Sequence record: OK335775.1
Origin: Escherichia phage PSD2002
Reading direction: 5' to 3' (one strand)
Length of the DNA stretch: 64,000 nucleotides
Part shown: positions 1 through 64,000 of the stretch, in pieces
Layout of the letters: the number at the start of each line of letters is the position of its first letter
Numbering within the stretch: the stretch's first letter is position 1
Translations under genes and position numbers: made by a program
Notes under the pieces: model-generated
Databases searched by the model: none
What the model was told of the DNA's origin: nothing
The model's input: the letters and a program-made list of their open reading frames with translations, nothing else

Positions 1-26
1 CTGTACAATTCAACTTTAACATTACA

Positions 27-569
27 ATGGACCCTGAAGTTCCTCGTTATTACATCGATGAGTTTATTGATACCGACGTGTCTTCAGTTGAACGTTCGAT
101 TTATACTACAGTCCTGAACCAATGCCAGAAAGACGTCCTGGTGTCACGAGGTGCGTCCTCTGATAAGATTTTTGTAGACCAAAAGGTAATTAATCCTGCA
201 GTAATTGAGCGTTACTCTGAAGGTCTAGCGCCTATTAAAATTGATGGTATTTTCCATCCATTCCGTATTTCAGATAAATGCTACCAATTCGAAAGAGTTG
301 TAGACCAAGCTGCGGCTGAAGGTTCTCGTCTTTACATCACCGACCCGAATGATTCATTTAAGCGTGAAGACTATCGTCCTGATGTAGAGATTATTAAATT
401 CAAACCGAGTAAGGTTGAATATTATCAGATTCTGAAATCAAGACCTCATATCATTTATCATGAGAATCCTGGTTTAGTATTCCATCCTGGTCTAGCTGAA
501 TTCATTTATTTCGGTGCCCACATCCATTCTGAGCACGAAATGCCAAGTTATGAGGACGTGGTCCTTTAA
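27..569 (+). CDS. Hypothetical protein; may be the 3' part of a gene that starts upstream of the window
   Basis: ORF on early-gene strand directly upstream of uvsX; no in-frame stop between window start and the ATG at 27, so the true start may lie outside the window. In T-even phages this position holds a glucosyltransferase gene, but no similarity was recognised. Confidence 0.3.
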   Translation: MDPEVPRYYIDEFIDTDVSSVERSIYTTVLNQCQKDVLVSRGASSDKIFVDQKVINPAVIERYSEGLAPIKIDGIFHPFRISDKCYQFERVVDQAAAEGSRLYITDPNDSFKREDYRPDVEIIKFKPSKVEYYQILKSRPHIIYHENPGLVFHPGLAEFIYFGAHIHSEHEMPSYEDVVL

Positions 570-646
570 CGCTGTAAATGTGAAGTGATATAATTACCCT
601 ATCTTAAAACGTGAGTAAAATATAATGATGCCTATGGAAAAATATA

Positions 647-1819
647 ATGTCTGATTTAAAATCCCGTTTGATTAAAGCTTCTACTTCTAAAATGACTGCC
701 GACCTGACCAAATCTAAATTGTTTAATGGTCGTGACGAAGTTCCTACTCGTATCCCTATGCTGAATATTGCATTAGGCGGTGCGTTGAATGCAGGCTTAC
801 AATCAGGTTTGACAATCTTTGCTGCTCCATCTAAACACTTTAAAACGTTGTTTGGACTTACCATGGTCGCGGCATATATGAAGAAATATCCAGACGCAAT
901 TTGTTTGTTCTATGACTCTGAGTTCGGTGCTTCAGAATCTTATTTCCGTTCGATGGGTGTTGATTTGGAACGTGTGGTTCATACCCCAATCCAGTCAGTC
1001 GAACAGCTTAAAGTTGATATGACCAACCAGTTAGAAGAAATTACTCGTGGCGAAAAGGTTATTATCTTTATCGACTCCATTGGTAACACCGCTTCTAAGA
1101 AAGAAACCGAAGATGCTTTGAACGAGAAAGTTGTAGGTGATATGACCCGTGCCAAGTCACTGAAATCTCTGTTCCGTATCGTAACGCCTTATCTGACCAT
1201 TAAGGATATTCCTTGCGTAGCAATTAACCATACGGCTATGGAAATTGGTGGAATGTATCCTAAAGAGATTATGGGTGGTGGTACTGGTATTCTGTACTCT
1301 GCTTCTACCGTGTTCTTTATCTCTAAACGTCAGGTTAAAGATGGTACCGAGCTCACGGGTTATGACTTCACACTGAAGGCTGAGAAATCTCGTACGGTTA
1401 AAGAGAAATCAACGTTCCCTATCACCGTTAACTTCGAAGGTGGTATCGACCCATTCAGTGGATTGCTTGAAATGGCTACTGATATTGGCTTTGTCGTGAA
1501 ACCTAAAGCTGGCTGGTATAATCGTGCATTCCTTGACGAAACCACGGGTGAAATGGTTCAAGAAGAAAAAGCATGGCGTGCTAAAGCTACTGATTGTGTT
1601 GAGTTCTGGGGACCGCTGTTTAAACATGCTCCGTTCCGTGAAGCAATCGAGAATAAGTATAAGCTTGGTGCAATTAATTCTATTAAAGAAGTTGACGATG
1701 CAGTGAACGACCTTATTAACTCTCGTGTCTCCAAGAACGTTGCTGTTAAATTAGGCGGAAATACCCAAAGCGCCGCTGATATCGAAAACGATTTAGAAGA
1801 GATGGATTTAGATGACTGA
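647..1819 (+). CDS. uvsX: UvsX RecA-like recombinase
   Basis: 390 aa; N-terminus MSDLKSRLIKASTSK and the RecA-type ATPase core closely match T4 UvsX as recalled; followed by genes 40 and 41 as in T4. Confidence 0.95.
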   Translation: MSDLKSRLIKASTSKMTADLTKSKLFNGRDEVPTRIPMLNIALGGALNAGLQSGLTIFAAPSKHFKTLFGLTMVAAYMKKYPDAICLFYDSEFGASESYFRSMGVDLERVVHTPIQSVEQLKVDMTNQLEEITRGEKVIIFIDSIGNTASKKETEDALNEKVVGDMTRAKSLKSLFRIVTPYLTIKDIPCVAINHTAMEIGGMYPKEIMGGGTGILYSASTVFFISKRQVKDGTELTGYDFTLKAEKSRTVKEKSTFPITVNFEGGIDPFSGLLEMATDIGFVVKPKAGWYNRAFLDETTGEMVQEEKAWRAKATDCVEFWGPLFKHAPFREAIENKYKLGAINSIKEVDDAVNDLINSRVSKNVAVKLGGNTQSAADIENDLEEMDLDD

Positions 1820-2141
1820 TTTATCTGATTTAGATAATTTTGTTAAAGATGCTGAAGAGGGCCCTAGTGACCCTCGTTATTATGAGAAATCATTAGATAT
1901 AATCCGTAAGTCAATGGGTTCTGTTAAGCAGGAAATTATGCTTACTTTACCCGATGGCACTGCTCACATCGTTTATGTGATGAATATTGTTATTGAGAAA
2001 GATGGAAAAGTGTCGGTTGATTTCGGAACACCTTCCGAAGACCGAAAAGAAGAGCTAGCGCTTCATGTAGAAAAATGTGTTACAATGCAAATACAAGAAG
2101 AACTGGATAAAATTAAATCTAAGAGGTGGTGGAAGTGGTAG
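1812..2141 (+). CDS. 40: Gene 40 head vertex assembly protein
   Basis: 109-aa ORF between uvsX and gene 41, overlapping both; assigned by position and size (T4 gp40 is of similar size). Confidence 0.65.
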   Translation: MTDLSDLDNFVKDAEEGPSDPRYYEKSLDIIRKSMGSVKQEIMLTLPDGTAHIVYVMNIVIEKDGKVSVDFGTPSEDRKEELALHVEKCVTMQIQEELDKIKSKRWWKW

Positions 2142-3565
2142 AAACTATTTTGGCTCAACTGCTAGGCAATAGTGATTATTTCACTAAGGTCTGGCCTTAT
2201 ATGAATGATTCTTATTTTGACCAGGGTCCTGCAAAGACCCTTTTCAAAGAAATTAAAAAACACGTCAATGAATATAATGCAGTGCCTTCTAAGAATGCAT
2301 TAAGCATTGCATTAGATAACAGTACGCTTTCAGAAGTTGAACATCAAGGCGCTAAAGAGCTTTTAAGTTCGCTGAACGCCGGGCCTGAAGACCAAGAATG
2401 GTTGGTTAAAGAGACGGAGAAATACGTTCAGAAAGCAGCGATGTATAATGCAACTTCAAAAATCATTGAAATCCAAACTAATGCCGACCTTCCGGTTGAG
2501 CAACAAAATAGAAAACTTCCAGGTATTGGTGCTATTCCAGATATCATGCGTGATGCATTATCGATTTGTTTCGATTCTGAATTAGGTCATGACTGGATGG
2601 ATGACTATGAAGAACGATTCAAAAGTTATTCCGATAAAGCACGTAAGGTTCCGTTCCGTCTTAATATTCTGAATAAGATTACTAAAGGTGGTGCCGAGTT
2701 TGGTACTGAAAACGTATTGTTGGCAGGAACAAACGTAGGTAAGTCTCTCGGTCTTTGTTCATTGGCTGCTGATTATCTTCAATCTGGTTACGATGTTCTT
2801 TATATCTCCATGGAGATGGCAGAGGAAGTATGTGCTAAGCGTATCGATGCCAACCTTCTGGATGTATCACTGGATGATATCGATGATGGCCACGTCTCGT
2901 GGCCTGAATATAAAGCTAAGATGGATAAATGGCGTTCAACTGCTACTTTAGGTCGTTTAAAGATTAAACAGTATCCTACTGGCGGTGCTAATGCCGATAC
3001 ATTCCGTGCATTATTAAACGAATACAAGCTCAAACAAAACTTTGTCCCACAGGTCGTTATCGTTGACTACTTGGCTATCTGTGCATCGTCTCGTACGAAA
3101 GTTTTCTCTGAAAACAGTTACGGATTGATTAAGATGGTTGCTGAAGAACTACGTGGACTTGCAGTAGAGAAGAAATTACTGTTGTGGACTGCAGCCCAGA
3201 CTACTCGTGGTGCGAACGTTGCAGCCGAAATCGATATGGCCGATATTGCTGAATCCTTTGGTATTGCACATACTGCAGACTTCATGTTGGGTGTGGTCGA
3301 GACAGAAGAGTTCGCTCAGATGGGTATGCAGATGGTTAAGCAGCTTAAATCTCGTTATGGCGATAAGAGCTACTACAACAAATTTAAGATTGGCGTTAAG
3401 AAAGGAAATCAACGTTGGTACGAAGTTGAAGATGATTCCAACCCAGGCCCAGTGAACACTGTTCGTGAGGCTACAGGTGAGATGAATCGCCAGGCCGAGG
3501 TCAATCGACAGACGCGTGTTAATAGAAGTGATTTGGACGATTTAGCAGCATCTATCAAATTTTAA
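2126..3565 (+). CDS. 41: Gp41 replicative DNA helicase (DnaB-like)
   Basis: 479 aa; Walker A GTNVGKS, DnaB-family architecture, N-terminal similarity to T4 gp41; position after 40. Confidence 0.95.
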   Translation: MVEVVETILAQLLGNSDYFTKVWPYMNDSYFDQGPAKTLFKEIKKHVNEYNAVPSKNALSIALDNSTLSEVEHQGAKELLSSLNAGPEDQEWLVKETEKYVQKAAMYNATSKIIEIQTNADLPVEQQNRKLPGIGAIPDIMRDALSICFDSELGHDWMDDYEERFKSYSDKARKVPFRLNILNKITKGGAEFGTENVLLAGTNVGKSLGLCSLAADYLQSGYDVLYISMEMAEEVCAKRIDANLLDVSLDDIDDGHVSWPEYKAKMDKWRSTATLGRLKIKQYPTGGANADTFRALLNEYKLKQNFVPQVVIVDYLAICASSRTKVFSENSYGLIKMVAEELRGLAVEKKLLLWTAAQTTRGANVAAEIDMADIAESFGIAHTADFMLGVVETEEFAQMGMQMVKQLKSRYGDKSYYNKFKIGVKKGNQRWYEVEDDSNPGPVNTVREATGEMNRQAEVNRQTRVNRSDLDDLAASIKF

Positions 3566-3591
3566 GGAGCTTCGGCTCCTTTTTTGTTTTT
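3566..3591 (+). terminator. Rho-independent terminator after gene 41
   Basis: GGAGC-TTCG-GCTCC hairpin followed by TTTTTTGTTTTT; immediately followed by an early promoter. Confidence 0.7.
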
Positions 3592-3595
3592 AAGG

Positions 3596-3624
3596 GTTTA
3601 CATCTCCTGTAGGCGTGATACTAT
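3596..3624 (+). promoter_or_regulatory. T-even early promoter (GTTTAC-N17-TACTAT)
   Basis: Match to the T4 early promoter consensus with sigma70-like spacing. Confidence 0.6.
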
Positions 3625-3648
3625 AGACCTATCAACTTGGAGAACAAA

Positions 3649-3966
3649 ATGAAAACCATCGACTGTAAAGCAGAATATAAAGTGTATTACCATGGAAGTT
3701 GTAGTGTCGCTAATATCGGTAATATGCTTTGTCCTCCTGAGGAAACAGGAGTTCTGTCTGAAACCGGTCGTAAGAAAAACCTAAATCGTGTGTTCTTTAC
3801 TGAAGATATCGGTTTGGCTAAGATTTATGCCGGACGTGCAGCTCGTTCAGTGGGAGGAGAACCCCGTCTTTATCGTGTAATTGCTCCGGTGGATGTGGTT
3901 TGTTTAAATGATACTAAAGGCGCTACGGTTTATCATGCTGAATGGGCCTTCTGCGAGGAAATCTAA
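3649..3966 (+). CDS. Hypothetical protein, possible minimal ART-like fold
   Basis: ATG at 3649 preceded by GGAGAA; ORF track start at 3637 is a TTG inside the 5' UTR. Contains YYHGS ... KIYAG ... EWAFCEE. Own early promoter upstream. Confidence 0.5.
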   Translation: MKTIDCKAEYKVYYHGSCSVANIGNMLCPPEETGVLSETGRKKNLNRVFFTEDIGLAKIYAGRAARSVGGEPRLYRVIAPVDVVCLNDTKGATVYHAEWAFCEEI

Positions 3967-4161
3967 ATGTCTGAATCAATTAAAGTAAAATTTGTCGGCC
4001 ATTTCGCCAACGGTGATACCGCTACCAAAGAAGCTTCAGTGCGTGAAAACGATATCGTGTGGGTGACTACCCAATTCGCTGAAGTAAATAATATTTTGGT
4101 TAAGGCGTATGTCGACGACGTAGAAGTTTATGAACATGATGCCCGTATTGAGGAAATCTAA
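3967..4161 (+). CDS. dmd: Candidate Dmd (discriminator of mRNA degradation; antitoxin against RnlA/LsoA)
   Basis: 64-aa ORF in the 41-61 interval where T4 encodes dmd; pattern VKVKFVGHF...WVTTQFAEVNNILVKAY resembles the remembered T4 Dmd sequence. Not verifiable without alignment. Confidence 0.4.
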   Translation: MSESIKVKFVGHFANGDTATKEASVRENDIVWVTTQFAEVNNILVKAYVDDVEVYEHDARIEEI

Positions 4162-4302
4162 ATGGAAGAATTTGAATGTGTAGTATGTGGTTGTTCGGTC
4201 TGTGAAGACCAGGCAGTATTTGATGCTTGGGACAACGCAACCTGTTTAGACTGTGACAGCGAATTCGAAGAAATTGCTCATAAACATGAAGGCGAGGAAT
4301 AA
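4162..4302 (+). CDS. Small Cys-rich (zinc-ribbon-like) protein
   Basis: 46-aa ORF with SD GAGGAA, fills the gap between neighbours; CVVCGC...C...CLDC cysteine pattern. Confidence 0.35.
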   Translation: MEEFECVVCGCSVCEDQAVFDAWDNATCLDCDSEFEEIAHKHEGEE

Positions 4303-4542
4303 ATGAATATCGTACTAATGAAACCAACTCCTAGCTCTTTTTGGAATAAATCTTTCGGTAAGCATAATATGTTTATCCAACGTACCGTAAACAACTGGGA
4401 ACTAGTTCTTTCAGTGGGCCACAACGATTATGAACAAGAATACGTAGAGTTCTTCGAATTTCCTGTGAAGCCCACTAAGCGTCAGATTCGTCAGACAAAA
4501 CGTAAATTCCGTAAAATTTCTTTGGAAGATTCATTAAAATAA
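4303..4542 (+). CDS. Hypothetical small protein with basic C-terminal tail
   Basis: 79 aa; SD GGCGAGGAA upstream; C-terminal PTKRQIRQTKRKFRK motif shared with ORF 5330..5551. Confidence 0.45.
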   Translation: MNIVLMKPTPSSFWNKSFGKHNMFIQRTVNNWELVLSVGHNDYEQEYVEFFEFPVKPTKRQIRQTKRKFRKISLEDSLK

Positions 4543-4543
4543 A

Positions 4544-4573
4544 GTTTACAACGGTCTATGGTAGTGATACTAT
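4544..4573 (+). promoter_or_regulatory. Early promoter upstream of spackle-like gene
   Basis: GTTTAC -35 and TACTAT -10. Confidence 0.55.
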
Positions 4574-4601
4574 GGACCTATCAACTAACGAGGAGATTGA
4601 A

Positions 4602-4895
4602 ATGAAAAAGTTATTAATCGCAGCAATTCTTACCGTAGCATCATGTGGCACAGCTCCGGTAACTGCCGGATTGGATAAAGACCTTTGTGAATGGTCTATG
4701 ACTGCAGACCAAGAATCAGTCGAACATCAGATTTATGCTGATATCATGAACATCACTAAACGTGACCGCCCTGATATGGTTAAAGAAGTGTCAGACCAAT
4801 TGGCTTCAGGTGGTGTTATGCAATATAACTATGTTTTGTATTGTGATGCCAATTTCGATAACAAAAATATCGTTAAAGAGGTGACAGGTGAATAA
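4602..4895 (+). CDS. sp: Spackle-like periplasmic protein (superinfection exclusion; inhibitor of gp5 lysozyme)
   Basis: 97 aa from ATG 4602 (SD AGGAG at 4591); N-terminal signal peptide MKKLLIAAILTVASCG; conserved DKDLCEWSMTADQ and GGVMQYNYVLYCD resemble T4 Sp as recalled; located in the 61.x cluster. Confidence 0.6.
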   Translation: MKKLLIAAILTVASCGTAPVTAGLDKDLCEWSMTADQESVEHQIYADIMNITKRDRPDMVKEVSDQLASGGVMQYNYVLYCDANFDNKNIVKEVTGE

Positions 4896-5328
4896 GATTA
4901 ACAGAAATTTAGTTATCAAAAAACTTTGTTGTAAAAATCCAAATGCACAAGCATACAGGATGTTTTGGAGCGACGACCACCAATACCTAGGTTATTTTCT
5001 TGTTGATAGCGATGATCGAATTACAATGGCTCATAAACTTCTTAACAGAGAATTAAACCATTGGCAAGAACTTATTGCGGTGAGGTCTAAATTATTTTCT
5101 CGCAATACAATGCACCAATTGGTTTATTTTTTCGCCGAAGGTATTCCTGACAAGGTTGAGTTTGATGGATTCGAATTTAAAGACATCCTCCCAGACAACG
5201 AATTGAACGACCGCGTTAATATGGACATCCCTAGCAAGTATATCAAAAACAGTCTGTTGAAAATTCTGGAAGCTCCGGTTTATTCAATAGATGACCAGAT
5301 TTTTAATGCCTTTATGAATCGAGGTTAA
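4888..5328 (+). CDS. Hypothetical protein
   Basis: 146-aa ORF beginning at GTG 4888 (start uncertain), SD AAGAGG upstream; no similarity recognised. Confidence 0.45.
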   Translation: MNKINRNLVIKKLCCKNPNAQAYRMFWSDDHQYLGYFLVDSDDRITMAHKLLNRELNHWQELIAVRSKLFSRNTMHQLVYFFAEGIPDKVEFDGFEFKDILPDNELNDRVNMDIPSKYIKNSLLKILEAPVYSIDDQIFNAFMNRG

Positions 5329-5329
5329 T

Positions 5330-5551
5330 ATGTTTGTCTTAACTCAATTCTCTAAAGCGGTGTATAGTTACTCTTGTCAGTGGGAAGTCTTTATCGATTC
5401 TCCTTCACCTAAGTACGGTGTTTTTGGTCGAGTAACTACTCAAGCTTATGTTGCACGGCCAACTAAGCGCCAGCTTCGTAAACTTAAAAAGGCCCATCGC
5501 CAACTGATTGAGAGAAGGGAACAATATGAGTGCAATGTGTACGGGCTCTAA
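5330..5551 (+). CDS. Hypothetical small protein with basic C-terminal tail
   Basis: 73 aa; PTKRQLRKLKK motif paralogous to the tail of ORF 4303..4542. Confidence 0.45.
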   Translation: MFVLTQFSKAVYSYSCQWEVFIDSPSPKYGVFGRVTTQAYVARPTKRQLRKLKKAHRQLIERREQYECNVYGL

Positions 5552-5717
5552 GATTTCTGTATTCGAATTATTCGAAGAGTATGAAATCGTATCAAAGGAC
5601 CAAGAAGCTATCCATATTATTGCCGGTGATGGTGTGACTTGGATTATCCCACTGTATCATGAAGATACCTATGAAGTCACTGATGCGAATGGTGATAAAG
5701 CTATTTTCGTAATATAA
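5526..5717 (+). CDS. Hypothetical small protein
   Basis: ATG at 5526 after GAAGGG; ORF track begins at TTG 5508. Overlaps the end of the preceding ORF. Confidence 0.35.
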   Translation: MSAMCTGSKISVFELFEEYEIVSKDQEAIHIIAGDGVTWIIPLYHEDTYEVTDANGDKAIFVI

Positions 5718-5720
5718 ATA
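5713..5720 (+). promoter_or_regulatory. Late promoter motif TATAAATA
   Basis: Exact TATAAATA upstream of the small ORF at 5735. Confidence 0.4.
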
Positions 5721-5734
5721 AGGCCAGGAGCCTA

Positions 5735-5895
5735 TGAAATCTTTTAAAGAAGTTATGAACGAAGATATGGTCGCAGGCGATGCAGGTGGTAACCCATCTA
5801 ATATTGCCTCCGGAACTACCTCAGGCGCAGTCGTCAATAAAGGGCCTGAACAAATCCCATCTAAAAAGCGTAAAGAAAAATCCGAAAACGAATGA
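5735..5895 (+). CDS. Hypothetical small protein, possibly late-expressed
   Basis: 53-aa ORF below the ORF-track cutoff; SD AGGAG at 5725 and TATAAATA at 5713-5720 directly upstream. Confidence 0.35.
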
Positions 5896-5933
5896 TATAA
5901 TGGCTCTATTAATTTAGAGCCCAAGGAAAAATA

Positions 5934-6962
5934 ATGTCATATGTCGATAGAGAATTTGCTGTACGTGCCTTGAATTACCAACCTAAATTCAGACAAGTAA
6001 CTGGTAGTGATTTTAAATTAAACTGTCGTTGTCGTGTATGTGGCGACTCCCAAAAAGATGAGAACAAAGCTCGTTTTTGGGCCTATCCGGCTAATGATGG
6101 CTCCGTAATGCTGCACTGTTTTAACTGCGACTATTCAGCAGGAATTAAGAAGTATCTATACGAATATGAGCCGGATTTATATCGAGAATATATTCTTGAG
6201 AAACATAAAGAGCAATCGTTCGGGAGACAAGCTGCACCTAAGGTGGAGATATCTGAAAAAATTAAAGCTAAGATGCCTGTCATCGAAAAGCTTAATTTCT
6301 GTGAACGATTAGATAGAATGCCGAAGGACCATCCTATTATCAAATATGTAACACTACGTTGCATTCCTGAAAACAAATGGAATCGCTTATGGTTTACTAA
6401 AGAATGGCCGGCATTGGTGAACTCTGTCAATCCAGGGACCTATTCTAAAGAAATGCCTGAGCCTCGTTTGGTTATTCCAATTTTCAATAAGAATAAACAA
6501 ATTGAAAGTTTTCAGGGTCGAGCCTTACGTAAAGATGCTCCACAAAAGTATATTACAATAAAAGCTCATGACCAAGCTACAAAAATATATGGAATGGATA
6601 CAGTTGACGAACGTCAGTTGGTGTGGGTAATGGAAGGTCCTATTGATTCATTATTCGTACCTAATGCAATAGCAATTACTGGCGGGTCGTTGGACTTGGC
6701 TATGGTTCCGTGCAAAGAAACTAGGGTTTGGGCCCTTGATAGCGAAAGCCGCCACCCAGATACTATTTCAAGAATGAAAAAGCTTATCGAGGCTGGTGAA
6801 AAAGTAGTGTTTTGGGATAAGGTCCCTTGGCCTTCTAAAGATATTAACGATATGATTAGAAAAGACGGGGCGTCGCCGGAAGCAATACTAGAATATATGA
6901 AAAGTAATTACAGTCAAGGATTAATGGCTAAATTGAGATTACAACGGTATGCTAAAATATGA
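5934..6962 (+). CDS. 61: Gp61 DNA primase
   Basis: 342 aa; N-terminal zinc-binding CRCRVCGD...CFNC and Toprim-like core; matches T4 gp61 in size and sequence as recalled. Confidence 0.95.
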   Translation: MSYVDREFAVRALNYQPKFRQVTGSDFKLNCRCRVCGDSQKDENKARFWAYPANDGSVMLHCFNCDYSAGIKKYLYEYEPDLYREYILEKHKEQSFGRQAAPKVEISEKIKAKMPVIEKLNFCERLDRMPKDHPIIKYVTLRCIPENKWNRLWFTKEWPALVNSVNPGTYSKEMPEPRLVIPIFNKNKQIESFQGRALRKDAPQKYITIKAHDQATKIYGMDTVDERQLVWVMEGPIDSLFVPNAIAITGGSLDLAMVPCKETRVWALDSESRHPDTISRMKKLIEAGEKVVFWDKVPWPSKDINDMIRKDGASPEAILEYMKSNYSQGLMAKLRLQRYAKI

Positions 6963-7714
6963 ATTATAATAAAATTTATGACGATTTGGTTAATAGGGCC
7001 CTTGAAAGGGGTCTTATTAAAGAAAATTTAAAATACTATACAGAATCTCATCATATTATACCTGAATGTATAGGTGGGCCTGATATAGATTCAAACAAAG
7101 TATTATTTACGGCAAGAGAGCATTTTATAGCTCACATATTATTGTATAAGATTTATAAGTTGCCTAAATTAATATATGCTGTGCATATGATGTGCAATTC
7201 TAGCGAAAAGCACCAAAGAAATTCTAAGATGTATGACTGGCTTAGAAAGGAGCATAAAGCAGCCTTAAGTAAGAAAATGACCGATGCTTGGAAAGCCCCT
7301 GAATTTAGGACCAAAATGGTGGCGGCCTTATACCAAAGGCACAAAGATAAGCCCGTCACAGAGGAGACTAGGGAAAAACAGTCTAATTCTCTAAAGAGGT
7401 ATTATAAAGAAAATCCTATCTCTGAAGAAGCAAAAAAGAAAAATTCAGAAGCCCAAAAACAAAGGTTTAAAGATAGGCCTCAAACAGAAGAAACAAAAAG
7501 ATTAAGGAAGGACTCATGCAGAAAAACCCAAGGCACCCCTATATGGTTATGTAATTCGAATGGGGTAGGAATAGAAAAGTTTTCTTCTGCGGCAGAAGCT
7601 AAAGAAATCTTAGGATTGTCCGGGCACACCCAAAATATATACACCGCTTGTAAGCGAAACAAAGAAACCGGGAGATTGTATAAATCCTCCGGTTTAATTT
7701 GGAAATATCAATAA
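6959..7714 (+). CDS. HNH-family homing endonuclease (Mob/I-Hmu-like)
   Basis: 251 aa; HNH core HHIIPECIGGPD...N...EHFIAH followed by a Lys/Glu-rich repeat region and a C-terminal DNA-binding-like module; start overlaps the gene 61 stop (ATGA); markedly AT-rich codon usage compared with flanking genes. Confidence 0.8.
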   Translation: MNYNKIYDDLVNRALERGLIKENLKYYTESHHIIPECIGGPDIDSNKVLFTAREHFIAHILLYKIYKLPKLIYAVHMMCNSSEKHQRNSKMYDWLRKEHKAALSKKMTDAWKAPEFRTKMVAALYQRHKDKPVTEETREKQSNSLKRYYKENPISEEAKKKNSEAQKQRFKDRPQTEETKRLRKDSCRKTQGTPIWLCNSNGVGIEKFSSAAEAKEILGLSGHTQNIYTACKRNKETGRLYKSSGLIWKYQ

Positions 7715-7720
7715 TGGCAT

Positions 7721-7921
7721 TTAAACCTGCATACCTGTAAAGAATCCAATGATGCTCAACACGTGTTCCATAGTAACCGCAGGGAGAGTAATACCCTGAC
7801 TAGCCGCAACAGGTACAACTAAAAGATTCCATAGGAACACATCTAAAGCAAGGAAGCCCATCATGAGCTTTTTATCTTTCTTGCTGGTTAATTTCCAAAT
7901 TTGGTAAAATATACTACCCAT
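7721..7921 (-). CDS. Small hydrophobic (membrane) protein, antisense to the early-gene block
   Basis: 66 aa on - strand, strong SD (AGGAGG 5 nt before ATG), TATAAATA late-promoter motif on - strand at 7943-7950; fills a 206-bp gap not covered by any + strand ORF. Confidence 0.45.
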   Translation of the reverse strand: MGSIFYQIWKLTSKKDKKLMMGFLALDVFLWNLLVVPVAASQGITLPAVTMEHVLSIIGFFTGMQV

Positions 7922-7942
7922 GTTATCCTCCTGTTAAATTAA

Positions 7943-7950
7943 TATTTATA
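7943..7950 (-). promoter_or_regulatory. Late promoter motif TATAAATA for antisense small ORF
   Basis: TATTTATA on + strand, i.e. TATAAATA on - strand, about 22 nt upstream of the - strand ATG at 7921. Confidence 0.45.
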
Positions 7951-7953
7951 TCT

Positions 7954-7977
7954 TGCTTTACAAATTAATGATATAAT
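7954..7977 (+). promoter_or_regulatory. Middle promoter (MotA box TGCTTTA + TATAAT) for gene 56
   Basis: TGCTTTA at 7954-7960, 11 bp spacer, TATAAT at 7972-7977. Confidence 0.55.
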
Positions 7978-8020
7978 TATCTAACTTATTACCTAATATG
8001 AATTGAAAAGGAAAAATATA

Positions 8021-8536
8021 ATGGCTCATTTTAACGAATGTAGTGGTTTGATTGCAGGTGTTGATAAAGCTGAGGAAGCTTATGTTAGTGCAATTACCAA
8101 AGGTATCGACCCACTGCAGGTTATGCTTGATATGCAGAAATCTTTACAGGTTCGTCTGGCTAATGACCGTGATTATTGTTACCACCCGGATAAACTGGCT
8201 ACTGCAGGTGATGTTGTTGGATGGATGCGCGAACAGAAAGACTGCATCGATGATGAATTCCGTGAACTTCTGACTTCACTTGGTGAAATGTCTAAAGGTG
8301 AGAAAGATGCTTCTGCCGTCTGGAAAAAATGGAAGGCACGTTACCCAGAAGCTCAGTCTAAACGTATTGATGAAATGAGCCCTGAAGACCAGTTGGAAAT
8401 TAAATTTGAACTTGTGGACATAATCCATTTCGTATTAAACATGGTTACAGGTCTTGGTATGACTTCTGAAGAATTGTTCAAACTTTATTATCTGAAAAAT
8501 CTTGAAAATTTCAAACGTCAGGACAATGGGTATTAA
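8021..8536 (+). CDS. 56: Gp56 dCTPase/dUTPase (dCTP pyrophosphatase)
   Basis: 171 aa from ATG 8021 (ORF track starts at TTG 8003); MAHFNEC... and long identical blocks match T4 gp56 as recalled. Confidence 0.9.
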   Translation: MAHFNECSGLIAGVDKAEEAYVSAITKGIDPLQVMLDMQKSLQVRLANDRDYCYHPDKLATAGDVVGWMREQKDCIDDEFRELLTSLGEMSKGEKDASAVWKKWKARYPEAQSKRIDEMSPEDQLEIKFELVDIIHFVLNMVTGLGMTSEELFKLYYLKNLENFKRQDNGY

Positions 8537-8540
8537 TCAG

Positions 8541-8548
8541 TATAAATA
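8541..8548 (+). promoter_or_regulatory. Late promoter TATAAATA for soc
   Basis: Exact TATAAATA about 30 nt upstream of the soc start; soc is a late gene in T4. Confidence 0.65.
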
Positions 8549-8579
8549 CACCTGTAATTAAACAACAAAGGAGTTAATT

Positions 8580-8813
8580 ATGGGTGGTTTCGTTAATATC
8601 AAAACCTTTACACATCCAGCTGGTGAAGGTAAAGAAGTTAAAGGTACTGAGGTTTCGGTCCCGTTTGAGATTTATTCAAACGAGCACCGTATTGCAGACT
8701 CTCATTATCAGACTTTCCCTTCGGCCGTTGCAGCCTATACTACTGTAGTGACTGATGCAGCCGATTGGCGAACTAAGAACGCAGCAATGTTCACGCCGAC
8801 CCCAGTAGTTTAA
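8580..8813 (+). CDS. soc: Soc small outer capsid protein
   Basis: 77 aa; VNIKTF...HYQTFPS..AAYTTV matches T4 Soc; TATAAATA late promoter at 8541-8548; terminator downstream. Confidence 0.85.
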   Translation: MGGFVNIKTFTHPAGEGKEVKGTEVSVPFEIYSNEHRIADSHYQTFPSAVAAYTTVVTDAADWRTKNAAMFTPTPVV

Positions 8814-8819
8814 TTATAA

Positions 8820-8842
8820 GGAACCTTCGGGTTCCTTTTTTG
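8820..8842 (+). terminator. Rho-independent terminator after soc
   Basis: GGAACC-TTCG-GGTTCC hairpin plus T-run. Confidence 0.7.
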
Positions 8843-8907
8843 GTTTTAAGGGTTTACTTTCTAAGAAGGTTATGTTAAGATGGTCTTATCTTATAGAGGA
8901 GAACACT

Positions 8908-9117
8908 ATGTTAAATCGTTGGATTAAACCAAATAAATCTTTGGATGAAATTATCGCTAATCATGTATTGAAAAAGTACTTTTATACTCCTTGGTATACC
9001 GAAGTTATTGTCCATTCATTTATGATGCATGAAGACGGTTCTATCGAATTTAATGCCGAAATCCGTCACGAGACTGATGATATCGATAAAGTTGAATTTA
9101 AACGAGGTTTCCTATGA
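8908..9117 (+). CDS. Hypothetical small protein
   Basis: ATG 8908 after AGAGGAG; the ORF-track start at 8872 lies in the promoter -10 region. Confidence 0.4.
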   Translation: MLNRWIKPNKSLDEIIANHVLKKYFYTPWYTEVIVHSFMMHEDGSIEFNAEIRHETDDIDKVEFKRGFL

Positions 9118-9437
9118 TTCGTTGGCTTAAGAATTTTTTCAAGACCAAACCTGGTGAAGGGGTGGTTCCTATCTCAGGTCTGAAGGAATATGTTTATGTG
9201 GGCGATGGTATGATGGAAGAAGTTATCCGTCAACCTGAAAAAGCAGGTAATGTAGGCCCGGGTGCCCTTCCTTTGAATTCTAAAAAGTTTAAAGAGCATC
9301 TAGAAGCTCGTCGCACAAGCCATATTGATACTACTCCTATTATGGTTGCGGCTGCTGTCAGTTCTTGGACTGGTGATTCTTCTTATTCGTCTTATGACTC
9401 AGGAAGCTGTGACTCATCGTCCGGCTCGTGTGATTAA
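9114..9437 (+). CDS. Hypothetical protein with Ser/Cys-rich C-terminal tail
   Basis: 107-aa ORF; C-terminus SSWTGDSSYSSYDSGSCDSSSGSCD. Confidence 0.45.
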   Translation: MIRWLKNFFKTKPGEGVVPISGLKEYVYVGDGMMEEVIRQPEKAGNVGPGALPLNSKKFKEHLEARRTSHIDTTPIMVAAAVSSWTGDSSYSSYDSGSCDSSSGSCD

Positions 9438-9637
9438 TGAAACCTTTATCATGGCTTAAAGATTGGCTGGACCGTCCTGGTGATTATCTTGATGACGGGT
9501 GGTTGGACCAAGCTAATGCAGAAATGAAACGCGAGTCCGAAGAATGGATTCTTAAAGGTATCCGTGAAGAACGCGAAAAGAAATTAGAACGCGAAGCTCT
9601 TAGAATTATGCGTGACATCTATGGGGATAAATCATGA
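9437..9637 (+). CDS. Hypothetical small protein
   Basis: 66-aa ORF in tight array with neighbours. Confidence 0.4.
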
Positions 9638-9801
9638 CTACTGAAGAGGCCGAAAAACAAGCTAAAGAGGCACTGGATTTGCTTCTTAAAATTGGTAGTA
9701 AAATGATGAAAGAAAACGAGAAATACATCCAAGAAAATAAAATTCCGGATGGTCCTTTAGTAGGTAAACTAAGAAGAGGAAATCATAATGAAAGTTTATG
9801 A
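9634..9801 (+). CDS. Hypothetical small protein
   Basis: 55-aa ORF below the track cutoff, start overlaps the previous stop; fills an otherwise non-coding interval. Confidence 0.3.
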
Positions 9802-10276
9802 ACTAGAATTCTTTGTTCGTGATTCTGCCGGACAAACGCGTCCTTATGATGCTACGGCGTGTCTTATCCTTGTCGATAATGGTACGAATTCTATAACCCA
9901 GCTAGAAACACGATTAAAAGATATTAAGCCACCAGAAAATATTCTAATGAAGGCATATCATAATAAAAATGTTGATGTTGCTGAGGGTTGTCCTTTTAGC
10001 CTGGCTGAAGCATTACATATCAAGGGTTATCGCCATCCGGACCCGTATGGCGAAGGAACAATGGACATTTTCTATAAAGATACCGATAGAATGTCCAACG
10101 AACGTCTTAAAGGTCGTACTTATCTTATTTCCGCTACCGAAGACCTTATTGAAGTTGAACGTCAGATTTGGAAGCACTTTGATATTGGATTGCGCTTTAC
10201 CATGACTGAAGACGCTATTCGTGATGCTAAGGTACGAGCTCGTATGTACGAGTACGGTCCTATCGGTGGTTACTAA
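9788..10276 (+). CDS. Hypothetical protein (occupies the mrh position of T4)
   Basis: 162-aa ORF with SD AGAGGA; assignment by position only. Confidence 0.45.
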
Positions 10277-10464
10277 TGGACTTATTTGATATGTTTGTCA
10301 TTCCGGACCCTGAGCCTGAAACAACTCAGGAGCCGCCTGTTGACCTTGTCAATGAACTTGATATGATTATACAGAAGCACGGTTTTAAGTTGCCTAAAGA
10401 TGCTCTTAGCGACCTTGCTTCTTATTACTTAGACCCTCCTCCATGGGCCCCTTGGGTAAAATAA
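10276..10464 (+). CDS. Hypothetical small acidic protein
   Basis: 62-aa ORF. Confidence 0.4.
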   Translation: MDLFDMFVIPDPEPETTQEPPVDLVNELDMIIQKHGFKLPKDALSDLASYYLDPPPWAPWVK

Positions 10465-10519
10465 AGTTTTACACCTCCTCCCTTCATGTTATAATGACCT
10501 CTAAATCACTGGAGGTCAT

Positions 10520-11089
10520 ATGAACATCGAACAAAAATGTCTTTATCAAGACCGAATCAATTCCAAATTCTCAAAACACGAACAGAATCTTTTAGAAAAA
10601 TGTCTAGATGCTAAAAAGGACCCTAACTTCCATTACGACCTTGATAAGCTAGTTCGTAAGCATGTTACTTCAGCGGTTCCGGTAGAGCTTTATCGTGGGA
10701 TTACCGCTATGGAACTTGAGCAACTTGAAGTTCTTTCTGTTGGGTGCCAGTGGTCTCCTGGCCGGGTTACTTCTTTTAGTACACAATACTCACAGGCTCG
10801 TCAGTTCGCAGGGGCATGGGAATATGGAACCAGAACCATTTTAAGTCTCAGGAATGCACCGTTCATTTTCGACTACTATAACCATGCTATCGACCTTGTT
10901 CTTGCAGGGAATGTGGATGAGCTTGAAATAGATGAAACCCGTATTGACCTCTATGATATGGTTGAAACTGAATGCGAGTTCATGGTCTCCAGCCAATCAC
11001 GATTTGAGATTGTGGAAATCGAAACCGTCAAAAGAGACCCGTACGAAATCGAGTATAAAACAATTCATTTAAAAATGTTGGATTTTTAG
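10520..11089 (+). CDS. ADP-ribosyltransferase, ModA/ModB-like
   Basis: 189 aa; R-S-E class ART signature LYRG ... SFSTQ ... ECEF in correct order and spacing; located between soc and dda where T4 encodes modA/modB. Confidence 0.6.
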   Translation: MNIEQKCLYQDRINSKFSKHEQNLLEKCLDAKKDPNFHYDLDKLVRKHVTSAVPVELYRGITAMELEQLEVLSVGCQWSPGRVTSFSTQYSQARQFAGAWEYGTRTILSLRNAPFIFDYYNHAIDLVLAGNVDELEIDETRIDLYDMVETECEFMVSSQSRFEIVEIETVKRDPYEIEYKTIHLKMLDF

Positions 11090-11143
11090 TTTACAGGCAA
11101 GGAAGCTTGTGGTACTATCTTTCTACCAACTGAGGAGAATAAT

Positions 11144-11758
11144 ATGTTATATCCGAGCCATAAATTAGCAGAATTTATCAACAACGCTAAATGCGATGAT
11201 TTCCGTGAGAATACTCAGATAGAAATTGATGAGGTGTATTCTGATTTAGAACAGAGTACCCTCTGGCAGTGCATGGAAAATAAACCAGATTGTATCCAGG
11301 AAACTCTGAACAAAATCATCCGTAAGAACCTGACTTCTGTAGTGCCTGATAAGCTCTATCGCGGCATATCTAAAAAGACTATGAAGTATCTAGAGTCCAC
11401 AATGTGTGTAGGTGCCGTAATTGAATTCGACCGAGTAATGAGCTTCTCTAAAGACTTCAACGTGGCAAGGAATTTTGCATCTTATAACTTCTATGGAACA
11501 TTTAATATCTTTTGTATTAATGATGCGCCATTTGTGTACAATTATCAGGAAGAAATCTTTAAAATGTTATGTGCTGCGCCCCCTGAAGAGTTCCCAGGCG
11601 CATTTCCTGAATCTACCCGTGTAGCAAACTTACAATTAATCAATGATGAAGATGAGATGATGTTCCCTGCGGGAACTACGCTGCGCGTAGACTCTATTGA
11701 GAGAAATCCTAAATGGAATAATTACACCATTTGGAATCTTTCCGTTCTTTCTTACTGA
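11144..11758 (+). CDS. ADP-ribosyltransferase, ModA/ModB-like paralog
   Basis: 204 aa; LYRGI ... MSFSKD ... DEDEMMF; shares the NAPF(I/V) and LYRGI blocks with the upstream ORF. Confidence 0.6.
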   Translation: MLYPSHKLAEFINNAKCDDFRENTQIEIDEVYSDLEQSTLWQCMENKPDCIQETLNKIIRKNLTSVVPDKLYRGISKKTMKYLESTMCVGAVIEFDRVMSFSKDFNVARNFASYNFYGTFNIFCINDAPFVYNYQEEIFKMLCAAPPEEFPGAFPESTRVANLQLINDEDEMMFPAGTTLRVDSIERNPKWNNYTIWNLSVLSY

Positions 11759-11827
11759 ACCACCCGGTTTAATTGAAAGGCAAAGTCCTTGATTCATTAT
11801 ACCGTCGAAAATTTAAAGCAAAAAAGT

Positions 11828-11856
11828 GTTTACTTTATCGAGTAACTTGATACTAT
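11828..11856 (+). promoter_or_regulatory. Early promoter
   Basis: GTTTAC-N17-TACTAT. Confidence 0.55.
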
Positions 11857-11882
11857 AGACATATCAACCAATCGTCCGTAAG

Positions 11883-12629
11883 ATGAGAAATATCATGACT
11901 ACTGAATTTGAGTTAAAGGTTTACAAACGTCGCGAACACACTAAAGCCTCTGCCAAAAAACGTGGTAAGGACTTTAACCTGTCTAGTAAGTATGTTCGTA
12001 GACTTCTTGAACAAAAAGTGTGTGCATATTCAGGCGAACGTTTTGATGAGAATTCAGTTAGTGATAAGATTTCATTTGAACGTTTTAATAATGATATTGG
12101 TTATATCGAAGGTAATGTAATCCCAGTTAAAGTCAAGTACAATAGCTTACGTGCTGATTTGTCTTTAGATGAATTGAAACGTGCACAGACTCGTTTAGCG
12201 TCCCGTATTTCAGGTGGTTCTAAAATGCCTAATAGTTTTAAAGTTACCCCAGATAATTATTATAAAATTCGTAAAATAGTTAAAAATATTAAAGATACCC
12301 AAAGAGGTCTTAAAAAGCGTGAAAAACGTCTTAAGGACCTTATTAAATCAGGAGCTACTGATAAGACCCCTTCCGTCATCGCGGTTAAAGCTCGTATCCA
12401 TGGTTCTAATGCTTCAATTGGTACTATGGAAAAAGGTCTTAAATCTTTAATCGGTGGGCCTGATTGGCGCGTCAAGTTTAAATTGTCTGAAGCAGAAACG
12501 CGTTACGATATGTATGATAAAATTATTCAAGGTCTGGAGCGTTTAGAACACCTTTCTTTTATTGACAAAATGAAGTTGAAAAAAGGTCTTCCACTGAATG
12601 CTTCAATTTTTTCACTGATTAGAGGTTAA
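11883..12629 (+). CDS. Hypothetical protein (srd position)
   Basis: 248-aa ORF between the ART pair and dda; own early promoter at 11828-11856; identity assigned by position only. Confidence 0.45.
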   Translation: MRNIMTTEFELKVYKRREHTKASAKKRGKDFNLSSKYVRRLLEQKVCAYSGERFDENSVSDKISFERFNNDIGYIEGNVIPVKVKYNSLRADLSLDELKRAQTRLASRISGGSKMPNSFKVTPDNYYKIRKIVKNIKDTQRGLKKREKRLKDLIKSGATDKTPSVIAVKARIHGSNASIGTMEKGLKSLIGGPDWRVKFKLSEAETRYDMYDKIIQGLERLEHLSFIDKMKLKKGLPLNASIFSLIRG

Positions 12630-12630
12630 C

Positions 12631-12930
12631 GTGATGTACTATGCATACGTATTAGTTCACAAGGACAAAGATGGATATGAAATTCCATTAGAAGAGGCAG
12701 GTGAAGTGACTTTGTATTCGACAAAGATCGGAGCCGACACAGCTCTATCTGATTATGAAATGACAACAAAAAGATATCTTCGGCTTGGACGCCTTGAAAC
12801 GGTGTGCACACCTAGAAAATGGTGGTTTGATAAGCGGGAAACTAAAACAGTATATCCTACCGAAGAACGAGCCCGAGAACTTAAATTAGTTTTAGACACT
12901 TTATATGTTAAGCGAGTAAAATTGGCATGA
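12631..12930 (+). CDS. Hypothetical protein (dda.1 position)
   Basis: 99-aa ORF immediately upstream of dda. Confidence 0.45.
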   Translation: MMYYAYVLVHKDKDGYEIPLEEAGEVTLYSTKIGADTALSDYEMTTKRYLRLGRLETVCTPRKWWFDKRETKTVYPTEERARELKLVLDTLYVKRVKLA

Positions 12931-14258
12931 TTACATTTGAAGACTTGAACATCGGCCAGAGGACGGCCTTTAAAGAAATCATTGAAGCTATTAAACGACG
13001 TAAGGGTGAATGGATTACATTGAACGGTCCAGCCGGTACAGGTAAAACAACCCTTACCAAATTTATTCTTGACCATCTAGTCAAGAATGGTGAACTCGGA
13101 GTTATTTTGACTGCACCCACTCATGCGGCCAAAAAGGTATTGTCGAAACTCGCAGGTCAAGAAGCATCAACAATCCATAGAATCTTAAAGATTAACCCTA
13201 CCACATACGAAGACCAGGACATCTTTGAACAACGCGAAGCTCCTGACTTGAGCAAATGTAACGTTCTGGTTGTTGATGAAGGCTCGATGATTGACGGTAA
13301 GCTGTTTAAGATTATCGAATCTTCAGTGCCACCATGGTGTACTGTATTAGGGATTGGCGACAGAGCTCAGCTACAGCCAGTGGAACCTGGAAGTGATGGT
13401 AGTCCACAGTTGTCTCCGTTCTTTACCCATCCAAAAATCAAGCAATTGCATTTGACCGAAGTAATGCGTAGCAATGCTCCAATCATTGAGGTTGCTACTG
13501 AAATCCGTAATGGCGGATGGTTTAGAGATTGTGTATTCGAAGGACATGGTGTCCATGGTTTTAAATCTCAAACTGCTTTAAAAGATTTTATGATGAATTA
13601 TTTTTCCATTGTAAAAGACGCGGATGCCTTATTTGAAAATAGGATGTTTGCTTATACAAATAAATCGGTTGAAAAGCTGAATAGCATTATTCGTAAAAAG
13701 CTTTATGAAACCGATGCACCTTATATCAAGGGTGAAATCCTGGTGATGCAAGAGCCTTTTATGAAGGAACTTGAATACGATGGTAAGAAATTCTCTGAAA
13801 CCATTTTTAATAACGGTCAAATGGTTCGTATTCTGGATGTGAACCACACCTCATTGTTCTTGTCTGCTAAGGATGTAGGCACTCGACAAATGATTAATTA
13901 CTGGGACCTGCAAGTAGAATCTATCGATGAAGATGATGAGTATTATGTAGAGCATTTAAAGGTTATCGATGAGGCTTCGGTTGAGAAGTTCCATTATTTC
14001 TTGGCTAGGGTTGCTACTGAATACAAAGCCATGCGTGGAACGGGTAAGAAACCTAAGTGGGCTGATTTTTGGAAAGCTAAGAGAATGTTTACTAAGGTTC
14101 GAGCTCTTCCTGTGAGCACTGTTCATAAATCCCAAGGACTTACAGTCCAAAACAGTTTCATCTATACTCCATGCATGCATATGGCTGATGCGAATTTAGC
14201 TTCACAGCTGGCTTATGTTAGTATTACTCGTGCTCGTACTGACGCCTACTACGTTTGA
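12927..14258 (+). CDS. dda: Dda SF1 DNA helicase
   Basis: 443 aa; Walker A GPAGTGKTT, helicase motifs; strong match to T4 Dda as recalled. Confidence 0.95.
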   Translation: MITFEDLNIGQRTAFKEIIEAIKRRKGEWITLNGPAGTGKTTLTKFILDHLVKNGELGVILTAPTHAAKKVLSKLAGQEASTIHRILKINPTTYEDQDIFEQREAPDLSKCNVLVVDEGSMIDGKLFKIIESSVPPWCTVLGIGDRAQLQPVEPGSDGSPQLSPFFTHPKIKQLHLTEVMRSNAPIIEVATEIRNGGWFRDCVFEGHGVHGFKSQTALKDFMMNYFSIVKDADALFENRMFAYTNKSVEKLNSIIRKKLYETDAPYIKGEILVMQEPFMKELEYDGKKFSETIFNNGQMVRILDVNHTSLFLSAKDVGTRQMINYWDLQVESIDEDDEYYVEHLKVIDEASVEKFHYFLARVATEYKAMRGTGKKPKWADFWKAKRMFTKVRALPVSTVHKSQGLTVQNSFIYTPCMHMADANLASQLAYVSITRARTDAYYV

Positions 14259-14265
14259 GGAAAAT

Positions 14266-14505
14266 ATGATTAAAGTAACTAAAGACCAATTTTATAAGTT
14301 GAAATTCGAAACCGAACATATTATTAAAGTCAACCAAAATAATATCAGCATTAGGCAAAAGGCCCATACTGTCCTGAACTCTCTTAAAGAGATTGAAAGT
14401 GATTTTATTGCAGTACAAAATCTGATGGACGACAATATCTCTTCGGTTTATATTGAAGACTACACCGTTGGCCAAATCCGAGACCTTATGAGGTACGTTA
14501 AATGA
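14266..14505 (+). CDS. Hypothetical small protein
   Basis: ATG 14266 after GAGGAAAA; the ORF-track N-terminal extension overlaps the dda C-terminus. Confidence 0.4.
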   Translation: MIKVTKDQFYKLKFETEHIIKVNQNNISIRQKAHTVLNSLKEIESDFIAVQNLMDDNISSVYIEDYTVGQIRDLMRYVK

Positions 14506-15176
14506 AAGATATAATTATTGACTTTGAAACCTTTGCCACTACTCAAAATGCAGCGGTTATCGACCTAGCCGTAATTGCTTACGACCCTAATCCAGAGGTT
14601 GTAGAAACGTTTGAAGAGCTTACTCAACGAGGCCTTCGTATTAAATTTGACCTCGCTTCTCAACGTGATAAACGACTGTTTTCTAAAAGCACGTTGCAGT
14701 GGTGGAAAGAGCAAGGGCCTGAAGCGCGTAAAAACCTGGCTCCATCTGAAATTGATGTGTCCACTTCTATTGGTCTCGGTAATTTCCTGGAATACTGCCG
14801 TAAAAACGAAGTAGACCAATGGAAATCCCAGATGTGGTGTCGTGGAATGTCCTTTGACTTTCCTATCTTAGTCGACCTTATTCGTGATGCTTATCGTTCT
14901 GAAGGGGTTCCTGAGAATGAAATCGATACCAGTAAATTAGAACCGGTTAAATTCTGGAACCAACGTGACATCCGTACAGCTATTGAAGCATATTCACTAA
15001 CTCGTGGATTGAGCATGTGTCCTCTGCCTAACGGAACATTGAACGGCTTTGTTGCTCATGACTCCATCCATGACTGTGCTAAGGATATCTTGATGCTGAA
15101 ATATGCCCAACGTTATGCCTTAGGCCTGGAAGATGTCCCTGAGAATCCGGACCCATTAAGTATAAAAAATCGATAA
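14502..15176 (+). CDS. dexA: DexA exonuclease A (DEDD family)
   Basis: 224 aa; N-terminal IIDFETFA exonuclease motif; size and position as T4 dexA. Confidence 0.8.
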   Translation: MKDIIIDFETFATTQNAAVIDLAVIAYDPNPEVVETFEELTQRGLRIKFDLASQRDKRLFSKSTLQWWKEQGPEARKNLAPSEIDVSTSIGLGNFLEYCRKNEVDQWKSQMWCRGMSFDFPILVDLIRDAYRSEGVPENEIDTSKLEPVKFWNQRDIRTAIEAYSLTRGLSMCPLPNGTLNGFVAHDSIHDCAKDILMLKYAQRYALGLEDVPENPDPLSIKNR

Positions 15177-15180
15177 AAGT

Positions 15181-15209
15181 GTTTACTTCTCCTCATGACA
15201 TGTTATTAT
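15181..15209 (+). promoter_or_regulatory. Early promoter embedded in a 10-bp inverted repeat
   Basis: GTTTAC-N17-TATTAT; arms TCTCCTCATG (15188-15197) and CATGAGGAGA (15222-15231). Confidence 0.6.
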
Positions 15210-15236
15210 CTACCCTATCAACATGAGGAGAACAAA

Positions 15237-15746
15237 ATGAAAATTTATCGAGTGGAGTCATCGTTCAGTATCTTAGATAACAGCGATGTTATAGCAATCA
15301 CTCACCAACAGTGCCGCCAATTAACACCGTATAGAGGCTCGTTTGATGAATGGAGCGAAGGTTGGTTATTAGAAGTAGGTTTCGACAAACCTAATTTTAG
15401 ACACCACCATACCAATAATAAAAATATTCCGCTACCAGGTCAAGACAAGTTGTTGGTGGAAAATTCTAATAAAAGCATTAGAACTAAGTGGAACCAGCCT
15501 GATTATGAAGGCTGTGATGATTGTATTCCAGGTTGGTTTGTTAATCTCTACCATTTTGCTTTTGCCAGCGAGTATGATATGATGCGCTGGTTCACTCGTG
15601 AAGAGCGTGAAGAATTATCTTCTAAAGGATTCTATCTTGCTGTTTACGAAATCCCTGAAGATGAGGTTGTCATTGGTAGCCGTCAATTAATGTTCCGCAA
15701 ATCCTATGCCGAACTCGTAGATTTTATTGAAATGAGAAAATTATGA
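15237..15746 (+). CDS. Hypothetical protein
   Basis: ATG 15237 after GAGGAG; early promoter 15181-15209 with flanking inverted repeat. Confidence 0.45.
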   Translation: MKIYRVESSFSILDNSDVIAITHQQCRQLTPYRGSFDEWSEGWLLEVGFDKPNFRHHHTNNKNIPLPGQDKLLVENSNKSIRTKWNQPDYEGCDDCIPGWFVNLYHFAFASEYDMMRWFTREEREELSSKGFYLAVYEIPEDEVVIGSRQLMFRKSYAELVDFIEMRKL

Positions 15747-16291
15747 AATTTAATTATAACCCTGAATATACACCAAATCCTGCAGCTAAACTGATTGATT
15801 TTGATGTTTTAAGCACTTATGTATGCCCTGTTAAACCACTGGAAATTAAGGAAACCACTATGACTACTCAGACTATCGAAATCGGCAAAACCTACAAACT
15901 GGTTGAACCTGAAATTAAAACTAAGGCCTTGATTTCCGGCCATAAAACCCTGACTGATGTTTTTGGTGAAGGCGAATTTATTGTTGAAGAATTTGCCAAA
16001 AGTGAGTGGTTCTCTAAAGCCTATATTCTCCACGGCCGTCGTTTAGACAATAACAAAATTGAGCAAACCCTGGTTTATGAAGATGAGTTCATCCTGTTCC
16101 AAGAAGTTGAAGAACAAGACCCTACCGACCTTCTGTGTGCTGCTGTGTCTATCCGTCGTCCTTTTGATAATCCTATCTGTGGTTGGGTAACAGACCAGTG
16201 GGTTGAAGACGGTGTTGAGCTGCTGAACGTTGTACATGCTGGTGATTTTAGCGTAGTACCTCGTAGTGCAGTGGTTAATGTATTGAATTAG
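15743..16291 (+). CDS. Hypothetical protein, paralog family A
   Basis: 182 aa; C-terminal block TDQWVEDGVELLNVVHAGDFSVVP shared with ORF 16365..16916. Confidence 0.5.
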   Translation: MKFNYNPEYTPNPAAKLIDFDVLSTYVCPVKPLEIKETTMTTQTIEIGKTYKLVEPEIKTKALISGHKTLTDVFGEGEFIVEEFAKSEWFSKAYILHGRRLDNNKIEQTLVYEDEFILFQEVEEQDPTDLLCAAVSIRRPFDNPICGWVTDQWVEDGVELLNVVHAGDFSVVPRSAVVNVLN

Positions 16292-16293
16292 TA

Positions 16294-16322
16294 GTTTACT
16301 TTATCGAGAGCCGTGTTATAAT
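16294..16322 (+). promoter_or_regulatory. Early promoter
   Basis: GTTTAC-N17-TATAAT with flanking inverted repeat GAGAGCC/GGCTCTC. Confidence 0.6.
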
Positions 16323-16364
16323 GGCTCTCATGGAGAATAAACTTATTAACCAAGAGAGAAAATT

Positions 16365-16916
16365 ATGATTACTATCGGTGAAATTGTTCGTGTATCCAAA
16401 GAATCTCGCTCAAAAGCCGCAGGTCGTTTTGTTGAAGTTGCTGGTATTCGTACTAATTTAGTAGGTGGAATTAAAGAAGTTAAAGTGCGTATTATTCCTA
16501 AAAATGGCCAGACTGAAACTCAATTCGCTTATGTGCATCCTAAATTCCTGGAATCAACTGAATTCACTGGACACATCGCTCCTGTAGTTGAAGAAGTTGA
16601 ATCCCATGATGGGTATGTATGTGAAAGCAATGATATCCGTGGCGTAGTAGCTCAAGACGTTGAAACTATTGACCAATCTCATGTTGGTGTTGATTTCAAA
16701 TGGAAATTAGGTAAAGGTGTCTTTTTCGTTTCACCTAAACCGTTTGAATACAATTGCAAGTATGGTCCGACTTATGAAACCACTAGTATGTCCGGTTACA
16801 TCACAGACCAATGGGTTGAAGAAGGTGTTAAGCTGTATAACATCGTGTTCCTTGGCACCTTTAAAGTAGTTCCTGAAAGTTTTATTGTTGAGTACGCTGA
16901 TATTCATTTTGCATAA
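16365..16916 (+). CDS. Hypothetical protein, paralog family A
   Basis: 183 aa; C-terminal block TDQWVEEGVKLYNIVFLGTFKVVP. Confidence 0.5.
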   Translation: MITIGEIVRVSKESRSKAAGRFVEVAGIRTNLVGGIKEVKVRIIPKNGQTETQFAYVHPKFLESTEFTGHIAPVVEEVESHDGYVCESNDIRGVVAQDVETIDQSHVGVDFKWKLGKGVFFVSPKPFEYNCKYGPTYETTSMSGYITDQWVEEGVKLYNIVFLGTFKVVPESFIVEYADIHFA

Positions 16917-16988
16917 AGTTTAAAAACAGTATACAACAGGGTAGTAGTGTGATACTATTACCCTATCAACAAATGAGAGGAAAATAAA

Positions 16989-17207
16989 ATGGCTAAAGTT
17001 ACTGTGAACTCGACTCGTGAAGAATTTGAAGATGTTCTGTTCAACCCTGATTTAATCGTGGTTCAAAAGGAACATTCTGATACGTTTTCTCATTTATCGT
17101 CGGTTTATGTATACGAAAACCAAGGTGATGAAAACCCTATCTATGCGGTGTTCCGTGAAATCACTGCTGAAGGCACCGACTTCTGGAAGGAAACTTATAA
17201 TGCTTAA
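16989..17207 (+). CDS. Hypothetical small protein
   Basis: 72-aa ORF after early promoter. Confidence 0.4.
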   Translation: MAKVTVNSTREEFEDVLFNPDLIVVQKEHSDTFSHLSSVYVYENQGDENPIYAVFREITAEGTDFWKETYNA

Positions 17208-17637
17208 TCAAGAACTTGAATTTGAAAAAGGTAAATGGTACTATTTTAAAGATGATGCGGCAGAAGCTGAATTCCGTAAGCTGAATTCCCATAATATTAG
17301 GAATCCTAATAATTCTTCTATAGCAGATATCATTGTCAATTCTGAAGGTTTTTGCCCTGTTAGATTAGCGGCAGGTTATGTGATGAACGTGGACTTGGCT
17401 TATGGTGATAACACTGATATGGTTTTATATCCAAGCGAGCGTAAATTCTTTACAGAAATGGTTGTAGTTGACAGTGAAGACGAATGGGCTGAAGATGGTT
17501 TCTCTGAAGACGAAGACCGGTCTGAAGATGCAGCTCCATTCGAACCGAGTGATTTTCCTTTAACTAAAATCACTATCTCTAATAATTCTGAAGCCTGGTC
17601 AGTTTTCCAGATGTTGAAAGCTCACTTTAAGGAATAA
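17200..17637 (+). CDS. Hypothetical protein with acidic C-terminal region
   Basis: 145 aa from ATG 17200; DSEDEWAEDGFSEDEDRSED acidic stretch. Confidence 0.45.
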   Translation: MLNQELEFEKGKWYYFKDDAAEAEFRKLNSHNIRNPNNSSIADIIVNSEGFCPVRLAAGYVMNVDLAYGDNTDMVLYPSERKFFTEMVVVDSEDEWAEDGFSEDEDRSEDAAPFEPSDFPLTKITISNNSEAWSVFQMLKAHFKE

Positions 17638-17638
17638 T

Positions 17639-17815
17639 ATGCCACTTTATGATTACAAATGCCAATCTGAAGACTGTGCAAAAGAATACGAAAAAATCAA
17701 GAAAATCTCTGAAAGAGATAATGATGTTTGTCCTGATTGCCATCGGCTGGCTGTTCGGTTAGTCTCGGCTCCTAAACATGTTAATGGCGGTTTTTACGAC
17801 CTGCTGACTAAGTGA
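17639..17815 (+). CDS. Small zinc-ribbon protein (FmdB-like CxxC...CxxC)
   Basis: 58 aa; MPLYDYKCQSEDC...CPDCH. Confidence 0.4.
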   Translation: MPLYDYKCQSEDCAKEYEKIKKISERDNDVCPDCHRLAVRLVSAPKHVNGGFYDLLTK

Positions 17816-17821
17816 GAAATT

Positions 17822-18082
17822 ATGAAATATATTAATCGTTCTATTGCAGCTCTCGTATTAGCAGTTTCTTTGGTTGGATGTACTGATGCCGATAATGCTA
17901 CCCGTGTATTGGATGCAAATGGCTACGAACAAATCCAAATCACAGGATACAACCTATTTGGCTGCTCTGAAGATGATTTCCAACGTACAGGCTTTATTGC
18001 TGTGGGTCCGACAGGTAAAAGGGTTGAAGGAACTGTTTGTTCTGGATTATTCTTTAAAAAGTCGACCATTCGATTTGATTAA
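17822..18082 (+). CDS. Putative lipoprotein
   Basis: 86 aa; signal peptide with lipobox LVGC; terminator follows. Confidence 0.5.
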   Translation: MKYINRSIAALVLAVSLVGCTDADNATRVLDANGYEQIQITGYNLFGCSEDDFQRTGFIAVGPTGKRVEGTVCSGLFFKKSTIRFD

Positions 18083-18100
18083 GGGCTTCGGCCCTTTTAT
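18083..18100 (+). terminator. Rho-independent terminator upstream of gene 39
   Basis: GGGC-TTCG-GCCC plus TTTTAT. Confidence 0.55.
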
Positions 18101-18124
18101 GCTTTAAGTGAAATGGGATAATAT
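18099..18124 (+). promoter_or_regulatory. Middle promoter (MotA box) for gene 39
   Basis: ATGCTTTA followed about 12 bp later by TAATAT. Confidence 0.5.
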
Positions 18125-18148
18125 TCTCCTACTACATGAGGAAATAAC

Positions 18149-19966
18149 ATGATTAAGAATGAAATTAAAGTACTGTCCGACATTGAACATATCAAAAAAC
18201 GTAGTGGGATGTATATTGGCTCCAGTGCTAATGAAGCTCACGGTCGATTCCTGTTTGGCAATTTTACACAGGTAAACTATGTTCCTGGACTGGTTAAATT
18301 AATTGATGAAATCATTGATAACTCTGTCGATGAAGCTATTCGTACCAATTTTAAATTCGCAAATAAAATTGATGTTCAAATTAAGAATAACCAGGTTTCA
18401 GTTTCTGATAATGGTCGTGGTATTCCACAAGCAATGGTCACAGACCAAAATGGTGAACAGATTCCAGGTCCTGTAGCTGCATGGACTATTCCAAAGGCAG
18501 GTGGTAACTTTGGAGATGACGCTGAGCGTAAGACAGGCGGCATGAATGGTGTCGGTAGTAGTTTAACTAATATCTTCTCTGTTTTGTTCACAGGCATCAC
18601 CTCTGATGGTGAGAATGAGATTACTGTTAACTGTTCAAACGGAATGGAAAACAAAGGTTGGTCTACTAAGAAATCTAAAGGTAAGGGTACTTCGGTTATA
18701 TTCACCCCAGACTTTAATCATTTCGAAGAAAATAGCCTGTCACAAATTTATCTGGATATTACATTAGACCGATTGCAAACTCTGGCCGTAGTTTATCCTG
18801 ATATTCAATTTACTTTTAATGGTAAAAAAGTAGATGGCAACTTTAAAAAGTATGCTAAGCAATTTGGTGAAGACTTTGTAATCCAAGAAACCGATAATGT
18901 TTCGATGGCGTTCACTCCTTCTCCGGATGGATTCCGTCAACTGACTTATGTAAACAATATCCACACCAAGAATGGTGGCCACCACGTTGAATGTGTATTC
19001 GATGATATTTGTGAACACCTTCTGCCAGGCATTAAAAAGAAATACCGTGGAATTGAAGTAACTAAAGCTCGTGTTAAAGAATGCCTTACGATGGTGATGT
19101 TCATTCGTGATATGAGCAACATGCGTTTTGATTCACAGACTAAAGAACGTTTGACCTCTCCTTTTGGTGAGATTCGCAATCATATCCAAATTGATGCTAA
19201 GAAAATTGCTCAAGCCATTCTTAAAGTTGATGGGTTGATTATGCCTATCGTTGAAGCTGCTTTAGCACGTAAATTAGCAGCTGAAAAGGCCGCTGAAACT
19301 AAAGCCGCTAAGAAAGCTTCTAAAGCCAAGGTCCATAAGCATATTAAAGCTAACTTATACGGCAAAGATGCTGATACAACCCTGTTCCTAACCGAAGGTG
19401 ATTCCGCTATGGGTCCTTTCATTGAAGTTCGTAATAAAGACCTTCAAGGTGGTTATCCATTACGTGGTAAGGTTATGAATACCTGGGGAATGACAGCAAC
19501 AGATATCATGAAGAACAAGGAGCTATTTGATATCTGTGCAATCACTGGATTGGTTATTGGTGAACCTGCAGAGAAAACCAACTATCGTAATATCGCCATC
19601 ATGACCGATGCCGATGTGGATGGTACTGGTTCGATTTATCCATCATTGCTAGCCTTCTTTAGTCAATGGCCTGAATTGTTCGAACAAGGCCGAGTACGTT
19701 TCTGTAAAACACCTGTAATTATTGCCCAGGTTGGTAAAGAACAGGAATGGTTCTATGATGTGCCTAGTTATACCAAAGCTAAGGACTCTCTACCAAAACA
19801 CTCCATTCGTTATATCAAAGGACTGGGTTCTCTTGAGAAGGCTGAATACCGTCGAATGATTCAAGACCCTAAATTTGATGTGGTTCAATTACCTGAAGAT
19901 TGGAAAGAACAGTTCGAAATGCTCCTTGGTAATGACCCACAACTCCGTAAGGCCTGGATGTCGTAA
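18149..19966 (+). CDS. 39: DNA topoisomerase II large (GyrB-like) subunit, fused gp39+gp60 form
   Basis: 605 aa single ORF; ATPase and Toprim regions; T4 splits this protein into 39 and 60 whereas T2-type phages encode one fused protein. Confidence 0.9.
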   Translation: MIKNEIKVLSDIEHIKKRSGMYIGSSANEAHGRFLFGNFTQVNYVPGLVKLIDEIIDNSVDEAIRTNFKFANKIDVQIKNNQVSVSDNGRGIPQAMVTDQNGEQIPGPVAAWTIPKAGGNFGDDAERKTGGMNGVGSSLTNIFSVLFTGITSDGENEITVNCSNGMENKGWSTKKSKGKGTSVIFTPDFNHFEENSLSQIYLDITLDRLQTLAVVYPDIQFTFNGKKVDGNFKKYAKQFGEDFVIQETDNVSMAFTPSPDGFRQLTYVNNIHTKNGGHHVECVFDDICEHLLPGIKKKYRGIEVTKARVKECLTMVMFIRDMSNMRFDSQTKERLTSPFGEIRNHIQIDAKKIAQAILKVDGLIMPIVEAALARKLAAEKAAETKAAKKASKAKVHKHIKANLYGKDADTTLFLTEGDSAMGPFIEVRNKDLQGGYPLRGKVMNTWGMTATDIMKNKELFDICAITGLVIGEPAEKTNYRNIAIMTDADVDGTGSIYPSLLAFFSQWPELFEQGRVRFCKTPVIIAQVGKEQEWFYDVPSYTKAKDSLPKHSIRYIKGLGSLEKAEYRRMIQDPKFDVVQLPEDWKEQFEMLLGNDPQLRKAWMS

Positions 19967-20010
19967 TAAATACGTATGGTACTAATTGGTGCCATACAAA
20001 AGGAGACTTT

Positions 20011-20172
20011 ATGAGAAAGTACTGGGTTACGCTCGTCACCGGTGAATACGGTTATATCTGGACTGATACTAGACCTCAGTTTGCAGAATACGTGACTATT
20101 ACAGTCGAGACATGGGACGGCGAAGTTTACCAAACCCGCGGACAAGTCTATAAGGTCGATTCAAGTAACTAA
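20011..20172 (+). CDS. Hypothetical small protein
   Basis: 53-aa ORF below cutoff, followed by terminator hairpin. Confidence 0.3.
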   Translation: MRKYWVTLVTGEYGYIWTDTRPQFAEYVTITVETWDGEVYQTRGQVYKVDSSN

Positions 20173-20175
20173 TAA

Positions 20176-20196
20176 GGGCCTTCGGGCCCTTTTCGG
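20176..20196 (+). terminator. Rho-independent terminator
   Basis: GGGCC-TTCG-GGCCC plus TTTTCGG. Confidence 0.6.
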
Positions 20197-20197
20197 G

Positions 20198-20221
20198 GTT
20201 TACAAAGACCCGTGGTTATGA
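20198..20221 (+). promoter_or_regulatory. Early promoter
   Basis: GTTTAC immediately after a terminator; -10-like TATGAT. Confidence 0.45.
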
Positions 20222-20244
20222 TAGGATTATCTAGAGGTGAGAAT

Positions 20245-20568
20245 ATGATTATGCAAGATAACAGTATAGTGAACACTGACAACCTGGCTCTATCCTTTAT
20301 GGAAACGGCCATTCGTAACTGTAAAGATGAAGGAGTAGTGACTACAAGCGGTAAGGGACTTGAATACCTTAAGGTTGTAAAATCTATTGCCTTAAAGATT
20401 AAAGATAACCAGGCGCTCTCTCCTGTGGTCCAGGAAAAGGTTTTAGAGATAATGTATCGCCACAGAGAGCACAAAAGTACAATGGGTTCTATGAGAAGAA
20501 TTCTGGCTGAACTAGGTTCTACCAGAGAATATGTTCAACATGAGGTAGTTAAAAATGACAAACTTTAA
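20245..20568 (+). CDS. Hypothetical protein
   Basis: ATG 20245 after AGAGGTGA. Confidence 0.45.
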   Translation: MIMQDNSIVNTDNLALSFMETAIRNCKDEGVVTTSGKGLEYLKVVKSIALKIKDNQALSPVVQEKVLEIMYRHREHKSTMGSMRRILAELGSTREYVQHEVVKNDKL

Positions 20569-20758
20569 AGTGAATATTGATTTGTTCGATAAAGCCGTCC
20601 ATAAAGAATTCCGGTTAATCCAACGATTTTTTGATATCAATGCGGCTGAGGATTTTAAAGAACGCTTTAAAGAAATCAGATATAAAATACTCAACGACAT
20701 CGCTACTAAGGACGAGCTCCTTGAAGTGGCAGACATTTTTAAACGTAACCTGAATTGA
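20555..20758 (+). CDS. Hypothetical small protein (rIIA.1 position)
   Basis: 67-aa ORF immediately upstream of rIIA. Confidence 0.4.
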   Translation: MTNFKVNIDLFDKAVHKEFRLIQRFFDINAAEDFKERFKEIRYKILNDIATKDELLEVADIFKRNLN

Positions 20759-20765
20759 GAAAAAT

Positions 20766-22976
20766 ATGATTATTGAAACCGAAAAAGAACAAATCATTGG
20801 TAATGGTGCTAAGTCCACAGGCTTTACTATTCAGGCATCGCCTAAGGTCTTTAAAATTTTGTCATCAGACCTTTATAGTAATAAAGTACGTGCCGTAGTT
20901 CGTGAACTAATTACCAACATGATTGATGCCCATATTCTAAATGGTAATAAAGAACGTTGGAAAGTACAGGTTCCTGGTAAACTGGACCCTCGCTTTGTAT
21001 GCCGTGACTTCGGGCCGGGTATGAGTGATTTCCAAATTCGTGGTGATGAAAACGAAACAGGTTTGTATAACTCTTATTTCGCGTCGTCCAAAACCGCTTC
21101 TAACGATTTCATCGGCGGCTTTGGCCTTGGTTCAAAATCTCCGTTCAGTTATACCGAAACGTTTAATATTACCTCATGGCACAATGGCGAAGTTCGCGGT
21201 TATGTAGCATATATGGATGGTGATGGCCCGCAGATTAAACCTACTTTCGTAGAACCTATGCAGCCAGGTGATAAAACAGGTATCGAAATCACGGTTCCTG
21301 TTGATGAAGAAGATTTCCGTAAGTTTGAAACTGAAGTTCGTTATATCATGCGGCCTTTCATTGGTCTTGGTGATGTAGACGGTGTTGAAGTTGATTATTT
21401 CCCTGAATTTGACGATTACCATCCTGTAACCACTACAAATTATGGCAGCTTCGAACGTTCAGGACTTTATGCAGTTTATGGTGGTATTGTTTATCCATTG
21501 GATTCCGCCTATAATAAAGGCACGTGGATGCGTACTCGCCATGATGTGGTTTATATTAAGTTCCCTATGGGTTCACTGGATATTGCTCCTTCTCGTGAAG
21601 TGATGTCTCTTGATAAACGTACGATGGAAAATATTGCAACCCGTATCGAAGCACTGGATGCAGTGGTCTTTAAAAACGATACACAGGAATGGGTTGAATC
21701 TGATAATCCACGCCATGTTTATCGTGACCTTTCTAACCTTGGTTACAGTGCTCGTGACTATCTTACCAAAAAAGGTGGAACTAGCCTGTTTACTACAGAA
21801 AAATTGACATATGAGAAATTATACCAGCGTTATACCCTTCAAAACGACCTTATTAATTTAGGTGTGGTTTACGAAGTCGTTTCAGACCCGCGTTTGAAAC
21901 GAATTAAGCCGAGTGGTAATACTTCTTCAGTAGCAGGACTTAGTAATTTATTAGGCATTAATAAGAAAGAAATCCATGTTGTTTATGATGATGAAAAAGG
22001 TCGTGTACCTCTGGTTCGAGGACTTTGGGCTCTAGCAATGGACAACAGTGCTTCGGCTAAGAAAATTGTTAAAGAGAACAATATTCCTAAATACGGAACT
22101 GACCTTATTTTTGTCGACCCAAATTCAATGTTGCAAATGCAACAACTTGAAAAGGTTAAAGAACTTTTTAAAGGTGACACAATTCATTTTTATAAAGTCT
22201 CTGAACTGAATAAAATTGTTAAGCCATGGATTCCGGTTACGGTTCGTTCGTCAGAACCGCGTCCTAAAACACCGAGTGCTTATCGTTGGTTCATTAAAGA
22301 CGGGCGCTGGCAACAAGAGACCATGTATTTGACTGCTGCCGAAGCAGAAGAAATTACAGGTTATGTTCTGTTTGGCAGTCGTTCTGATATTATGGGAATG
22401 GATGAAGCTTATGGTATCTTTGACATCAATACCACTACCATGTGTCGTATGGCTAATTTGATTGGTGCTACCGAATTCCATATCATTCGCCCTCAGATTG
22501 CCAAAAAGATTAAAAAGTTAGGCCAATGCGAATGCTTGATGGAAGCTACATTAGAAGCTTATGCTGAAGCCTTAGACGCGGTAGATGTTGATGACTACCT
22601 TGGTAGCAATACTCGAGCTCGGTATTACCTTGAAATCATTGCTAAGTTCCCTCAGCTTAATTTCATGACCAAGTATTTCAGTGATAAGCCGGTAACTGAA
22701 GCATATACTCGTCTGAGTAATTTCTATGATATATTCCGTTATATGAATTTCCATGGTTATATCACTGATGACAAGCTTTCCGTTATCAAGAAAATCTGTA
22801 ATACAACGTTTAATACGTTAACCAATAATGCTTCAAGCAACAATGATAAAATGACTGTACAGTTTGAATCTGATTACCATTTAGTTTCGGACTACATGTA
22901 TCGTCGTGGAACATCCATTACCGAGGCTTCTGTAGCTCAAATCGTTAAATTCATGAAAGCCGTGGAAGCGGCTTAA
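20766..22976 (+). CDS. rIIA: rIIA membrane-associated protein
   Basis: 736 aa; N-terminal ATPase-like region; strong match to T4 rIIA as recalled; followed by rIIB. Confidence 0.95.
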   Translation: MIIETEKEQIIGNGAKSTGFTIQASPKVFKILSSDLYSNKVRAVVRELITNMIDAHILNGNKERWKVQVPGKLDPRFVCRDFGPGMSDFQIRGDENETGLYNSYFASSKTASNDFIGGFGLGSKSPFSYTETFNITSWHNGEVRGYVAYMDGDGPQIKPTFVEPMQPGDKTGIEITVPVDEEDFRKFETEVRYIMRPFIGLGDVDGVEVDYFPEFDDYHPVTTTNYGSFERSGLYAVYGGIVYPLDSAYNKGTWMRTRHDVVYIKFPMGSLDIAPSREVMSLDKRTMENIATRIEALDAVVFKNDTQEWVESDNPRHVYRDLSNLGYSARDYLTKKGGTSLFTTEKLTYEKLYQRYTLQNDLINLGVVYEVVSDPRLKRIKPSGNTSSVAGLSNLLGINKKEIHVVYDDEKGRVPLVRGLWALAMDNSASAKKIVKENNIPKYGTDLIFVDPNSMLQMQQLEKVKELFKGDTIHFYKVSELNKIVKPWIPVTVRSSEPRPKTPSAYRWFIKDGRWQQETMYLTAAEAEEITGYVLFGSRSDIMGMDEAYGIFDINTTTMCRMANLIGATEFHIIRPQIAKKIKKLGQCECLMEATLEAYAEALDAVDVDDYLGSNTRARYYLEIIAKFPQLNFMTKYFSDKPVTEAYTRLSNFYDIFRYMNFHGYITDDKLSVIKKICNTTFNTLTNNASSNNDKMTVQFESDYHLVSDYMYRRGTSITEASVAQIVKFMKAVEAA

Positions 22977-22990
22977 TCTAAGGAAATATT

Positions 22991-23956
22991 ATGTACAATA
23001 TTAAATGTCTGGCTAAATCTGAACAAGAGAAAGTAGTTTCCCTCTATAAATCCGGTAATTATACTCAGCAAGAACTAGCTGACTGGTATGGTGTTTCGGT
23101 TGATACCATTCGTAAAGTTCTGAAAAATGATGAAGAAGCTAAACGTTCTCAAGTGGTTATTACCGGAAATGTTACGGTAACAGTTCCTAACCTGCTGGTT
23201 GTTCCTGTTGAAGCCACTATTGGCGGTTCTCGTCCTGAAATTATTTGGAATGCCAGTTCTAAATTCGTATCCATCACTGAAGGTCGTACAGTATGGAACA
23301 CTACTAATAAGAATAAACATTTCGATGCCATCGTACAGGCTCTTAAAGAATCCCGTTTCGATGATGCAATTAAACTGATTTCTATTAAAGAAGCTGTTAA
23401 AGCATTTGTTAAAGGTAACGTTCGTATTGAAGGTGGACGTCTGGTTTACCAAGGCATTGAATTGCGTTCAGGGCTGATTGACCGTATTATCACTTCAATG
23501 GAAAATGGTGAAGACTTCGAATTCTACCTGCCGTTCCTTGAAAACCTGTTAGAAAACCCAAGCGAAAAAGCTGTACAGCGTCTGTTCGACTTCCTGGTGG
23601 CAAACGACATCAAAATTACTGAAGATGGTCACTTTATTACGTGGAAGGTGGTTAACTCCGATTACACCGACTGCCGTACCGGTACGTTTGATAACTCACC
23701 AGGCAAACCGGTTAAAATGCCTCGTTCTCGTGTAAATGATGACGACGAAGTAACCTGTTCAAGTGGTCTGCACGTTTGCTCTCGTAGTTATATCAGTCAT
23801 TTTGGTAACTCAAGCTGTAAAGTGGTTTCATGTAAAGTTAACCCACGTGATGTTGTTAGTATTCCGGTCGATTACGGTGATGCTAAAATGCGTGTATGTT
23901 ATTATGAAGTTCTAGAAGACGTCACCGAACAGTTCGCAAACGAATACAAATACTAA
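22991..23956 (+). CDS. rIIB: rIIB protein
   Basis: 321 aa directly after rIIA; size and position as T4 rIIB. Confidence 0.9.
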   Translation: MYNIKCLAKSEQEKVVSLYKSGNYTQQELADWYGVSVDTIRKVLKNDEEAKRSQVVITGNVTVTVPNLLVVPVEATIGGSRPEIIWNASSKFVSITEGRTVWNTTNKNKHFDAIVQALKESRFDDAIKLISIKEAVKAFVKGNVRIEGGRLVYQGIELRSGLIDRIITSMENGEDFEFYLPFLENLLENPSEKAVQRLFDFLVANDIKITEDGHFITWKVVNSDYTDCRTGTFDNSPGKPVKMPRSRVNDDDEVTCSSGLHVCSRSYISHFGNSSCKVVSCKVNPRDVVSIPVDYGDAKMRVCYYEVLEDVTEQFANEYKY

Positions 23957-23965
23957 ATCAATAAC

Positions 23966-23981
23966 GGAGGCTTCGGCCTCC
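23966..23981 (+). other. GC hairpin with TTCG loop after rIIB (no U-tract)
   Basis: GGAGGC-TTCG-GCCTCC directly abutting the SD of the next ORF; similar hairpins at 27029-27046, 52620-52633 and 62345-62362. Confidence 0.5.
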
Positions 23982-23993
23982 TAATGAGGAATT

Positions 23994-24191
23994 ATGTTAG
24001 GTTACCAAGCACGTGTAGTTGAAGAATACGACCAGTTGGTTCTTAAAATTAACGCACTAGAAACCTTTATTGAAGGTGGTGTTTTTGAAACTCTTGATAT
24101 CCGTCAACAAGGGTTACTGATTGCACAACTGGACGCGATGGGTGCTTATGCTCATTGTTTAGAGGTTCGTATTTCTTATTTCGGTGAGTAA
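23994..24191 (+). CDS. Hypothetical small protein
   Basis: 65-aa ORF after GC hairpin and SD. Confidence 0.4.
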   Translation: MLGYQARVVEEYDQLVLKINALETFIEGGVFETLDIRQQGLLIAQLDAMGAYAHCLEVRISYFGE

Positions 24192-24192
24192 A

Positions 24193-24492
24193 ATGATTAA
24201 TTATATGAATGTCGGTGAACGCGATATCAAGATTTCTAATTTGCGTGGGTTCCATAAAGCAGGTACTGTTTATTGCGCTAAGCTCGTTAAACACCCGGGT
24301 GATGTTCATTACGCTTTTCTAGAATGCGATGAGGTGGTTGAAGGCGAGTTTCCTTTAGTAGATTCTGATACTTTAGAGCCTAACGACCGAATTTATTATG
24401 GCGAACTTCATATTCGAGGCATTTATGGTGAAGACGAACCCGGGGCTACTCCGATTGGCAGCGATGCCGACATTTACCCTGAAGACATCTGA
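24193..24492 (+). CDS. Hypothetical protein
   Basis: ATG 24193, 1 nt after the previous stop. Confidence 0.4.
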   Translation: MINYMNVGERDIKISNLRGFHKAGTVYCAKLVKHPGDVHYAFLECDEVVEGEFPLVDSDTLEPNDRIYYGELHIRGIYGEDEPGATPIGSDADIYPEDI

Positions 24493-24505
24493 TTTGACAG
24501 GTGAA

Positions 24506-24982
24506 ATGAAGGTTAAGATTAAGGATACCGTACTGTATTCCTTAAGCCAAGACCCGTCCCAAGATAAGAAAGAAGTATTGACTCGGTGTGTCATTGCAAC
24601 GTATGCCGAGTATATGGTTGCTGATTGGTTGAAAGGATATGTTAATAGTGGTCTAGAAGACCATGACGACCCTTATACCTATGCATGGGATGTTTTAGCT
24701 CATCCTATGTATTGTGGACTCCGTGTAGAGGTTAAGACCCATCAATCAGATTCTAAGTGGATTTCCTGTACTACAGGATACTCTGGTGACTTCCCTTATG
24801 GAACAGGGATTAACCTGGGTCCGCTCTTGAATCATAAAGTTGCAGACTGTATAATCATATTCGACACTTCAGTAAATGAGGCAGGCGATGTCCTGTTCAC
24901 TCCTAAGTTCTCTGGTGACAGAGAAGCCATCACAAAGCTAGTCCGTAAGAGTAATTACAACGGCTGGTATCTCGCCTTATAA
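24506..24982 (+). CDS. Hypothetical protein with D...EVK nuclease-like motif (denB position)
   Basis: 158 aa from ATG 24506 (SD AGGTGA); motif YAWDVLAH...LRVEVKTH resembles a PD-(D/E)xK core; lies where T4 has denB. Confidence 0.35.
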   Translation: MKVKIKDTVLYSLSQDPSQDKKEVLTRCVIATYAEYMVADWLKGYVNSGLEDHDDPYTYAWDVLAHPMYCGLRVEVKTHQSDSKWISCTTGYSGDFPYGTGINLGPLLNHKVADCIIIFDTSVNEAGDVLFTPKFSGDREAITKLVRKSNYNGWYLAL

Positions 24983-25058
24983 ATTTTTAAAATAAGTATT
25001 TACATACGCCATGGATGGTGTTACTATCTTCCTATCAACTACACGAGAGGAAAATATT

Positions 25059-25286
25059 ATGACTTCTATTACTTATGTTAAAGCAATCAATCGTAAAATC
25101 GAAGAATATAAATTTGAGAACGGTAAAGTGTTTCACAAGCTTACCAATATTAAAACGGGTAATGTTCAAAAAGATTGGACTGAAGTTACCACTCCTACAG
25201 TAATTAATCTTTACGGTTCTATCGAAAAGTATTGGGAATTTTTAGTAGGTTGGGCTAAACAGCATCCAAAACATTCTGTTGCTTAA
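25059..25286 (+). CDS. Hypothetical small protein
   Basis: ATG 25059 after GAGAGGAAAA; own promoter cassette. Confidence 0.4.
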   Translation: MTSITYVKAINRKIEEYKFENGKVFHKLTNIKTGNVQKDWTEVTTPTVINLYGSIEKYWEFLVGWAKQHPKHSVA

Positions 25287-25342
25287 GTTATAATGCCACG
25301 GATGGTGTTACTATCTTCCTATCAACTAATGAGGAGAACAAA

Positions 25343-25609
25343 ATGGATATCAAATTATATTACGCTAAACACAAAGTTACAGGTATGGTTGTTGCCGCTA
25401 TGTATGATGCATCAGGTGAAGGTGATGATGTTACTACAGAGTTATCTCTTTCTGAATGTAAATTTCTCCGTCCTTTAATCGCATCAAAGGAAGATTTACA
25501 AAAACTTATCGACGGTAAACTGGATAATGTTGACGGCATAGATATTCTTTATGACCTTCGTACTGCATTGCACAGGGGATTAATTGAGATAAAAGAGGTG
25601 GTGTTTTGA
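25343..25609 (+). CDS. Hypothetical small protein
   Basis: 88-aa ORF after GAGGAGAA; promoter cassette near-identical to the upstream one. Confidence 0.4.
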   Translation: MDIKLYYAKHKVTGMVVAAMYDASGEGDDVTTELSLSECKFLRPLIASKEDLQKLIDGKLDNVDGIDILYDLRTALHRGLIEIKEVVF

Positions 25610-25699
25610 GTAGCAAAATGTGGTGCCTTATTTGGATGGCCTGTATCCCAGTGATTTGCGTATGTTTTAGTTTATTGTTGTGGAAATTGGCATAAATCA

Positions 25700-25728
25700 G
25701 TATACATCTCCGTTAATCATGATACTAT
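25700..25728 (+). promoter_or_regulatory. Early promoter
   Basis: GTATAC-N17-TACTAT, with inverted repeat CATCTCC/GGAGATG. Confidence 0.5.
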
Positions 25729-25754
25729 AGACCTATCAACTAATGGAGATGATT

Positions 25755-25865
25755 ATGAAAAACTTACTTAAAGCAATTTGGAACATGTTTGTGTTGTTAA
25801 TGGTATTGAGCATTTTCCCAATCGTTTTTATGATTGACCATGTACGTGTATTCTTTAACTTCTGA
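25755..25865 (+). CDS. Hypothetical small membrane peptide
   Basis: 36-aa hydrophobic ORF after promoter 25700-25728. Confidence 0.3.
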   Translation: MKNLLKAIWNMFVLLMVLSIFPIVFMIDHVRVFFNF

Positions 25866-25875
25866 GGAAAATATT

Positions 25876-26088
25876 ATGAAACTTTTTAAAGATGTTGCAG
25901 TTGGCGAGAGCTTTGTATTACATAATGGTCAACAACTGATTCGTATTTCTCCTTTGCAAGTTGGGACCGAATTACAACCTGTTAATGCTACAGACCTTTA
26001 TGATTCAACTAAGCGCTTTTGTGTAGGACCCAGTGTACAGTGTCTTACCGTTGATGAACTGATGGCTATTTCTGTTGACGCTGAATAA
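25876..26088 (+). CDS. Hypothetical small protein
   Basis: ATG 25876 after GAGGAAAA. Confidence 0.4.
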   Translation: MKLFKDVAVGESFVLHNGQQLIRISPLQVGTELQPVNATDLYDSTKRFCVGPSVQCLTVDELMAISVDAE

Positions 26089-26098
26089 GGAAAATATT

Positions 26099-26443
26099 AT
26101 GTCTAAATTATTTTTTGGTAATCGCAACATTATGTTCTTTAAACAGATTAGCATGTCAGAAACATTTGATTTAAGTTATTCAGGCGACACAAAAGCTGTT
26201 AACCTTAAAAATTTAGCGTCTGCAGAATTTGCATTCTATCAGGACCCTGAAACTGGTTTCTACAAATTTATTAAGTTCCGCATGACTATGGACCGTGATT
26301 ATCGTGACGTTTATTATACAAGTTATGAAAGTGTTATCAATGCAATTCGTGAAGCTTATGGATTGGATTCATTATCTCTTGACCGCCTGTATAATGCAAG
26401 CCTTTACACCAGCGGATTTATTTTAGAACAGCTACAAAAATAG
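26099..26443 (+). CDS. Hypothetical protein
   Basis: 114-aa ORF after AAGGAAAA. Confidence 0.4.
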   Translation: MSKLFFGNRNIMFFKQISMSETFDLSYSGDTKAVNLKNLASAEFAFYQDPETGFYKFIKFRMTMDRDYRDVYYTSYESVINAIREAYGLDSLSLDRLYNASLYTSGFILEQLQK

Positions 26444-26471
26444 TTTACAACCTCGAGAATCATGTTATAAT
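26443..26471 (+). promoter_or_regulatory. Early promoter upstream of ndd
   Basis: GTTTAC-N17-TATAAT. Confidence 0.6.
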
Positions 26472-26520
26472 GGTTCTCGTTGACTGGATAACAAAACATT
26501 AATCTACTGAGGAAATTGAT

Positions 26521-26970
26521 ATGAATACTTATATGACTCGCCGTAACGTTCTGTCTGCTGGTGCTACTACTGTTGCTTATGTTAAGAACGGTGAATACCA
26601 AAATGGTAAACCTTCTAAAGAAATCTCTGCTCAGCCAGGCTTCTACTTCTTTGTTAAAGGCGGAGCTGATTCTCGTGTCGTAGCGGCTCGTTTTTATGTC
26701 GGTAATCAACGTTCGGCCCAAGGGCTCGACGGTATCATGGCTAACATTCGTAAGAAACGTTCTCAATCAGCTCGCACTATGGCAGTGAACGGTGTTGTGT
26801 ATGAAGTTCTTTATGTACCGGCTTCTAAGATGAAACCCCTGACTACAGGTTTTGGTAAGGGTCAAATTGCAATGGCTTTCACTCGTAATCATAGTTCCGA
26901 CCTCCAGACACTGGAAGAAATGAACCGTATGTTGGCTGATAACTTTAAATTCATCCTGCAGGCTTACTAA
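26521..26970 (+). CDS. ndd: Ndd nucleoid disruption protein
   Basis: 149 aa; C-terminal LTTGFGKGQ...[15 protein letters not shown] block matches T4 Ndd as recalled; located between rIIB and 52. Confidence 0.8.
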
Positions 26971-27057
26971 TGAGTAATTTCCATAACGAGCATGTGATGC
27001 AGTTCTATCGTAACAATCTTAAAACTAAAGGCGTCTTCGGACGCTAATGAGGAAAAT

Positions 27058-27219
27058 ATGGTTATCCTAGTTTTTATTGAACTTATTATGGCTATAGTCT
27101 GTTCAGTTTGCTTCTTTTTAGGTGTGTGGGCCCCTGGTCCGATATTCTTAAGTTTTCTGCTTATTGGTTGGGTTCTTTCTACTTTTGTCGGTTTACTTAA
27201 GACGATTAAAAATGATTAA
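27058..27219 (+). CDS. Small membrane protein
   Basis: 53-aa hydrophobic ORF after GAGGAAAA. Confidence 0.35.
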   Translation: MVILVFIELIMAIVCSVCFFLGVWAPGPIFLSFLLIGWVLSTFVGLLKTIKND

Positions 27220-27352
27220 TAAAATCCTGGGCTACTCGTTAGCCCTTGCTGCTTTATTAGTAGCGCTGTATTACGGAGTAATGTTCGGACTTATCCAAGT
27301 TGTGCTTTTTATTTCCGATGTTATTATGGCTATTCATTCACTAGTATGGTAA
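27212..27352 (+). CDS. Small membrane protein (ac-like position)
   Basis: 46-aa hydrophobic ORF immediately upstream of gene 52. Confidence 0.35.
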   Translation: MINKILGYSLALAALLVALYYGVMFGLIQVVLFISDVIMAIHSLVW

Positions 27353-27356
27353 AATT

Positions 27357-28736
27357 ATGGCTGATGTAATTGATACCCTTTTTAAACAGGCTTTAGATGT
27401 TTACGATGATTCTTTCACTCGTCGTGACTTAAAAAGTATTATCGACAACGAAGCATTGGCTTATGCAATGTATACTGTCGAAAACCGAGCCATTCCAAAT
27501 ATGATTGATGGCTTTAAACCTGTACAACGTTTTGTAGTGGCTCGTTGTCTTGATATGGCTCGTGGTAATAAAGAAAAATTCCACAAACTGGCTTCTATCG
27601 CTGGTGGTGTAGCCGACCTCGGATATCACCACGGTGAAGGTTCTGCTCAGGAAGCAGGGGCTTTGATGGCTAACACATGGAACAACAACTATCCATTGTT
27701 AGACGGCCAAGGTAACTTCGGTTCTCGATTGGTTCAAAAGGCTGCAGCCTCTCGTTATATTTTTGCTCGTATCGGAAGTAACTTTGCAAAAGTTTATAAG
27801 GACACAGAATATGCTCCGGTTCATGCGGATGTCGAACATAAGCCACCGGCTTTTTATCTGCCTATTATTCCTACTGTTCTTCTTAATGGCGTTTCCGGTA
27901 TTGCAACTGGTTATGCAACTAATATTCTTCCTCATAGTTTTGATTCTGTTAAGAAAGCTGTATTGCAAGTTCTTCAGGAAAAACGTGTAACCAAGCCTAA
28001 AGTGGCTTATCCTGAATTCCGTGGTGAAGTTGTTGAGATTGAGCCTGGTAGTTATGAGATTCGCGGAACGTATAAGTTCACATCCCGAACCCAAATGCAT
28101 ATCACGGAAATTCCATACAAATACGACCGTGAAACATATGTGGCTAAGGTATTAGACCCTCTGGAAGACAAAGGGTATATCACATATGATGACGATTGTG
28201 ATGAGAACGGTTTCGGCTTCAAGGTTAAGATTCGTAAAGAATATGAATTGCCCACTGATGAAGATAAGAAACACGAAAAACTCATGAAGGACTTCGGGTT
28301 AATTGAACGTCGTTCACAAAACCTGACTGTCATTAATGAGAAAGGTAAACTTAAGGTTTACGAAGATGCAGTTGAACTGATTCGTGATTTCGTTGAGGTC
28401 CGTAAGACCTTTGTACAGAAACGTATTGATGGTAAAATCATCGAAACCGAAGAAGCTTTCAAACTGGCACTGGCTAAAGCCACATTTATCAAAGATGTTA
28501 TTGATGGAATTGTAGTTATCCAAGGTAAGACTCGTAAGGTTTTAACCGAAGAATTGGCTGGTAATAAAGTCTACGGCGGATATGCCGATAAACTGGTTGC
28601 AATGAACATTTTCCATATCACTTCTGACGAAGCTAAGAAACTGGCTTTGGAAGCCAAGGCTAAGAAGGAAGAGCATCAATACTGGAAAACCACTGATGTT
28701 GTAACTGAGTATGTTAAAGATTTGGAGGCTCTATGA
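27357..28736 (+). CDS. 52: DNA topoisomerase II medium (GyrA-like) subunit
   Basis: 459 aa; GyrA N-terminal breakage-reunion motifs; matches T4 gp52. Confidence 0.95.
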   Translation: MADVIDTLFKQALDVYDDSFTRRDLKSIIDNEALAYAMYTVENRAIPNMIDGFKPVQRFVVARCLDMARGNKEKFHKLASIAGGVADLGYHHGEGSAQEAGALMANTWNNNYPLLDGQGNFGSRLVQKAAASRYIFARIGSNFAKVYKDTEYAPVHADVEHKPPAFYLPIIPTVLLNGVSGIATGYATNILPHSFDSVKKAVLQVLQEKRVTKPKVAYPEFRGEVVEIEPGSYEIRGTYKFTSRTQMHITEIPYKYDRETYVAKVLDPLEDKGYITYDDDCDENGFGFKVKIRKEYELPTDEDKKHEKLMKDFGLIERRSQNLTVINEKGKLKVYEDAVELIRDFVEVRKTFVQKRIDGKIIETEEAFKLALAKATFIKDVIDGIVVIQGKTRKVLTEELAGNKVYGGYADKLVAMNIFHITSDEAKKLALEAKAKKEEHQYWKTTDVVTEYVKDLEAL

Positions 28737-28837
28737 GCCTTGGAGTCGAGTTCTTATTACTCTGTATCTTTGCTGTTATTCTAGGCCTGGCGACAGGCTT
28801 AGCTATAGGTTTAATAGCAGCCCACTTTAAAAAGTAA
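28733..28837 (+). CDS. Small membrane peptide
   Basis: 34-aa hydrophobic ORF, start overlaps gene 52 stop (ATGA); terminator follows. Confidence 0.3.
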   Translation: MSLGVEFLLLCIFAVILGLATGLAIGLIAAHFKK

Positions 28838-28859
28838 GGAACCTTCGGGTTCCTTTTTT
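28838..28859 (+). terminator. Rho-independent terminator after gene 52
   Basis: GGAACC-TTCG-GGTTCC plus TTTTTT; same module as at 8820. Confidence 0.7.
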
Positions 28860-28875
28860 GGTTTAGCAAAAAAGT

Positions 28876-28904
28876 GTTTACATCTGCTTTAAACATGATA
28901 CTAT
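28876..28904 (+). promoter_or_regulatory. Early promoter upstream of motA
   Basis: GTTTAC-N17-TACTAT. Confidence 0.6.
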
Positions 28905-28939
28905 AGACCTATCAAATAAATGGTTATCGGAGATACAAA

Positions 28940-29575
28940 ATGTCTAAAATTACTTATATCATCAAAGCTTCTGAAGACGCCCTGAATGAAAAAACGGCTT
29001 CGATCTTAGTACATATCATCAAGCATAACTTCATCACTTCAGGCGAAGTCCGTGAAGCCCTGAGTGAGCAATTTAGTGCTGCGGTAGTTAACTCTAATAT
29101 CGGTGTATTAATTAAGAAAGGATTCATCGAAAAATCTGGTGACGGACTAGTGGCTACAGGTGAAGCAATGGACCTAGTTCAAAAAGCTGCTGACTTGTTC
29201 GCTTCTGAAAATGCTCCAGAGATGTTGGAAAAACGTAAAACGCGTAGTTCACGTGGTGTTACTCCTGAAATGGTAACACTGGCTGATGAAGTTAAAGCTT
29301 TATTAGAAGACCGTATCGAGATTCGTGAAATTGCTGAAAACCGTAGCAACCTTGAAGTTCGATTCGCCAAACGTACCAATGGTATTCGTCAAATTGAAGT
29401 CCGTCGTGACGGAATGATGCGCATCTTCGGTTATAATATGACCGATAAAGAAAAACAAGTGTTTACTTCCTTGAATCTTGATGTTAAGATTAAGACCGGT
29501 GGTAAGAATACTTATATCGACTTCCAAAATGTATCATCTGAAGTTATCAAAACCGTAACCAACGCAATTATCTGA
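28940..29575 (+). CDS. motA: MotA middle-transcription activator
   Basis: 211 aa; MSKITYIIKAS...NSNIGVLIKKG matches T4 MotA as recalled. Confidence 0.9.
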   Translation: MSKITYIIKASEDALNEKTASILVHIIKHNFITSGEVREALSEQFSAAVVNSNIGVLIKKGFIEKSGDGLVATGEAMDLVQKAADLFASENAPEMLEKRKTRSSRGVTPEMVTLADEVKALLEDRIEIREIAENRSNLEVRFAKRTNGIRQIEVRRDGMMRIFGYNMTDKEKQVFTSLNLDVKIKTGGKNTYIDFQNVSSEVIKTVTNAII

Positions 29576-29589
29576 CTGAGGAAATTATT

Positions 29590-29919
29590 ATGAACAAGTT
29601 TAATATTCTGTGTGAATTACAGCGTTGTAAAGAAAACACCCAAGAAGGTTGGGATATCTGGTATCACGGTGCTTATCTTGGAAGTATCATAAAGGTTAAA
29701 GTCGGTAAATACTTAATCGTCCGTAATGATTCAGGCGCTCCATACGGTTCTCGTGATACTTTTATGGCGGCATTAGGTTCTTTCGTTGATGCTGCTGGTG
29801 AGGTGTACCAAGCAGACTACAAAGAATACCAGGAATCACAACCTGTTATTCGTTCAATTGGTGTAAATAAAGCTCAACAGAAAACTTTATGGCAACGTGT
29901 TAAAGGATGGTTCAAATGA
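29590..29919 (+). CDS. Hypothetical protein
   Basis: 109-aa ORF after GAGGAAA. Confidence 0.45.
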   Translation: MNKFNILCELQRCKENTQEGWDIWYHGAYLGSIIKVKVGKYLIVRNDSGAPYGSRDTFMAALGSFVDAAGEVYQADYKEYQESQPVIRSIGVNKAQQKTLWQRVKGWFK

Positions 29920-30254
29920 TTCCGATGGAACTTAACTGGGACGGTGAAGGTCATTCCCTTAAATTGATTGAAGAACAACGTAATGATTGGGACGAGCGTG
30001 TAGCTTTGGTAAGCGGTATTAAGAAAATTTACCAACTCGATCTCCAGATTGATAACGTTTATCTTGAATTTGGTATGCAGTTATTACGATTTCTTGAGAT
30101 TATTTTTATTGAAAAGGTAAATATAACTTCGTATGGCGAGGGCCAAACAGTTAATATTAAATTATCATCCTATTATAAAGGTGATTTAATTGAAACTGCC
30201 ACCAAAATTCAAGAATTTGCTAAAGATAATGGTCATAAGGTGATTTTCAAATGA
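29907..30254 (+). CDS. Hypothetical protein
   Basis: 115-aa ORF, overlapping start. Confidence 0.45.
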
Positions 30255-30739
30255 ATCTATTAAAAGGTAAAGCATTATCCTTTAAAGACCGTATGGCTTT
30301 ATTAGATAAAGCTCTTTCTCGTGAGACGCCTGAAAGTCTAGCAGCTAAATTACGGGCTTATGGCGATTACACCGAATATACAGAAGAGGATGTTTTGGAA
30401 GAGGTTCCTGAAATCTGTTGGCAAATCGCTCATTGGTGCGAAGACCAAAAATTCCAGCGTCGAATTGTGTGTGCTGCAAACCGTTTTAAGTTAAAAGATG
30501 GTGGAACTCTGGTTATTCCTGCGACACGTCATTACTCTAAAGATATGGGTGCGGTTATCAAGGCGGTTGAAGATAAATTGGTAACACGATTTGTCTGTGA
30601 TGATGACCAAGGCTTTGTCGACCAATATGGTAATTATTGGACTCGCGAAGAAGCAATGATTATTGCGACTTATGCTAATCAAGTTCGTATTGAACGTGGT
30701 GGTAGTGAAAAAGAACTTTACTCTGAGGACCTTTACTAA
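30251..30739 (+). CDS. Hypothetical protein
   Basis: 162-aa ORF in the motA-asiA interval. Confidence 0.45.
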
Positions 30740-31020
30740 TGAATCTTAAACAACTCCAGATTGATGCAATCGAAGCCCATATTAATCATGTTAAACGACA
30801 GAATGTCACGGTGGAAGATAATTGGGGAACTTATGTAAACCAACCGGCTTGGGATGCCTTAGACCACGAATATATAAAGAATATTAGTTCTAAGACAATC
30901 CATGGTAATATGGAAGGGTTGAAGCCGTTCCTACGTGATATGTATATTGCAACTAATAAAGAAATTATCAGCTCTCTTGAATATCAATTAAGGAAATTAC
31001 GTGAACAATCTGGTAGCTAA
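30739..31020 (+). CDS. Hypothetical protein
   Basis: 93-aa ORF. Confidence 0.45.
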   Translation: MNLKQLQIDAIEAHINHVKRQNVTVEDNWGTYVNQPAWDALDHEYIKNISSKTIHGNMEGLKPFLRDMYIATNKEIISSLEYQLRKLREQSGS

Positions 31021-31109
31021 GCACGATTTCAATAAGGCTTCTGTCCATAAGGACAAGAAGAAAAATCTTAAAGAGTCTAAACGTAAGCAGAAACATAAGG
31101 GTAAAGGCT

Positions 31110-31268
31110 ATGAGTCATAACTTAGAGAATACCGTAACAGGCATGCGTACACGTGAGCAGGAGTGCTTTGAGGAATTCCTGGGAGCTGATTTTAAGTTCC
31201 AGGAACCAATAGAAGAGATGTATCAGGAATATGTTAAAAAGAACGAAGAACATGTTTACAATCCCTAA
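31110..31268 (+). CDS. Hypothetical small acidic protein
   Basis: 52-aa ORF below cutoff. Confidence 0.3.
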   Translation: MSHNLENTVTGMRTREQECFEEFLGADFKFQEPIEEMYQEYVKKNEEHVYNP

Positions 31269-31323
31269 GGATATGTTAGTATAGCCCTATCAGATAATGG
31301 CGTACTGAATTGAAGAGAATATT

Positions 31324-31599
31324 ATGACTAAAATTGAAATTGTTTCCGAAATTGCTACTATTGTTTCCATTTTGATTAAAACGGATTGTGAAGACATCAT
31401 GCAACGTCGTGATGAGTTTATTGCCTTTTTGAATGAGTTGGGTATTCGTAATGAACATGGAAAGGAACTTAATGGTTTGTCTTATAACAAATTATTTAAG
31501 TCATTAACTGAAGATGAACGTGACACTCTTATTGAGCAATTTAATGAAGGGTATGAAGATATACACCGTTACTTAATGATGTATACCTCCAATTTCTAA
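31324..31599 (+). CDS. asiA: AsiA anti-sigma70 factor
   Basis: 91 aa; ...VSILIK...FIAFLNE...NEGYEDIHRYLMMYT matches T4 AsiA as recalled; convergent with holin t. Confidence 0.85.
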   Translation: MTKIEIVSEIATIVSILIKTDCEDIMQRRDEFIAFLNELGIRNEHGKELNGLSYNKLFKSLTEDERDTLIEQFNEGYEDIHRYLMMYTSNF

Positions 31600-32249
31600 C
31601 GTGTTCGACCTAATGTCCTCCCAGCCTGACCGCACATAGACGAAAGTCTAGGAAATCCTAAATCCGGTTTGATATCATACCAGTACAACGATATCGAGCC
31701 GGCGTAGACGTTATCCAAATTAAAAAACGGGCACGAAAACATATACGTGAATTGTGTTTTCTTCTTTGTAGGAAGGAATACAGTTTCGGTACTTGATTCA
31801 AAATAGTTCCCGTTAACTCCCGCCATATATTCTACTGACGTTTTGTCAATTGGAAACCCTCCCGTATTTTTTGCGTCTACCGTTTCCGGTAATTTACCCT
31901 CGTAAGCAACCATATCCACAAAATAATTCATGTTGGTTGGTCTAAAAGAATATATTGCTGTGAAGTCTGCGCCTGAAGAAGAATGCACTATTCGGAGCTG
32001 CTCGATAGCCGCAATTTTAAATCTATTGTCCTGGTCTTGTCTAATCATTTCAGTATAAGAGGCATAAGTAGTCTCTTTATAAAAGTTTAGAATATACTCG
32101 CCTTTATACCAAACCAATGCCATAAAGAACAATAATACCACGACTAGGACCCGGGAAAAAACTACTTTCCCGGAAGAAGTATCTTTAAAAATTCTATCAA
32201 GAAGTCCAAAAAGTAGGTCTGATAATGATATTCCTACTTTTGGTTCCAT
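31596..32249 (-). CDS. t: Holin T
   Basis: 217 aa; single N-terminal TM segment with large periplasmic domain; size and position (after gene 38) as T4 t; late promoter upstream. Confidence 0.85.
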   Translation of the reverse strand: MEPKVGISLSDLLFGLLDRIFKDTSSGKVVFSRVLVVVLLFFMALVWYKGEYILNFYKETTYASYTEMIRQDQDNRFKIAAIEQLRIVHSSSGADFTAIYSFRPTNMNYFVDMVAYEGKLPETVDAKNTGGFPIDKTSVEYMAGVNGNYFESSTETVFLPTKKKTQFTYMFSCPFFNLDNVYAGSISLYWYDIKPDLGFPRLSSMCGQAGRTLGRTR

Positions 32250-32267
32250 ACTTTTCTCCTTTAAAGA

Positions 32268-32275
32268 TATTTATA
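32268..32275 (-). promoter_or_regulatory. Late promoter TATAAATA for holin t
   Basis: TATAAATA on - strand followed by SD AGGAG and the t start codon. Confidence 0.6.
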
Positions 32276-32286
32276 GCGCTTATGTA

Positions 32287-33081
32287 CTATAGCCAGGAAC
32301 CGTAGATAACACCTGTATTATGCCAAGTAGGAGAACTTCCAGCAACAGCAGCTCCTGCGCCGCCACCAGCGCCGACTTTTAGAACTTTACCACCATCAGA
32401 CCATGCATTCTGACCTGCGCCGCCAGCATCGCCACCCTGACCAGAGTGAGCATTTCCGTATTGATAACCACCTCCTGGACTATCCAAAGAAGCTCCGCCA
32501 CCTGAATATCCACCACCACCGCCTGGGCCAAATGGTCTTCCTCCACCACCGCCAATATCTTGCCAGTTTGCACCAGAGTGAGGACGATAAGCGATACCAC
32601 CGCCGCCACCGCCACCGCCGCAGATAACCCCACCATTATTAATTCTTAAACGACCGCCAATATCATTTACAATACAAGTTCCACCCAATTGGCCGTTGCC
32701 ATCGCCGCCCGAGTGGGTCCATCCACCTTGACCACCTCGGCCCCATATATGAACCCCACCACCAATATTCAATTGAACATATTCGTTTGGAGTATCCCCA
32801 TACATAAAGAACAATGGAACATCACGGGTATAAGATACTAATGTATCTGTAAGATTAAACACAATAGGCGCACTACCGGCTTCAAAGCAACGGTCGCGGA
32901 ACCATTGCCCATTAAAGTTATGGTCCCCACCTAAAGTATGAATTACTTCAACAGACCGACCGTTCATATTACTCATCCAAAACGGAATACCCATTCTCAA
33001 TCGCTGGGCGGCGCCGCCCATCCAATTTTGTCCTGTATTAGCTACTGCAGACGATCCTACCCACGGTCCTCCAACTGCCAT
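32287..33081 (-). CDS. 38: Gp38 tail-fibre adhesin, T2-type with glycine-rich motifs
   Basis: 264 aa from ATG 33081 (SD GGAGG; the ORF-track start is a TTG 12 nt upstream); conserved N-terminal domain and C-terminal polyglycine tracts (GGGGGGGG, GGGGG) separating variable segments. Confidence 0.85.
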
Positions 33082-33112
33082 ATAAACCTCCAAGGGGCCT
33101 AAGCCCCTCTTA

Positions 33113-36100
33113 TTATTTTAACAATGATTTAATTAGTGCTTTAAGTTCTTCAATCTCTGATTTCAATTCTGCTATTTCTGCAGTGTGCTCATTGATTGCA
33201 GCTGTATTTAAACCAATTACACCGTTATAGTTTAAACGAAGTAAAGCTTCACCGTCAGGGTCGCCTTCAACCAATTCAGGTAAAATAGCTTGAACTTCTT
33301 GAGCAATTAAACCAGCATTAGGTTCCCATTTCTGATTACCTTCTTCATCCAGGCCACGTTTCTGCATATAAGTGTAACCGTTAATTTTTGAAAGTGTTTG
33401 TGAAGCATTTTCAAATTTAACAAGGTCTTTTTTAACACGAATATCAGAACGAACATAAACATCACGAACAAATGTCGAATAGCTATCGTTTGCCTGAACT
33501 AAATGGCCGTGAGAAATAATTGCTCTGCCAACTTCTGTCCAAAAAGATCCATTTGAATCCCAAAGGCCCGGATGAGATTGATACATTGTACCCCAGCTTG
33601 CAATATGTACACTATTAGCAACCATATTGATTCGGCCGTCACCGCCGTGTGATAATCCTGTGTCGTTATCACCAATAGCAATACTAGGAGAGCCTAATCC
33701 ATTAACAGTACCAACACCAATTGCAGGAGTCTGGACTAAAGACGGGGCGTAAAATAAACCACTAGAGTGGAATTCGAAAATACCTACAGGACCGTTGCCA
33801 TTTTCCTGGTTACCAACACGAATTATAGCTTGTCCCCATGTTTGTGGAGTACGACGCATACCGAAATCAACACCTGATATGTATCCTTCGTTAGTAATAC
33901 CAGATTTTCCTTTGATAATCGGATAATAACTATCATTACCGACGTTGCCAAAATCCACAAATACAGGAGCTTCTAAACCCCATTGGTCACCCCATGCACC
34001 AGATTGATGAGCCACCCATTGTGCAGCCTTTATATAAAGTCGGTCCCTATTAAAATAAAAAGTATCCGACCCCTGAGGAGCTAAACCAACTTCTCCACTA
34101 TTATGAATATTAACGCCTGAATTAGTTTGGAAACTATAAAACGATAAGTTGTTATCAGCGCCGCCATTACCAACATACCAGTTATTAACGCCTGCTTTTT
34201 GTCCTTTCACATAACCAGATTCGGTTGCAGCACTGTTAATAACAATAGCATCCGAGTTTGCATTAAGAGTTAAGCGGCCTGTCATTGTGTCGCCTTCTTT
34301 AGAAACACGGCTATAGACAGCACCAAGAAGATTGGTTACATCACCGGCAGAAGTAAACGTTTTCCAGATATCAGACCAGATGTTACCATTTTTGGCAATA
34401 GTAGCTTCACCACCGCCAACCTGCACGTTATCCGGGAAATTAACTGTACCATCAGCATTAAATCTTGATGTATGACCTTGGGTCCCGTCTTCTTTGTAAT
34501 GATGCAAAACAAAAGTCCCGGAATTAATTTCAGTACCTAAAGACCAAACAGCTTTTCCTTGTAAGAATTTCTGCTTAACAATAGGATAATATTTACTTAC
34601 CGCGTCATCATCAATTTCTTGGAAAACAGGAGCTGCTTGTGCATATTGAATATCATAACCACCCGCACCGGCGCCGTGTCCACCGAATTTAATATAACCG
34701 TTTGCTGCAAAAGAAGCATAACTCAAATCTAAGTCAGGAATAACTACCTTACCATTACTTAAATCTATACTTAAAGGACGAAGTGGCCCTATATCGCCGG
34801 TTTTACCTTCACCAAAGGCGGTAGGAATAATATGTAGGCTTGTTTCTGAACGGCGGAAAATGGCGCCGTAGTCATCATTCCAAATTCTAAGAGCATTGAC
34901 AGCATTACCAGCAATAGTGCCGGAGGCGTTAACTTCTTTACCGACATTTATGCTTTCGTTTACATTCATGCCACCATTTAAATGGGCTTCAACTTTGTCA
35001 TCGGTTTTGCGCTGAATATACCACATCCAACTAGTGGCATCAGATATTTCCATTACGTTTTTGCGGTCACCAGCGACATTAGTAAAGGTATTACCCCAAA
35101 CGCTGATAGTCATATTATCAACTGAACTACTTCCTGTTGTATTTCCTCTGAACATAAGAGTCGAAGCGTTGTTGCGGCCATCAATATTAACCGAACCACC
35201 AACAACATCAATATTACCAGGAGTAACTAACAAACCACCAGCGGTGTTAACGTTTGTAGTACCCTTACCACGGAAATAGTGGTGATAATTGCCACCTTGA
35301 TAATAACCTAAAAGAGTTTGACCGTCACCATACGCGTTATTATCATGATAAGTGACAACCGTCGCCAAAGCATAGTTTTCCGACGGAGGAGTGGTTAAAT
35401 CGGTACCGTTTACAGAATAACCCATAACCATTTTTCTAAGACTGGTGGTTTCTGCAGGGCCGTACAGGAAAGTTCTCGTGCCGTTATTAACGCTGAAATA
35501 ATATCCATCCTGATGCCATTTTAACCCGGTGTCATTATCGCCAAGAGCAATTGAAGCCGTTCCTAATTCAGAATATCCTTTAGAGTCGCCTGGGGTGCCT
35601 ACAGAAATAGAATGACCAGCTTTCAATCCGCCAGACCAGGTAAACGACCAAAGATAAGCTTCTAAGCCATCTCCAGCATACCAGGTTATTCCATCACTAT
35701 CTTTAACTTCATGGAATATACGTGCTCCTACAGCATTTCGCATAACACGGAGGCGGTTAATAGCCGTTTCGCTTTCTGTCATTGGAGTGTTATTTGCTAA
35801 TGAATAGATATCATAATCGCCCGTCTTCTTCCCATTTGTAATAACTTTATCGGTCAAAATCTGAGGAGACGAAATAGATTTCCATGCTGATACTTCAGGT
35901 GAAGTAAATAGGCCACTGCCTGAAAATGCATAAGTGCTTTCGCTTGCAGTAGAATAATCCTGTACGCGAATATTAACTACTTGGTTAGTTGCTCCTGCAT
36001 TATTAGGAGAAAAAATAATACCACGCTCACGGTCATCGCCATCAAAGAAACGAAGATGAGAAGTTGAGGCACTCTTAGAAATAAGTTCACCACCGTGGGT

Positions 36101-36415
36101 CATAATCTGCCCGGCGGCAATAATATCGCGAGTTACTCGAGCAATACCATTGAGATTGAAATCACCAATTTGAGTAAATACACCATTAAGTGTATAATCA
36201 CCGGTTTGATTGTAGTTACCGGTATGAATAACATTGCCGTCAATATTACCACCTTTAGCAAAGCCAAGGTCAATGATGGCACCGGTGTCGTCTTTAGTAA
36301 AAAGTAAACGGTCCTTTAAGTTAATAGCCAGTTCGCCTTCAGCCAACTGGGCTGGTGCCGGACGTACACCAGCTACTTTACTTCTTTTAAATTGGATTTG
36401 CTTTAAAGTAGCCAT
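33113..36415 (-). CDS. 37: Gp37 long tail fibre distal subunit with C-terminal intramolecular chaperone domain
   Basis: 1100 aa; N-terminus [13 protein letters not shown] matches T4 gp37; C-terminal ~120 aa resemble the autoproteolytic intramolecular chaperone of T2-type fibres. Confidence 0.95.
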
Positions 36416-36423
36416 AATGCCTC

Positions 36424-37071
36424 TTAATAATAACCAAAATCTTGAATAGAATCTTTAATAACAATCTGGTCAAAACGAGGAACGTGTCCTGCGTCAGAGG
36501 CCGGATTCAGCGAAATAAAGTTAGGAGCAGCAAGTACTCCGGTCATTGTTTGCATGTTAGTATTATTTATTTGGACTTGTTTTGCGTTATCTACTAATGG
36601 CAATCCGACTTGGGCTTTAGTAGGGGTGTTGCCTGGGCTGAATACGCGGCCAGATTCATCGTATACCTGACGGAATAATGAATCACCCATTACGGTAAGT
36701 CGTTTAGCACCAACTGCTGTATTCGGGTCAAATATTATAAATGGAGTACCGTTTTCCGTTTCATATCCAAAAGCGCCTTTAATACGGAAAGAAGCCGTGA
36801 ACGGTGCTCCACCAGTTCTTGTTCCTAATTTAATACCGTATCCATTAGTATCATTAAAGGTCAGCCCTTTTTCAAAATACACGTTATTCTTATAATTGCC
36901 GCCGTTTGCTTTTGAAACAAAGTCGTTATCAGCGGCTTGTGGTTTATTATATTCGGTATAAACTTTATATGTTTTGTAAAGAAGGTCATTTGATACAGGC
37001 GTTAAGGGAAAATTACCTTGGTGCCATAATACTGAACCTCCTGCTGTAGAACCTAATTTTAAATCTGCCAT
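36424..37071 (-). CDS. 36: Gp36 long tail fibre distal connector
   Basis: 215 aa; N-terminus MADLKLGSTAGGSV.WHQGNFPL and C-terminus HVPRFDQIVIKDSIQDFGYY match T4 gp36. Confidence 0.85.
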   Translation of the reverse strand: MADLKLGSTAGGSVLWHQGNFPLTPVSNDLLYKTYKVYTEYNKPQAADNDFVSKANGGNYKNNVYFEKGLTFNDTNGYGIKLGTRTGGAPFTASFRIKGAFGYETENGTPFIIFDPNTAVGAKRLTVMGDSLFRQVYDESGRVFSPGNTPTKAQVGLPLVDNAKQVQINNTNMQTMTGVLAAPNFISLNPASDAGHVPRFDQIVIKDSIQDFGYY

Positions 37072-37118
37072 TTGAGTTTCCTTTGGGAGTTATAGCCTTT
37101 TATATATTTATGGCCGTA

Positions 37119-37146
37119 GAAAACGAAAAAGGAACCCGAAGGTTCC
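37119..37146 (-). terminator. Terminator between tail-fibre genes 35 and 36 (possibly bidirectional)
   Basis: GGAACC-CGAA-GGTTCC hairpin flanked by T/A runs on both sides, directly downstream of the gene 35 stop. Confidence 0.6.
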
Positions 37147-38268
37147 TTAATATTTTTCTCTAAATTCAGCGACCCAAACCTGACCAGGTTTAGTGCCTGT
37201 TTTATCATATAGCTGGGCTATGGTAGTACCCATATTTTTAGTTTCCGTACCAAAGTTCATACGAATACCGTTAACACCAAATTCAGCAGGTTTTGGCTGA
37301 GGTTCTGATTCAGATATCTCACCGAACATAACATTTCGAACTCCGCCTTGGCCAGCCGAAGCTGTTTTTCTGGCATAAAGAGTAAAGTCTGTAGTACCTT
37401 CAGGAACCATTACTACCCGTTCAAATGTCATCCATGCACCAGCAGGAACGTTGGAAGGAACGTCCATATTAACTGTCCCAGTTAAAGCACCTGAGGCATT
37501 AAAAAATCTAACAGACATCTGAGAGGTCCCGACGTCTTTTAAAGCTTGGTCATACATTAATTGAAACTTAAGGTAAAAGAATTCACCTGGCTTCATGTTA
37601 TAATCTGTTAATGGGGTGGTAGGAGATTCGGTAGGAAATCGCTTAATTTCATCTCCCTCATTGCTTAGATAAGTGCTTTCGTCTTCAACAATTCTGACAG
37701 GATATCCTGTACCACCGACGTCGCTGATATCATCAAATACCACTTCTAATGGAGTAGAAACATCTTCGACAAGCACCCCATCATTATAAAGCACATGTTC
37801 CATTACTATAGCATTCCTTCCTGAAACATAAAATGCAGAATAAGATGGCTCAAACCGGTCTATTAACCATTTAGTAGGGAATGCGGTACTTCCTGCTGCA
37901 CGGAACCAATCGATAAGTTTTTGTGAAGCATTTAATCTACCAGAAGATACTAAACAAACTATTCTATTGGCCGGTATAGAATTTATATACGTTATAAAAG
38001 CTTCAGAAATAACATCAAAATCTTTTGTAAAACTATAAGTTTTGTTAGCCACTATTTTAGGTTCAGCACTAACATCAATTTCTATAAGGTTTAATCCATT
38101 TTGAAAATTCTGGGAACCGAAGTTCCCATCTTGAAATTTAACATATGCTTTTGTGGTAGACTTAGTACAACTACCCGCTATACTAAGTTTATACCTTACA
38201 GCATTGTTTTCAGATAATGTAGGAACCTGGACATATCCTTGTCCAAATTCTGCCATAAATCTTTCCAT
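37147..38268 (-). CDS. 35: Gp35 long tail fibre hinge
   Basis: 373 aa between 34 and 36; size and position as T4 gp35. Confidence 0.8.
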   Translation of the reverse strand: MERFMAEFGQGYVQVPTLSENNAVRYKLSIAGSCTKSTTKAYVKFQDGNFGSQNFQNGLNLIEIDVSAEPKIVANKTYSFTKDFDVISEAFITYINSIPANRIVCLVSSGRLNASQKLIDWFRAAGSTAFPTKWLIDRFEPSYSAFYVSGRNAIVMEHVLYNDGVLVEDVSTPLEVVFDDISDVGGTGYPVRIVEDESTYLSNEGDEIKRFPTESPTTPLTDYNMKPGEFFYLKFQLMYDQALKDVGTSQMSVRFFNASGALTGTVNMDVPSNVPAGAWMTFERVVMVPEGTTDFTLYARKTASAGQGGVRNVMFGEISESEPQPKPAEFGVNGIRMNFGTETKNMGTTIAQLYDKTGTKPGQVWVAEFREKY

Positions 38269-38276
38269 AATACCTC

Positions 38277-41200
38277 TTATTCAATCCACTCAAACTTAAC
38301 GGATTTAGTGACCGGGTCAGGAATAATACGAACGTTACCAATACGTAACCAATCAAGGATTGTAATGTTACCCATTGTAGCGTTATCAGCAGGCAATGCA
38401 CCAACCTCTTCCGCAGAAGGAGGGTTATCTGCCGTATAGACCATAGAGAACGTAGTCCATGCGTTTTTATTTTTCTGCCAGGTACGTGTATAACGAATAG
38501 TACCACCATTCAGTCCTGTAGGATAGCACACCCAATCCTGATAACATGAATCCAATGTATTACCAAACTGAGTTAACGTACCAGGATATTTAACTTCCTT
38601 ATCACGAACAGAATAATCAAACCAAGTACCACGTAATTTCTGACCTGATGTACCGAGAACCTCGTCACCAAAACTACCGTCTTCGTTACGATAACGAATA
38701 GCCGGAGAACTAAATGCACCCGTTTCTGTCAACCAACCAGAAGCATTCCATATCTCATCAGAAACACCGGCAGGTTTAGTTTGGACCGTATCAATATTAA
38801 CCTGACGTTTAGTTTTCATCGTCCAATAACCAGGGAACAGGTTAAATGTAGCCGAATCATTGATATCGACAGACCAGAAGCCAACGGTTTCTGCAGTAGG
38901 GGCCTGCGATGCTAATGTAGGTTTAACACCAACAGAGCGGACGTATTTTTGAGCAACCAAACCATTATTTGCCGATACCTGTCCGGTGGAAACGATAGTA
39001 CCTGAAGTAGTTACGTTTTGCAATGAAGACAGAGCAGAAGCATTTAATGTAGTTGTAGAAACACCGTTAGAAGTGGTTATACCTGTGATATTAGCATTCT
39101 TAGAAATACTAATGGAACCACTATTAACAGCAAAGTCACCAGTCGTATTAAAGGTCCAGTAGAAAGATTCTAAAGAACCCGGCGATGGAAGATAATGTAT
39201 TTTAAAATCACGAGTTCCGTCGTTTACAGTGCCTAAAGAGAATGTACCTTGCCCTAAACGTTGTTTAACAATAGGATGGAACTTGGCATCCGGGGTCGAA
39301 TTTATCTCGGCAAAAATCGGAGCTAAAGTATCACCTTGAGAGTTCCAAGTACCTGCACCAGATTGGGGTCCTACAAATTTAATAGATTTACCTGAGCTAA
39401 CAGATACATCATTTTTAAAAGTAGAATTTCCAGTTACTTCTAGAGAACCTAAAATAGTGTTGCCGGTAATATTAGCCGTACTAGAAGACACTAGAGGAGC
39501 GGCCAGGTTCAATTGTTTTGTCAACGTTAAAGAACCATTAACCGTTTGGTCAACGTCTCTACGAATGAACTGGAGTGAATCTAGGCCATCCAATTTCTCG
39601 GAGTTCACAGCCGTAGCATTTATAGGTAAAAAGTTCTGTAAAGTTTTATTCATCTCGTAAGATGAAACCGCATAACCTGTTTTAGGGTAGTTAGCTGCGT
39701 TCAGAACAGTATCGTCGTTCTCATAAAGGCCTGTACCTGAGTTAAATTTAACACCAGAACCGGTAACTTTATTTCCTGAATAGGTTAAAGCACCTTCGGT
39801 TAATTTAACAAATCCACGACGAAGTGCAGTAGCTTCCCAAGTAGTTTCGGTCTGTACTACATATTTTAAACCAGAAGGGCTTACAGCCAAAACTTTAGAA
39901 GTTCCTGCGGTTGTTTCGGTATTGGTTGCAACACGAATAATACCTTCAGAACTTTCAGTAGATTTTTTAGAGTGTAATTTCAAAGGAGTGATGATGGTTT
40001 TGTCATCAGTACCAACGTTGACTTCGGTCTGGGTCGCCAGGCGAGCAGTACCACGTTGAGTCTCATTTGCTTCTCTAATATCTAGTGTATAATGGTTCCA
40101 TAAGGTTCCTGATTCAACCAAACCACTGGCTGCTGAGACAGAAGTTCTAGCAGTATCATTAAATCTTGTTTTAATTTTCAACGGAGTTGAAATAACATTA
40201 TCTAACGTACCTGCATCAAATTCTACCTGTGTTGCAATTCTAGCAATACCAGTCAATCCTTCCATAGCTTTCCTATCATTTAACGTCTTAGGCGTTACCG
40301 CACGAGTATAATCTGTTCCAGTATCAGTTTCCTGTTGCGTAGCAATTTCAATTAACCCTGTACGAGTATCAAGAGCCACACGAGCATGTAATGTTTCCGG
40401 AGAAACAGCACTGTTGGCAAATCCACTTGCCGATTGGCCTGCGTTAACTTCAGATTGGTTAGAAAGATATACCGTACCCTGTTGAACTTGGGTAGCTTTA
40501 TACTGGTCAAGAGCTTTAGGAGAAATAACCAAATTGCCTACGTTCTTATTATAAACGTTAGTACCTACGGTGTCCCTAGCAGTCGCAGGAGTGGTTCCTA
40601 CAGTAGAGGTATATGTTACAATACCTGAAAGACTTTCCGAACCCTGGCGCGCTTGTAGCTTCTTAGGAGTGATGATTGTAGTATCATCTATACCAGCATC
40701 AGTTTCAACTTGCGTAGCAATTTCAGCAACACCACGACGAGTTTCGGTTGCAGTACGTTCGTTTAATTTCTTAGGAGAAATAATCAAATCGTCCTGGAAT
40801 GCGAAGGTTGTGTCCTGGTTCACCTGAGCAGTAGTAGCAATACGAGCAATACCACGACGAGATTCAGTCGCCACACGATTAGCTAAAGTCTGCGGAGTAA
40901 TTGCCAGTTCTTTTTCAGGATTATTTTCATGGTCAACGTTTGCTTGAGTCTGGGACGCAAGGGCAATAACACCTAAACGAGCACGAGTTAAATCATCTTT
41001 AGAATCCACACGTTCTATAGTAGGAACGTTCTGGGCAACAACCCAATATTTGCCACCTGTAGTGGTGTCTTCGATATAACTCAGTTCAATAACCGGAGTA
41101 TAACTTATATCGCCATTAAAGGTCAGTACATCATTCAATACCCATTCGGTTTCTGGTGGATATTCTGAACGTTTAGGGAATTGAAGCAATTGAACAGAAG

Positions 41201-42326
41201 AAGCAATCTTATCTCCTACAGCAGCCTTAATATTTACCGTCTGAGCTTTACGGAGATAGTTCAGAGCAATCTTAACGACATCACCCTGGGCTACGCCTGT
41301 AGGTAATGTGATATTAATCGTCTGCGGCGTGGTGTTATTAGGACCAAAAACAATAACGCTTTCGTTAGCCAAGAGTTCAACATCATCGCGAATTACACGT
41401 AAGCGAGTTTGAAGGTCGCCGTCCCAAACATACCATAATTTTTCGTTAGAGTTATAAACGAAGAATCCATCGCCTGAGGTACGGAATTCCATGCTATGCT
41501 GATCAGGTTTACCTAATGCAGACGAAGCATCAAACGTTTCAACGATTAAGTGGAACTTACTTCCTAAACCATCGATATCAACGGTTTTAATCATATCACC
41601 TTGGTTCGCATACTTAGGAAGAGTAAACTTAATTACTGCACCTGAAGTATAACGACGGAGAACATTATCACCGGCTTGAGCTTGGAACTGAGCGGTGTTC
41701 GGTTCTACACGAATACCACGTTCTTCGTTACCAGCTTCCCAGAAATGCCAAAGACGGTTAGCAAAGATAAGCATGTTATAAGAAAAAGGCTTCGTAATTA
41801 AGGTCTCAGTAAACTGATTACCAAAACGAACAATTTTCTGGTTACCACCACCAGGAGCAGAACTAGACTGAACCTTTATTTCGTTATAACCAACACGTCC
41901 ACCGATATCTTTAATTACAACGGTATCGCCGTCTGTAGGGTTAGGAGGCAAGGTAAATGTAGTAAAGCTAGCAGCGGAATCCACCGCAATATATTCACCA
42001 GAAGCCAGTTGGCGTGTAGGAGATGCTACGGTAATCCATTTAGGGTCCGTACGGGTAGCGGTCCAATAACCAGGTACAAAGGTTCCTGCCGGAGCATCGA
42101 TATCGCGTTGAGCAACCCAGATACGTTGGTCATGGATTACGGCGAACCCTTTCTTATATCCACGCGTCTCGTCGTACGCCTGGATGGTGTTCTCATCTAT
42201 AAAGAATTCAACGTTGACGCCGTCGTCTAATACATTGTAATCGGCTTTGGCAACATTGATAACTTTCTCGCCTGCAGCATCGAGTCCGGATGTAGCACGG
42301 AAGGCAGGTTTTAAAATATCGGCCAT
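38277..42326 (-). CDS. 34: Gp34 long tail fibre proximal subunit
   Basis: 1349 aa; extensive identity to T4 gp34 as recalled (N-terminus, internal RGIARIATTAQVN repeats, C-terminus VKFEWIE); late promoter upstream. Confidence 0.95.
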   Translation of the reverse strand: MADILKPAFRATSGLDAAGEKVINVAKADYNVLDDGVNVEFFIDENTIQAYDETRGYKKGFAVIHDQRIWVAQRDIDAPAGTFVPGYWTATRTDPKWITVASPTRQLASGEYIAVDSAASFTTFTLPPNPTDGDTVVIKDIGGRVGYNEIKVQSSSAPGGGNQKIVRFGNQFTETLITKPFSYNMLIFANRLWHFWEAGNEERGIRVEPNTAQFQAQAGDNVLRRYTSGAVIKFTLPKYANQGDMIKTVDIDGLGSKFHLIVETFDASSALGKPDQHSMEFRTSGDGFFVYNSNEKLWYVWDGDLQTRLRVIRDDVELLANESVIVFGPNNTTPQTINITLPTGVAQGDVVKIALNYLRKAQTVNIKAAVGDKIASSVQLLQFPKRSEYPPETEWVLNDVLTFNGDISYTPVIELSYIEDTTTGGKYWVVAQNVPTIERVDSKDDLTRARLGVIALASQTQANVDHENNPEKELAITPQTLANRVATESRRGIARIATTAQVNQDTTFAFQDDLIISPKKLNERTATETRRGVAEIATQVETDAGIDDTTIITPKKLQARQGSESLSGIVTYTSTVGTTPATARDTVGTNVYNKNVGNLVISPKALDQYKATQVQQGTVYLSNQSEVNAGQSASGFANSAVSPETLHARVALDTRTGLIEIATQQETDTGTDYTRAVTPKTLNDRKAMEGLTGIARIATQVEFDAGTLDNVISTPLKIKTRFNDTARTSVSAASGLVESGTLWNHYTLDIREANETQRGTARLATQTEVNVGTDDKTIITPLKLHSKKSTESSEGIIRVATNTETTAGTSKVLAVSPSGLKYVVQTETTWEATALRRGFVKLTEGALTYSGNKVTGSGVKFNSGTGLYENDDTVLNAANYPKTGYAVSSYEMNKTLQNFLPINATAVNSEKLDGLDSLQFIRRDVDQTVNGSLTLTKQLNLAAPLVSSSTANITGNTILGSLEVTGNSTFKNDVSVSSGKSIKFVGPQSGAGTWNSQGDTLAPIFAEINSTPDAKFHPIVKQRLGQGTFSLGTVNDGTRDFKIHYLPSPGSLESFYWTFNTTGDFAVNSGSISISKNANITGITTSNGVSTTTLNASALSSLQNVTTSGTIVSTGQVSANNGLVAQKYVRSVGVKPTLASQAPTAETVGFWSVDINDSATFNLFPGYWTMKTKRQVNIDTVQTKPAGVSDEIWNASGWLTETGAFSSPAIRYRNEDGSFGDEVLGTSGQKLRGTWFDYSVRDKEVKYPGTLTQFGNTLDSCYQDWVCYPTGLNGGTIRYTRTWQKNKNAWTTFSMVYTADNPPSAEEVGALPADNATMGNITILDWLRIGNVRIIPDPVTKSVKFEWIE

Positions 42327-42358
42327 TTTATTTCCTTTTCGTTTTCAGGGTATAGAAC

Positions 42359-42366
42359 TATTTATA
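42359..42366 (-). promoter_or_regulatory. Late promoter TATAAATA for gene 34
   Basis: TATAAATA on - strand about 33 nt upstream of the gene 34 ATG. Confidence 0.6.
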
Positions 42367-42373
42367 GCAAGAT

Positions 42374-42402
42374 GTTTACTTCCTTAAAACCCGTGATATA
42401 AT
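42374..42402 (+). promoter_or_regulatory. Early promoter for rnh
   Basis: GTTTAC-N17-TATAAT; divergent from the gene 34 late promoter. Confidence 0.6.
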
Positions 42403-42433
42403 GGACCTCTCAACTACTTGAACAGAGGTTCAT

Positions 42434-43381
42434 ATGAACGATTTAGATTTTTTACTTCCTGAAGAAGACCAACAAAAAGATGGATTTTTACTCCTAGATT
42501 TCAGCCAAATCATTATGGCTGCAGCTTTCCAAGAGTTTGGTGAGAATGCTGGATTTCCTAAAGTAACTACAGCAATGCTTCGACACCTCGTGTTGAATTC
42601 AATTAAGAAAAATATTAAAGACTTTAAAAAACAGGGGTACAACCAACTGGTTATTTGTGTTGATAACTCTAAATCAGGTTATTGGCGTCGTCGCTATTCA
42701 CCTTATTATAAGAAAAACCGTGCTAAGGCTCGTGAAGAATCATTATTTGATTGGGAAGGCTTATTTACGGCAATGCATATTATTGTTGATGAGCTTGAAC
42801 ATAACATGCCTTATATTGTTATGAACATCGATACTGTCGAGGCCGATGACCATATTGCTGTTTTAACCCGTATCCTTACGGCTTTAGGCCATCCTGTTAT
42901 GATCGGTTCTTCGGATGGTGACTTTACCCAACTTCATAAATTCCCTGGGGTAAAACAATGGTCTCCAATGCAGAAAAAATTCGTCAAAACAAAATCTGGC
43001 GATTCATTATTGGATTGTGTAACCAAGGTTGTTAAAGGCGACCGTAAAGATAACGTTGCGAGTATTAAAGTTCGTGGTGATTACTGGTTGACAATGGTTG
43101 AAGGCGAACGTACTCCTAGCACTCGTGCCAAGGAACTTGAAGCAATTGCTCTTAATTATTACGACCATGATATAATTAAAACACTTCTTACTGAAGAACA
43201 ATATGAACGTTTCTGTGAAAACCAAATCTTAATTGATATGGACTTTATTCCAGATGATATTGTTGCTTTAATTACTGAAAGATATAATACGTATAACAAA
43301 CCTTCGAAATCTAAAGTTTATCCTTATTTCGTTAAATCTGGTTTGTCTAAACTAACCGCTACAGTAGCTGATTTTTATTAA
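42434..43381 (+). CDS. rnh: RNase H (5'-3' exonuclease, FEN-like)
   Basis: 315 aa; LLDFSQI, SGYWRR..YYKKNR.KAREES, EADDHIAVL, SSDGDFTQLHK motifs match T4 RNase H. Confidence 0.9.
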   Translation: MNDLDFLLPEEDQQKDGFLLLDFSQIIMAAAFQEFGENAGFPKVTTAMLRHLVLNSIKKNIKDFKKQGYNQLVICVDNSKSGYWRRRYSPYYKKNRAKAREESLFDWEGLFTAMHIIVDELEHNMPYIVMNIDTVEADDHIAVLTRILTALGHPVMIGSSDGDFTQLHKFPGVKQWSPMQKKFVKTKSGDSLLDCVTKVVKGDRKDNVASIKVRGDYWLTMVEGERTPSTRAKELEAIALNYYDHDIIKTLLTEEQYERFCENQILIDMDFIPDDIVALITERYNTYNKPSKSKVYPYFVKSGLSKLTATVADFY

Positions 43382-43391
43382 GGTGAATATA

Positions 43392-43661
43392 ATGGCTAAA
43401 GAAAAAGTGAAAGTTGAATTCAATCAAGAAGAACATGGTAACACATTGGCACAACTGATTAAGTCGGCTTCTGATACTAAATTAAAAATGGAAGCTTACG
43501 GTGACGAAATTAAAGATATCAAAGACCGTGCTAAGACTGAACTTGGTGTAGACGGTAAAATGTTTAACCAACTGTTTTCCCTGTACCATAAAGGCACTCG
43601 TGAACGTTTCGAAGACGAAAAAACTGAAGTGGTAGAACTGTATGACACAATCTTTGAATGA
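43392..43661 (+). CDS. dsbA: DsbA double-stranded DNA-binding protein (late transcription)
   Basis: 89 aa from ATG 43392; position and size as T4 dsbA. Confidence 0.75.
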   Translation: MAKEKVKVEFNQEEHGNTLAQLIKSASDTKLKMEAYGDEIKDIKDRAKTELGVDGKMFNQLFSLYHKGTRERFEDEKTEVVELYDTIFE

Positions 43662-43944
43662 TTTTGATGGAGCGGTTAATACCGCTTCCGAACCTGTCCA
43701 TGTATTGGTAAATAAACAACAGAATGGTCTCGATATTGAGGCCTTTGTTGAGGCTGAAGGTTGTAGCTACCTCGAAGCGGCTACCGCATGGTTGGAAGAG
43801 AACAGCATCCCTGAAGGTAACTTTGCTCGTTATTTGCCTGCAGGAATTATTGATAAAATTATGAACGAAGCCATTGATGATAACTTGCTTCGACCTTCAA
43901 TGGCTCGAACGCAAAAAACTAATACTCTGGATTTCTTGTTATGA
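43642..43944 (+). CDS. 33: Gp33 late-transcription co-activator
   Basis: 100 aa; SYLEA.TA.LEENSIPE...LLRPS....KTNTLDFLL matches T4 gp33 C-terminal half. Confidence 0.8.
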   Translation: MTQSLNDFDGAVNTASEPVHVLVNKQQNGLDIEAFVEAEGCSYLEAATAWLEENSIPEGNFARYLPAGIIDKIMNEAIDDNLLRPSMARTQKTNTLDFLL

Positions 43945-44594
43945 TTAAGATTCGCATGCCACCAAACAATAACCGTATGGTGAATGGTAAGAGCGTATAT
44001 TCACTATACTTAATGCTCAAACATCACTTCAATGCCAAATACGACGTTATAAAATATAACTGGGTCATGCGAATCTCTGATACGGCTTATCAAAAACGTC
44101 GTGACAAATATTTCTTTGAGAAATTGAGTGATAAATACACTTTGAAAGAGCTTGCTCTTATCTTCATGAGTAACTTGGTGGCTAACCAAGACGCATGGAT
44201 TGGCGACATCAGTGATGCTGACGCCTTAGTCTTTTACCGAGAATATATCGGTAGACTTAAAAGAATAAAACAAGTTTTTGAGGATGATATCAAAAACATC
44301 TATTATTTCAGTAAGAAAGTGGAAGTTAAAGCGCTTTCTGAAATTTTTGATTATAATAAAAAAGTTAACTCGAGCTATATTTTTAAGCTCCTTCAATCGA
44401 ATGTTATTTCATTCGAAACGTTTATTTTGCTTGATTCATTTATGGATATAATTGATAAACATGATGAACAGACCAACGATTTAGTGTGGTCTAAGTATTC
44501 GACTAAATTAAATGCTTACAAAAAAATTCTTATAGTAGATTCTATTGAGGCTCGTAAATTGTTCATTGAAACAATTAAGGGTTGTAAATTTTGA
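43941..44594 (+). CDS. 59: Gp59 helicase loader
   Basis: 217 aa between 33 and 32; size and position as T4 gp59. Confidence 0.8.
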   Translation: MIKIRMPPNNNRMVNGKSVYSLYLMLKHHFNAKYDVIKYNWVMRISDTAYQKRRDKYFFEKLSDKYTLKELALIFMSNLVANQDAWIGDISDADALVFYREYIGRLKRIKQVFEDDIKNIYYFSKKVEVKALSEIFDYNKKVNSSYIFKLLQSNVISFETFILLDSFMDIIDKHDEQTNDLVWSKYSTKLNAYKKILIVDSIEARKLFIETIKGCKF

Positions 44595-45226
44595 ATATAG
44601 TTTATAAAATGACTTGGCTTAATCGTCAGGCTAATAATATTAAGCCGTTTTCGTACATAGGTTCTAAAACTAATTGTACTTTTGAAAATGGCGTGATTAT
44701 TGACTGTAAAGGTAAAGAGTATTGGACCTCTTGCGAGCAATCAAGATTTAAAGAGGCCATCGAAGAAGAAAAACCTATTGTTGAAATTTTGGCTATAACG
44801 CCATTTGATATTGTTATTAATATTGAACGTTCAGAACAATTGGAAGTTCAAGCTAGAGATAATGATGATTATTTTAATTTGGTTTATGCCGGTGGCGGAT
44901 TTGGAGTCTTTGGATGCACTCACCCAGCCAAACGTCCTGAAGTTAGAGCCCATATGAAAGCTGCTAACTATATGAATCAACCCGATTACCGTCCTTGGAA
45001 AACTTCTAGAGCAAACCCTTTAGATTGGATGCTTAGTGATATTGCTTATACTAATTATTGTATAATTAATTCTAGTGGAAGAGCTTGTGGATGGAGGCGT
45101 CTCATTAACTCTGGTATAAATGTTAGTGAAACTACATCAAAGAGTATGATTAAACAATTTAATGAGGGTTGGATTCCTAATGATGACCCTGAATTCATTA
45201 AGTTAAAAATGCTTTATTCGAAGTGA
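44591..45226 (+). CDS. Putative GIY-YIG-like (Seg-type) homing endonuclease, possibly degenerate
   Basis: ORF between 59 and 32, where T4 carries segG; N-terminal IVYK...(15 aa)...YIGSK pattern if TTG 44591 is the start (alternative ATG 44609); AT-rich; canonical downstream Arg/His/Glu catalytic residues not clearly seen. Confidence 0.4.
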   Translation: MNIVYKMTWLNRQANNIKPFSYIGSKTNCTFENGVIIDCKGKEYWTSCEQSRFKEAIEEEKPIVEILAITPFDIVINIERSEQLEVQARDNDDYFNLVYAGGGFGVFGCTHPAKRPEVRAHMKAANYMNQPDYRPWKTSRANPLDWMLSDIAYTNYCIINSSGRACGWRRLINSGINVSETTSKSMIKQFNEGWIPNDDPEFIKLKMLYSK

Positions 45227-45234
45227 TATATAAT
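45210..45234 (+). promoter_or_regulatory. Middle promoter (MotA box) for gene 32
   Basis: TGCTTTA at 45210-45216, 12 bp spacer, TATAAT at 45229-45234; lies within the 3' end of the GIY-YIG-like ORF. Confidence 0.55.
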
Positions 45235-45324
45235 TACTTCATCTTCAAAACCTAGTTATCAAGGTAAACGTGATAACAACAACTGTTAATAAATTTATTA
45301 AATATATCAAATAAGGTAAATAAT
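45235..45324 (+). promoter_or_regulatory. Gene 32 5' leader (candidate autoregulatory translational operator)
   Basis: Extremely A/U-rich, apparently unstructured leader preceding gene 32; in T4 gp32 represses its own translation by binding such a leader. Confidence 0.45.
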
Positions 45325-46236
45325 ATGTCTATGTTTAAACGCCGTAATCCTGCTGAACTTGCTGCTCAACTGTCTGCAATGAAAGGTGGCTCTTCTTTCT
45401 CGTCTGATGACAAATCCGAATGGAAATTGAAAGATGACAATGGCGTAGGAACCGCAGTTATTCGATTCCTTCCTTCGAAAAACGAAGCTAATCCATCCCC
45501 ATTCGTTAAGCTTGTTAACCATGGTTTTAAGAAAAATGGTCAGTGGTATATCGAATCATGTACGTCTACTCATGGTGATTTCGATTCATGTCCTGTATGT
45601 AAATACATGAACCAGAATGATACCTTTAATACTAATAATGCCGAATACAAACTGATGAAACGTAAAACTTCCTTCTGGGCTAACATCCTTGTTATTAAGG
45701 ATAGTGCAGTGCCTGCTAACGAAGGTAAAGTGTTTAAATTCCGTTTCGGTCAGAAAATTATGGATAAAATCAACCAGATGGTTGAAGTTGATACCGATAT
45801 TGGTGAAGTGCCGGTTGACGTAACATGTCCGTTTGATGGTGCGAACTTCGTACTGAAATCTAAGAAAGTTGGCGACTTCAAGAACTATGACGATTCCAAA
45901 TTCATGGGTCAGTCTGAAATTCCTAACATCAATGATGAAGCTTACCAAGCTAAATTGATGGAAGAAATGCACGACCTTTCTAAACTGCTCGATTTCAAAT
46001 CATTCGAAACTAACGAAGCCAAGTTTAAGAAAGTTGTTGGTACAGCTGCTCTTGGTGGTGCTGCCGCTAAAGCTTCTGCAGCCGCTGATAAGATTGGTGA
46101 TGACCTGGACGCATTCAGTGCAGACCTTGATGCATATGATTCTAAACCATCTACACCGACTCGTTCCACTACTCCTGAGCCGTCAGTAAGTCCTTCTGAT
46201 GACGATGGTCTGGACGACCTGTTAGCTGGTCTATAA
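45325..46236 (+). CDS. 32: Gp32 single-stranded DNA-binding protein
   Basis: 303 aa; MFKRR..AELAAQ, zinc-binding C...H...C..C region, acidic C-terminal tail ending DDLLAGL; strong match to T4 gp32. Confidence 0.95.
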
Positions 46237-46252
46237 GTTATTGATTTATAAT

Positions 46253-46279
46253 GGGAAGACTTCGGTCTTCCCTTTTTGG
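46253..46279 (+). terminator. Rho-independent terminator after gene 32
   Basis: 8-bp stem GGGAAGAC-TTCG-GTCTTCCC plus TTTTTGG. Confidence 0.75.
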
Positions 46280-46288
46280 CATTTAATG

Positions 46289-46317
46289 GTTTACAACGCC
46301 TTTAAACATGATACTAT
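46289..46317 (+). promoter_or_regulatory. Early promoter cassette
   Basis: GTTTACAACGCCTTTAAACATGATACTATAGACCTATCAACTA; an identical copy begins at 46995. Confidence 0.6.
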
Positions 46318-46346
46318 AGACCTATCAACTACATGAGGAAATAAAA

Positions 46347-46730
46347 ATGGAAATCGGTAAAAAATACGAACTTCGTCCTGAGCGTATCAAAGCTTTTATT
46401 AATATCACCCCTATCAATAATAACGATATGGTGGATATTATCCAAGACAATGGTGGTTGGTTTGAAGTAAAGGATACGATGACCTCGGATGGGGATAAAT
46501 TTGTAACTAAAATCAAATGTGCGAATGGTAAGATTTTTAGTGCAGACGGGACACTAGAGGAATATTTTGAATTGCATGAAGATGAGTTCTATTGCTTCCG
46601 TGAATGTGCTGAACAAGACGAAGTTGACGAACCCGTTACTAAGGTGGGCGTGACTCAAATCCATTGCATTGTTACCGAACAGAACGTTGACCAAATCATT
46701 GAACTTTTGCAAAAAACTTTTAAGGCCTAA
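46347..46730 (+). CDS. Hypothetical protein
   Basis: 127-aa ORF after promoter cassette and GAGGAAA. Confidence 0.45.
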   Translation: MEIGKKYELRPERIKAFINITPINNNDMVDIIQDNGGWFEVKDTMTSDGDKFVTKIKCANGKIFSADGTLEEYFELHEDEFYCFRECAEQDEVDEPVTKVGVTQIHCIVTEQNVDQIIELLQKTFKA

Positions 46731-46731
46731 T

Positions 46732-46992
46732 ATGACTAAAGATGATTTCCTGGATGCAGTAGAAAAAGCCAGTGAGAAATTTGAAGTGATGGGTGTACGA
46801 GTTCATAAAGACCGAAATTACGGGCTCGATATCCAAACTTATTCATTATGGCTTGTAGGTGAACATAGTCTTGTAACCACCTTAGTTATGGGTGTTGATG
46901 CCCAACCTTTACTGGTTAAATTTAGAAGTATGGAAAAAGCTACCAAAGAAATGATTAAACTTGGTAAATGGCTTGATAAAATTCAAAAATAA
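46732..46992 (+). CDS. Hypothetical protein
   Basis: ATG 46732; the ORF-track extension overlaps the previous gene. Confidence 0.4.
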   Translation: MTKDDFLDAVEKASEKFEVMGVRVHKDRNYGLDIQTYSLWLVGEHSLVTTLVMGVDAQPLLVKFRSMEKATKEMIKLGKWLDKIQK

Positions 46993-46994
46993 AT

Positions 46995-47023
46995 GTTTAC
47001 AACGCCTTTAAACATGATACTAT
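46995..47023 (+). promoter_or_regulatory. Early promoter cassette (duplicate)
   Basis: Same sequence as the 46289 cassette. Confidence 0.6.
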
Positions 47024-47055
47024 AGACCTATCAACTAATGAGTGAGGAAAATAAA

Positions 47056-47283
47056 ATGGCTAAGGTTAATATTGATATCGTTGATTTTGAATACACTTAC
47101 GAAGTTATCCGTAATCGTTATCCTTCTTTAGTTATGACCCATATTAAAGATACCCAATTCTGTAGTATGCAAATTGAAGTCCAAGGTCCTCTTGAAGACC
47201 TTACCCGCTTTATGGCTGACGAGTATTGTGACGGTATGCACCCGGAAGACACTAAATTTTATATGGGCTTAATTCAAAAATAA
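47056..47283 (+). CDS. Hypothetical small protein
   Basis: ATG 47056 after GAGGAAA. Confidence 0.4.
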
Positions 47284-47284
47284 G

Positions 47285-47314
47285 TTTACACCAGGCTATG
47301 GTAGTGATACTATA
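47285..47314 (+). promoter_or_regulatory. Early promoter
   Basis: GTTTAC ... TACTAT with inverted repeat GGCTAT/ATAGCC. Confidence 0.55.
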
Positions 47315-47338
47315 GCCTTATCAACTAAGGAGAATAAA

Positions 47339-49037
<1,699 letters not shown>

Positions 49038-49095
49038 AAATTCAAATAATCTGTACTCTGTTTTTGGTTATTATGGTCGGACTGAATTTCATTCT

Positions 49096-49135
49096 ATAAA
49101 TATCAGTCCATGCTTAACAGGTTCTATGATAGAAT
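49096..49135 (+). promoter_or_regulatory. Promoter region for nrdA (late-like TATAAATA plus MotA-box middle promoter)
   Basis: TATAAATA at 49096-49103; TGCTTAA at 49111-49117, 12 bp, TAGAAT; inverted repeat GGTTCTAT/ATAGAACC flanks the -10. Confidence 0.5.
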
Positions 49136-49165
49136 AATTATAGAACCTAACATATTGAGGAAATT

Positions 49166-51421
49166 ATGCAAGTACAAAAAAGTAGTGGTGTATCCCAAGA
49201 TTTTGACGCACAAAAAATTATTAAAGTTCTGACTTGGGGCTGTGAAGGAACCCAAATCGACCCCTATGAATTATACGAAGAAATCAAATCCCATCTTCGT
49301 GACGGTATGACTACCAAAGATATCCAAAATCTGACTGTTAAGGTAGCAGCCAACCTTATTTCGGTTGAAGAACCTGATTACCAATATGTTGCTGCAAAGC
49401 AATTGATGTTTGCACTGCGTAAAGAAGTTTACGGCCAGTTTGAACCGCGTAGTTTTATCGACCATATTTCCTATTGCGTTAACGAAGGTAAATATGACCC
49501 CGAATTGTTGTCTCGATATTCTGCAGAAGAAATTACTTTCTTAGAATCTCATATCAAGCATGAACGTGACTTTGAATTAACCTATGCGGGTGCAATGCAG
49601 CTGAAAGAGAAATATCTGGTTAAAGATAAAACAACCGGTAAAATCTACGAAACCCCTCAGTTCGCTATCATGTGTATTGGTATGGCCTTACACCAAGACG
49701 AGCCAGGTAATCGTTTAGCACATATTATTCGTTTTTATGATGCCGTAAGTACTCGTCAGGTTTCATTACCAACTCCTATTATGGCTGGAGCACGTACACC
49801 AACCCGTCAATTTAGTTCTTGTGTGGTTATTGAAGCAGGCGACTCACTGAAATCTATTAACAAAACTGCTAGCTCAATAATTGAATACATTTCTAAACGT
49901 GCCGGTATTGGTATCAACGTTGGTATGATTCGTGCTGAAGGTTCTCGTATTGGCATGGGTGAAGTCAAACATACAGGCGTTATTCCATTCTGGAAACATT
50001 TCCAGACTGCTGTTAAATCATGTTCACAAGGTGGAATCCGTGGCGGCGCTGCTACTGCTTATTATCCTATTTGGCATTTGGAAGTTGAAAATCTGCTCGT
50101 TCTGAAAAACAACAAAGGCGTAGATGAGAACCGTATTCGTCATATGGACTACGGAATCCAGATGAACGACCTTATGATGGAACGTTTCGGTAAAAATGAT
50201 TACATCACGCTGTTTAGTCCTCATGAAATGGGTGGTGAGCTTTATTATTCTTATTTCGAAGACCAAGACCGTTTCCGTGAATTGTATGAAGCAGCTGAAA
50301 AAGACCCTAGTATTCGTAAGAAACGTATTAAAGCACGTGACCTCTTCGAATTGTTCATGACCGAACGTTCAGGCACTGCACGAATTTATCCTCAGTTCGT
50401 TGATAACACTAACAACTTCACACCATTTATTCGTGAAAAAGCTCCTATTCGACAGAGCAACTTGTGTTGTGAAATTGCTATCCCGACTACTGATGTAAAT
50501 AGTCCTGATGCTGAGGTAGGCTTGTGTACTTTGGCAGCATTCGTATTGGATAACTTCGATTGGCAGGACCAAGACAAAATCAACGAGCTCGCTGAAGTCC
50601 AGGTACGTGCACTAGATAACCTGTTGGACTACCAAGATTATCCTGTTCCTGAAGCTCTGAAGGCCAAGAAACGTCGTAACCTGGGTGTTGGTGTTACTAA
50701 CTACGCCGCTTGGTTGGCAAGCAACTTTGCTTCTTATGAAGACGCTAACGATTTAACTCACGAACTGTTTGAGAGATTACAATATGGACTTATCCGAGCA
50801 TCAATCAAGTTGGCCGAAGAAAAAGGACATTGCGAGTATTATTCAGACACTAAATGGTCTCGAGGCGAATTACCTATCGACTGGTACAATAAAAAGATTG
50901 ACCAAATCGCAGCCCCTAACTATGTTTGTGACTGGGCGTCGTTGCGGGAAGACTTGGCTAAACATGGCATCCGTAATAGCACATTATCAGCACTTATGCC
51001 GTGTGAATCAAGCAGCCAGGTTTCCAACTCTACAAACGGTATCGAACCTCCACGTGGTCCGGTAAGTATTAAAGAATCTAAAGAAGGTAACTTCCGTCAG
51101 GTAGTTCCTAATGTAGAACATAACCAAGGGCTCTACGATTACGCTTGGACCCTCGCTAAGAAAGGTAATAAACCTTATCTTACCCAAGTGGCGATTATGT
51201 TGAAATGGGTGTGTCAATCGGCATCAGCTAACACGTATTATGACCCACAGATTTTTCCAAAAGGAAAAGTTCCGATGTCTGTAATGCTTGATGACCTGCT
51301 ATATTTCTGGTATTATGGCGGAAAAAATCTCTATTATCACAATACCCGTGATGGCTCTGGTACTGATGACTATGAAATCGAAACTCCTAAAGCCGACGAT
51401 TGTGCAGCTTGTAAGCTTTAA
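49166..51421 (+). CDS. nrdA: Aerobic ribonucleotide reductase large subunit
   Basis: 751 aa; class I RNR alpha architecture; size and position as T4 nrdA. Confidence 0.95.
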   Translation: MQVQKSSGVSQDFDAQKIIKVLTWGCEGTQIDPYELYEEIKSHLRDGMTTKDIQNLTVKVAANLISVEEPDYQYVAAKQLMFALRKEVYGQFEPRSFIDHISYCVNEGKYDPELLSRYSAEEITFLESHIKHERDFELTYAGAMQLKEKYLVKDKTTGKIYETPQFAIMCIGMALHQDEPGNRLAHIIRFYDAVSTRQVSLPTPIMAGARTPTRQFSSCVVIEAGDSLKSINKTASSIIEYISKRAGIGINVGMIRAEGSRIGMGEVKHTGVIPFWKHFQTAVKSCSQGGIRGGAATAYYPIWHLEVENLLVLKNNKGVDENRIRHMDYGIQMNDLMMERFGKNDYITLFSPHEMGGELYYSYFEDQDRFRELYEAAEKDPSIRKKRIKARDLFELFMTERSGTARIYPQFVDNTNNFTPFIREKAPIRQSNLCCEIAIPTTDVNSPDAEVGLCTLAAFVLDNFDWQDQDKINELAEVQVRALDNLLDYQDYPVPEALKAKKRRNLGVGVTNYAAWLASNFASYEDANDLTHELFERLQYGLIRASIKLAEEKGHCEYYSDTKWSRGELPIDWYNKKIDQIAAPNYVCDWASLREDLAKHGIRNSTLSALMPCESSSQVSNSTNGIEPPRGPVSIKESKEGNFRQVVPNVEHNQGLYDYAWTLAKKGNKPYLTQVAIMLKWVCQSASANTYYDPQIFPKGKVPMSVMLDDLLYFWYYGGKNLYYHNTRDGSGTDDYEIETPKADDCAACKL

Positions 51422-51474
51422 TAAAATCTGATTATAATTGACTCATGGATGAGTCACTAACAAATGAGAATAAT

Positions 51475-52614
51475 ATGTCTACAGTTTTTAATACCACCCC
51501 AGTTGATGTTTTAGTCGAGCCGATGTTCTTTGGTTCAGGATTGGGTATTGCCCGTTATGATATCCAACGTCATAAAGTATTCGAAGAGCTTTGTGAAAAG
51601 CAGTTGAGTTTTTTCTGGCGTCCAGAAGAAGTCAACTTGATGATGGATGCTGCTCAATTTAATAAGCTTCCACAATTCCAACAAAATATTTTTACCAATA
51701 ACCTGAAGTATCAATCACTTCTGGATAGTATCCAAGGACGTGCTCCTTCTGCTGCACTTCAAGCCTTGATTTCAGACCCTAGCCTTGATACATGGGTGGC
51801 TACATGGACCTTTAGTGAGACTATTCACTCTCGTTCATATACCCATATCATGCGTAACCTCTATACAGACCCGTCAAAGGTATTTGATGAAATTCTGTTA
51901 GATGACGCTATTATGAAACGTGCTGAATCTATTGGACGTTATTATGATGACGTTATTAAGAAAACTCGCTATTGGCAGAATGCTTTAGAAGAATATCATG
52001 AGTTTAGCGAAGGCGTAAAACAGGCTAAATACGAACTAATGCGTTCTCTTTACCTCTGTCTGCACGTAATCAACGCCCTGGAAGCTATTCGTTTTTACGT
52101 ATCTTTCGCATGCACCTTTAACTTCCATAAAAACATGGAAATCATGGAAGGTAATGCTAAGATTATGAAGTTCATTGCACGTGATGAACAGCTTCACCTT
52201 AAAGGTACTCAGTACATTATTCGTCAACTCCAACTTGGTACTGATGGCGACGAATGGGTTAAAATTGCTCAAGAGTGCGAACAAGAAGCAGTTGATATTT
52301 TCATGGAAGTTAACCGTCAAGAAAAAGAATGGGCTGCTCACCTGTTCAAAGATGGTACTTGCCCTGGATTAAATACTCAGAACATGGGTGCTTTTGTAGA
52401 TTACCTGACAGTTTCTCGTATGAAGCAATGTGGCTTACCGTGTCCTATTACTGATGCTCCTACTCGCCATCCGTATCCTTGGATTCGCGAATACCTGAAC
52501 TCTGATTCAGTGCAGGCTGCTCCTCAGGAAGTGGAAATCAGTTCTTATCTTGTAGCACAAATTGATAACGATGTCGATGAAAAAGTAATGGCATCGTACA
52601 AGAAATATTTTTAA
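51475..52614 (+). CDS. nrdB: Aerobic ribonucleotide reductase small subunit (intron-less)
   Basis: ATG 51475 (MSTVFNTTPVDV matches T4 NrdB N-terminus; the ORF track begins at an upstream ATG 51445); uninterrupted ORF. Confidence 0.95.
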   Translation: MSTVFNTTPVDVLVEPMFFGSGLGIARYDIQRHKVFEELCEKQLSFFWRPEEVNLMMDAAQFNKLPQFQQNIFTNNLKYQSLLDSIQGRAPSAALQALISDPSLDTWVATWTFSETIHSRSYTHIMRNLYTDPSKVFDEILLDDAIMKRAESIGRYYDDVIKKTRYWQNALEEYHEFSEGVKQAKYELMRSLYLCLHVINALEAIRFYVSFACTFNFHKNMEIMEGNAKIMKFIARDEQLHLKGTQYIIRQLQLGTDGDEWVKIAQECEQEAVDIFMEVNRQEKEWAAHLFKDGTCPGLNTQNMGAFVDYLTVSRMKQCGLPCPITDAPTRHPYPWIREYLNSDSVQAAPQEVEISSYLVAQIDNDVDEKVMASYKKYF

Positions 52615-52641
52615 GGAATGGGGCTTCGGCCCCTTATTGCT

Positions 52642-53055
52642 ATGAAAGAAATCGCAGACGAATTTAGCTTTATCAAGTACGTCACCCTAGAACTCCAAGA
52701 TGACGCCAGCATTGCTCCACTCACAGTACCAAATAAACAAAATGTCATATATGCTATAGCGGTTGATGATATACTAGTCTACATCGGGAAGACTAAAAAT
52801 CTTCGTAAGCGCATCAACTACTACCGAACCGCTATTAATCGTAAGGACCAAACGTCAGATTCGACCAAGTCCATTCTGATTCATGAAGCACTAATGGCAG
52901 GTAAAAAGGTAGAGTTCTATGCACGGCAGTGCTTTAATCTGTCGATGACTAACGAACTTGGAACTATGTCAGTTGAGACCATGTCTCTTGAAGAGCCAAT
53001 GTTCATAAAGAAATTTAATCCACCTTGGAATACCCAACACCGATTAAAAGGATAA
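52642..53055 (+). CDS. denA: DenA endonuclease II (GIY-YIG family)
   Basis: ATG 52642 (MKEIADEFSFIKY); VIYAIA...YIGKTKNLRKRINYY block matches T4 endonuclease II. Confidence 0.85.
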   Translation: MKEIADEFSFIKYVTLELQDDASIAPLTVPNKQNVIYAIAVDDILVYIGKTKNLRKRINYYRTAINRKDQTSDSTKSILIHEALMAGKKVEFYARQCFNLSMTNELGTMSVETMSLEEPMFIKKFNPPWNTQHRLKG

Positions 53056-53059
53056 AGCA

Positions 53060-54208
53060 ATGATTGAATTATATGATAACTTGATGGCCCTGGTTAAAAA
53101 CTCGACTAAATCTAAGTTCTTCTTTAAAGACTTTCAGAGTGCGCTAGGAGTCAACTATCGCATCTTTAGTTATAACTATGCATCGTACAGTGATTGGTTG
53201 GAAGACGGCGCACTAGAGTGCCGAGGCATTATGTTTGAAATGGACGAGAACGGTCCAGTACGTATTGCTGCTCGTCCTATGCAAAAGTTCTTTAACCTTG
53301 ACGAAAACCCTCTGACCATCGGTCTAGATTTGTCACCAGAAAATATTGACCTCGTAATGGCTAAGGAAGATGGTTCTCTGATTTCTACATTCATGGACCG
53401 ACAGTATCTTTCTGTTAAATCTAAAGGCTCTATCCATTCATCAATGGTGCATGATTCTTTACGGTTCCTTCGTCTCCCTGAGAACGAGGCCTTTGCCGCA
53501 CGTCTAGAAGAAATCACTAAAGCTGGGTATACCTGCAACCTTGAATATGTAGCACCTACCAACCGTATCGTTCTGGCTTACCAAGAAACAAACCTCATCC
53601 TGTTGAACGTTCGTAATAATGAAACAGGTGAATATATTCCGTATGCTGAATTGTTTAAAGATGGTGCCCTGCGTAAGCATTTGGTTGAAAGTTATGAGCT
53701 CGCTGAGGGCGATTTCGTAGAAAACATCCGTAAGCAGGAAGGCATTGAAGGTTTCATCTTTGTACTGAAAGATGGTACGTTCTTTAAACTCAAAACCGCC
53801 TGGTACAGTGCACTGCATCATACCAAAGATTCCATTAACAATAACGAACGTTTGTTTGAAGTTGTAGTGGCTGGTGGTACTGATGACCTTCGTGGTCTGT
53901 TCAGTACGGATTCGTTTGCTATCGAGAAAATCGATGCCTTTGAACGTATCCATTTAGATTACTTAGAACAATCATTAGCCTTGTTAGAAGCAGCGTACTC
54001 CCAACTTAAGGGTCGCGACCGTAAGGACTACGCCGTTACTGGTCAACTAATCCTTAAGGACTTTCCAGGGTTGTTCTCTATTCTTATGCAGGCGTACGTA
54101 GGCGGCATTAATTATGATACGGTCATGGACCAGATTAACTCTGTGTTCTTGAAAAACCATAAAGCCCAAATCCCTGAAAAATATTTGAAAGAAATTGTGG
54201 TAGAGTAG
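53060..54208 (+). CDS. rnlA: RNA ligase 1
   Basis: 382 aa; YRIFSYNYASYSDW, ECRGIMFEMD, IVLAYQE, LLNVRNNETGEYI match T4 gene 63 RNA ligase. Confidence 0.85.
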   Translation: MIELYDNLMALVKNSTKSKFFFKDFQSALGVNYRIFSYNYASYSDWLEDGALECRGIMFEMDENGPVRIAARPMQKFFNLDENPLTIGLDLSPENIDLVMAKEDGSLISTFMDRQYLSVKSKGSIHSSMVHDSLRFLRLPENEAFAARLEEITKAGYTCNLEYVAPTNRIVLAYQETNLILLNVRNNETGEYIPYAELFKDGALRKHLVESYELAEGDFVENIRKQEGIEGFIFVLKDGTFFKLKTAWYSALHHTKDSINNNERLFEVVVAGGTDDLRGLFSTDSFAIEKIDAFERIHLDYLEQSLALLEAAYSQLKGRDRKDYAVTGQLILKDFPGLFSILMQAYVGGINYDTVMDQINSVFLKNHKAQIPEKYLKEIVVE

Positions 54209-54236
54209 TTTACATCTCCTCATGATGTGTTAGTAT
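54208..54236 (+). promoter_or_regulatory. Early promoter embedded in a 9-bp inverted repeat
   Basis: GTTTAC-N17-TAGTAT; arms TCTCCTCAT / ATGAGGAGA, the downstream arm being the SD. Confidence 0.6.
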
Positions 54237-54266
54237 AGACTTACCAACTAATGAGGAGAAAACAAA

Positions 54267-54767
54267 ATGAATATGCAAATGATTACTAACGAAATGGTTG
54301 TTAAGGCTTTTGGTGATTCTACTGACGGTATCCAAGTTTTTAAAGGTTCTCGTGCAGTAGGTTACCTGACCGATCTTCGTGTTACTTTAGCTAAAAATGC
54401 TAAAAAGAAAATCAAGCAAAAAGAATACTCTACCCGTTACGCTGAAGAAAAGCGTGAAGCCATGCCCGAAGCTGTTAACTCTATGGTTGAGTTTCTCCGA
54501 AACAACCTTTCCAAATACGATGCCGAGGTGTTTATTAATATTAGCCAACCTAATGTTAAAATCTCAGGCATCACTTTCTATTTGATTTGTGACCCATTAA
54601 GCGACAAGTTTAATCGCCTTGGCATTTCAAGTCCTTACCATACTGCTGAAGAATTATGTTTTATGTTTGAAACGTATAAAATTCAGTGTGAAAATCCTAA
54701 AACGGTTCTTATTAATTCCCTGTCACGTGATGACATCATCGAGATTATTACCAAATGTCTAAATTAA
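54267..54767 (+). CDS. Hypothetical protein (alc position)
   Basis: 166 aa; size and position correspond to T4 alc but similarity could not be confirmed from memory. Confidence 0.4.
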   Translation: MNMQMITNEMVVKAFGDSTDGIQVFKGSRAVGYLTDLRVTLAKNAKKKIKQKEYSTRYAEEKREAMPEAVNSMVEFLRNNLSKYDAEVFINISQPNVKISGITFYLICDPLSDKFNRLGISSPYHTAEELCFMFETYKIQCENPKTVLINSLSRDDIIEIITKCLN

Positions 54768-55108
54768 GTATTTACCTTTTAGCTGGAGCCATTGCAGTAG
54801 GTGCTTATGGTTTTATTTCGTATCAATCAAGCCGTATTGATACCCTTACCGAAGAACTGAAAACAACCCAGCAAACAGCTAAACAGAACGCTGAAGCTGT
54901 AGAGGACCTTCGTGGTCAATACTCTGATATTGAATTCCGTACTACTGAAATGAATGCCCGAATGGATAAAATTAAGGTAGAAAATGAAAAGCTCCGTAAA
55001 GATTCGAAGAAGGCGCACGTGGTGGCAAGTAAGCCAGGATTGGTCGAAAAACAAATCAACAAGTCCTTCGATTCCTTTACAGAAGACTTCAGGAGCATTA
55101 CAGAATGA
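54755..55108 (+). CDS. Putative i-spanin (Rz-like; pseT.3 position)
   Basis: 117 aa; N-terminal TM anchor followed by a coiled-coil-prone periplasmic domain; adjacent to a lipoprotein ORF. Confidence 0.55.
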   Translation: MSKLSIYLLAGAIAVGAYGFISYQSSRIDTLTEELKTTQQTAKQNAEAVEDLRGQYSDIEFRTTEMNARMDKIKVENEKLRKDSKKAHVVASKPGLVEKQINKSFDSFTEDFRSITE

Positions 55109-55395
55109 TTAAATTATCTGTAGTAGTATTATCTATTGGCTTGTTAGTTGGATGTGCCCAGGACATCCCTGTAGTGCCTAAGCAACAACTACATCCTTCG
55201 TGGCCACAACCTATCGCCGAACATAATGTTAAATGGCAGGTTAAGGTAATCGACGGTAAGGCCTGGGTTGGAATGCCATTTGAAGATTCCCAAGAACATC
55301 GTATTTGGTTGAACGACGTAAAAAGATATGTACAAGACCAGAAATCCATGTTATGTTATTATCGTTCCGGTCTAAAAGAGGAGAAGTGCAAATGA
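55105..55395 (+). CDS. Putative o-spanin lipoprotein (Rz1-like; pseT.2 position)
   Basis: 96 aa; signal peptide with lipobox LVGC. Confidence 0.55.
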   Translation: MIKLSVVVLSIGLLVGCAQDIPVVPKQQLHPSWPQPIAEHNVKWQVKVIDGKAWVGMPFEDSQEHRIWLNDVKRYVQDQKSMLCYYRSGLKEEKCK

Positions 55396-55499
55396 TTGAA
55401 GCGTGTACTGATGGATGGGATATTGTTAGATTTGGTTTTGTCTGCTTTTGTTTTGGAATTCTGATTAGTATATGTATTGGCGGTCTTTTCGGAAAGTAG
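55392..55499 (+). CDS. Small membrane peptide
   Basis: 35-aa hydrophobic ORF. Confidence 0.3.
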   Translation: MIEACTDGWDIVRFGFVCFCFGILISICIGGLFGK

Positions 55500-55528
55500 T
55501 TTACAAACTCTTGGGAGCAGAGTATAAT
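55499..55528 (+). promoter_or_regulatory. Early promoter
   Basis: GTTTAC ... TATAAT. Confidence 0.55.
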
Positions 55529-55562
55529 GCTCCTACGGATTATAAAATTTGAGGAAATTATT

Positions 55563-56041
55563 ATGACTTTACGTGATAACAGTTTTGTGGCTAAGCCTGA
55601 ATACATTTCAGGCGTTAAATCTCCTGTATTACAAAAGCTCTTAAAATTAGGGTCCTGTGCAAGTACACCGCTTGAAAAGAAGGCAACTTTCAATTTTGCT
55701 TGGGCTATTGTGGACGGTATTGATGTAGTAAGACAGGTAACTTTTTATGCTCCAGGGTCTATTGAGCCTTCGCAGATTATTAATTTGAATGGAAGTAATT
55801 ATATCACCATCCAACAATGGTATCGTATGATGCGCCCGGTTTGGGAATACCCTGAATTCATTGAAGAGTACAATGAAAAAGAACGTATTCGCGAGCTAGT
55901 AAAAAGTTTTGAATATGCGGCTAAACGCCATGGACAAATGCAATCCGCAGTAACCCTCGGTGATGTTCCTGAAAGTGTTGCTTACGAATCAGGTAAAACC
56001 CTTAAAACTTGCCGTGAAGAACTTTATAAGGAACTTGGTGT

Positions 56042-56045
<4 letters not shown>
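55563..56045 (+). CDS. Hypothetical protein
   Basis: ATG 55563 after GAGGAAA; promoter 55499-55528. Confidence 0.45.
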
Positions 56046-57245
<1,200 letters not shown>

Positions 57246-57246
<1 letters not shown>

Positions 57247-57443
57247 TGAATAATATCGAAAAGATTTTTCGTACAATCGAAGAAATTGAAAAACGTAAAT
57301 GCTTTTTCTTCGGCGTATGGCCTTTAACTGATGGACGTATTGGCCTGGATGTTATGGACTATAAAGATGAAGACAAGGTCGATGGTGGTATTTTTAAATC
57401 CGCTCCTGAACTCCTTGCCTTCTTGGAAGAACATTATGTATAA
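57246..57443 (+). CDS. Hypothetical small protein
   Basis: ATG 57246 overlapping the pseT stop. Confidence 0.4.
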
Positions 57444-57651
57444 CAAACACCACGAAGTTGAAGAAGAAGCTTATAAAGAGCTTCAGAAACTGGTAGGTCA
57501 GAATATGTCTCCTACCCTCATTAACTCACTAGCAGCCCTTCGTAATGACCTCAATGAACGTTACAAAGGCGAGTACTATGTTGAGTTCGTTCCTCTGACT
57601 GAAGTCGTTGACCGGTTTATTGTTAACGTGAAGGTCCATACTGTACACTGA
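57436..57651 (+). CDS. Hypothetical small protein
   Basis: 71-aa ORF from ATG 57436. Confidence 0.4.
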   Translation: MYNKHHEVEEEAYKELQKLVGQNMSPTLINSLAALRNDLNERYKGEYYVEFVPLTEVVDRFIVNVKVHTVH

Positions 57652-57658
57652 GGTAATT

Positions 57659-57937
57659 ATGTTCCCTACTTATTCTGAAATTGTTAAAGTAGTTTTTAGT
57701 CAGATTGTATCTGATTACCTATACGAACCTGTCAACACGTCGACTGAACTAAAGGTGCATGGTCGTTTGTCTGCTATTCTGGAAATCATGTTCCCGGATG
57801 CAGTTGATGCAATCACTGTTCAACTCACGCCTGGTGCAGCAATTGCAATTGTCCCATTTAAAATTGATAACCACATTTTGGCTATTTCATGCAAAATGGA
57901 CTTCCAGAAACAAACGGTAGTTGTCGAAGCAATTTAA
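57659..57937 (+). CDS. Hypothetical protein
   Basis: 92-aa ORF. Confidence 0.4.
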   Translation: MFPTYSEIVKVVFSQIVSDYLYEPVNTSTELKVHGRLSAILEIMFPDAVDAITVQLTPGAAIAIVPFKIDNHILAISCKMDFQKQTVVVEAI

Positions 57938-58000
57938 GTGTTTACACTATGGTAGGACTGTGGTATAGTAGTCCTACCGAAACAAATGAGGAAATCGAAA

Positions 58001-58554
58001 TGAGCCAGTTCTTTGAAGAGCGTAAGTTTTATAAGTTCGTTGGTGAATACACTAAAAACAAATTCACTAATAACGGTGCTTATGGCCTCAATACAGCTTT
58101 TGCTAAGTATGTGGGTATGAATCCGTTTGAAGTTGAAATTGATTACCATAACGGGAAGCCACGTGTAAGCCGAATTCGTGTATATGACGAGATGATGTTT
58201 GTCGACCCGAGCAAAATGACAGGTAATCCTAATGATGCAAATAGTGTTCTTTTTAATTCATCAGGCTTTTTTAGCCATGAATTCGAATACTTTATCGAAG
58301 TGGTAGACCCTAAAGAACTGCAGTTAGTTTTCCAGAACCCTGAAATCAAACCTATTAAAACTCCGGCCGATTGGAAAGTGCTTATTGTTAAAAATGGTAA
58401 GATTGAAGTTCATTCTCGCCATAACACAAAGGAACAAGCCGATCGTCAGGCTGAAGAGCTTTTGACCAGTTCGTTCCAACAAGTGTGTTATATTGTTAAA
58501 GGCGACGTTACCCAAGCTACCACTACCAAACAACTTAAGTTGGAGACCATCTAA
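58001..58554 (+). CDS. Hypothetical protein
   Basis: 184 aa from ATG 58001 after GAGGAAA; promoter 57940 upstream. Confidence 0.45.
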
Positions 58555-58787
58555 TGCTGAGCGAACAACCTATTACTGTAGAGCAGTTCCAAGTTAAAGT
58601 TAAAGAATTTGCTCAGGCCCTGATTAATAAGGTTTCTGTACGTTTTCCTGACGCAACTCTGCGAGTAATTCAGGAATCACCACGTGCGGTATTGGTTATC
58701 GTTAATCCTAAAAATGGCGGCCAGATTACCCAGTTGAAACTTGGTTCTGATGGTCTGGTCGAAGCGCAGCGAGTGTTCATAGAATGA
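58554..58787 (+). CDS. Hypothetical small protein
   Basis: 77-aa ORF, overlapping start. Confidence 0.4.
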   Translation: MLSEQPITVEQFQVKVKEFAQALINKVSVRFPDATLRVIQESPRAVLVIVNPKNGGQITQLKLGSDGLVEAQRVFIE

Positions 58788-59329
58788 AAGCAAGCACATA
58801 CCTTCAGATTGCATATCTGATTTCTCAAGAATCAAAATGTTGTTCATGGAAAGTGGGTGCGGTTATCGAAAAGAATGGTCGCATTATCTCTACAGGTTAT
58901 AACGGTTCGCCTTCCGGTGGTGTTAACTGTTGTGACCATGCTGTAGAACAGGACTGGACCCGTGTTGTGTATGACCCGACGCGAATGTCGCATAAATCCG
59001 TTCTTCTTAAAGAACACCGAATGGCTCACGCTGCATGGTCATCTAAAAATGAAATCCATGCCGAACTGAATGCTATTTTGTTTGCAGCTCGTACCGGAAG
59101 TTCTATTGATGGCGCTACGATGTACGTGACATTATCTCCGTGCGCCGATTGTGCTAAGTCTATTGCGCAGTCTGGAATTAAAACATTGGTTTATGCTGAG
59201 CTCTATGACCGAAATCCTGAAGGGTGGGACGATATCCTCCGTGAATCAGGCATCGAAGTTATCCAGTATAATCGTACAGGTCTCCGTTCTTTGAACTGGG
59301 AATCAATTCAAAACTATTGCGGTGAATAA
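58784..59329 (+). CDS. cd: dCMP deaminase
   Basis: 181 aa; cytidine/dCMP deaminase zinc motifs HAELNAI and SPCADCAK. Confidence 0.9.
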   Translation: MKASTYLQIAYLISQESKCCSWKVGAVIEKNGRIISTGYNGSPSGGVNCCDHAVEQDWTRVVYDPTRMSHKSVLLKEHRMAHAAWSSKNEIHAELNAILFAARTGSSIDGATMYVTLSPCADCAKSIAQSGIKTLVYAELYDRNPEGWDDILRESGIEVIQYNRTGLRSLNWESIQNYCGE

Positions 59330-59634
59330 TGAATATTTTATTTGAAAAACCTAAACAAGTGGTTACTGTTGATTACACAGATACATTTATTGATGCTCTT
59401 CTCCAAAAAGGTATCAAATCTATTAAAGTAGGTCCACTTTATGTTATTGAACAGCTTAAAGGCAATTCTACTGGCGAAATTTCGACTCATTCTACTAGTG
59501 ATATCGAATATGTTATCGACCAATTGGTAAATGTAAACCCAGAATTGGTATTAGTCCGTGAAGTTCGTAAAGAAACTCGTGGCGGCGAAACCAAGTATAT
59601 TGTCCGCATTGATTATATAAAAATCGAAGGCTAA
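59329..59634 (+). CDS. Hypothetical protein
   Basis: 101-aa ORF. Confidence 0.4.
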   Translation: MNILFEKPKQVVTVDYTDTFIDALLQKGIKSIKVGPLYVIEQLKGNSTGEISTHSTSDIEYVIDQLVNVNPELVLVREVRKETRGGETKYIVRIDYIKIEG

Positions 59635-59657
59635 GCATCCTAATTGAAGGAAACAAA

Positions 59658-59891
59658 ATGAAATTTCGTTTAGTTAAGTTTTCAGGTCTGAACTCAAAAG
59701 GTGAAAACCTGATAGCTTATTCAGTAGAATATAAAAAGTACTTTTTCTCTCGTTGGAAATCGTACTATAAATCCGAGTGGGTTCGCGCTGAAATGAAATA
59801 TAAAACGGTGCCTATTCTTGATAATTGCCATAGCCTATTAAGAGCTCTAAAAGAGCGTAATGCAACCACTATCAAAACTATTCTGGAATAA
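59658..59891 (+). CDS. Hypothetical small protein
   Basis: 77-aa ORF. Confidence 0.4.
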   Translation: MKFRLVKFSGLNSKGENLIAYSVEYKKYFFSRWKSYYKSEWVRAEMKYKTVPILDNCHSLLRALKERNATTIKTILE

Positions 59892-59893
59892 TT

Positions 59894-60193
59894 ATGATTT
59901 TAACCGAACAAGAAACTATTCGTCTCCGTGAAAAAGTCAAGACTATTTTGTCTGTTGGTTTTCACGAAGTCCTGTTTGAAAAAGCTGATGGTAGTGCCCG
60001 TCGTATGACTTGTACTCGCGACTTAGACCTGCTGCCGTATAAAGAAGTCCAGGCCCCTGGGCCAGAAGCCAATAAAGAATCTGTTAATTATATCAGAGTA
60101 TTTGATACCAAGGTTAATGATTGGCGCTCATTCCGTTTCGATAAGCTGATTTCTATTAACGGCCTTCAGACTGAAACTCTGCTTGTCCTGTAA
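59894..60193 (+). CDS. Hypothetical protein
   Basis: 99-aa ORF. Confidence 0.4.
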   Translation: MILTEQETIRLREKVKTILSVGFHEVLFEKADGSARRMTCTRDLDLLPYKEVQAPGPEANKESVNYIRVFDTKVNDWRSFRFDKLISINGLQTETLLVL

Positions 60194-60251
60194 TATGCTT
60201 TAAGAATAGCGTGTTATTATTAATCTATCAACAAAACAATATGGATTAAAT

Positions 60252-60575
60252 ATGGAACTTCCTATTAAAGCGGTCGGAGAATATGTTATTCTCGTTTCCG
60301 AACCAAAACAAGCCGGTGATGAAGAAACTACTGCATCTGGTATCGTTATTGGCAAACTTCATCAAGGTGAAATCCCTGAACTTTGTGAAATTTATTCTGT
60401 AGGACCTGATGTCCCTGAAGATTTTTGTGAAGTAGGCGATTTGACTCCACTTCCTGTTGGTAAGATTGCTAACGTGCCTCATCCGTTGGTTGCATTGGGT
60501 ATTAAACAACCTAAAGAAATTAAACAAAAATTCGTTACCTGTCACTATAAAGCTATTCCTTGCCTTTATAAGTGA
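60252..60575 (+). CDS. 31: Gp31 co-chaperonin (GroES analogue)
   Basis: 107 aa; [48 protein letters not shown] match T4 gp31. Confidence 0.9.
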
Positions 60576-60583
60576 TATAAATA
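60576..60583 (+). promoter_or_regulatory. Late-promoter-like TATAAATA downstream of gene 31
   Basis: Exact TATAAATA 140 nt upstream of rIII, at the start of an ORF-free structured interval. Confidence 0.35.
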
Positions 60584-60721
60584 ATAATATGGATTGGCTG
60601 CCGGACTAGTTAGTTAACCGGAGAATCCTAAGCGGTGGACTACAACTGAGAGACTTGCCGAAAGGAAGTGAAATTCAGAAGAACGTGTCCACCAATCTTT
60701 ATCTCGAATTGAGAAACTAAA

Positions 60722-60970
60722 ATGAACAAACAATTGAATCACGCTCTTGAACTGCAACGCAACGCTTGGAACAACGGTCACGAAAACTACGGCGCATCTA
60801 TTGATGTTGAGGCCGAAGCACTGGAAATCCTGCGTTATTTCAAACATCTGAATCCTGCTCAGGCTACTCTGGCTGCTGAACTGGAAGCTAAAGATGAACT
60901 GAAATTTGCTAAGCCTTTGGCTTCAGCAGCTCGTAAAGCAGTACGTCATTTTATTATTACCCTGAAGTAA
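60722..60970 (+). CDS. rIII: rIII lysis-inhibition accessory protein
   Basis: 82 aa after gene 31; size and position as T4 rIII. Confidence 0.8.
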   Translation: MNKQLNHALELQRNAWNNGHENYGASIDVEAEALEILRYFKHLNPAQATLAAELEAKDELKFAKPLASAARKAVRHFIITLK

Positions 60971-61232
60971 GTTAAATCGAGGAGCCGTCGAACTGTTTGA
61001 TTAATGATTTGCGAATCATTATAGTTTTAAGACCCCAACAGTTTTACGGTGTACCTCTTGAATGTATTTTGTACTATCACGCGTCAGAAAAAGGTTATCT
61101 GTCTAAGTCGTGGTTGGTATGATGACGAGGTTTATGGTTATCCTGTCGTTAAATATCCTAAACCTATGTTCCCCTTGAGGGCTTGCGCAGGCAACGCCAA
61201 TAAGTCCTGCATCCTAATTTAAGAGATTTAAA

Positions 61233-61394
61233 ATGGCTAAGAAAGAAGTTAAAGTAGTTGACGGTACCTCTAAACGCGCTGGTTACAAGCGTGCGTCCAA
61301 CAAGCGTATCAATCAGGTAGTTGATAAGCTTCAAGCTCGTGCTCGTGCAGTATTGCGTGCAGATGCTGCTTGCTTTGGTAAGCCTCAGGCATAA
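61233..61394 (+). CDS. Hypothetical small basic protein
   Basis: 53-aa ORF below cutoff, Lys/Arg-rich, followed by a strong terminator. Confidence 0.35.
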   Translation: MAKKEVKVVDGTSKRAGYKRASNKRINQVVDKLQARARAVLRADAACFGKPQA

Positions 61395-61399
61395 GTTAT

Positions 61400-61428
61400 G
61401 GGACTCCGAAGAGTCCCATTTTTGTTTC
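61400..61428 (+). terminator. Rho-independent terminator
   Basis: GGGACTC-CGAA-GAGTCCC plus ATTTTTGTTTC. Confidence 0.7.
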
Positions 61429-61445
61429 TAAATCTTTAAAAAAAT

Positions 61446-61474
61446 GGTGTACATCTCCGGTAGGCATGATACTA
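61446..61474 (+). promoter_or_regulatory. Early promoter cassette
   Basis: GTGTAC ... TACTAT followed by the leader ACCAAATAATACGAAAACAAACT, which is repeated at 61925. Confidence 0.5.
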
Positions 61475-61516
61475 TAGACATGTACCAAATAATACGAAAA
61501 CAAACTGGAGAATAAA

Positions 61517-61885
61517 ATGAAAATCAATCTTAACTCATATATCAAATGTAAAGACCACGACGGTTACAAAGCAATCGAAACTAAAGAAATGCAATGGCAC
61601 TTGTACAAAGAACAATTTGAATTTGTAGGTTGCATGACTCCGGAAGGTCCTTCTGATGACTTCTCTTGGAAAATTATGGTAACAAACTTTTTTACCGGTG
61701 ATACCTACGAACTGAAAACTATCATAACCGGTAAGATTCGTTGTAAGACCTATGAAGATGAAGAAACCGGTTATTCTGAAGATGTTACATGGTATCAAAA
61801 TGGTCGCACTACTGCTGATGAGTTGATTGAAAAAATGAAAGCCAAAGGTGAATTAAATTTAGATAATTGGATTAAAGTTGCATAA
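61517..61885 (+). CDS. Hypothetical protein
   Basis: 122-aa ORF after promoter 61446-61474 and GGAGAA. Confidence 0.45.
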   Translation: MKINLNSYIKCKDHDGYKAIETKEMQWHLYKEQFEFVGCMTPEGPSDDFSWKIMVTNFFTGDTYELKTIITGKIRCKTYEDEETGYSEDVTWYQNGRTTADELIEKMKAKGELNLDNWIKVA

Positions 61886-61889
61886 AACA

Positions 61890-61919
61890 GTTTACTTTGG
61901 TACAGGTTGTGTTATTATA
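61890..61919 (+). promoter_or_regulatory. Early promoter cassette
   Basis: GTTTAC ... TATTAT flanked by inverted repeat GGTACAGG/CCTGTACC, then the same leader as at 61475. Confidence 0.55.
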
Positions 61920-61967
61920 GACCTGTACCAAATAATACGAAAACAAACTAAACCAAAGGATAATAAA

Positions 61968-62333
61968 ATGAACTACATCAACTTCGAACGTAAATATGTT
62001 TCTATCGGTGCGGTTGGTTCTAACGAATACATGTGTTTATGGGAGCATAAAAACGGTTCAGTTTGCGAAATCGACCATTGGGTTTCTCCTGATTATGTTT
62101 ATATGCGATTTGAAAATGGTATCACTCTTTCAATCACTAAAGAAGGTTCTTCTTTTAAAATAGCTTTAGATGATGATTTCCGTCAACGTGATTTAGGTAC
62201 TCATCCTTGCTGGAACGGCGTTAATCGTAAGCTTCTGGTTAAAACCTGGATTCGTCACATCCTGAGCAACCGAGCTAAACCTGAACACCTGGAAGCAATC
62301 TTTGATGTAGTTCTGAACGAATTCGATATCTAA
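61968..62333 (+). CDS. Hypothetical protein
   Basis: ATG 61968 after AAGGA; promoter 61890-61919. Confidence 0.45.
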   Translation: MNYINFERKYVSIGAVGSNEYMCLWEHKNGSVCEIDHWVSPDYVYMRFENGITLSITKEGSSFKIALDDDFRQRDLGTHPCWNGVNRKLLVKTWIRHILSNRAKPEHLEAIFDVVLNEFDI

Positions 62334-62375
62334 TCTTAAAAATGGAGGCTTCGGCCTCCTTTGAGGAAAATATTA

Positions 62376-62662
62376 TGTTTATGACCACTTATTTCGATAC
62401 TCGTAAAAATTTCTGTGAAGTTGTTTTCTCTAAAGCAGGTAAAGACGTTCCTGCCGACAAACAACCTACTCGTGAATCTATTAAGGCCTATGCTGATGTT
62501 GTATGCCCTGTAGAATTCCGTACTGTTAATGGTCGTGATACCTTAGCAATCACTAAGCTCAACCGTGATATCAATATCGACCCTAGTGCCGCCCGTGAAG
62601 TCAATACCTCTGACATCTATGGTGGTAATGTTAAATCACACGGCTTTCAGATGAGGTTCTAA
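62376..62662 (+). CDS. Hypothetical protein
   Basis: ATG 62376 after GAGGAAAA. Confidence 0.4.
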
Positions 62663-62856
62663 TGCAACTATTTTTATCGCAAACAGTCCAGTTAAAAGGC
62701 GTAGGTATTCCTGGAATGATTTCCAAGGTTCTACCTGCTTTTAAATTAGGTAATGTTATTATTAAAGAAGCCTACACCGTCTTATGGGTCGATGGAACTG
62801 AAGACGTTCGCATGGGCGGTGAACTGTCTGTAATCAAATGTTTAAAGCGAGGATAA
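62662..62856 (+). CDS. Hypothetical small protein
   Basis: 64-aa ORF. Confidence 0.4.
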   Translation: MQLFLSQTVQLKGVGIPGMISKVLPAFKLGNVIIKEAYTVLWVDGTEDVRMGGELSVIKCLKRG

Positions 62857-62857
62857 T

Positions 62858-63070
62858 ATGTTTAAGAAATTGATTCAGAAATTATTAGGTACGGAAATGG
62901 TCGAAGTGACTTATCGTGTAACTGATTTATCTCCTGTGCATCCACAAGATGAACCATATACTAAAACAATTAAAATGCTGAAATCTGACGGCGGATTATC
63001 TATTAAAGACCGTCTACCTTGTTATGGTCATTGGGCTGATGTAGAGATTATCAGTGTCAAAGATATTTAA
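62858..63070 (+). CDS. Hypothetical small protein, tandem paralog 1
   Basis: 70 aa; shares EVTYRV.DLSP ... SIK(D/E)RLP ... IISVKD with the next ORF. Confidence 0.5.
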   Translation: MFKKLIQKLLGTEMVEVTYRVTDLSPVHPQDEPYTKTIKMLKSDGGLSIKDRLPCYGHWADVEIISVKDI

Positions 63071-63079
63071 GGAGTCTTC

Positions 63080-63292
63080 ATGATTAAGAAATTATTTAAA
63101 AAGCTGTTTGGCTTGGAACTGGTTGAAGTGACTTATCGTGTTATTGATTTATCACCGCCATATGCTTGCGATGAAGATGCTATTAAAACTGTTGTTATGC
63201 GAAAAACATATCGCGGGCAGTCAATTAAAGAAAGATTGCCAGATCATGGCATGTGGTATGCAACCAAGATTATCAGTGTCAAAGATGTCTGA
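63080..63292 (+). CDS. Hypothetical small protein, tandem paralog 2
   Basis: 70 aa; same conserved blocks as the preceding ORF. Confidence 0.5.
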   Translation: MIKKLFKKLFGLELVEVTYRVIDLSPPYACDEDAIKTVVMRKTYRGQSIKERLPDHGMWYATKIISVKDV

Positions 63293-63743
63293 GTTAGAAA
63301 TCAGAAGTAATTTTCCGTGGCCATCGTGTGCATTAAGTAACTTTGCTAAATGGCCTTTCGTTATGGATGGTATCCAATTTGGAGGGCTCGAAGGATTCCT
63401 CCAAGGGTGTAAGGTGAGAAATCATGAACAACAAAAACGTATATTTGGGATGTCCGGTCTGGCCGCACAACAAACTGGAAGAGCTTATGCAAGAGCTGCG
63501 GACCGTGGGACGCTTTTCTGGCTTGGAATTCCCTTTTCAAGATACTCTACATCATGGAAAGAGTTGTATACAAATGCATATTTTGAAGCAGCGCTCCAAA
63601 ACAAAGGATTCCGCGACGCATTACAAGCTACAAAGGGCAAAGTTTTAAAGCATTCGATGGCGAGTCACCTTACAGAATGTGATACAATACTAACTGAAAA
63701 AGAGTTTATCGACATCCTAAACAAATTGAGAGATTTATTATGA
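63285..63743 (+). CDS. NADAR/YbiA-like domain protein (putative N-glycosidase or ADP-ribosyl hydrolase)
   Basis: 152 aa from ATG 63285; N-terminal F.W.S.ALSNFA...F...G..F...E motif typical of NADAR/DUF1768. Confidence 0.45.
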   Translation: MSELEIRSNFPWPSCALSNFAKWPFVMDGIQFGGLEGFLQGCKVRNHEQQKRIFGMSGLAAQQTGRAYARAADRGTLFWLGIPFSRYSTSWKELYTNAYFEAALQNKGFRDALQATKGKVLKHSMASHLTECDTILTEKEFIDILNKLRDLL

Positions 63744-64000
63744 AACCAGTTATCTTAACAGATATCGATGGAGTATGTTTAAGTTGGCAGTCCGGCTTGC
63801 CTTATTTCGCACAGAAATATAATTTGCCTTTAGAACATATTTTGAATATGATTCAGGACGAACGTTTCTTATCTCCTGGTGAGCTGTTTAATTGTGATAA
63901 TGAATTAGGCGCTCGTTTAATCGAGAAGTACAATCAGTCAGATTTTATTCGTTATCTGTCTCCTTACATGGACGCATTAAAACATATCAACAAGCTCAAA
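63743..64000 (+). CDS. Hypothetical protein, 3'-truncated by window end (HAD-like N-terminus)
   Basis: ORF beginning MKPVILTDIDGV (HAD phosphatase-like DxDG motif); runs off the window. Confidence 0.4.

Follow-up and report, generated by a model that had tools for sequence, protein, structure and literature searches.

The 64,000-nt stretch of Escherichia phage PSD2002 (OK335775.1) analysed here, referred to below as the window, is from a JS98-like Dhakavirus. Behind its primase gene 61 lies an open reading frame which a first-pass annotation, made from the sequence alone, had taken for a homing endonuclease gene (HEG). This raises the question of whether the ORF is an intact mobile element and, if it is, which sequence it might cut. 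The 251-codon ORF was present exactly as that annotation described it, and the PSD2002 record already annotates the exact protein as "homing endonuclease". The copy in phage Bp7 differs by a single substitution, E98D, and a literature search on Bp7 and homing endonuclease gave no paper dealing with this HEG. The reported overlap with gene 61 was also found, the ATG at 6959-6961 and the TGA at 6960-6962 sharing the four letters ATGA. The coordinates of all features are collected in Table 1.

Table 1. Features of the primase-dCTPase region, in window coordinates.
Feature	Position	Strand	Remarks
Gene 61, DNA primase, chimeric	5934..6962	+	native 5' 776 nt and foreign 3' 250 nt
Block common to window and Bp7	6663..8611	+	99.8% identity (4 mismatches/1949 bp) in ~94% background
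Foreign 3' tract of gene 61	6713..6958	+	codons ~260-342; C-terminal TOPRIM part and helicase-interaction motif HIM2
Predicted resistant version of target, W-A-L-D269-S270-E271-S-R	6729..6752	+	HEG-less phages: TGGGTWATGGAYMAYGAACC (D-N/H-E-P)
Insertion of 762 bp relative to HEG-less JS98/MX01/IME08	6957..7718	+	between overlapping convergent stops of gene 61 and 66-aa ORF
ATGA overlap of HEG start codon and gene 61 stop codon	6959..6962	+	same ATATGAATTA junction in DK-13, MHG19 and L102
Free-standing HNH HEG	6959..7714	+	251 aa and stop; ORF list, PHROG match, exact annotated protein
N-terminal Mob-type HNH nuclease domain, aa 1-95	6959..7243	+	invariant residues, family profile, AF2 model
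Candidate catalytic residues H31/H32, N46, H55, H59	7049-7054, 7094-7096, 7121-7123, 7133-7135	+	alignment
Helical K/E/R-rich linker	7244..7528	+	three NUMOD3-like repeats (aa 129-150, 151-171, 172-192)
Putative C-terminal DNA-binding domain, NUMOD1/I-HmuI-like	7529..7711	+	beta-beta-HTH-beta-beta
Hydrophobic 66-aa ORF, phrog_2024	7721..7921	-	foreign allele, 70-82% nt identity to HEG-less Dhakaviruses
T4-type late promoter TATAAATA	7943..7950	-	22 nt upstream of ATG of 66-aa ORF; right end of foreign tract
Gene 56, dCTPase	8021..8536	+	ATG start per Bp7 annotation; downstream of cassette

The HEG is intergenic, with the stop of gene 61 on one side and that of a convergent ORF on the other. 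It is neither intron- nor intein-encoded, and the cassette has no promoter. Neither a Shine-Dalgarno sequence nor a promoter of its own was found for the HEG, and in a sigma-70 promoter and terminator scan of positions 5700-8700 the counts were not above those in shuffled sequences, so that no dedicated promoter is claimed. We therefore infer that the HEG is co-transcribed with gene 61 and translationally coupled to it through the ATGA. Translational sequestration by an RNA fold at the start codon (6915-7005) was too weak to be retained (z = -2.1; equal stability in 7 of 200 shuffles).

The placement of the HEG between primase gene 61 and dCTPase gene 56 was correct on one side only. The HEG follows gene 61 directly but does not adjoin gene 56, being separated from it by the late 66-aa ORF on the minus strand. 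The allele of this ORF is foreign too and the ORF thus belongs to the transferred block. Five Logan contigs with the HEG terminate at 7946 or 7949, within the late promoter. T4 does have other genes in this slot, including dam, as the annotation stated, the T4 order being 61, a 310-bp gap, dam, 56 and segF. In HEG-less Gapriverviruses segF adjoins gene 56.

The N-terminal part of the protein had been described as a clear HNH catalytic core. The five candidate catalytic residues did not vary across 30 aligned homologues, and they provide the catalytic His, structural Asn and metal-binding His in the H-N-H spacing of the superfamily. A family profile aligned a 29-residue segment with the HNH motifs of McrA, a group II intron maturase and Cas8-HNH (E 1.5e-4 to 8.5e-3), which bears out the description. 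The protein itself missed the gathering score of Pfam PF01844 HNH (21.4), reaching 13.6 bits as a whole and 14.9 bits as an isolated domain, while 20 of the 30 aligned homologues matched this family at E <= 0.01; HNH membership therefore rests on transitive homology. The AF2 model (pLDDT 88.8) has strands at residues 29-32 and 47-50 and a helix at 52-66, suggestive of a beta-beta-alpha arrangement. When this model was compared with the PDB by Foldseek, I-HmuI came out on top (prob 0.95) as a weak match (E 0.064, TM 0.2-0.26, aligned identity 19%), and phmmer against all PDB sequences gave nothing at E <= 1. The protein matched PHROG 655 'homing endonuclease' at E 3.6e-52, and tblastn found the genes annotated as mobE in RB55 (36.4%, E 2e-18) and mobD in RB3 (38.0%, E 4e-16). 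The proposed comparison with the Mob family thus yielded both a profile match and 36-38% identity to annotated genes of T4-type phages, and the nuclease module is homologous to those of T4 Mob type. The sole NCBIfam match, to a holin, was sub-threshold and spurious.

The middle region had been called repetitive and rich in Lys and Glu. Residues 96-190 are 42% K+E+R compared with 28% for the whole protein, and they contain three PxT/SEE(T/A)K/R helix repeats which may serve as extended DNA-binding helices. As isolated segments, neither these repeats nor the C-terminal 60 residues reached the Pfam gathering scores (NUMOD3 PF07460, 13.9 bits versus 20.4; NUMOD1 PF07453, 14.5 bits versus 22.8). 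NUMOD3 was found in 23 of the 30 homologues and NUMOD1, I-HmuI_NUMOD-like or I-TevI_DNA-bd in a few, four matching I-HmuI_NUMOD-like. The repeats align with the NUMOD3 segments of the homologues and the C-terminal 60 residues with carriers of NUMOD1 or I-HmuI_NUMOD-like. Judged from these alignments, the modules of the HEG are degenerate versions of NUMOD3 and NUMOD1, and the view that the protein ends in a module of phage free-standing endonucleases held up. The C-terminal domain is 54-70% identical between the primase-linked lineages, a conservation at least equal to that of the HNH domain. Between HEG lineages pN was 0.23-0.33 with pS saturated at 0.78-0.88, and dN/dS between the DK-13 and P8 genes was 0.21; by these measures the protein is under purifying selection. 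Decay or pseudogenisation was ruled out, as the ORFs are full length and the motifs invariant in all lineages. Loss of catalytic residues had been named in advance as evidence against an active endonuclease, and these residues are intact.

Among 50,697 phage records only Bp7 carries this gene, which is absent from the Dhakaviruses JS98, MX01, IME08, QL01 and others. Three Gapriverviruses (DK-13, RZ and P8) carry a homologue among the 40 records listed. The sporadic presence and absence at an otherwise conserved locus by which HEGs are recognised was thus seen in both genera. The opposite outcome, the same ORF with normal GC content in all close relatives, does not apply, the HEG being missing from nearly all close relatives. 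Comparison of the 61-56 interval across T-even genomes, as had been suggested, defined the bounds of the insertion relative to JS98, MX01 and IME08, with a junction ambiguous by 2 bp (AT). No HEG remnant was found in the HEG-less genomes, where the stops of gene 61 and the 66-aa ORF overlap cleanly.

The change extends into gene 61, to which the TOPRIM and HIM2 limits of T4 were applied (PMC10359460). Relative to HEG-less Dhakaviruses the first 776 nt are 95-97% identical and the last 250 nt 64-66%; for JS98 this amounts to 36 mismatches in 780 nt followed by 90 in 249 nt. The effect was replicated in Gaprivervirus, where the primase genes of DK-13 and P479 showed 19 mismatches in 780 nt and then 46 in 249 nt. 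By such counts the divergence of the foreign tract is at the inter-genus level. Outside Bp7, the nearest match to the tract in the phage collection was only ~71% identical and its donor lineage is therefore unsampled. In a third background, metagenome contig L092, the block matches only over ~6700-8100. At least three Dhakavirus backgrounds thus contain the HEG block, with recombination end points that differ between them. The drop in identity, the different end points and the Gaprivervirus replicate together link donor tracts to the HEG, as co-conversion predicts, and the 3' tract of gene 61 was interpreted as a co-converted donor flank. Mobility of the HEG is well supported by this pattern. 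The idea of a lineage-specific mobile insertion agrees with Bp7 being the sole other carrier, with the clean insertion relative to JS98 and with the varying block ends.

Base composition contributed little. The ORF has a GC content of 35.4%, lower than the window (39.5%) and gene 61 (39.1%), and lies at the 5th percentile of 756-bp windows. It is therefore modestly low in GC, but the claim that it is much more AT-rich than the flanking core genes was overstated. The first 300 bp (30.0% GC, 0.8th percentile) are the sole clearly low part and the remainder is at 39%. The HEGs of all five lineages described below have ~36% GC. Composition was dropped as a sign of foreign origin because the co-transferred primase tract, at 39.8%, resembles its surroundings; the composition argument for mobility is weak and is not needed.

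Four other T-even-like lineages have full-length homologues of the HEG, again located at the primase stop, giving five in total. The HEG belongs to an undescribed lineage that always lies behind the primase gene and probably cuts that gene. Codon 270 of the primase (6741-6743, gene 61 nt 808-810) is Ser or Ala in all five HEG-bearing lineages (S/S/A/S/A), and each of 53 HEG-less primases has Asn or His there, the JS98 codon being AAT. The lineages do not count as phylogenetically independent cases of this association if the primase allele linked to the HEG is of common descent and hitch-hikes with it. Dense divergence of the primase gene starts 18-31 nt upstream of this codon in the window and 7 nt upstream in DK-13. 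A metagenome scan by the non-N/H primase allele alone, using a pattern built from the alleles of HEG-bearing phages, recovered one 180.7-kb contig and this carried the HEG, again joined to the primase stop by ATGA. No match came from two IMG/VR scans for primase alleles linked to the HEG, a result informative only for the rarity of the allele.

The closest well-studied parallel is T4 MobE, a free-standing HNH homing endonuclease located between nrdA and nrdB (Wilson & Edgell 2009, PMC2790892). MobE nicks nrdB beside a critical codon, at which mobE-bearing phages have polymorphisms (PMC2790892). It is promoterless, overlaps the upstream essential gene, relies on read-through transcription and has co-converted flanks (PMC2988022, PMC2790892). 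Cloning of Mob genes often fails (PMC2790892). The HEG shares its N-terminal MNY...Y-x-E-x-HHI-x-P...N...EH...H module (36% over 82% of the query for RB55 mobE, E 2e-18) and, as judged from its sequence, the missing promoter, the overlap with an upstream essential gene and the reliance on read-through. A distant target in a critical part of a neighbouring gene, protective polymorphisms and flank co-conversion would be further likenesses, given the predicted target. The HEG differs from MobE in that its host site and presumed target are in primase gene 61 and not nrdB. The C-terminus is another difference, being a NUMOD1-like HTH in the HEG and a CxxC...C zinc-finger-like motif in many T4-type Mob relatives. 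Outside the HNH domain the two share only family-level identity.

Taken together, these observations indicate that the HEG is very probably an intact, promoterless, free-standing T4 Mob-type element which has moved with foreign flanks and is predicted to home by cleavage of the HEG-less primase gene. It would be transcribed with gene 61 and translated at a low level by ATGA coupling. In a mixed infection the enzyme would bind the HEG-less primase gene and nick or cut it, and repair would then copy the HEG and its flanks from the HEG-bearing genome, giving homing with co-conversion that would be visible as local marker exclusion. As to the exact target, the codon pattern and the analogy with MobE make us lean towards the sequence for the TOPRIM D-N/H-E-P motif (the HEG-less equivalent of 6729-6752), ~215 bp upstream of the insertion point. 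Such a target would explain why the tract from codon 270 to the HEG always travels with the HEG, and the substitutions at codon 270 and its neighbours would make HEG-bearing genomes immune.

A target at the insertion point itself, where the stops of gene 61 and the 66-aa ORF overlap, is unlikely but deserves consideration. The insert would disrupt its own site, as with intron-encoded enzymes, and the upstream tract would reflect bidirectional co-conversion. The insertion point is identical in the five lineages, with a conserved ATATGAATTA junction. The site is also conserved in HEG-less phages, as the last part of gene 61 codes for the conserved HIM2 helix. However, in two genera the foreign tracts have left ends that coincide to within ~30 nt of codon 270, and right ends that range from 0 to >900 bp. 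The codon-270 substitution is present in every HEG-bearing lineage and in 0 of 53 HEG-less primases. The characterised free-standing T4 enzymes MobE, SegF and SegG also cut within a neighbouring gene and not where they are inserted (PMC2988022, PMC2790892).

That the block spread by ordinary homologous recombination, common in T4-like mosaicism, with the HEG as a passive or currently inactive passenger, appears quite improbable. The window and Bp7 do share other near-identical blocks (5500-5800 and 16600-17000) and differ strongly over 8900-9200, so part of the block structure could be due to ordinary recombination. A passenger would not be expected to show purifying selection, with every catalytic residue kept in five lineages saturated at synonymous sites, nor to occupy the same site across genera. 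The similarities of HEG and primase are moreover incongruent: contig L010 has the HEG closest to that of the window and a primase 5' part closest to T4. Between close relatives, routine exchange would likewise not be expected to give a primase tract of inter-genus divergence. An ancestral or domesticated nuclease with a role for the host phage (replication/repair or competitor exclusion), lost by most relatives, would fit the tight ATGA coupling to the primase gene in five lineages and the occasional domestication of HNH nucleases (PMC10448857) but is hardly credible, as descent and loss cannot give the abrupt fall in identity inside gene 61, leave the near-identity of the block in a diverged background unexplained, and disagree with the cleanly overlapping stops and absence of remnants in HEG-less genomes.

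The homing element favoured above may be part of something wider. We tentatively suggest a pan-T-even Mob-type lineage which homes to the primase gene via the TOPRIM D-x-E codons, with immunity by Asn/His270 to Ser/Ala substitution, each transfer carrying a foreign C-terminal TOPRIM half and HIM2. If true, this lineage repeatedly makes inter-genus chimeric primases and reshuffles the primase-helicase interface.

In T-even phages, mosaicism and marker exclusion are well known to arise from free-standing homing endonucleases, and the HEG itself was therefore to be expected. The additions made here are a defined family of five lineages whose members always lie at the primase stop codon, a concrete target prediction that is cheap to test and names a codon of a catalytic motif as well as a candidate immunity substitution, and a clear natural example of an essential replication gene apparently made chimeric by co-conversion. 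Primase gene 61 does not appear among the tabulated targets of the T4 enzymes (PMC2988022). For therapeutic or engineered Dhakavirus cocktails the HEG leads to the prediction that mixed infections will pass on the 61-56 region with a bias.

Other endonucleases resemble the HEG in part. SegF is a free-standing GIY-YIG endonuclease between 56 and soc (Belle et al. 2002, as cited in PMC2988022) and occupies the same neighbourhood (61-dam-56-segF-soc in T4). The T4 literature, as cited in PMC2988022, credits it with intronless homing and localized marker exclusion, the logic proposed for the HEG. It differs in its unrelated fold, its insertion downstream of 56 and its target gene, and the presence of both elements makes the 61-56-soc region a recurrent homing hot spot. 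I-HmuI of Bacillus phage SPO1 (PDB 1U3E), the weak Foldseek match, is a nicking enzyme (PMC2988022) with the same succession of HNH domain, helices and C-terminal HTH as the HEG model, but it is intron-encoded whereas the HEG is free-standing. The 'MobE' of IME08 (ADI55355.1), found in some other Dhakaviruses, is likewise a Mob-type HNH gene in the 61-56 interval. It is a distinct gene, 37% identical to the HEG in the HNH domain only and without the NUMOD1-like C-terminus, and lies after the 66-aa minus-strand ORF and a promoter-like element, overlapping the start of gene 56.

The start codon (ATG) of the homing endonuclease gene (HEG) and the stop codon (TGA) of a 342-aa ORF upstream of it share an ATGA overlap, confirming the overlap with the gene 61 stop reported in the first-pass annotation. 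The upstream ORF is the DNA primase gp61 (PHROG 47, E 1.6e-96; solved T4 gp61 chain, E 3e-139). The placing of the HEG between genes 61 and 56 was only partly correct. It adjoins gene 61, but a minus-strand 66-aa ORF with a strong AGGAGG ribosome-binding site intervenes before the dCTPase gene 56, so the immediate neighbours of the HEG are gene 61 and a late gene convergent to it. The HEG cassette showed neither a promoter nor a Shine-Dalgarno sequence of its own. The description of the ORF as much more AT-rich than the flanking core genes was overstated, since its GC content (35.4% against 39.5% for the window) is at the 5th percentile among equal-sized windows and only the first 300 bp (30%, 0.8th percentile) are clearly low, the rest being 39%. 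Upstream of gene 56 an element resembling a T4 MotA-dependent middle promoter was observed. The start of gene 56 was called automatically as TTG 8003; ATG 8021, the start chosen in the Bp7 annotation, is preceded by a better ribosome-binding site.

Features of the HEG locus and of the corresponding region in related genomes
Feature	Genome	Coordinates	Strand	Description
HEG ORF	window	6959-7714	+	251 aa
Insertion	window	6957-7718		762 bp, holds HEG
66-aa ORF	window	7721-7921	-	phrog_2024 (function unknown), hydrophobic, convergent with gene 61
Late promoter of 66-aa ORF	window	7943-7950	-	T4 type, canonical, TATAAATA
Middle promoter-like element	window	7953-7977	+	TTGCTTTA, 11-nt spacer, TATAAT
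61-56 interval	JS98			minus-strand ORF only, intact but unannotated
61-56 interval	MX01			minus-strand ORF, ORF28 and dam (2752-4091)
61-56 interval	IME08 and some others	2723-3379 (IME08)		different Mob-type HNH gene just before gene 56, overlapping its start
61-56 region	T4			61, 310-bp gap, dam, 56, segF, soc
HEG homologue at primase stop	Gaprivervirus DK-13, RZ, Yersinia phage P8
HEG homologue at primase stop	Yersinia phage MHG19
HEG homologue at primase stop	Logan contig L010
HEG homologue at primase stop	metagenome contig L102			contig of 180.7 kb
segF-type GIY-YIG gene	P479	2322-2596		overlaps gene 56 end
segF-type GIY-YIG gene	VR7	2324-2634		overlaps gene 56 end
Remnant of 66-aa ORF	P8	2063-2164		33 aa, labelled 'DNA packaging ATPase' in GenBank

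The HEG protein was placed in PHROGs family 655, 'homing endonuclease' (E 3.6e-52), and tblastn gave 36–38% identity to T4-type phage genes annotated mobE and mobD. Three separated segments gave exactly HNH, NUMOD3 and NUMOD1 as Pfam matches, all below threshold (13.6–14.9, 13.9 and 14.5 bits against cut-offs of 21.4, 20.4 and 22.8, respectively). Among 30 aligned homologues, drawn from a set of 5.8 billion proteins, Pfam found NUMOD3 in 23, HNH in 20 and I-HmuI_NUMOD-like, NUMOD1 or I-TevI_DNA-bd in a few. Residues M1, Y3, Y27, E29, H31, H32, I33, P35, G40, N46, T51, E54, H55 and H59 were invariant and the alignment profile matched the HNH motifs of McrA (6GHC), a group II intron maturase and Cas8-HNH. 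The HNH core noticed at first is therefore borne out, with its catalytic residues retained. The Lys/Glu-rich repetitive middle region was also found, with 42% K+E+R and three PxT/SEE(T/A)K/R repeats. The AlphaFold model (mean pLDDT 88.8) predicts a beta-beta-alpha core (strands 29–32 and 47–50, helix 52–66) followed by five long helices and a beta-beta-helix-helix-beta-beta C-terminal domain. Judged from sequence and predicted fold, the product belongs to the Mob-type HNH endonucleases and is intact, its NUMOD3 helices being degenerate and its C-terminal domain NUMOD1-like.

The window region belongs to the Dhakaviruses (JS98-like T-even coliphages), the nearest record being Bp7 with 94.9% identity over 5000–10000. 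Two GenBank genomes already carry an annotation of the HEG: the exact 251-aa protein appears as 'homing endonuclease' in Escherichia phage PSD2002, and the Bp7 copy has one difference, E98D. A literature search found no paper dealing with it. Bp7 was the only carrier among 50,697 phage records (99.7% nucleotide identity; next best matches ∼66%), and the close relatives JS98, MX01 and IME08 are without the gene. The 61–56 region is known as a hot spot of homing, and dam does occupy the interval in T4, as the first-pass annotation stated.

In comparison with JS98, MX01 and IME08 the insertion is clean: it falls where gene 61 and the minus-strand ORF converge with overlapping stop codons, and the insert furnishes a new Ile-stop for gene 61. 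The flanks of the insert are foreign. Identity of gene 61 to HEG-less relatives was 95–97% and then 64–66%, the latter being the inter-genus level; against JS98 there were 36 mismatches in nt 1–780 and 90 in nt 781–1029. The minus-strand ORF was likewise just 70–82% identical, with identity back to 94–98% at 7900–7950. Apart from Bp7, no match above ∼71% to the foreign primase tract was found in the phage collection, and its donor is apparently unsampled. The window and Bp7 differ by four mismatches across a 1949-bp block (6663–8611) in surroundings that are ∼94% identical. A metagenomic contig, L092, provides a third background, identical to the window only over ∼6700–8100 and divergent on both sides. 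As different end points flank one common core, these sequences point to recombination having occurred repeatedly with the HEG at its centre, in keeping with the lineage-specific mobile insertion originally suggested. Neither of the two outcomes named at first as contradicting such an insertion, presence of the ORF at this place in all close relatives with normal GC content or loss of its catalytic residues, was observed. The exact protein was also present on short Logan contigs, ten in all and from different runs, starting at 6608–6690 and in five cases ending at 7946 or 7949; as soft evidence, these ends are consistent with branching of the assembly graph at the edges of the cassette. Just past the right end of the 1949-bp block, over 8600–9300 (soc 3' end, mrh.2/mrh.1), identity between the window and Bp7 falls to 62–87%, and short 100%-identical blocks occur at 5500–5800 and 16600–17000; the early region of the window appears strongly mosaic.

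Full-length homologues (47–60% identity, C-terminal domain included) lie directly after the primase stop in other lineages, and the junction ATATGAATTA is common to most of them and the window. The homologue is missing from most Gapriverviruses. DK-13 compared with HEG-less P479 had 19 mismatches in nt 1–780 of gene 61 and 46 in nt 781–1029; downstream of the HEG identity was high at once, yet the 66-aa ORF carried a 26-bp deletion. Between lineages synonymous differences were saturated (pS 0.78–0.88) with pN 0.23–0.33, dN/dS for DK-13 against P8 was 0.21, and the C-terminal domain was as conserved as the HNH domain (54–70% identity). The HEG of L010 is nearest to that of the window, whereas its primase resembles T4 most closely in the 5' part; HEG similarity is thus incongruent with primase similarity.

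The segment of the primase gene around codon 270 (window 6741–6743) is, with moderate confidence, the predicted target of the HEG. Codon 270 was Asn or His in 53/53 HEG-less T4-like primases (47 IMG/VR loci plus JS98, MX01, IME08, P479, VR7 and T4), within a highly conserved W-V/I-M/L-D-N/H-E-P-R-H/K segment (DNA consensus TGGGTTATGGACAATGAACC), and Ser or Ala in all five HEG+ lineages. A naive Fisher test (5/5 against 0/53) gave 2e-7, a value that overstates independence, since the alleles linked to the HEG may have a common origin. The 24-nt core had 8–11 mismatches in HEG+ lineages against a mean of 3.9 in HEG-less ones. No non-Asn/His allele was found in IMG/VR. As a prospective test, 241 million metagenome records were scanned with a pattern fixing only a non-Asn/His codon within primase context; one contig, L102, was returned and a HEG lay directly after its primase. 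The chief competing possibility is that the enzyme targets the insertion junction. With a codon-270 target, any recombinant in which the HEG was retained and the sensitive site restored would cut itself, and the tract from resistant codon to HEG would stay locked together. Such selfish linkage would account for the coincident left boundaries, dense divergence from HEG-less congeners beginning 18–31 nt (window) and 7 nt (DK-13) upstream of codon 270.

The TOPRIM fold of T4 gp61 spans T217–I326 with catalytic E234, and helicase-interaction motif 2 (HIM2) has also been defined (PMC10359460). The codon-270 segment falls within this fold, where D269-x-E271 would from its position be the DxD-type motif, and the co-transferred tract also covers HIM2. 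The C-terminal helicase-interaction helix (gp61 residues 327–342, window 6912–6959) is replaced by this tract, reading QGLMAKLRLQRYAKI against QGLMAKMRLSKYSKI in HEG-less Dhakaviruses, so the primase-helicase contact is of foreign origin.

By analogy with the MobE/SegF/SegG paradigm (PMC2988022, PMC2790892) we infer that the HEG works like T4 MobE. It would be expressed from the transcript of gene 61, with termination-reinitiation at ATGA giving low-level translation. In mixed infection the enzyme would nick or cut the HEG-less genome, and repair off the HEG+ genome would copy the HEG plus flanks. Homology of the nuclease module and all genomic features considered place it among the Mob-type HNH genes. 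It is distinct from MobE, sharing 36% identity and differing in C-terminal module, site and inferred target; gene 61 is not among the T4 endonuclease target genes tabulated in PMC2988022. Such a gene is expected biology for T-even phages, with an unusually clean comparative signal that yields a specific, testable hypothesis of target and immunity.

A second insertion hot spot was observed directly downstream of the promoter-like element that precedes gene 56 (window equivalent ∼7979–8020), occupied by the different Mob-type HNH gene in IME08-type phages, by ORF28 and dam in MX01 and by nothing in JS98 and the window. The HEG-less Gapriverviruses P479 and VR7 carry, as T4 does, a segF-type endonuclease at the gene 56 end; different selfish endonucleases thus lie on the two sides of gene 56 according to lineage. 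The minus-strand 66-aa ORF is intact but unannotated in IME08, frameshifted by its deletion in DK-13, further deleted in P8 and absent from MHG19 and L102, with only a weak trace in the T4 61–dam gap. Other neighbouring names in the P8 record also look mis-annotated, e.g. 'major capsid domain-containing protein' for the gp61.1 homologue.

Follow-up and report, generated by a model that had tools for sequence, protein, structure and literature searches.

A small predicted membrane-protein gene with late-promoter-like signals, conserved opposite the early genes of T-even-type phages

A block of early genes in Escherichia phage PSD2002 carries, on the opposite strand, an open reading frame (ORF) of 66 codons that is very probably a true gene encoding a small membrane protein. 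Judging from comparative sequence data, the family to which it belongs, represented by F392_gp130 of phage Bp7, is a bona fide accessory gene in phages of the T-even type. Overall, we consider it the somewhat more probable account that this is a real accessory gene, transcribed late, with a product that resides in the inner membrane and acts in late envelope events. We analysed a stretch of 64,000 nucleotides from the sequence record OK335775.1 (the window), for which a first-pass annotation made from the letters had proposed a late-expressed membrane protein hidden in an early region. The sequence features were confirmed as described there, and the interpretation as a whole was partly supported. 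A genuine protein gene facing early neighbours is upheld by a match to phrog_2024, by purifying selection, and by homologues, and a small predicted membrane protein by hydropathy and an AF2 model; the suggested holin, antiholin, exclusion or immunity role is speculation. The gene is also not hidden, being already annotated as a hypothetical protein in the record of Bp7 and in hundreds of relatives.

Positions 6900-8600 of the window are 99.8% identical to Escherichia phage Bp7 (NC_019500/HQ829472), a T4-like Dhakavirus with the annotated gene order uvsX, 40, 41, dmd, 61.4, sp, 61.1, 61 (primase), homing endonuclease, F392_gp130 (reverse), 56 (dCTPase), soc, and mrh.2. According to the ORF list, the Bp7 annotation, and the phrog_2024 match, the ORF occupies positions 7721..7921 of the − strand, with the ATG at 7921..7919 and the stop codon at 7723..7721, and it corresponds to the hypothetical protein F392_gp130. 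The other annotated genes up to 6 kb away on each side, 28 in number, are all located on the + strand, as had been claimed for the neighbours, and gene 40 belongs to the same early block as the ORF. Between gene 61 and the ORF resides a 756-bp gene for an HNH-type homing endonuclease (6959..7714, + strand; phrog_655, E=3.6e-52), the insertion point of which is exactly between these two converging genes. The homing endonuclease gene was not found at the JS98 locus. In Bp7, the insertion separates F392_gp130 from gene 61, yet the ORF is intact.

The gap from the HNH gene to the start of gene 56 at position 8021 measures 306 bp (7715-8020) instead of the 206 bp originally reported. The ORF takes up 201 bp of it, and a further 99 bp holds both predicted promoters of the locus. 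One of them is a candidate middle-promoter-like site for gene 56 on the + strand (7951..7977), consisting of the MotA box tctTGCTTTA at 7951-7960, a spacer of 11 nt, and TATAAT at 7972-7977, which fits the MotA-box consensus and the spacing of 12 ± 1 bp (PMC2988021). It stands back to back with the late box of the 66-aa gene on the − strand, the two together covering no more than 35 bp.

The evidence for a real gene comes mainly from its conservation. F392_gp130 matches PHROG phrog_2024, listed as function unknown, with E=5.1e-28, aligning residues 1-64 with positions 1-64 of the 65-position profile. We found the Bp7-type ORF by tblastn in 127 phage records, comprising Dhakavirus and T4-like phages of Klebsiella, Enterobacter, Citrobacter, Salmonella, Pectobacterium, and Kosakonia. 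The T4-type ORF is present in 693 records and is near full-length and uninterrupted in 687 of them, and the family is found in about 800 T4-type phage genomes. A gp61 with 60% or more identity to the Bp7 protein occurs in about 1,000 phage records, so most of that group carries the small gene. Pairs of JS98-type sequences show pN values of 0.08-0.20 versus saturated pS values of 0.71-0.93, indicating purifying selection on the protein, and the N-terminus MG(S/T)(I/L)FYQIWKL is conserved from the first ATG.

The position of the gene is equally constant. Gene 61 is found next door on the opposite strand in every T4-type locus examined. The two genes are arranged tail to tail in CGG4-1, JD18, L017, T4, RB69, VR25, Marfa, Q7622, PM2, Moon, and Kosakonia 305, the last eight of which show direct abutment without any insert, as is the case in most relatives; in most of the converging relatives, the stop codon of the small gene overlaps that of gene 61 by 4 nt. 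Among 1.84 billion representative proteins searched with the family profile, 16 clusters of 33-82 aa with the same motif were matched besides one spurious repeat protein, and there were no fusions or larger relatives giving a functional hint. A search of the six-frame translation of the window with the HMM revealed no paralogue. The gene was not found at this locus in phiR1-RT, Muldoon, Asfd_1, one Slopekvirus, one Krischvirus, and one Ishigurovirus, and the genera without it at this locus are Tegunavirus, Slopekvirus, Krischvirus, Biquartavirus, Muldoonvirus, and Ishigurovirus. Its absence at this locus in these T4-like genera indicates that the gene is accessory and that any role it has would be non-essential for the T4-type life cycle.

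Phage T4 itself carries the gene. The reference record NC_000866 contains a 309-bp unannotated stretch between dam and gene 61, and the T4 homologue is a 66-aa ORF at positions 17738-17938 of that record, on the strand opposite to gene 61, with the same core motif and preceded by AAGGAGG. Genes of this type have been named dam.1 in T4T (ADJ39749), RB32ORF030w in RB51, and RB69ORF029w in RB69 (NP_861719). By HMM and motif, they belong to the same family as the Bp7 gene, in which most members have 57-74 aa and share the position, the box, and the Shine-Dalgarno (SD) sequence. Dam.1 of T4 differs from the Bp7 protein in sequence, with only about 20% identity as against about 61% for the neighbouring gp61, and the Bp7 gene is parted from gene 61 by a homing endonuclease gene.

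At least three divergent subtypes can be distinguished, namely T4/RB69, JS98/Bp7, and Moon/Kosakonia/JD18, and the subtype can differ within one genus. Gapriverviruses carry two subtypes in tandem, for example both in VR25, and the second copy lacks a separate promoter. SP18 retains an intact copy A, and its copy B is a 5'-deleted remnant. The decay of this copy, together with the tandem pair, suggests that the subtypes might be functionally redundant. A disrupted ORF in a retained interval, which the first-pass annotation had named as evidence against the gene, was seen only for the second copy of such two-copy tandem phages, in which the first copy is intact.

The signals for expression are located directly upstream of the ORF. 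The + strand sequence cccatgttatcctcctgttaaattaatatttatatc reads on the − strand as TATAAATA (7950..7943), 10 nt, AGGAGG (7932..7927), a 5-nt spacer, and the ATG. We thus recovered the very strong SD 5 nt before the ATG by direct reading (7927..7932, − strand; conserved in relatives), and likewise the exact late-promoter motif placed about 22 nt upstream (7943..7950, − strand), with 21 nt between box and ATG. In T4, the defining feature of late promoters is TATAAATA at −13 to −6, of which position −13 is poorly conserved in relatives (Nolan et al., 2006; PMC1524935). When the box is taken as −13 to −6, transcription is predicted to start at around 7937, giving a leader of 16 nt. A T4-type late unit requires a box at −13 to −6 and no −35 element, and such a box is present here. 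On the − strand close to the gene, a single sigma-70-like match was found (7937..7908), which could not drive the ORF because it overlaps the start codon and lies downstream of the predicted start site.

Neither the motif nor the ORF is significant by itself: the window contains 7 copies of TATAAATA, with 6.5 ± 2.5 expected, and its AT-rich sequence has many antisense ORFs of 60-110 aa. The significant signal, at the level of sequence comparison, is the joint conservation of ORF and box in relatives. We compared the upstream 60-80 nt in 14 T4-like loci having their own upstream region, and all 14 contain a late-promoter-like box of the NATAAATA or ATTAAATA type together with a strong SD. The box reads TATAAATA in Bp7, Marfa, Q7622, and Kosakonia 305; GATAAATA in T4 and PM2; AATAAATA in RB69 and JS98; CATAAATA in VR25 copy A, SP18, JD18, and L017; and ATTAAATA in CGG4-1 and Moon. 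The (A)GGAG(G) element follows the late-type box by 2-14 nt in every locus compared, and its spacing to the ATG is the same in all of them. The conservation of ORF and box, proposed as a check by the first-pass annotation, thus holds across at least 10 genera.

These variants are of the kinds already tolerated at known T4 late promoters, for which a list of 50 sites includes 32 perfect ones, nine with A at −13, and one with a TA-to-AT change (PMC2988020). The equivalent box of RB69 is absent from the published HMM-based in-silico list of 31 RB69 late promoters. As T4 normally makes late transcripts of both polarities (PMC2988020), the opposite orientation of the 66-aa gene is not odd. On these signals, transcription from a late promoter is probable.

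As for the end of the transcript, a candidate terminator on the − strand (7657..7695) consists of a hairpin at 7695..7665 (−12.8 kcal/mol) followed by CUUUGUUU and is located inside the 3' end of the HNH gene. The hairpin also folds on the + strand (−16.4 kcal/mol). Hairpins are present in the 3' ends of gene 61 of T4, RB69, and Marfa, and we found no consensus RNA structure common to the gene 61 3' ends, or the equivalent site, in 12 phages. Since these 12 phages lack a common structure, a conserved terminator 3' of the family was dropped as a candidate, and the Bp7-specific hairpin at 7695-7665 is a weak candidate for a transcript terminator.

The protein has a uniform layout in all 18 members compared: a basic N-terminal flank with 2-8 K/R, one strongly hydrophobic stretch with a best 19-residue hydropathy window of 1.8-2.6, a loop, and a short hydrophobic C-terminal helix. 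In most of these members, the N-terminal flank forms an amphipathic helix and an acidic residue follows the loop. The C-terminal helix comprises 13-15 hydrophobic residues, and the C-terminal 25-28 residues contain 0-1 K/R with a net charge of 0 to −2. The product of the Bp7-type gene has a KKDKK cluster in its N-terminal part. Of the two hydrophobic segments described initially, the one at residues ~19-41 is long enough for a membrane span, which cannot be said of the second one (~53-66) with its 13-15 residues. An AF2 model calculated with the family alignment contains helices at residues 2-11, 14-41, and 51-62 with a mean pLDDT of 70.7, indicating moderate confidence. A single transmembrane (TM) segment at residues 21-41 without a signal peptide had previously been predicted for RB69ORF029w (Nolan et al., 2006; PMC1524935). 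The positive-inside rule and the basic N-terminal flank place the N-terminus in the cytoplasm. The product thus looks like an N-in inner-membrane microprotein that may pass the membrane once or form a hairpin.

In an alignment of 22 sequences, K15, W31, N32, P37, G43, and T50 are invariant, and A39, P47, V49, and G63 nearly so, the invariant positions clustering in the outer half of the helix and in the loop. They define the core motif W-N-x4-P-x-A...G-x2-(L/I)-P-x-V in proteins of 52-82 aa, including F392_gp130, and distant members keep the core W/Y-N, P, G, and P positions. Asn inside a TM helix favours helix-helix association, from which we infer that the conserved Trp-Asn/Pro surface may mediate self-association or binding of a partner.

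Searches with this family gave little beyond the family itself. There was no Pfam family at E up to 10, no NCBIfam match, no match to a PADLOC family, and no PDB match in the profile search; accordingly, no holin, antiholin, spanin, Imm or defence family was matched in these four collections. A fold search of BFVD returned only family members at E<0.1. We found nothing about this gene in the literature on dam.1/RB69ORF029w, T4 small proteins, ribosome profiling, and start-site maps. Some homologues of Klebsiella phages are labelled 'DNA packaging ATPase', which we rejected as an annotation error because a hydrophobic peptide of 66 aa cannot be an ATPase. One relative is labelled 'Holin' in UniRef, an unverified label.

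Relatives were also found outside T4-like phages. The proteins P0074, P0075, and P0077 from uncultured siphovirus-like contigs match phrog_2024 with E values from 1e-9 to 6e-11. They occur in a recurring module in which a large tail protein is followed by a protein of ~94 aa that has a coiled coil besides an N-terminal TM helix; next comes endonuclease VII, and a small ORF usually stands between it and the family member. Two of the three lineages have all genes of the module in one direction, whereas in the L012 lineage the tail and endonuclease VII genes are read from the other strand. In this lineage (L012/L013/L026/L027), the family member heads an operon ending, three genes downstream, in a soluble T4-type lysozyme, near which the only membrane-protein candidates are the family member and a coiled-coil protein of 91 aa. 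A CTAAATA motif is located upstream of the L012 homologue. In the remaining two siphovirus-like lineages, no lysozyme gene adjoins the family member. P0075 shows a weak match to the holin PHROG phrog_3427 (E=0.0023), and a tblastn search with P0077, the most distant member, gave no match among cultured phages. The lysozyme context of the L012 lineage and the weak match of P0075 are the only positive lead to a lysis role.

From these observations, we propose the following course of events. Comparative sequence evidence shows that a 66-codon ORF has been kept by purifying selection beside the 3' end of gene 61, on the opposite strand. Given established T4 biology, RNA polymerase modified by gp55/gp33/gp45 would start late in infection at the TATAAATA box, near 7937, and produce a short mRNA with the 16-nt leader and a consensus SD, which in Bp7 may stop at the hairpin at 7695-7665. 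Composition and the moderate-confidence model suggest that the product would be inserted into the inner membrane, with the N-terminal amphipathic helix and the KKDKK cluster staying in the cytoplasm, residues ~19-41 forming one TM helix, and the short hydrophobic C-terminal helix lying at or beyond the periplasmic face. The Trp-Asn pair in the helix, the Pro five residues on, and the loop G-x2-L-P-x-V-x2-(E/D) would probably form a helix-helix or interfacial contact surface, via which the protein may self-associate or bind a membrane partner.

What the protein would do there is a guess. We tentatively suggest that it is an accessory factor in envelope events late in infection, for example in the timing or the inhibition of lysis, acting either like a holin or by modulating the holin; this specific role is a possibility that we hold at less than even confidence. 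The gene would be dispensable in some T4-like genera, and its divergent subtypes interchangeable in function. In lytic phages, small inner-membrane proteins made late usually take part in lysis or in controlling it, and it is this prior, together with the lysozyme-linked context of one distant lineage, that leads us to favour a late-envelope role. A bolder form, in which the protein would be an unrecognised part of T-even lysis or lysis inhibition that binds holin T or the T-RI complex via its Trp-Asn/Pro TM motif and sets lysis timing, is rather unlikely. If it were true, the omission of the ORF from the T4 reference annotation would explain why a lysis component had escaped notice for decades.

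Comparison with known systems sets limits to this proposal. Small holins and antiholins (class II S21, T7 gp17.5; T4 T and RI) are, like the 66-aa protein, small, membrane-embedded, and presumably late, but the 66-aa gene is located far from the lysis genes in T4-like phages, which already have holin T, antiholin RI, and RIII. As in holins, at least one TM domain is predicted in a small protein (~19-41). The C-terminal tail is not of the charged hydrophilic kind, the charge cluster being N-terminal instead, and the flanking genes in T4-like phages are those for primase or HNH endonuclease and for dCTPase rather than for an endolysin. Apart from the weak match of P0075, no holin family profile was matched. 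Lysis by T4 depends fully on holin T, and the protein therefore cannot be a sufficient holin in T4. For lack of a charged C-terminal tail and of endolysin linkage, and because T4 lysis needs T, we did not file the protein as a holin. The soc gene (8580-8813, + strand), which has its own TATAAATA at 8541-8548, is likewise a late-promoter gene inside an early block in T4 and its relatives. The two differ in that soc shares the strand of the early genes and its product is a soluble protein that decorates the capsid, whereas the 66-aa gene runs in the other direction and specifies a membrane protein. T4 Imm (83 aa) is also a small inner-membrane protein of a T-even phage. We detected no sequence similarity to it, and whereas imm is expressed early and maps between genes 42 and 43, the 66-aa gene bears late-type signals.

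Other explanations have to be weighed against the late-envelope role, and the readings as an exclusion or conflict gene, a morphogenetic factor, or an antisense RNA are each less likely than it. A protein for superinfection exclusion or immunity would keep out the DNA of secondary phages or prevent damage by them, or counter a membrane-acting host defence, with the subtypes as products of an arms race. The size and membrane location resemble those of Imm, and the low identity between subtypes relative to gp61, the differing subtypes within a genus, and the tandem arrays form a pattern common for conflict genes. However, TM segments with few constrained positions usually diverge fast as well, and selection within a genus is strongly purifying and not diversifying. 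The exclusion functions of lytic phages are made early, and the box found here is of the late type. With no match to Imm, to any other Pfam family, or to PADLOC, we regard this explanation as improbable. Still less probable is a morphogenetic membrane factor, i.e., a late inner-membrane helper of assembly, for example in prohead initiation by the portal gp20 with gp40. The predicted late expression and membrane location would suit such a helper, as would gene 40 in the same early block and the siphovirus-like relatives embedded in operons with tail and endonuclease VII genes. Yet the gene is absent at this locus from several T4-like genera that share the head-assembly machinery, and Pfam, PHROG, and NCBIfam provide no sequence link to any assembly factor. 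We know of no T4 morphogenesis mutants that map between dam and 61.

The main product might also be the RNA, a late antisense transcript to the 3' end of gene 61, or in Bp7 to the homing endonuclease gene, that shuts off early genes while the ORF is secondary. The 4-nt overlap of the stop codons leaves no room for a terminator in most relatives, so that a late transcript must read antisense into gene 61 there. An RNA function, however, does not account for the strong amino-acid constraint in the face of saturated synonymous change or for a consensus SD conserved everywhere at optimal spacing. Moreover, siphovirus-like homologues that are co-directional with their neighbours have no antisense target, the ORF is intact in Bp7 despite the 756-bp gene parting it from gene 61, and the 3' ends of gene 61 have no conserved RNA structure; this explanation is very improbable. 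That a chance ORF meets a chance motif in an AT-rich spacer could be argued from the expected copy number of TATAAATA in the window and from the frequency of spurious antisense ORFs of 60-110 aa. Against this stand at least 10 genera and some 800 genomes in which ORF, SD, and box are conserved, a pN far below pS, and whole-library profile matches that are all small proteins with the same motif. They leave this explanation practically no probability, and a chance ORF is excluded by the sequence comparison.

The ORF family is already known in databases as a hypothetical protein, and its TM segment was noted in 2006. The conserved late-type promoter, the presence in T4 proper, the division into subtypes with tandem copies, and the homologues outside T4-like phages appear to be unreported. 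The finding is the correct reading of an already annotated hypothetical gene rather than a novel type of system. T4 serves as the reference among lytic phages, and proteomics, CRISPRi screens, and transcript quantification that use the NC_000866 annotation would miss the gene. If the late-envelope role is true, the gene would add one more player to the classic system of lysis and lysis inhibition. Otherwise, the locus would still be a compact example of a late gene placed tail to tail with an early gene, of late and middle promoters standing back to back, and of the precise insertion of a homing endonuclease gene.

The dam-gene 61 interval of T4 spans 309 bp and is bare of annotation in the reference record NC_000866, where a conserved 66-aa ORF resides at positions 17738-17938 on the + strand (3739-3939 of the extracted T4 locus, L003). 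The ORF, named dam.1 in T4T, is left without annotation in the T4 reference. The 25 nt that take in late box, leader and Shine-Dalgarno sequence (ATAAATATTAATTTAA, then AGGAGGATA) are nearly identical between T4 and the T4-like Dhakavirus Bp7, with one inserted C as the sole difference, even though the encoded proteins share only approximately 20% identity.

Upstream of the small gene in PSD2002, a middle-promoter-like site for gene 56 is located on the + strand at 7951-7977, consisting of a MotA box (tctTGCTTTA), 11 nt and TATAAT. This site is 3 bp away from the late box on the opposite strand, so that approximately 35 bp would accommodate a pair of divergent promoters belonging to two temporal classes. 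Similar AAGC(A/G) motifs adjoin the late box in JS98, RB69, VR25, SP18, PM2, and CGG4-1.

Two more exact TATAAATA boxes were identified in the window, both on the early-gene strand. The box at 8541-8548 (+) sits 31 nt ahead of soc (8580), as expected for a late gene. The other, at 5713-5720 (+), lies only 13 nt ahead of the 61.1 homologue (5734), too close for a Shine-Dalgarno sequence to fit in the leader, and may be a chance match.

Opposite the 3' end of gene 61, the antisense strand of T4 (L003 3975-4030, +) folds into a long hairpin with a U-rich tract after it (z = -2.8), and that of RB69 (L004 1725-1785, +) does likewise. The hairpin is not conserved across the 12 phages compared, including JS98 and Bp7. 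On the primase side of the PSD2002 locus, an HNH-type homing endonuclease gene (6959-7714, +) shares 4 nt with the primase stop. It is placed precisely between two genes which, in most relatives, are convergent and overlapping. JS98 lacks this homing endonuclease gene; other dhakaviruses have a homing endonuclease near the equivalent place, labeled mobE in some records.

In gapriverviruses the small gene occurs as a tandem pair of divergent subtypes, with a single predicted promoter for both (VR25, L005 1295-1701; SP18, L028 511-820). The second copy in SP18 is a remnant, from which the first ~35 codons are gone.

Several records of Klebsiella phages, MZ571829, PP660556, and MN106245 among them, give homologues of the 66-aa membrane peptide the label "DNA packaging ATPase", and one UniRef entry uses "Holin". 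Both labels look like automatic annotations without support. In all three siphovirus-like lineages, endonuclease VII and the family member are accompanied by a protein of ~91-94 residues (L012 5643-5918, -; L015 3260-3544, +; L016 4272-4556, +; all uncultured contigs), which combines an N-terminal transmembrane helix with a long coiled coil. This companion shows a weak match to an Rz-like spanin (E=0.0012) and may be a lysis protein.

Follow-up and report, generated by a model that had tools for sequence, protein, structure and literature searches.

Two adjacent genes of Escherichia phage PSD2002, ORF1 and ORF2, are predicted to encode ADP-ribosyltransferases. We consider it very likely (probability of roughly 0.85) that they fill the ModB and ModA slots in the genome of a Dhakavirus-type phage, and that their products are small, single-domain, arginine-specific mono-ADP-ribosyltransferases of the R-S-E (cholera-toxin/C3-like) clade. 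The genes were studied within a 64,000-nucleotide stretch of the phage DNA (sequence record OK335775.1), referred to here as the window. Homology, gene order, catalytic residues and predicted fold all support this assignment, and with it the proposal of a first-pass annotation that the two ORFs are tandem ModA/ModB-like ADP-ribosyltransferases.

Source phage and gene neighbourhood

The DNA identity of the window to its relatives indicates an origin from a Dhakavirus-type T4-like coliphage. Over the 3.3-kb region spanning the pair, DNA identity is 95.6% with Escherichia phage LHE83, 95.7% with C6, ~94.5% with Bp7, QL01 and WG01, and 93.1% with IME08. The same ORFs are already labelled modB and modA in the Bp7 and IME08 records, and carry the names 'ADP-ribosylase', 'RNA polymerase ADP-ribosylase' or 'NAD--protein ADP-ribosyltransferase' in others. 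Indeed, the pair is already known, since near-identical proteins (99.5–100%) have been deposited as ADP-ribosylases. In tblastn searches, ORF1 shares 99.5% identity with the LHE83 'ADP-ribosylase', and a protein of phage fDHCT2 matches ORF2 at 100%. The Dhakavirus ModB and ModA genes (AEN93835 and AEN93836 in Bp7, and those of IME08, LHE83 and fDHCT2) are essentially the same genes, at ~94–96% DNA identity. Pairs of ModA and ModB are textbook knowledge for T-even phages, and the one described here is ordinary. Bp7 is a classified Dhakavirus, and the matched relatives are all T4-like coliphages.

The two ORFs have exactly the coordinates and lengths given in the first-pass annotation, and both start with ATG. 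The features of the neighbourhood are:

9788–10276, + strand: modA.3, Mrh-like (Pfam PF24070 T4_MRH, E 9.8e-44; annotation of Bp7 and T4)
10276–10464, + strand: modA.2 (annotation of Bp7 and T4)
9788–10464, + strand: upstream context of modA.3 and modA.2, a region that also holds a phrog_1234 match
10520–11089, + strand: ORF1, 189 residues, ATG start, predicted ModB-slot ADP-ribosyltransferase (ORF call, phrog_832)
11144–11758, + strand: ORF2, 204 residues, ATG start, predicted ModA-slot ADP-ribosyltransferase (ORF call, phrog_832)
11883–12629, + strand: srd (phrog_1400 Srd, E 4.8e-93)
12631–12930, + strand: dda.1 (collinear with T4)
12927–14258, + strand: dda helicase (phrog_325 Dda, E 3e-169; Pfam SH3_14 Dda helicase domain)

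The gene order in the window is mrh.2, mrh.1, srh, modA.4, modA.3, modA.2, ORF1, ORF2, srd, dda.1 and dda, which is collinear with T4 from mrh.2 to dda. In T4, modB lies upstream of modA, and modA adjoins srd. This collinearity places ORF1 in the modB slot, as the first gene of the pair downstream of modA.2, and ORF2 in the modA slot, as the second gene directly upstream of srd. The earlier suggestion that the pair lies where T4 encodes ModA and ModB is borne out by the matching order of modA.3, modA.2, modB, modA, srd, dda.1 and dda.

Besides T4 and Bp7, the pair locus is collinear with those of VR7 and Mosigvirus. A single Mod gene is found upstream of srd in Gelderland-, Kanagawa-, Krisch- and Tegunavirus and in several Klebsiella and Serratia phages. 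The single-copy Mod genes of seven other phages lie directly upstream of srd in six cases, and in Klebsiella phage kv_tblp8 one small dmd-like gene separates the single Mod gene from srd. Scans of the whole window for tRNAs and Rfam families returned no matches. Small ORFs that overlap the pair (for example 10695–10844 on the + strand, 10841–10996 on the − strand and 11475–11624 on the + strand) were dismissed as frame noise.

Relationship of the pair and membership of the Mod family

ORF1 and ORF2 are paralogues, with 30% identity over 184 residues by BLASTP (E 1e-25). The first-pass annotation had described the two as highly diverged with shared blocks, and this degree of divergence is the same as that between T4 ModA and T4 ModB (30% over 154 residues). 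On these alignments, the divergence within the pair is not unusual for ModA and ModB.

Both proteins match the phage family phrog_832, 'RNA polymerase ADP-ribosylase' (E 1.2e-37 for ORF1 and 1.3e-44 for ORF2). They are similar to T4 ModA and ModB and to the family profile, consist of a single domain within the range of 170–240 residues, and are encoded between the mrh/modA.x genes and srd-dda, as is characteristic of Mod proteins. A search of the six-frame translation of the whole window with the family profile recovered exactly two members, ORF1 and ORF2, the next match having an E-value of 0.47. Members of the family occur in ~1,067 of 50,697 phage records, which hold roughly 1,700 Mod copies, and the record names point to Escherichia, Klebsiella, Shigella, Enterobacter, Yersinia and Salmonella as the main hosts. 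All 24 database homologues carry a precomputed match to Pfam PF26816.1, and they are named ADP-ribosylase or NAD--protein ADP-ribosyltransferase.

Scans against Pfam-A and NCBIfam gave no match above cut-off for ORF1 or ORF2, and the same was seen for T4 ModA and ModB. The sub-threshold matches in these scans were limited to DRAT, ADPrib_exo_Tox and XopAI. Because the two libraries also miss the T4 proteins, they cannot decide membership of the Mod family. ORF1, ORF2 and the ModA-like and ModB-like proteins are all acidic, and net charge and pI did not separate ModA-like from ModB-like proteins.

Comparison with Bp7 gave a dN/dS of 0.056 for ORF1 (9 non-synonymous differences) and of 0.110 for ORF2 (14 non-synonymous differences). 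These low ratios indicate purifying selection, and so both ORFs are being retained as protein-coding genes.

Catalytic residues and predicted fold

The first-pass annotation had noted an R-S-E signature in the right order in both ORFs, and the motifs it quoted are present. In ORF1 these are LYR59G, TS85FS87T and E151-C-E153-F, and in ORF2 they are LYR73GI, MS100FS102KD and DE169-D-E171-MMF. Both proteins follow the motif order of the R-S-E clade, an Arg (β1), then S-x-S/T (β2), then E-x-E (ARTT, β5). The codons concerned are:

10694–10696, + strand: ORF1 R59
10772–10774, + strand: ORF1 S85
10970–10972, + strand: ORF1 E151
10976–10978, + strand: ORF1 E153
11360–11362, + strand: ORF2 R73
11441–11443, + strand: ORF2 S100
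11648–11650, + strand: ORF2 E169
11654–11656, + strand: ORF2 E171

Two alignments were made, one of 26 homologues and the other of 15 Mod proteins drawn from the window and 11 phage genomes. The Arg of the (L/M)(Y/W/F)RG motif, the Ser that opens S-x-(S/T) and the two Glu residues of E-x-E are invariant in both alignments, and the Gly after the catalytic Arg is likewise invariant among the homologues aligned. The Glu that aligns to E165 of T4 ModA, whose loss the first-pass annotation had named as grounds for rejecting its proposal, is thus present in 15 of 15 Mod proteins and 26 of 26 homologues. The equivalent residues are:

Arg-Gly: R73/G74 in T4 ModB, R72/G73 in T4 ModA, R59/G60 in ORF1, R73/G74 in ORF2
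Ser: S99 in T4 ModB, S96 in T4 ModA, S85 in ORF1, S100 in ORF2
E-x-E: E171/E173 in T4 ModB, E163/E165 in T4 ModA, E151/E153 in ORF1, E169/E171 in ORF2

In the ARTT motif, E-x-E rather than Q-x-E predicts arginine specificity. For ModA and ModB, the Arg-specific motif has been given as R-S-EXE, and the R73A,G74A mutant of T4 ModB loses both ADP-ribosylation and RNAylation (PMC10468400). The E165A mutant of T4 ModA is catalytically dead (PMC11404850).

We used AlphaFold2, with the 26-sequence alignment as input, to explore the structures of the two proteins. The models have a pLDDT of 86.8 and pTM of 0.82 for ORF1, and a pLDDT of 91.0 and pTM of 0.84 for ORF2. Both show an N-terminal helical bundle followed by a mixed β core. 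In the secondary structure assigned by DSSP, the Arg and the Ser are strand residues, and the second Glu begins a strand. Foldseek comparison to the PDB returned 104 and 126 matches, respectively, at E ≤ 1e-3, and the best 50 for each model are all ADP-ribosyltransferases of the R-S-E clade. The matches include Certhrax, C3bot, C3larvin, Plx2a, XopAI, HopU1, ExoS/T, Tre1, iota toxin, CDTa and VIP2, with a probability of 1.00 and a TM-score of ~0.5 for both models. ORF1 matched the Certhrax, C3, iota and VIP2 transferases with E-values of 6e-7 to 1e-5, and ORF2 matched Certhrax, C3, Plx2a, XopAI, HopU1 and ExoS with E-values of 2e-7 to 7e-6. Among the viral models of BFVD, the ORF2 model matched ModA/ModB entries at a TM-score of 0.84. 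Structure prediction, which had been suggested as a check on the first-pass proposal, has thus given confident models that resemble R-S-E transferases, and both proteins are predicted to adopt an ADP-ribosyltransferase fold.

Neither the single sequences nor the family profile retrieved a significant relative from the PDB sequences, and the best transferase-related match was the E-x-E segment of XopAI (E 0.5). No Mod protein was found among the solved PDB chains by these sequence and profile searches. The link to the solved transferases came from fold comparison only.

A different reading of the pair is that catalysis has been lost in one protein or in both, leaving relics or pseudo-enzymes whose action would be through binding. 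The grounds for this are generic, namely that the family evolves fast, and that early shut-off in T4 is little affected when modA is deleted (PMC2988021). However, the Arg, S-x-S and E-x-E are all intact and invariant in ORF1 and ORF2, the dN/dS values of 0.06–0.11 argue against relics, and the models are full-length and confident, with no truncation. We regard loss of catalysis as highly improbable, and favour two active transferases.

Correspondence to T4 ModB and ModA

Alignment with the T4 proteins, another check that had been put forward, was significant for ORF1 with ModB and for ORF2 with both ModA and ModB (E 1e-24 to 4e-27). ORF1 shares 35% identity with T4 ModB (E 1e-24, 82.8 bits) and 24% with T4 ModA (E 8e-5, 27.3 bits), and by these scores is clearly nearer to ModB. 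ORF2 shares 39% identity with T4 ModA over 166 residues (E 1e-25, 85.5 bits) and 33% with T4 ModB over 198 residues (E 4e-27, 89.7 bits). Its distance to the two T4 proteins is about equal, and sequence similarity by itself gives no assignment for ORF2.

We compared each protein to its positional counterpart in T4. ORF1 is 18 residues shorter than T4 ModB (NP_049636, 207 residues), mostly at the N-terminus, and lacks the insertion that precedes E-x-E in ModB (KYTYEDTDGLD...). The C-terminal 35 residues fall outside the BLAST alignment. Both proteins are acidic, and both are encoded behind a conserved early-type promoter-like site. ORF2 has LYRGI at the catalytic Arg where T4 ModA (NP_049635, 200 residues) has LWRGV.

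A neighbour-joining tree of the 15 Mod proteins was calculated from 191 columns with 300 bootstraps. One clade, with 100% support, unites the downstream copies of Dhaka-, Gapriver- and Mosigvirus, and another, also with 100% support, unites the upstream copies of Dhaka- and Mosigvirus. This pattern indicates that the duplication predates the split between Dhakavirus and Mosigvirus. The upstream copy of VR7, which is 30% identical to ORF1, falls outside the latter and pairs with the lone Mod protein of Yersinia phage phiR1-RT (85% bootstrap). Each of the two T4 proteins sits by itself on a long branch. T4 ModB does not join the ORF1 clade with support, and in the pairwise BLAST alignments it is equally far from ORF1 and ORF2. 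The closest of the 14 other proteins to T4 ModA is ORF2 (36% over the trimmed columns, versus 23% for ORF1). As the deep nodes have bootstrap values below 50%, one-to-one orthology rests on gene position rather than on phylogeny. Position and best hits together support ORF1 as ModB and ORF2 as ModA, which the phylogeny alone does not establish.

These relationships bear on the possibility that both enzymes are active, with a division of labour that differs from that of T4. The ORF2 clade would then be a second ModB-like enzyme with its own set of targets, rather than a functional ModA acting on the α subunit of RNA polymerase, and either copy might instead modify host defence proteins. ORF2 scores about the same against T4 ModB (89.7 bits) and T4 ModA (85.5 bits), automatic annotation of fDHCT2 names the two genes modB_1 and modB_2, and a 79%-identical homologue is named 'modB' in UniRef. 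The tree leaves its deep nodes without resolution and T4 ModA on an isolated long branch, the upstream slot of VR7 is occupied by a different lineage, showing that the locus turns over, and in many related genera one Mod gene suffices. However, the best match of T4 ModA is ORF2 rather than ORF1, and the position adjoining srd is conserved for the ModA-slot copy. Furthermore, the target residue, Arg265 in the C-terminal domain of the α subunit, is identical in the E. coli host shared with T4. We regard such a different division of labour as quite unlikely.

Expression signals

We examined the sequences upstream of each gene, and found the following elements:

10468–10495, + strand: early-type σ70 promoter-like site of ORF1 (TTTACA, 16-nt spacer, TGt-TATAAT, extended −10)
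10511–10515, + strand: Shine-Dalgarno sequence GGAGG, 4 nt before the ATG of ORF1
11090–11118, + strand: second early-type promoter-like site, in the 54-nt intergenic spacer ((G)TTTACA, 17-nt spacer, TGg-TACTAT)
11132–11137, + strand: Shine-Dalgarno sequence GAGGAG, 6 nt before the ATG of ORF2

The promoter-like site of ORF1 matches 11 of the 12 hexamer positions and has a TG before the −10 element. Blocks of GTTTAC and TGnTAT(A/G)AT are conserved at the equivalent place before modB in Bp7, VR7, Mosigvirus LF82-7 and T4. The site of ORF2 matches 9 of 12 positions, also with the TG, and is identical in Bp7; its extended −10 element (TGATACTAT) is retained in Mosigvirus and weak in VR7. The region holds 11 promoter-like sites against 13.1 expected from shuffled sequence, a number not above chance, and the promoter assignments consequently rest on match quality and conservation. 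The −35/TGn/−10 architecture is that of T4 early promoters (PMC2988021). Early expression of both genes is a well-founded expectation from these elements.

The arrangement between the two genes differs from that in T4. There, the start of modA overlaps the stop of modB (ATGA) and modA has no promoter of its own, unlike the 54-nt spacer between ORF1 and ORF2 with its promoter-like site and Shine-Dalgarno sequence. A terminator-like hairpin at 11091–11112 was rejected, as it has only three G-C pairs, has no proper T-run and coincides with the promoter-like site.

Proposed mechanism and targets

We propose that each gene would be transcribed right after infection by the unmodified host σ70 RNA polymerase, from its own strong early promoter. 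The enzymes would bind NAD+ through the Arg on β1 (R59 in ORF1, R73 in ORF2) and the S-x-S strand (S85/S87 and S100/S102), and would use the E-x-E residues (E151/E153 and E169/E171) in the transfer of ADP-ribose to arginines of host proteins.

We infer the specific targets by analogy to T4. T4 ModA modifies Arg265 of both α subunits of RNA polymerase and abolishes contacts with UP elements and CRP (PMC2988021). ORF2 may likewise modify Arg265 of both α subunits, which would turn off transcription that depends on UP elements and activators. T4 ModB modifies S1, EF-Tu, trigger factor and L2, and attaches NAD-capped RNAs (PMC10468400). By the same analogy, ORF1 would modify these translation proteins (S1, EF-Tu, trigger factor and L2), and it might also accept NAD-capped RNA as a substrate (RNAylation). 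It is plausible on this basis that the two proteins have distinct targets, as the first-pass annotation had suggested from their divergence.

With ORF2 ambiguous in its affinity and the upstream slot subject to turnover, there is room for the broader idea that the enzymes of Dhaka-, Mosig- and Gaprivervirus partition host targets in a manner unlike T4. ORF2, for example, might then not be a ModA specific for the RNA polymerase α subunit, or ORF1 might perform RNAylation rather than, or besides, ORF2. We view this tentatively, as possible but on the unlikely side. If true, the mod slot would not be a fixed ModB/ModA pair but an effector locus that diversifies rapidly, with the kind of lineage replacement seen in the upstream copy of VR7.

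The residues that determine target choice and the use of NAD-capped RNA are still open for the T4 enzymes (PMC10468400). ORF1 and ORF2 are natural variants of T4 ModA and ModB, 30–39% identical and from phages of the same host, and although their comparative value is modest they could help to map these residues.

Comparison with bacterial ADP-ribosyltransferases

We compared the predicted structures of ORF1 and ORF2 to the solved transferases. The fold resembles that of the C3-like and binary-toxin R-S-E transferases C3bot (1g24), Certhrax (4fk7), iota toxin Ia (4h03), VIP2 (1qs1), XopAI (6kly) and HopU1 (3u0j). These transferases share the order of Arg, S-x-S and (E/Q)-x-E with the phage proteins, at a sequence identity of only 9–16%. 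C3 enzymes carry Q-x-E and target Asn. The NEQEVLFP segment of XopAI aligns with the dEdEfmlP segment of the Mod family. Unlike these enzymes, Mod proteins begin with a helical bundle that is specific to the phage family and contains an invariant Cys, and their models predict a helix at the location of the ARTT loop of C3 enzymes.

The junction between the two Mod genes

We compared the junction between ORF1 and ORF2, in the modB and modA slots, with those of T4 and the Dhakavirus Bp7. In T4, the modB stop codon overlaps the modA start codon as ATGA (4008-4011 of the T4 locus, L002), and because of this overlap modA lacks a separate promoter. By contrast, ORF1 and ORF2 are separated by a 54-nt spacer, as are their Bp7 counterparts, and in both phages the spacer holds two elements.

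11090-11143, spacer between ORF1 and ORF2, containing:
early-promoter-like site, GTTTACA, 17-nt spacer, TGgTACTAT
Shine-Dalgarno sequence

The predicted promoter-like site suggests that the second Mod gene of the window and of Bp7 would be transcribed independently. Promoter-like elements also occur in the 124 nt that separate ORF2 from srd (11759-11882).

11773-11800, weaker promoter-like site
about 11828-11856, T4-early-like element GTTTACTTTATCGAGTAACTTGATACTAT, just under the scan threshold
11856-11884, weaker promoter-like site

On the strength of these predicted elements, srd too probably has a promoter of its own. Read from its ATG at position 11883, the srd ORF of the window (11883-12629) encodes 248 aa and matches T4 Srd in length, whereas Bp7 srd is annotated as 221 aa (3698-4363 of the Bp7 locus, L001). 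Thus, the deposited Bp7 start codon was probably set too far downstream.

Turnover of the Mod locus

Comparison across T4-like phages reveals turnover of the upstream (modB) slot. In VR7, the upstream Mod copy (2396-2956 of its locus, L003) shares only 30% identity with ORF1 and, at 85% bootstrap, clusters with the lone Mod gene of Yersinia phage phiR1-RT, while the downstream VR7 copy is 67% identical to ORF2. A single Mod gene, located upstream of srd, is found in Gelderland-, Kanagawa-, Krisch- and Tegunavirus phages and in Klebsiella and Serratia phages.

Both window proteins possess a cysteine (C28 in ORF1, C43 in ORF2) within an E-Q-x-x-L-x-x-C motif of the N-terminal helical bundle, which is not part of the canonical transferase motifs. 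This residue is invariant in the alignment of 26 homologues and is retained across genera in 14 of 15 Mod proteins, the Krischvirus copy having Val.

The mrh region and the remainder of the window

Upstream of the Mod genes, mrh.1 directly adjoins srh (9114-9637), as in Bp7, whereas T4 places mrh between them.

9114-9437, mrh.1
9437-9637, srh

The only Mrh paralogue present is modA.3 (9788-10276; Pfam T4_MRH, E 1e-43). The mrh.1-like ORF (107 aa) ends in a C-terminal low-complexity tail rich in Ser, Cys and Asp (…SSWTGDSSYSSYDSGSCDSSSGSCD).

Neither tRNA genes nor Rfam families were found anywhere in the window. The GC skew reverses at about 32-42 kb, coinciding with a minus-strand block of large ORFs, which by T4 gene order are putatively the long-tail-fibre genes 34-38.

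31596-42326, minus strand, ORFs of 1349, 373, 215, 1100, 268 and 217 aa

Follow-up and report, generated by a model that had tools for sequence, protein, structure and literature searches.

The leader of the motB.2-like gene in Escherichia phage PSD2002 (OK335775.1) raises the question of whether one stretch of DNA can be both an early promoter and the template for an RNA arm that hides the ribosome site of the very gene which that promoter serves. The window, that is, the whole stretch of 64,000 nucleotides analyzed here, shares 91-98% identity with the JS98/IME08/Bp7/QL01 group of T4-like coliphages (97.9% for LHE83; Bp7 is classified as Dhakavirus), and its early transcription runs along the + strand. 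A preliminary description of this DNA had proposed that inverted repeats spanning early promoters mask the Shine-Dalgarno (SD) sequence in read-through transcripts while leaving it free in transcripts begun at the embedded promoter, and it had attributed this design to accessory ORFs in general. The identities of the genes at the four cited sites, obtained from synteny with Bp7 and T4 and from PHROG matches, do not bear out that label: with the ADP-ribosylase ModB and the host transcription inhibitor Alc among their products, these genes serve early host takeover and are not anonymous accessory ORFs.

Stems that join early promoters to ribosome sites

At motB.2, a perfect 10-bp repeat had been described at 15188-15231, flanking the -10 element and ending in the SD. 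The arrangement holds, and the repeat is in fact 11 bp long (15187-97/15222-32); from the spacing to the -10 element, the start site is predicted at about 15216-15217. The same design, reported at 54215-54258, is found at alc, where the arms TCTCCTCAT and ATGAGGAGA enclose the -10 element and the 3' arm is the alc SD. The CATCTCC/GGAGATG repeat assigned to 25706-25748, ahead of a 36-aa ORF, is likewise present and longer than claimed, with 11 bp including one G·U pair (25705-15/25741-51). At modB, the ACCTCC/GGAGGT repeat placed at 10474-10514 does exist (10473-78/10511-16, its start having been given one base off), but it is not the conserved pairing. We rejected it as the main modB structure because the MFE fold pairs the SD with 10494-503 and only the latter arm is conserved in relatives; one related locus, L028, has lost the spacer ACCTCC arm and retains the 10494-type arm beside the -10 element. 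The proposed geometry, with a 5' arm upstream of the start site and a 3' arm identical to the SD, is thereby upheld, the 5' arm at modB having been misnamed. The -10 element lies in the loop at three sites and overlaps the 5' arm at modB. Transcription is predicted to start about 7 nt after the -10 element, which is 3' of the arm, or at modB in the arm's last one or two bases. The inner promoters are consensus matches and are conserved across relatives (Table 1).

Table 1. Promoter elements, stem arms and downstream genes at the four sites, and one weaker example (positions in the window)
Site	Feature	Position	Strand	Basis
motB.2	Promoter -35, GTTTAC	15181..15186	+	Sequence; promoter scans; kept in all relatives
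motB.2	5' arm TTCTCCTCATG (anti-SD), within promoter spacer	15187..15197	+	Repeat; T4 and phiE142 partners lineage-specific
motB.2	-10, TATTAT, in hairpin loop	15204..15209	+	Sequence; promoter scans
motB.2	3' arm CATGAGGAGAA, includes SD GAGGAG (15225-30)	15222..15232	+	Repeat and fold
motB.2	motB.2-like ORF, 169 aa (ATG at 15237)	15237..15746	+	Bp7 and T4 annotation; phrog_1106
alc	Promoter -35, TTTACA	54209-14	+	Sequence
alc	5' arm TCTCCTCAT, in early-promoter spacer	54215..54223	+	Repeat; arm kept in JS98/Bp7-group loci L014-L019
alc	-10, TAGTAT	54231-36	+	Sequence
alc	3' arm ATGAGGAGA, the alc SD	54251..54259	+	Repeat; opening cost
alc	alc, inhibitor of host transcription (ATG at 54267)	54267-54767	+	phrog_1253
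36-aa ORF	Promoter, -35-like TATACA	25701-06	+	Sequence
36-aa ORF	5' arm CATCTCCGTTA, in promoter spacer	25705..25715	+	Repeat and fold; three lineage variants pair
36-aa ORF	-10, TACTAT	25723-28	+	Sequence
36-aa ORF	3' arm TAATGGAGATG, the SD of the ORF	25741..25751	+	Repeat; opening cost
36-aa ORF	Conserved ORF upstream of ndd (ATG at 25755)	25755-25865	+	phrog_3098
modB	Promoter -35, TTTACA	10468-73	+	Sequence
modB	Alternative anti-SD ACCTCC in spacer, secondary at best	10473..10478	+	Present; lost in L028
modB	-10, TATAAT	10490-95	+	Sequence
modB	Conserved 5' arm ATGACCTCTA, last two -10 bases to about +1	10494..10503	+	MFE fold; at least seven lineage versions pair
modB	3' arm TGGAGGTCAT, SD through base preceding ATG	10510..10519	+	Repeat, opening cost, fold, relatives
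modB	modB, ADP-ribosylase (ATG at 10520)	10520-11089	+	Bp7/T4 annotation and PHROG match
ORF 61517	Weaker example: TCTCCGGT, pairing with ACTGGAGA (61504-11), the SD of the ORF	61454..61461	+	Opening-cost difference 3.6 kcal/mol

The consequences of this arrangement were estimated as an opening cost, the free energy needed to unpair the ribosome site (-15 to +3), both in a long RNA that begins 60 nt upstream of the -35 element and in a short RNA that begins at the predicted start site. In line with the proposal, the ribosome site is predicted to be 8-14 kcal/mol harder to open in the long form at all four sites: 17.0 against 3.4 kcal/mol at modB (difference 13.7), 17.9 against 4.7 at motB.2 (13.2), 12.9 against 2.1 at the 36-aa ORF (10.8), and 9.4 against 1.1 at alc (8.3). 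The long-RNA costs thus span 9-18 kcal/mol, and the MFE folds place the SD within a stable helix. At the four sites, the short leaders lack structure (short-form fold z >= +0.5). Around 15182 and 10468, the long RNA folds more stably than 200 of 200 shuffles (z=-3.3 and z=-3.0, respectively); the 140-nt folds around 54209 (alc) and 25701 (36-aa ORF) do not differ significantly from shuffles in stability (z=-1.1 and z=-1.0).

The generality of the design was assessed over 25 curated early promoters on the + strand, each matching GTTTAC-N16/17-TAnnAT with AT-rich sequence upstream and an SD and ATG to follow. Beside the four strong cases, five promoters (42375, 24999, 3597, 11829, and 61448) show weaker opening-cost differences of 3.6-6.2 kcal/mol, and about 16 of the 25 show no masking, with differences near zero or negative. 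Four strong and some four or five weaker cases do not make the general feature that had been claimed; the design is genuine and specific, yet only some of the early promoters have it. Its specificity is apparent in that pairing between spacer and SD is better within a promoter than across promoters (permutation over the 25 promoters, p=0.004 by stem length and p=0.023 by duplex energy). When upstream halves are swapped, none of the 24 foreign halves masks as well as the native one at 10468, 15182, and 25701, and a single one of the 24 does so at each of five further sites, 54209 included (overall p=0.006 across the 25 promoters). A helix enclosing the -10 element and exceeding the 95th percentile of shuffles occurs at nine of the 25; four of these helices end in the SD, and the other five (16295, 26444, 55500, 57941, and 61891) are PeSL-like stems that enclose the -10 element alone. 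The window promoters at 46290 and 46996 are identical to each other, which is suggestive of cassette sharing.

Pairing is kept while its sequence changes

Orthologous leaders were taken from IMG/VR loci and from T4; locus searches with single proteins yielded few lineages, and breadth came from an alignment of Dda with 5-kb flanks. The expectation of compensatory changes in relatives is borne out at motB.2, modB, and the 36-aa ORF, where pairing is retained with different sequences. At motB.2, the arms TTCTCCTCATG/CATGAGGAGAA of the window's group pair, as do UCCUCGGU(U)AG/CUACUGAGGA in T4-type phages and TTCTCCTCTGGTT/AACCAGAGGAGAA in phiE142-type phages, the last with 13 perfect pairs. The modB leader comes in at least seven lineage versions, all of which pair: ATGACCTCT/GGAGGTCAT in the window's group, ATAGTCTTCT/AGGAGACTAT in Serratia phage CHI14, GATAGCCTT/GGAGGCTATC in Citrobacter phage CF1/Moon, GATAGCTTCT/GGAGGCTATC in T4, GTTAGTATCTCT/GGAGATACTAAC in a Klebsiella T4-like phage, and two further versions, GATGTCTTCC/GGAGGACATC and GATGACCTTC/GGAGGTCATC. 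The 36-aa ORF has three, CATCTCC(A/G)TTA/TAATGGAGATG, CATCTCCGGT/ACTGGAGATG, and, in T4-type phages, a 15-bp stem formed by CTGTTCCTCCGTGGT/ACTACGGAGGAACAG. The alc site is of narrower distribution: only the JS98/Bp7 group has the stem that masks the SD, the 11-bp stem of T4-type phages is a different one that surrounds just the -10 element, and no masking was found at alc in one 83%-identical relative.

Arms drawn from the same lineage pair more strongly than arms combined across lineages, with means of -16.8 against -11.1 kcal/mol at modB (none of 20,000 permutations as good) and -16.7 against -12.4 kcal/mol at motB.2 (p=0.0015). Pairs were counted from per-sequence duplex predictions and from arm alignments that were free of gaps and loops and took the second G of the SD as anchor; the register is set from one predicted pair per sequence, and the counts therefore lean towards structure. 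The covariation score for motB.2 and the 36-aa ORF is 0.470 against 0.194±0.023 for shuffles, and that for modB is 0.555 against 0.280±0.031; none of 500 shuffles reaches either value, counts that are not to be read as probabilities. The sequences are related by descent. Registers slid out of phase score at most 0.21 in both cases. At modB, 88.5% of cells are paired, compared with 74.5% in shuffles and at most 56% in slid registers. Across the combined motB.2 and 36-aa ORF alignment, seven core pairs are never broken, while single pairs vary among AU, GC, UA, and GU. RNAalifold on plain MAFFT alignments of the leaders was set aside: with loops of unequal length and TCTCC/TCC cores out of line with one another, several lineages were misregistered and pairs under-counted. 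By these comparisons, the predicted structure is conserved in related phages at all three sites.

Strand bias of the stems and the question of termination

The stems of the sense strand contain 46 G·U pairs among 449, and the G·U pairs are found on that strand only; in most lineages the antisense stems are weaker, their G·U positions becoming A·C. This strand bias points to a structure selected in the sense transcript, and a DNA cruciform was rejected on this asymmetry. As intergenic stem-loops downstream of a stop codon, the elements resemble intrinsic terminators, from which they differ in their loops of 24-27 nt at three of the four sites, their only moderately G+C-rich stems, and their want of a U-tract. 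No T-run follows the 3' arms at the four sites; the bases next to them are CAAAATG, AAACAAAATG, ATTATG, and ATG (in an alternative rendering, ACAAAATG, ATTATG, or ATG). A scan for terminator patterns across 10000-17200 returned no match on the modB or motB.2 stems, and the six terminator-like sites found there are no excess over the 5.2 expected from shuffles. An intrinsic terminator was rejected on these grounds, and read-through from modA.2 and dexA appears structurally unimpeded and plausible.

Relationship to described hairpins of T4-like phages

In T4, hairpins with a promoter inside them sequester the ribosome sites of e (lysozyme), soc, 49, and I-TevI (PMC3014915, section 29). The likeness is close: there too, the SD and/or AUG is paired in RNA arriving from upstream, RNA from the inner promoter lacks the 5' arm and is translated, and translation is tied to promoter choice. 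The preliminary description was right to liken the present sites to the classical T4 cases as far as this logic goes, but those cases use late promoters, and the temporal logic is reversed. Their inner promoter (TATAAATA, gp55-dependent) is late, and the hairpin blocks early expression of a late function. In the window, TATAAATA is absent as inner promoter from the four sites, which have promoters of the early, sigma-70-like type (GTTTAC-N16/17-TAnnAT) that would instead confine expression to the immediate-early burst; moreover, the 5' arm is itself part of the promoter spacer or the -10/+1 region. The window hairpins would be a conserved twist on the known mechanism.

Two repeats of this kind had been seen long ago. 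The T4 GenBank record X04567 (1986) marks an "imp. inverted repeat C/C'" at denV and "D/D'" at ORF 61.9 (regB), labeling each a "pot. transcription terminator" of the upstream gene; C/C' flank the denV -10 element, and the ribosome site lies within C'. The denV arms are TCTCCTGTAG/CTACAGGAGA, and the regB stem has 15 bp with two G·U pairs. Their architecture is identical to that of the window sites, but the record states neither a translational role nor comparative evidence. With these two, T4 has at least five such promoters (denV, regB, motB.2, modB, and the 36-aa ORF) in the approximately 58 kb of its genome that were covered; the T4 RefSeq record annotates no promoter features. The accessible reviews and papers contain no statement that early-promoter hairpins gate translation and no comparative evidence for it, and a search of this literature for sequencing of T4 transcription starts likewise gave nothing; an earlier description of the hairpins in the older subscription literature is possible.

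Proposed mechanism

From the repeats, their position relative to the promoter elements, the sense-strand bias, and the covariation, all observed here, together with the predicted energetics, we infer active promoters and start sites as placed above, read-through RNA, and a translational block. The explanation that we favor, and hold to be probably correct while allowing considerable doubt, is that, at a subset of early promoters, an RNA hairpin acts in cis to make translation depend on where the transcript began. The promoter DNA would double as anti-SD, with the spacer just after the -35 element at motB.2, alc, and the 36-aa ORF and the segment from the end of the -10 element to about +1 at modB. 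A polymerase coming from the upstream gene would transcribe both arms, and the resulting stem of 9-15 bp would bury the SD, and at modB also the bases up to the AUG, leaving 30S subunits unable to bind. RNA begun at the embedded promoter would start 3' of the 5' arm and carry an unstructured leader of 18-24 nt that is translated. Such a gene would probably be translated only from transcripts of its own promoter. Thus modB, alc, and motB.2, and in T4 also denV and regB, would be made only in the immediate-early burst and stay silent on delayed-early and middle read-through RNA. In the MS2 work of de Smit and van Duin, about 1.4 kcal/mol of structure at a ribosome site reportedly costs roughly ten-fold in translation; on that scale, 8-14 kcal/mol would mean effectively off, if equilibrium folding applies. 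Folding kinetics could weaken the masking, and at the three sites with large loops (24-27 nt), ribosomes might load co-transcriptionally before the stem has folded.

Alternative explanations

The complementarity might have no function in RNA at all, arising because a pyrimidine-rich spacer chances to complement a purine-rich SD or reflecting a DNA cruciform or protein-binding site. Several early spacers do begin with TCTCC- or CCTC-like sequence regardless of what lies downstream, and TCTCC pairs with any GGAGA SD. Yet GGAGA SDs follow 11 of the 25 promoters, and all five TCTCC spacers belong to these 11 (hypergeometric, approximately 0.9%); site-specific sequences carry the pairing past the SD core, covariation is higher than in shuffled or slid controls, and the sense-only G·U pairs speak against a cruciform; the reading was thus already disfavored, and we regard it as highly improbable. 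It is very unlikely, too, that the stems serve translational coupling, in which ribosomes finishing the upstream ORF melt the stem and the downstream gene is translated in proportion rather than silenced. The upstream stop codon is only 6 nt from the 5' arm at alc and 10 nt at motB.2, and a terminating ribosome could contribute at these two sites. At modB and the 36-aa ORF, the sites of strongest conservation, the gaps are 29 nt and 95 nt, which are presumably out of a terminating ribosome's reach, and coupling as a general explanation was rejected on these distances.

Two further alternatives, both unlikely in our estimation, start from systems already described. PeSL cassettes of T4-like phages are intergenic and combine an early promoter, a stem-loop, and an SD/ATG (Arbiol 2010, PMC2839356; Comeau 2014, PMC4122927). 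The window promoters have the same constituents: a sigma-70-like early promoter with AT-rich sequence upstream, an intergenic position, an SD and ATG to follow, and, at nine of 25, a promoter-associated stem-loop. The published stems often lie between the -35 and -10 elements or overlap the latter, in cassettes common to unrelated genes; there they figure as recombination sites that also terminate or attenuate transcription, the SD being drawn apart from them on the 3' side, and one RB49 stem lowered lacZ expression to a degree similar to that of the strong rrnB T1 terminator (PMC2839356, PMC4122927). By extension, the present stems might be mainly terminators or attenuators within recombination cassettes that shuffle genes, their complementarity to the SD being incidental. 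This published precedent and the terminator labels of X04567 lend the idea some weight, as do two signs suggestive of cassette sharing between genes: a T4-type alc promoter closely resembles window promoter 57941, which precedes another gene, and window promoter 3597 has the T4 denV 5' arm but lacks the arm that pairs with it. It does not fit the lack of a T-run after the 3' arms and of a terminator match on the modB and motB.2 stems. In the window, unlike in the RB49 and PST stems, which do not include the SD (PMC2839356, PMC4122927), the SD is itself a stem arm whose pairing covaries in orthologues; incidental complementarity leaves unexplained both why the 3' arm is always the SD and why compensatory changes preserve its pairing.

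The remaining alternative invokes RegB, an endoribonuclease that cleaves unpaired GGAG within early SDs; secondary structure blocks it (PMC3014915, PMC1702504). The selected role of the stem could be to hide the GGAG of the SD on long polycistronic RNAs, keeping these intact for downstream genes, with translational silence as a by-product; this is compatible with gating by start point rather than exclusive of it. A RegB homologue is encoded by phages close to the window, and at motB.2 and alc the SD is a GGAG with an A-rich run behind it, which when unpaired resembles good RegB substrates. However, the SDs of modB and the 36-aa ORF lack the A-rich 3' context, the T4 motB.2 SD is GGAU and its stem is still kept, and the modB stems reach the AUG, which is more than shielding of GGAG needs. 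In vivo, RegB cuts T4 modB RNA even though this RNA can form structure, perhaps when nascent (Durand 2006, PMC1702504), which indicates that such structures need not form on nascent RNA and counts against the masking proposed above. Both RegB and the hairpin act on the same SD sequences and would shorten early-gene expression, but RegB is a trans-acting nuclease, whereas the hairpin would act in cis and on a different set of transcripts, the read-through RNAs. RegB is a likely partner of hairpin masking: ribosomes would use the free SDs of short RNAs before the nuclease cleaves them, the paired SDs of long RNAs would escape both, and concealment of the paired GGAG from RegB on long transcripts would be a likely side effect.

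Implications for the early program of T4-like phages

In its core, then, the initial model of SD masking by early-promoter repeats is supported by predicted energetics and covariation, while its scope was overstated and one of its pairings was wrong. A wider reading, in which we place nearly but not quite as much belief as doubt, is that T4-like phages across several groups share a conserved dual-coded class of sites at which early-promoter DNA also encodes the anti-SD of its own gene. modB, alc, motB.2, regB, denV, and a small membrane ORF would then form a regulon translated only from their own immediate-early transcripts, and together with RegB this would give a sharp pulse of expression. 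Such a design would also constrain the shuffling of promoter cassettes, because recombination inside the loop unlinks the two arms.

If this is true, a cis-acting translational layer is added to the early-to-middle switch of T4-like phages, and early shut-off would combine promoter inactivation, RegB cleavage, and, at selected genes, untranslatable read-through RNA. Stem-loops that have been annotated as terminators since 1986, and part of the PeSL, would have to be reinterpreted. The idea is directly testable in T4 itself (motB.2, modB, denV, and regB) by existing genetics. It would also warn those who annotate or engineer phage genomes that the translation of such a gene changes when the gene is moved or given another promoter. 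More generally, one stretch of DNA would here be at once a promoter element and an RNA regulatory arm.

Stems enclosing only the -10 element

Early promoters of the window also carry a second class of stem, of 9 to 13 bp, in which the -10 alone is enclosed; because these stems end 20 to 41 nt upstream of the ATG, they leave the SD unmasked. They are similar to the stems of the published promoter-early stem-loop (PeSL) cassettes of T4-like phages, and at the motB and cef promoters the equivalent stems differ in sequence among relatives with pairing kept. A predicted stem in the rnh leader has the modB-type layout, with a predicted difference in opening cost between the long and short RNAs of 6.2 kcal/mol; the neighboring gene upstream of rnh lies on the opposite strand.

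Window coordinates of the -10-only stems and of the predicted rnh leader stem
Feature	Position	Arms and placement
-10-only stem	16306-16329	
-10-only stem	26454-26479	
-10-only stem	55512-55535	
-10-only stem	57950-57979	
-10-only stem	61896-61932	
Predicted rnh leader stem	42403-42410 / 42424-42431	GGACCTCT / AGAGGTTC; 5' arm directly after -10, 3' arm at SD

Possible mobility of promoter cassettes

The promoter at 57941 (57941-57999) is nearly identical to the T4-type alc promoter cassette (ATGGTAGGACTGTGATAAAATAGTCCTACCAT; about 405-500 in the comparison loci L022 and L024), although the gene behind it is ORF 58000 and not alc, while the alc cassette of PSD2002 resembles that of motB.2 instead of the T4-type one. 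To judge from these sequences, this looks like a swap of promoter cassettes between genes. The 5' arm of T4 denV (TCTCCTGTAGG; L107, 1719-1776) is also present at the promoter at 3597 (3597-3648), where the SD region retains GGAGA alone, giving 5 bp of pairing, a pattern that a crossover within the loop, unlinking the arms, would be expected to produce. The cassettes at 46290-46330 and 46996-47036 are identical over about 40 nt (TTTACAACGCCTTTAAACATGATACTATAGACCTATCAACTA) and form direct repeats 706 bp apart that flank small ORFs, matching the arrangement proposed as the source of PeSL mini-circles; a third, similar copy precedes motA (28877-28915). The same leader sequence, about 25 nt long (GTACCAAATAATACGAAAACAAACT), lies 3' of the -10 at both the 61448 and the 61891 promoter (approximately 61476-61500 and 61920-61944), despite the different ORFs that these promoters drive.

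Terminator-like hairpins and start-codon assignment

In a pattern scan of 10000-17200, the sole terminator-like match overlapping a promoter was a hairpin (ACAGGC/GCTTGT), followed by a T-rich stretch, in the modA promoter spacer (11091-11112). In the lineage with a 48%-identical Alc (loci L021, L023, and L025, about 425-460), GGGGTGTACAAGCCCC and then TTCTTTCT lie upstream of alc and overlap a TGTACA -35; on its sequence, this region is a genuine terminator and promoter composite, from which the SD-masking stems differ.

At the motB.2-like gene, the 5' arm contains an ATG (15195-15197) in frame with the ORF, and mechanical ORF calling therefore places the start at 15195 rather than 15237. Automatic annotation could thus stretch this gene too far, through its own promoter.
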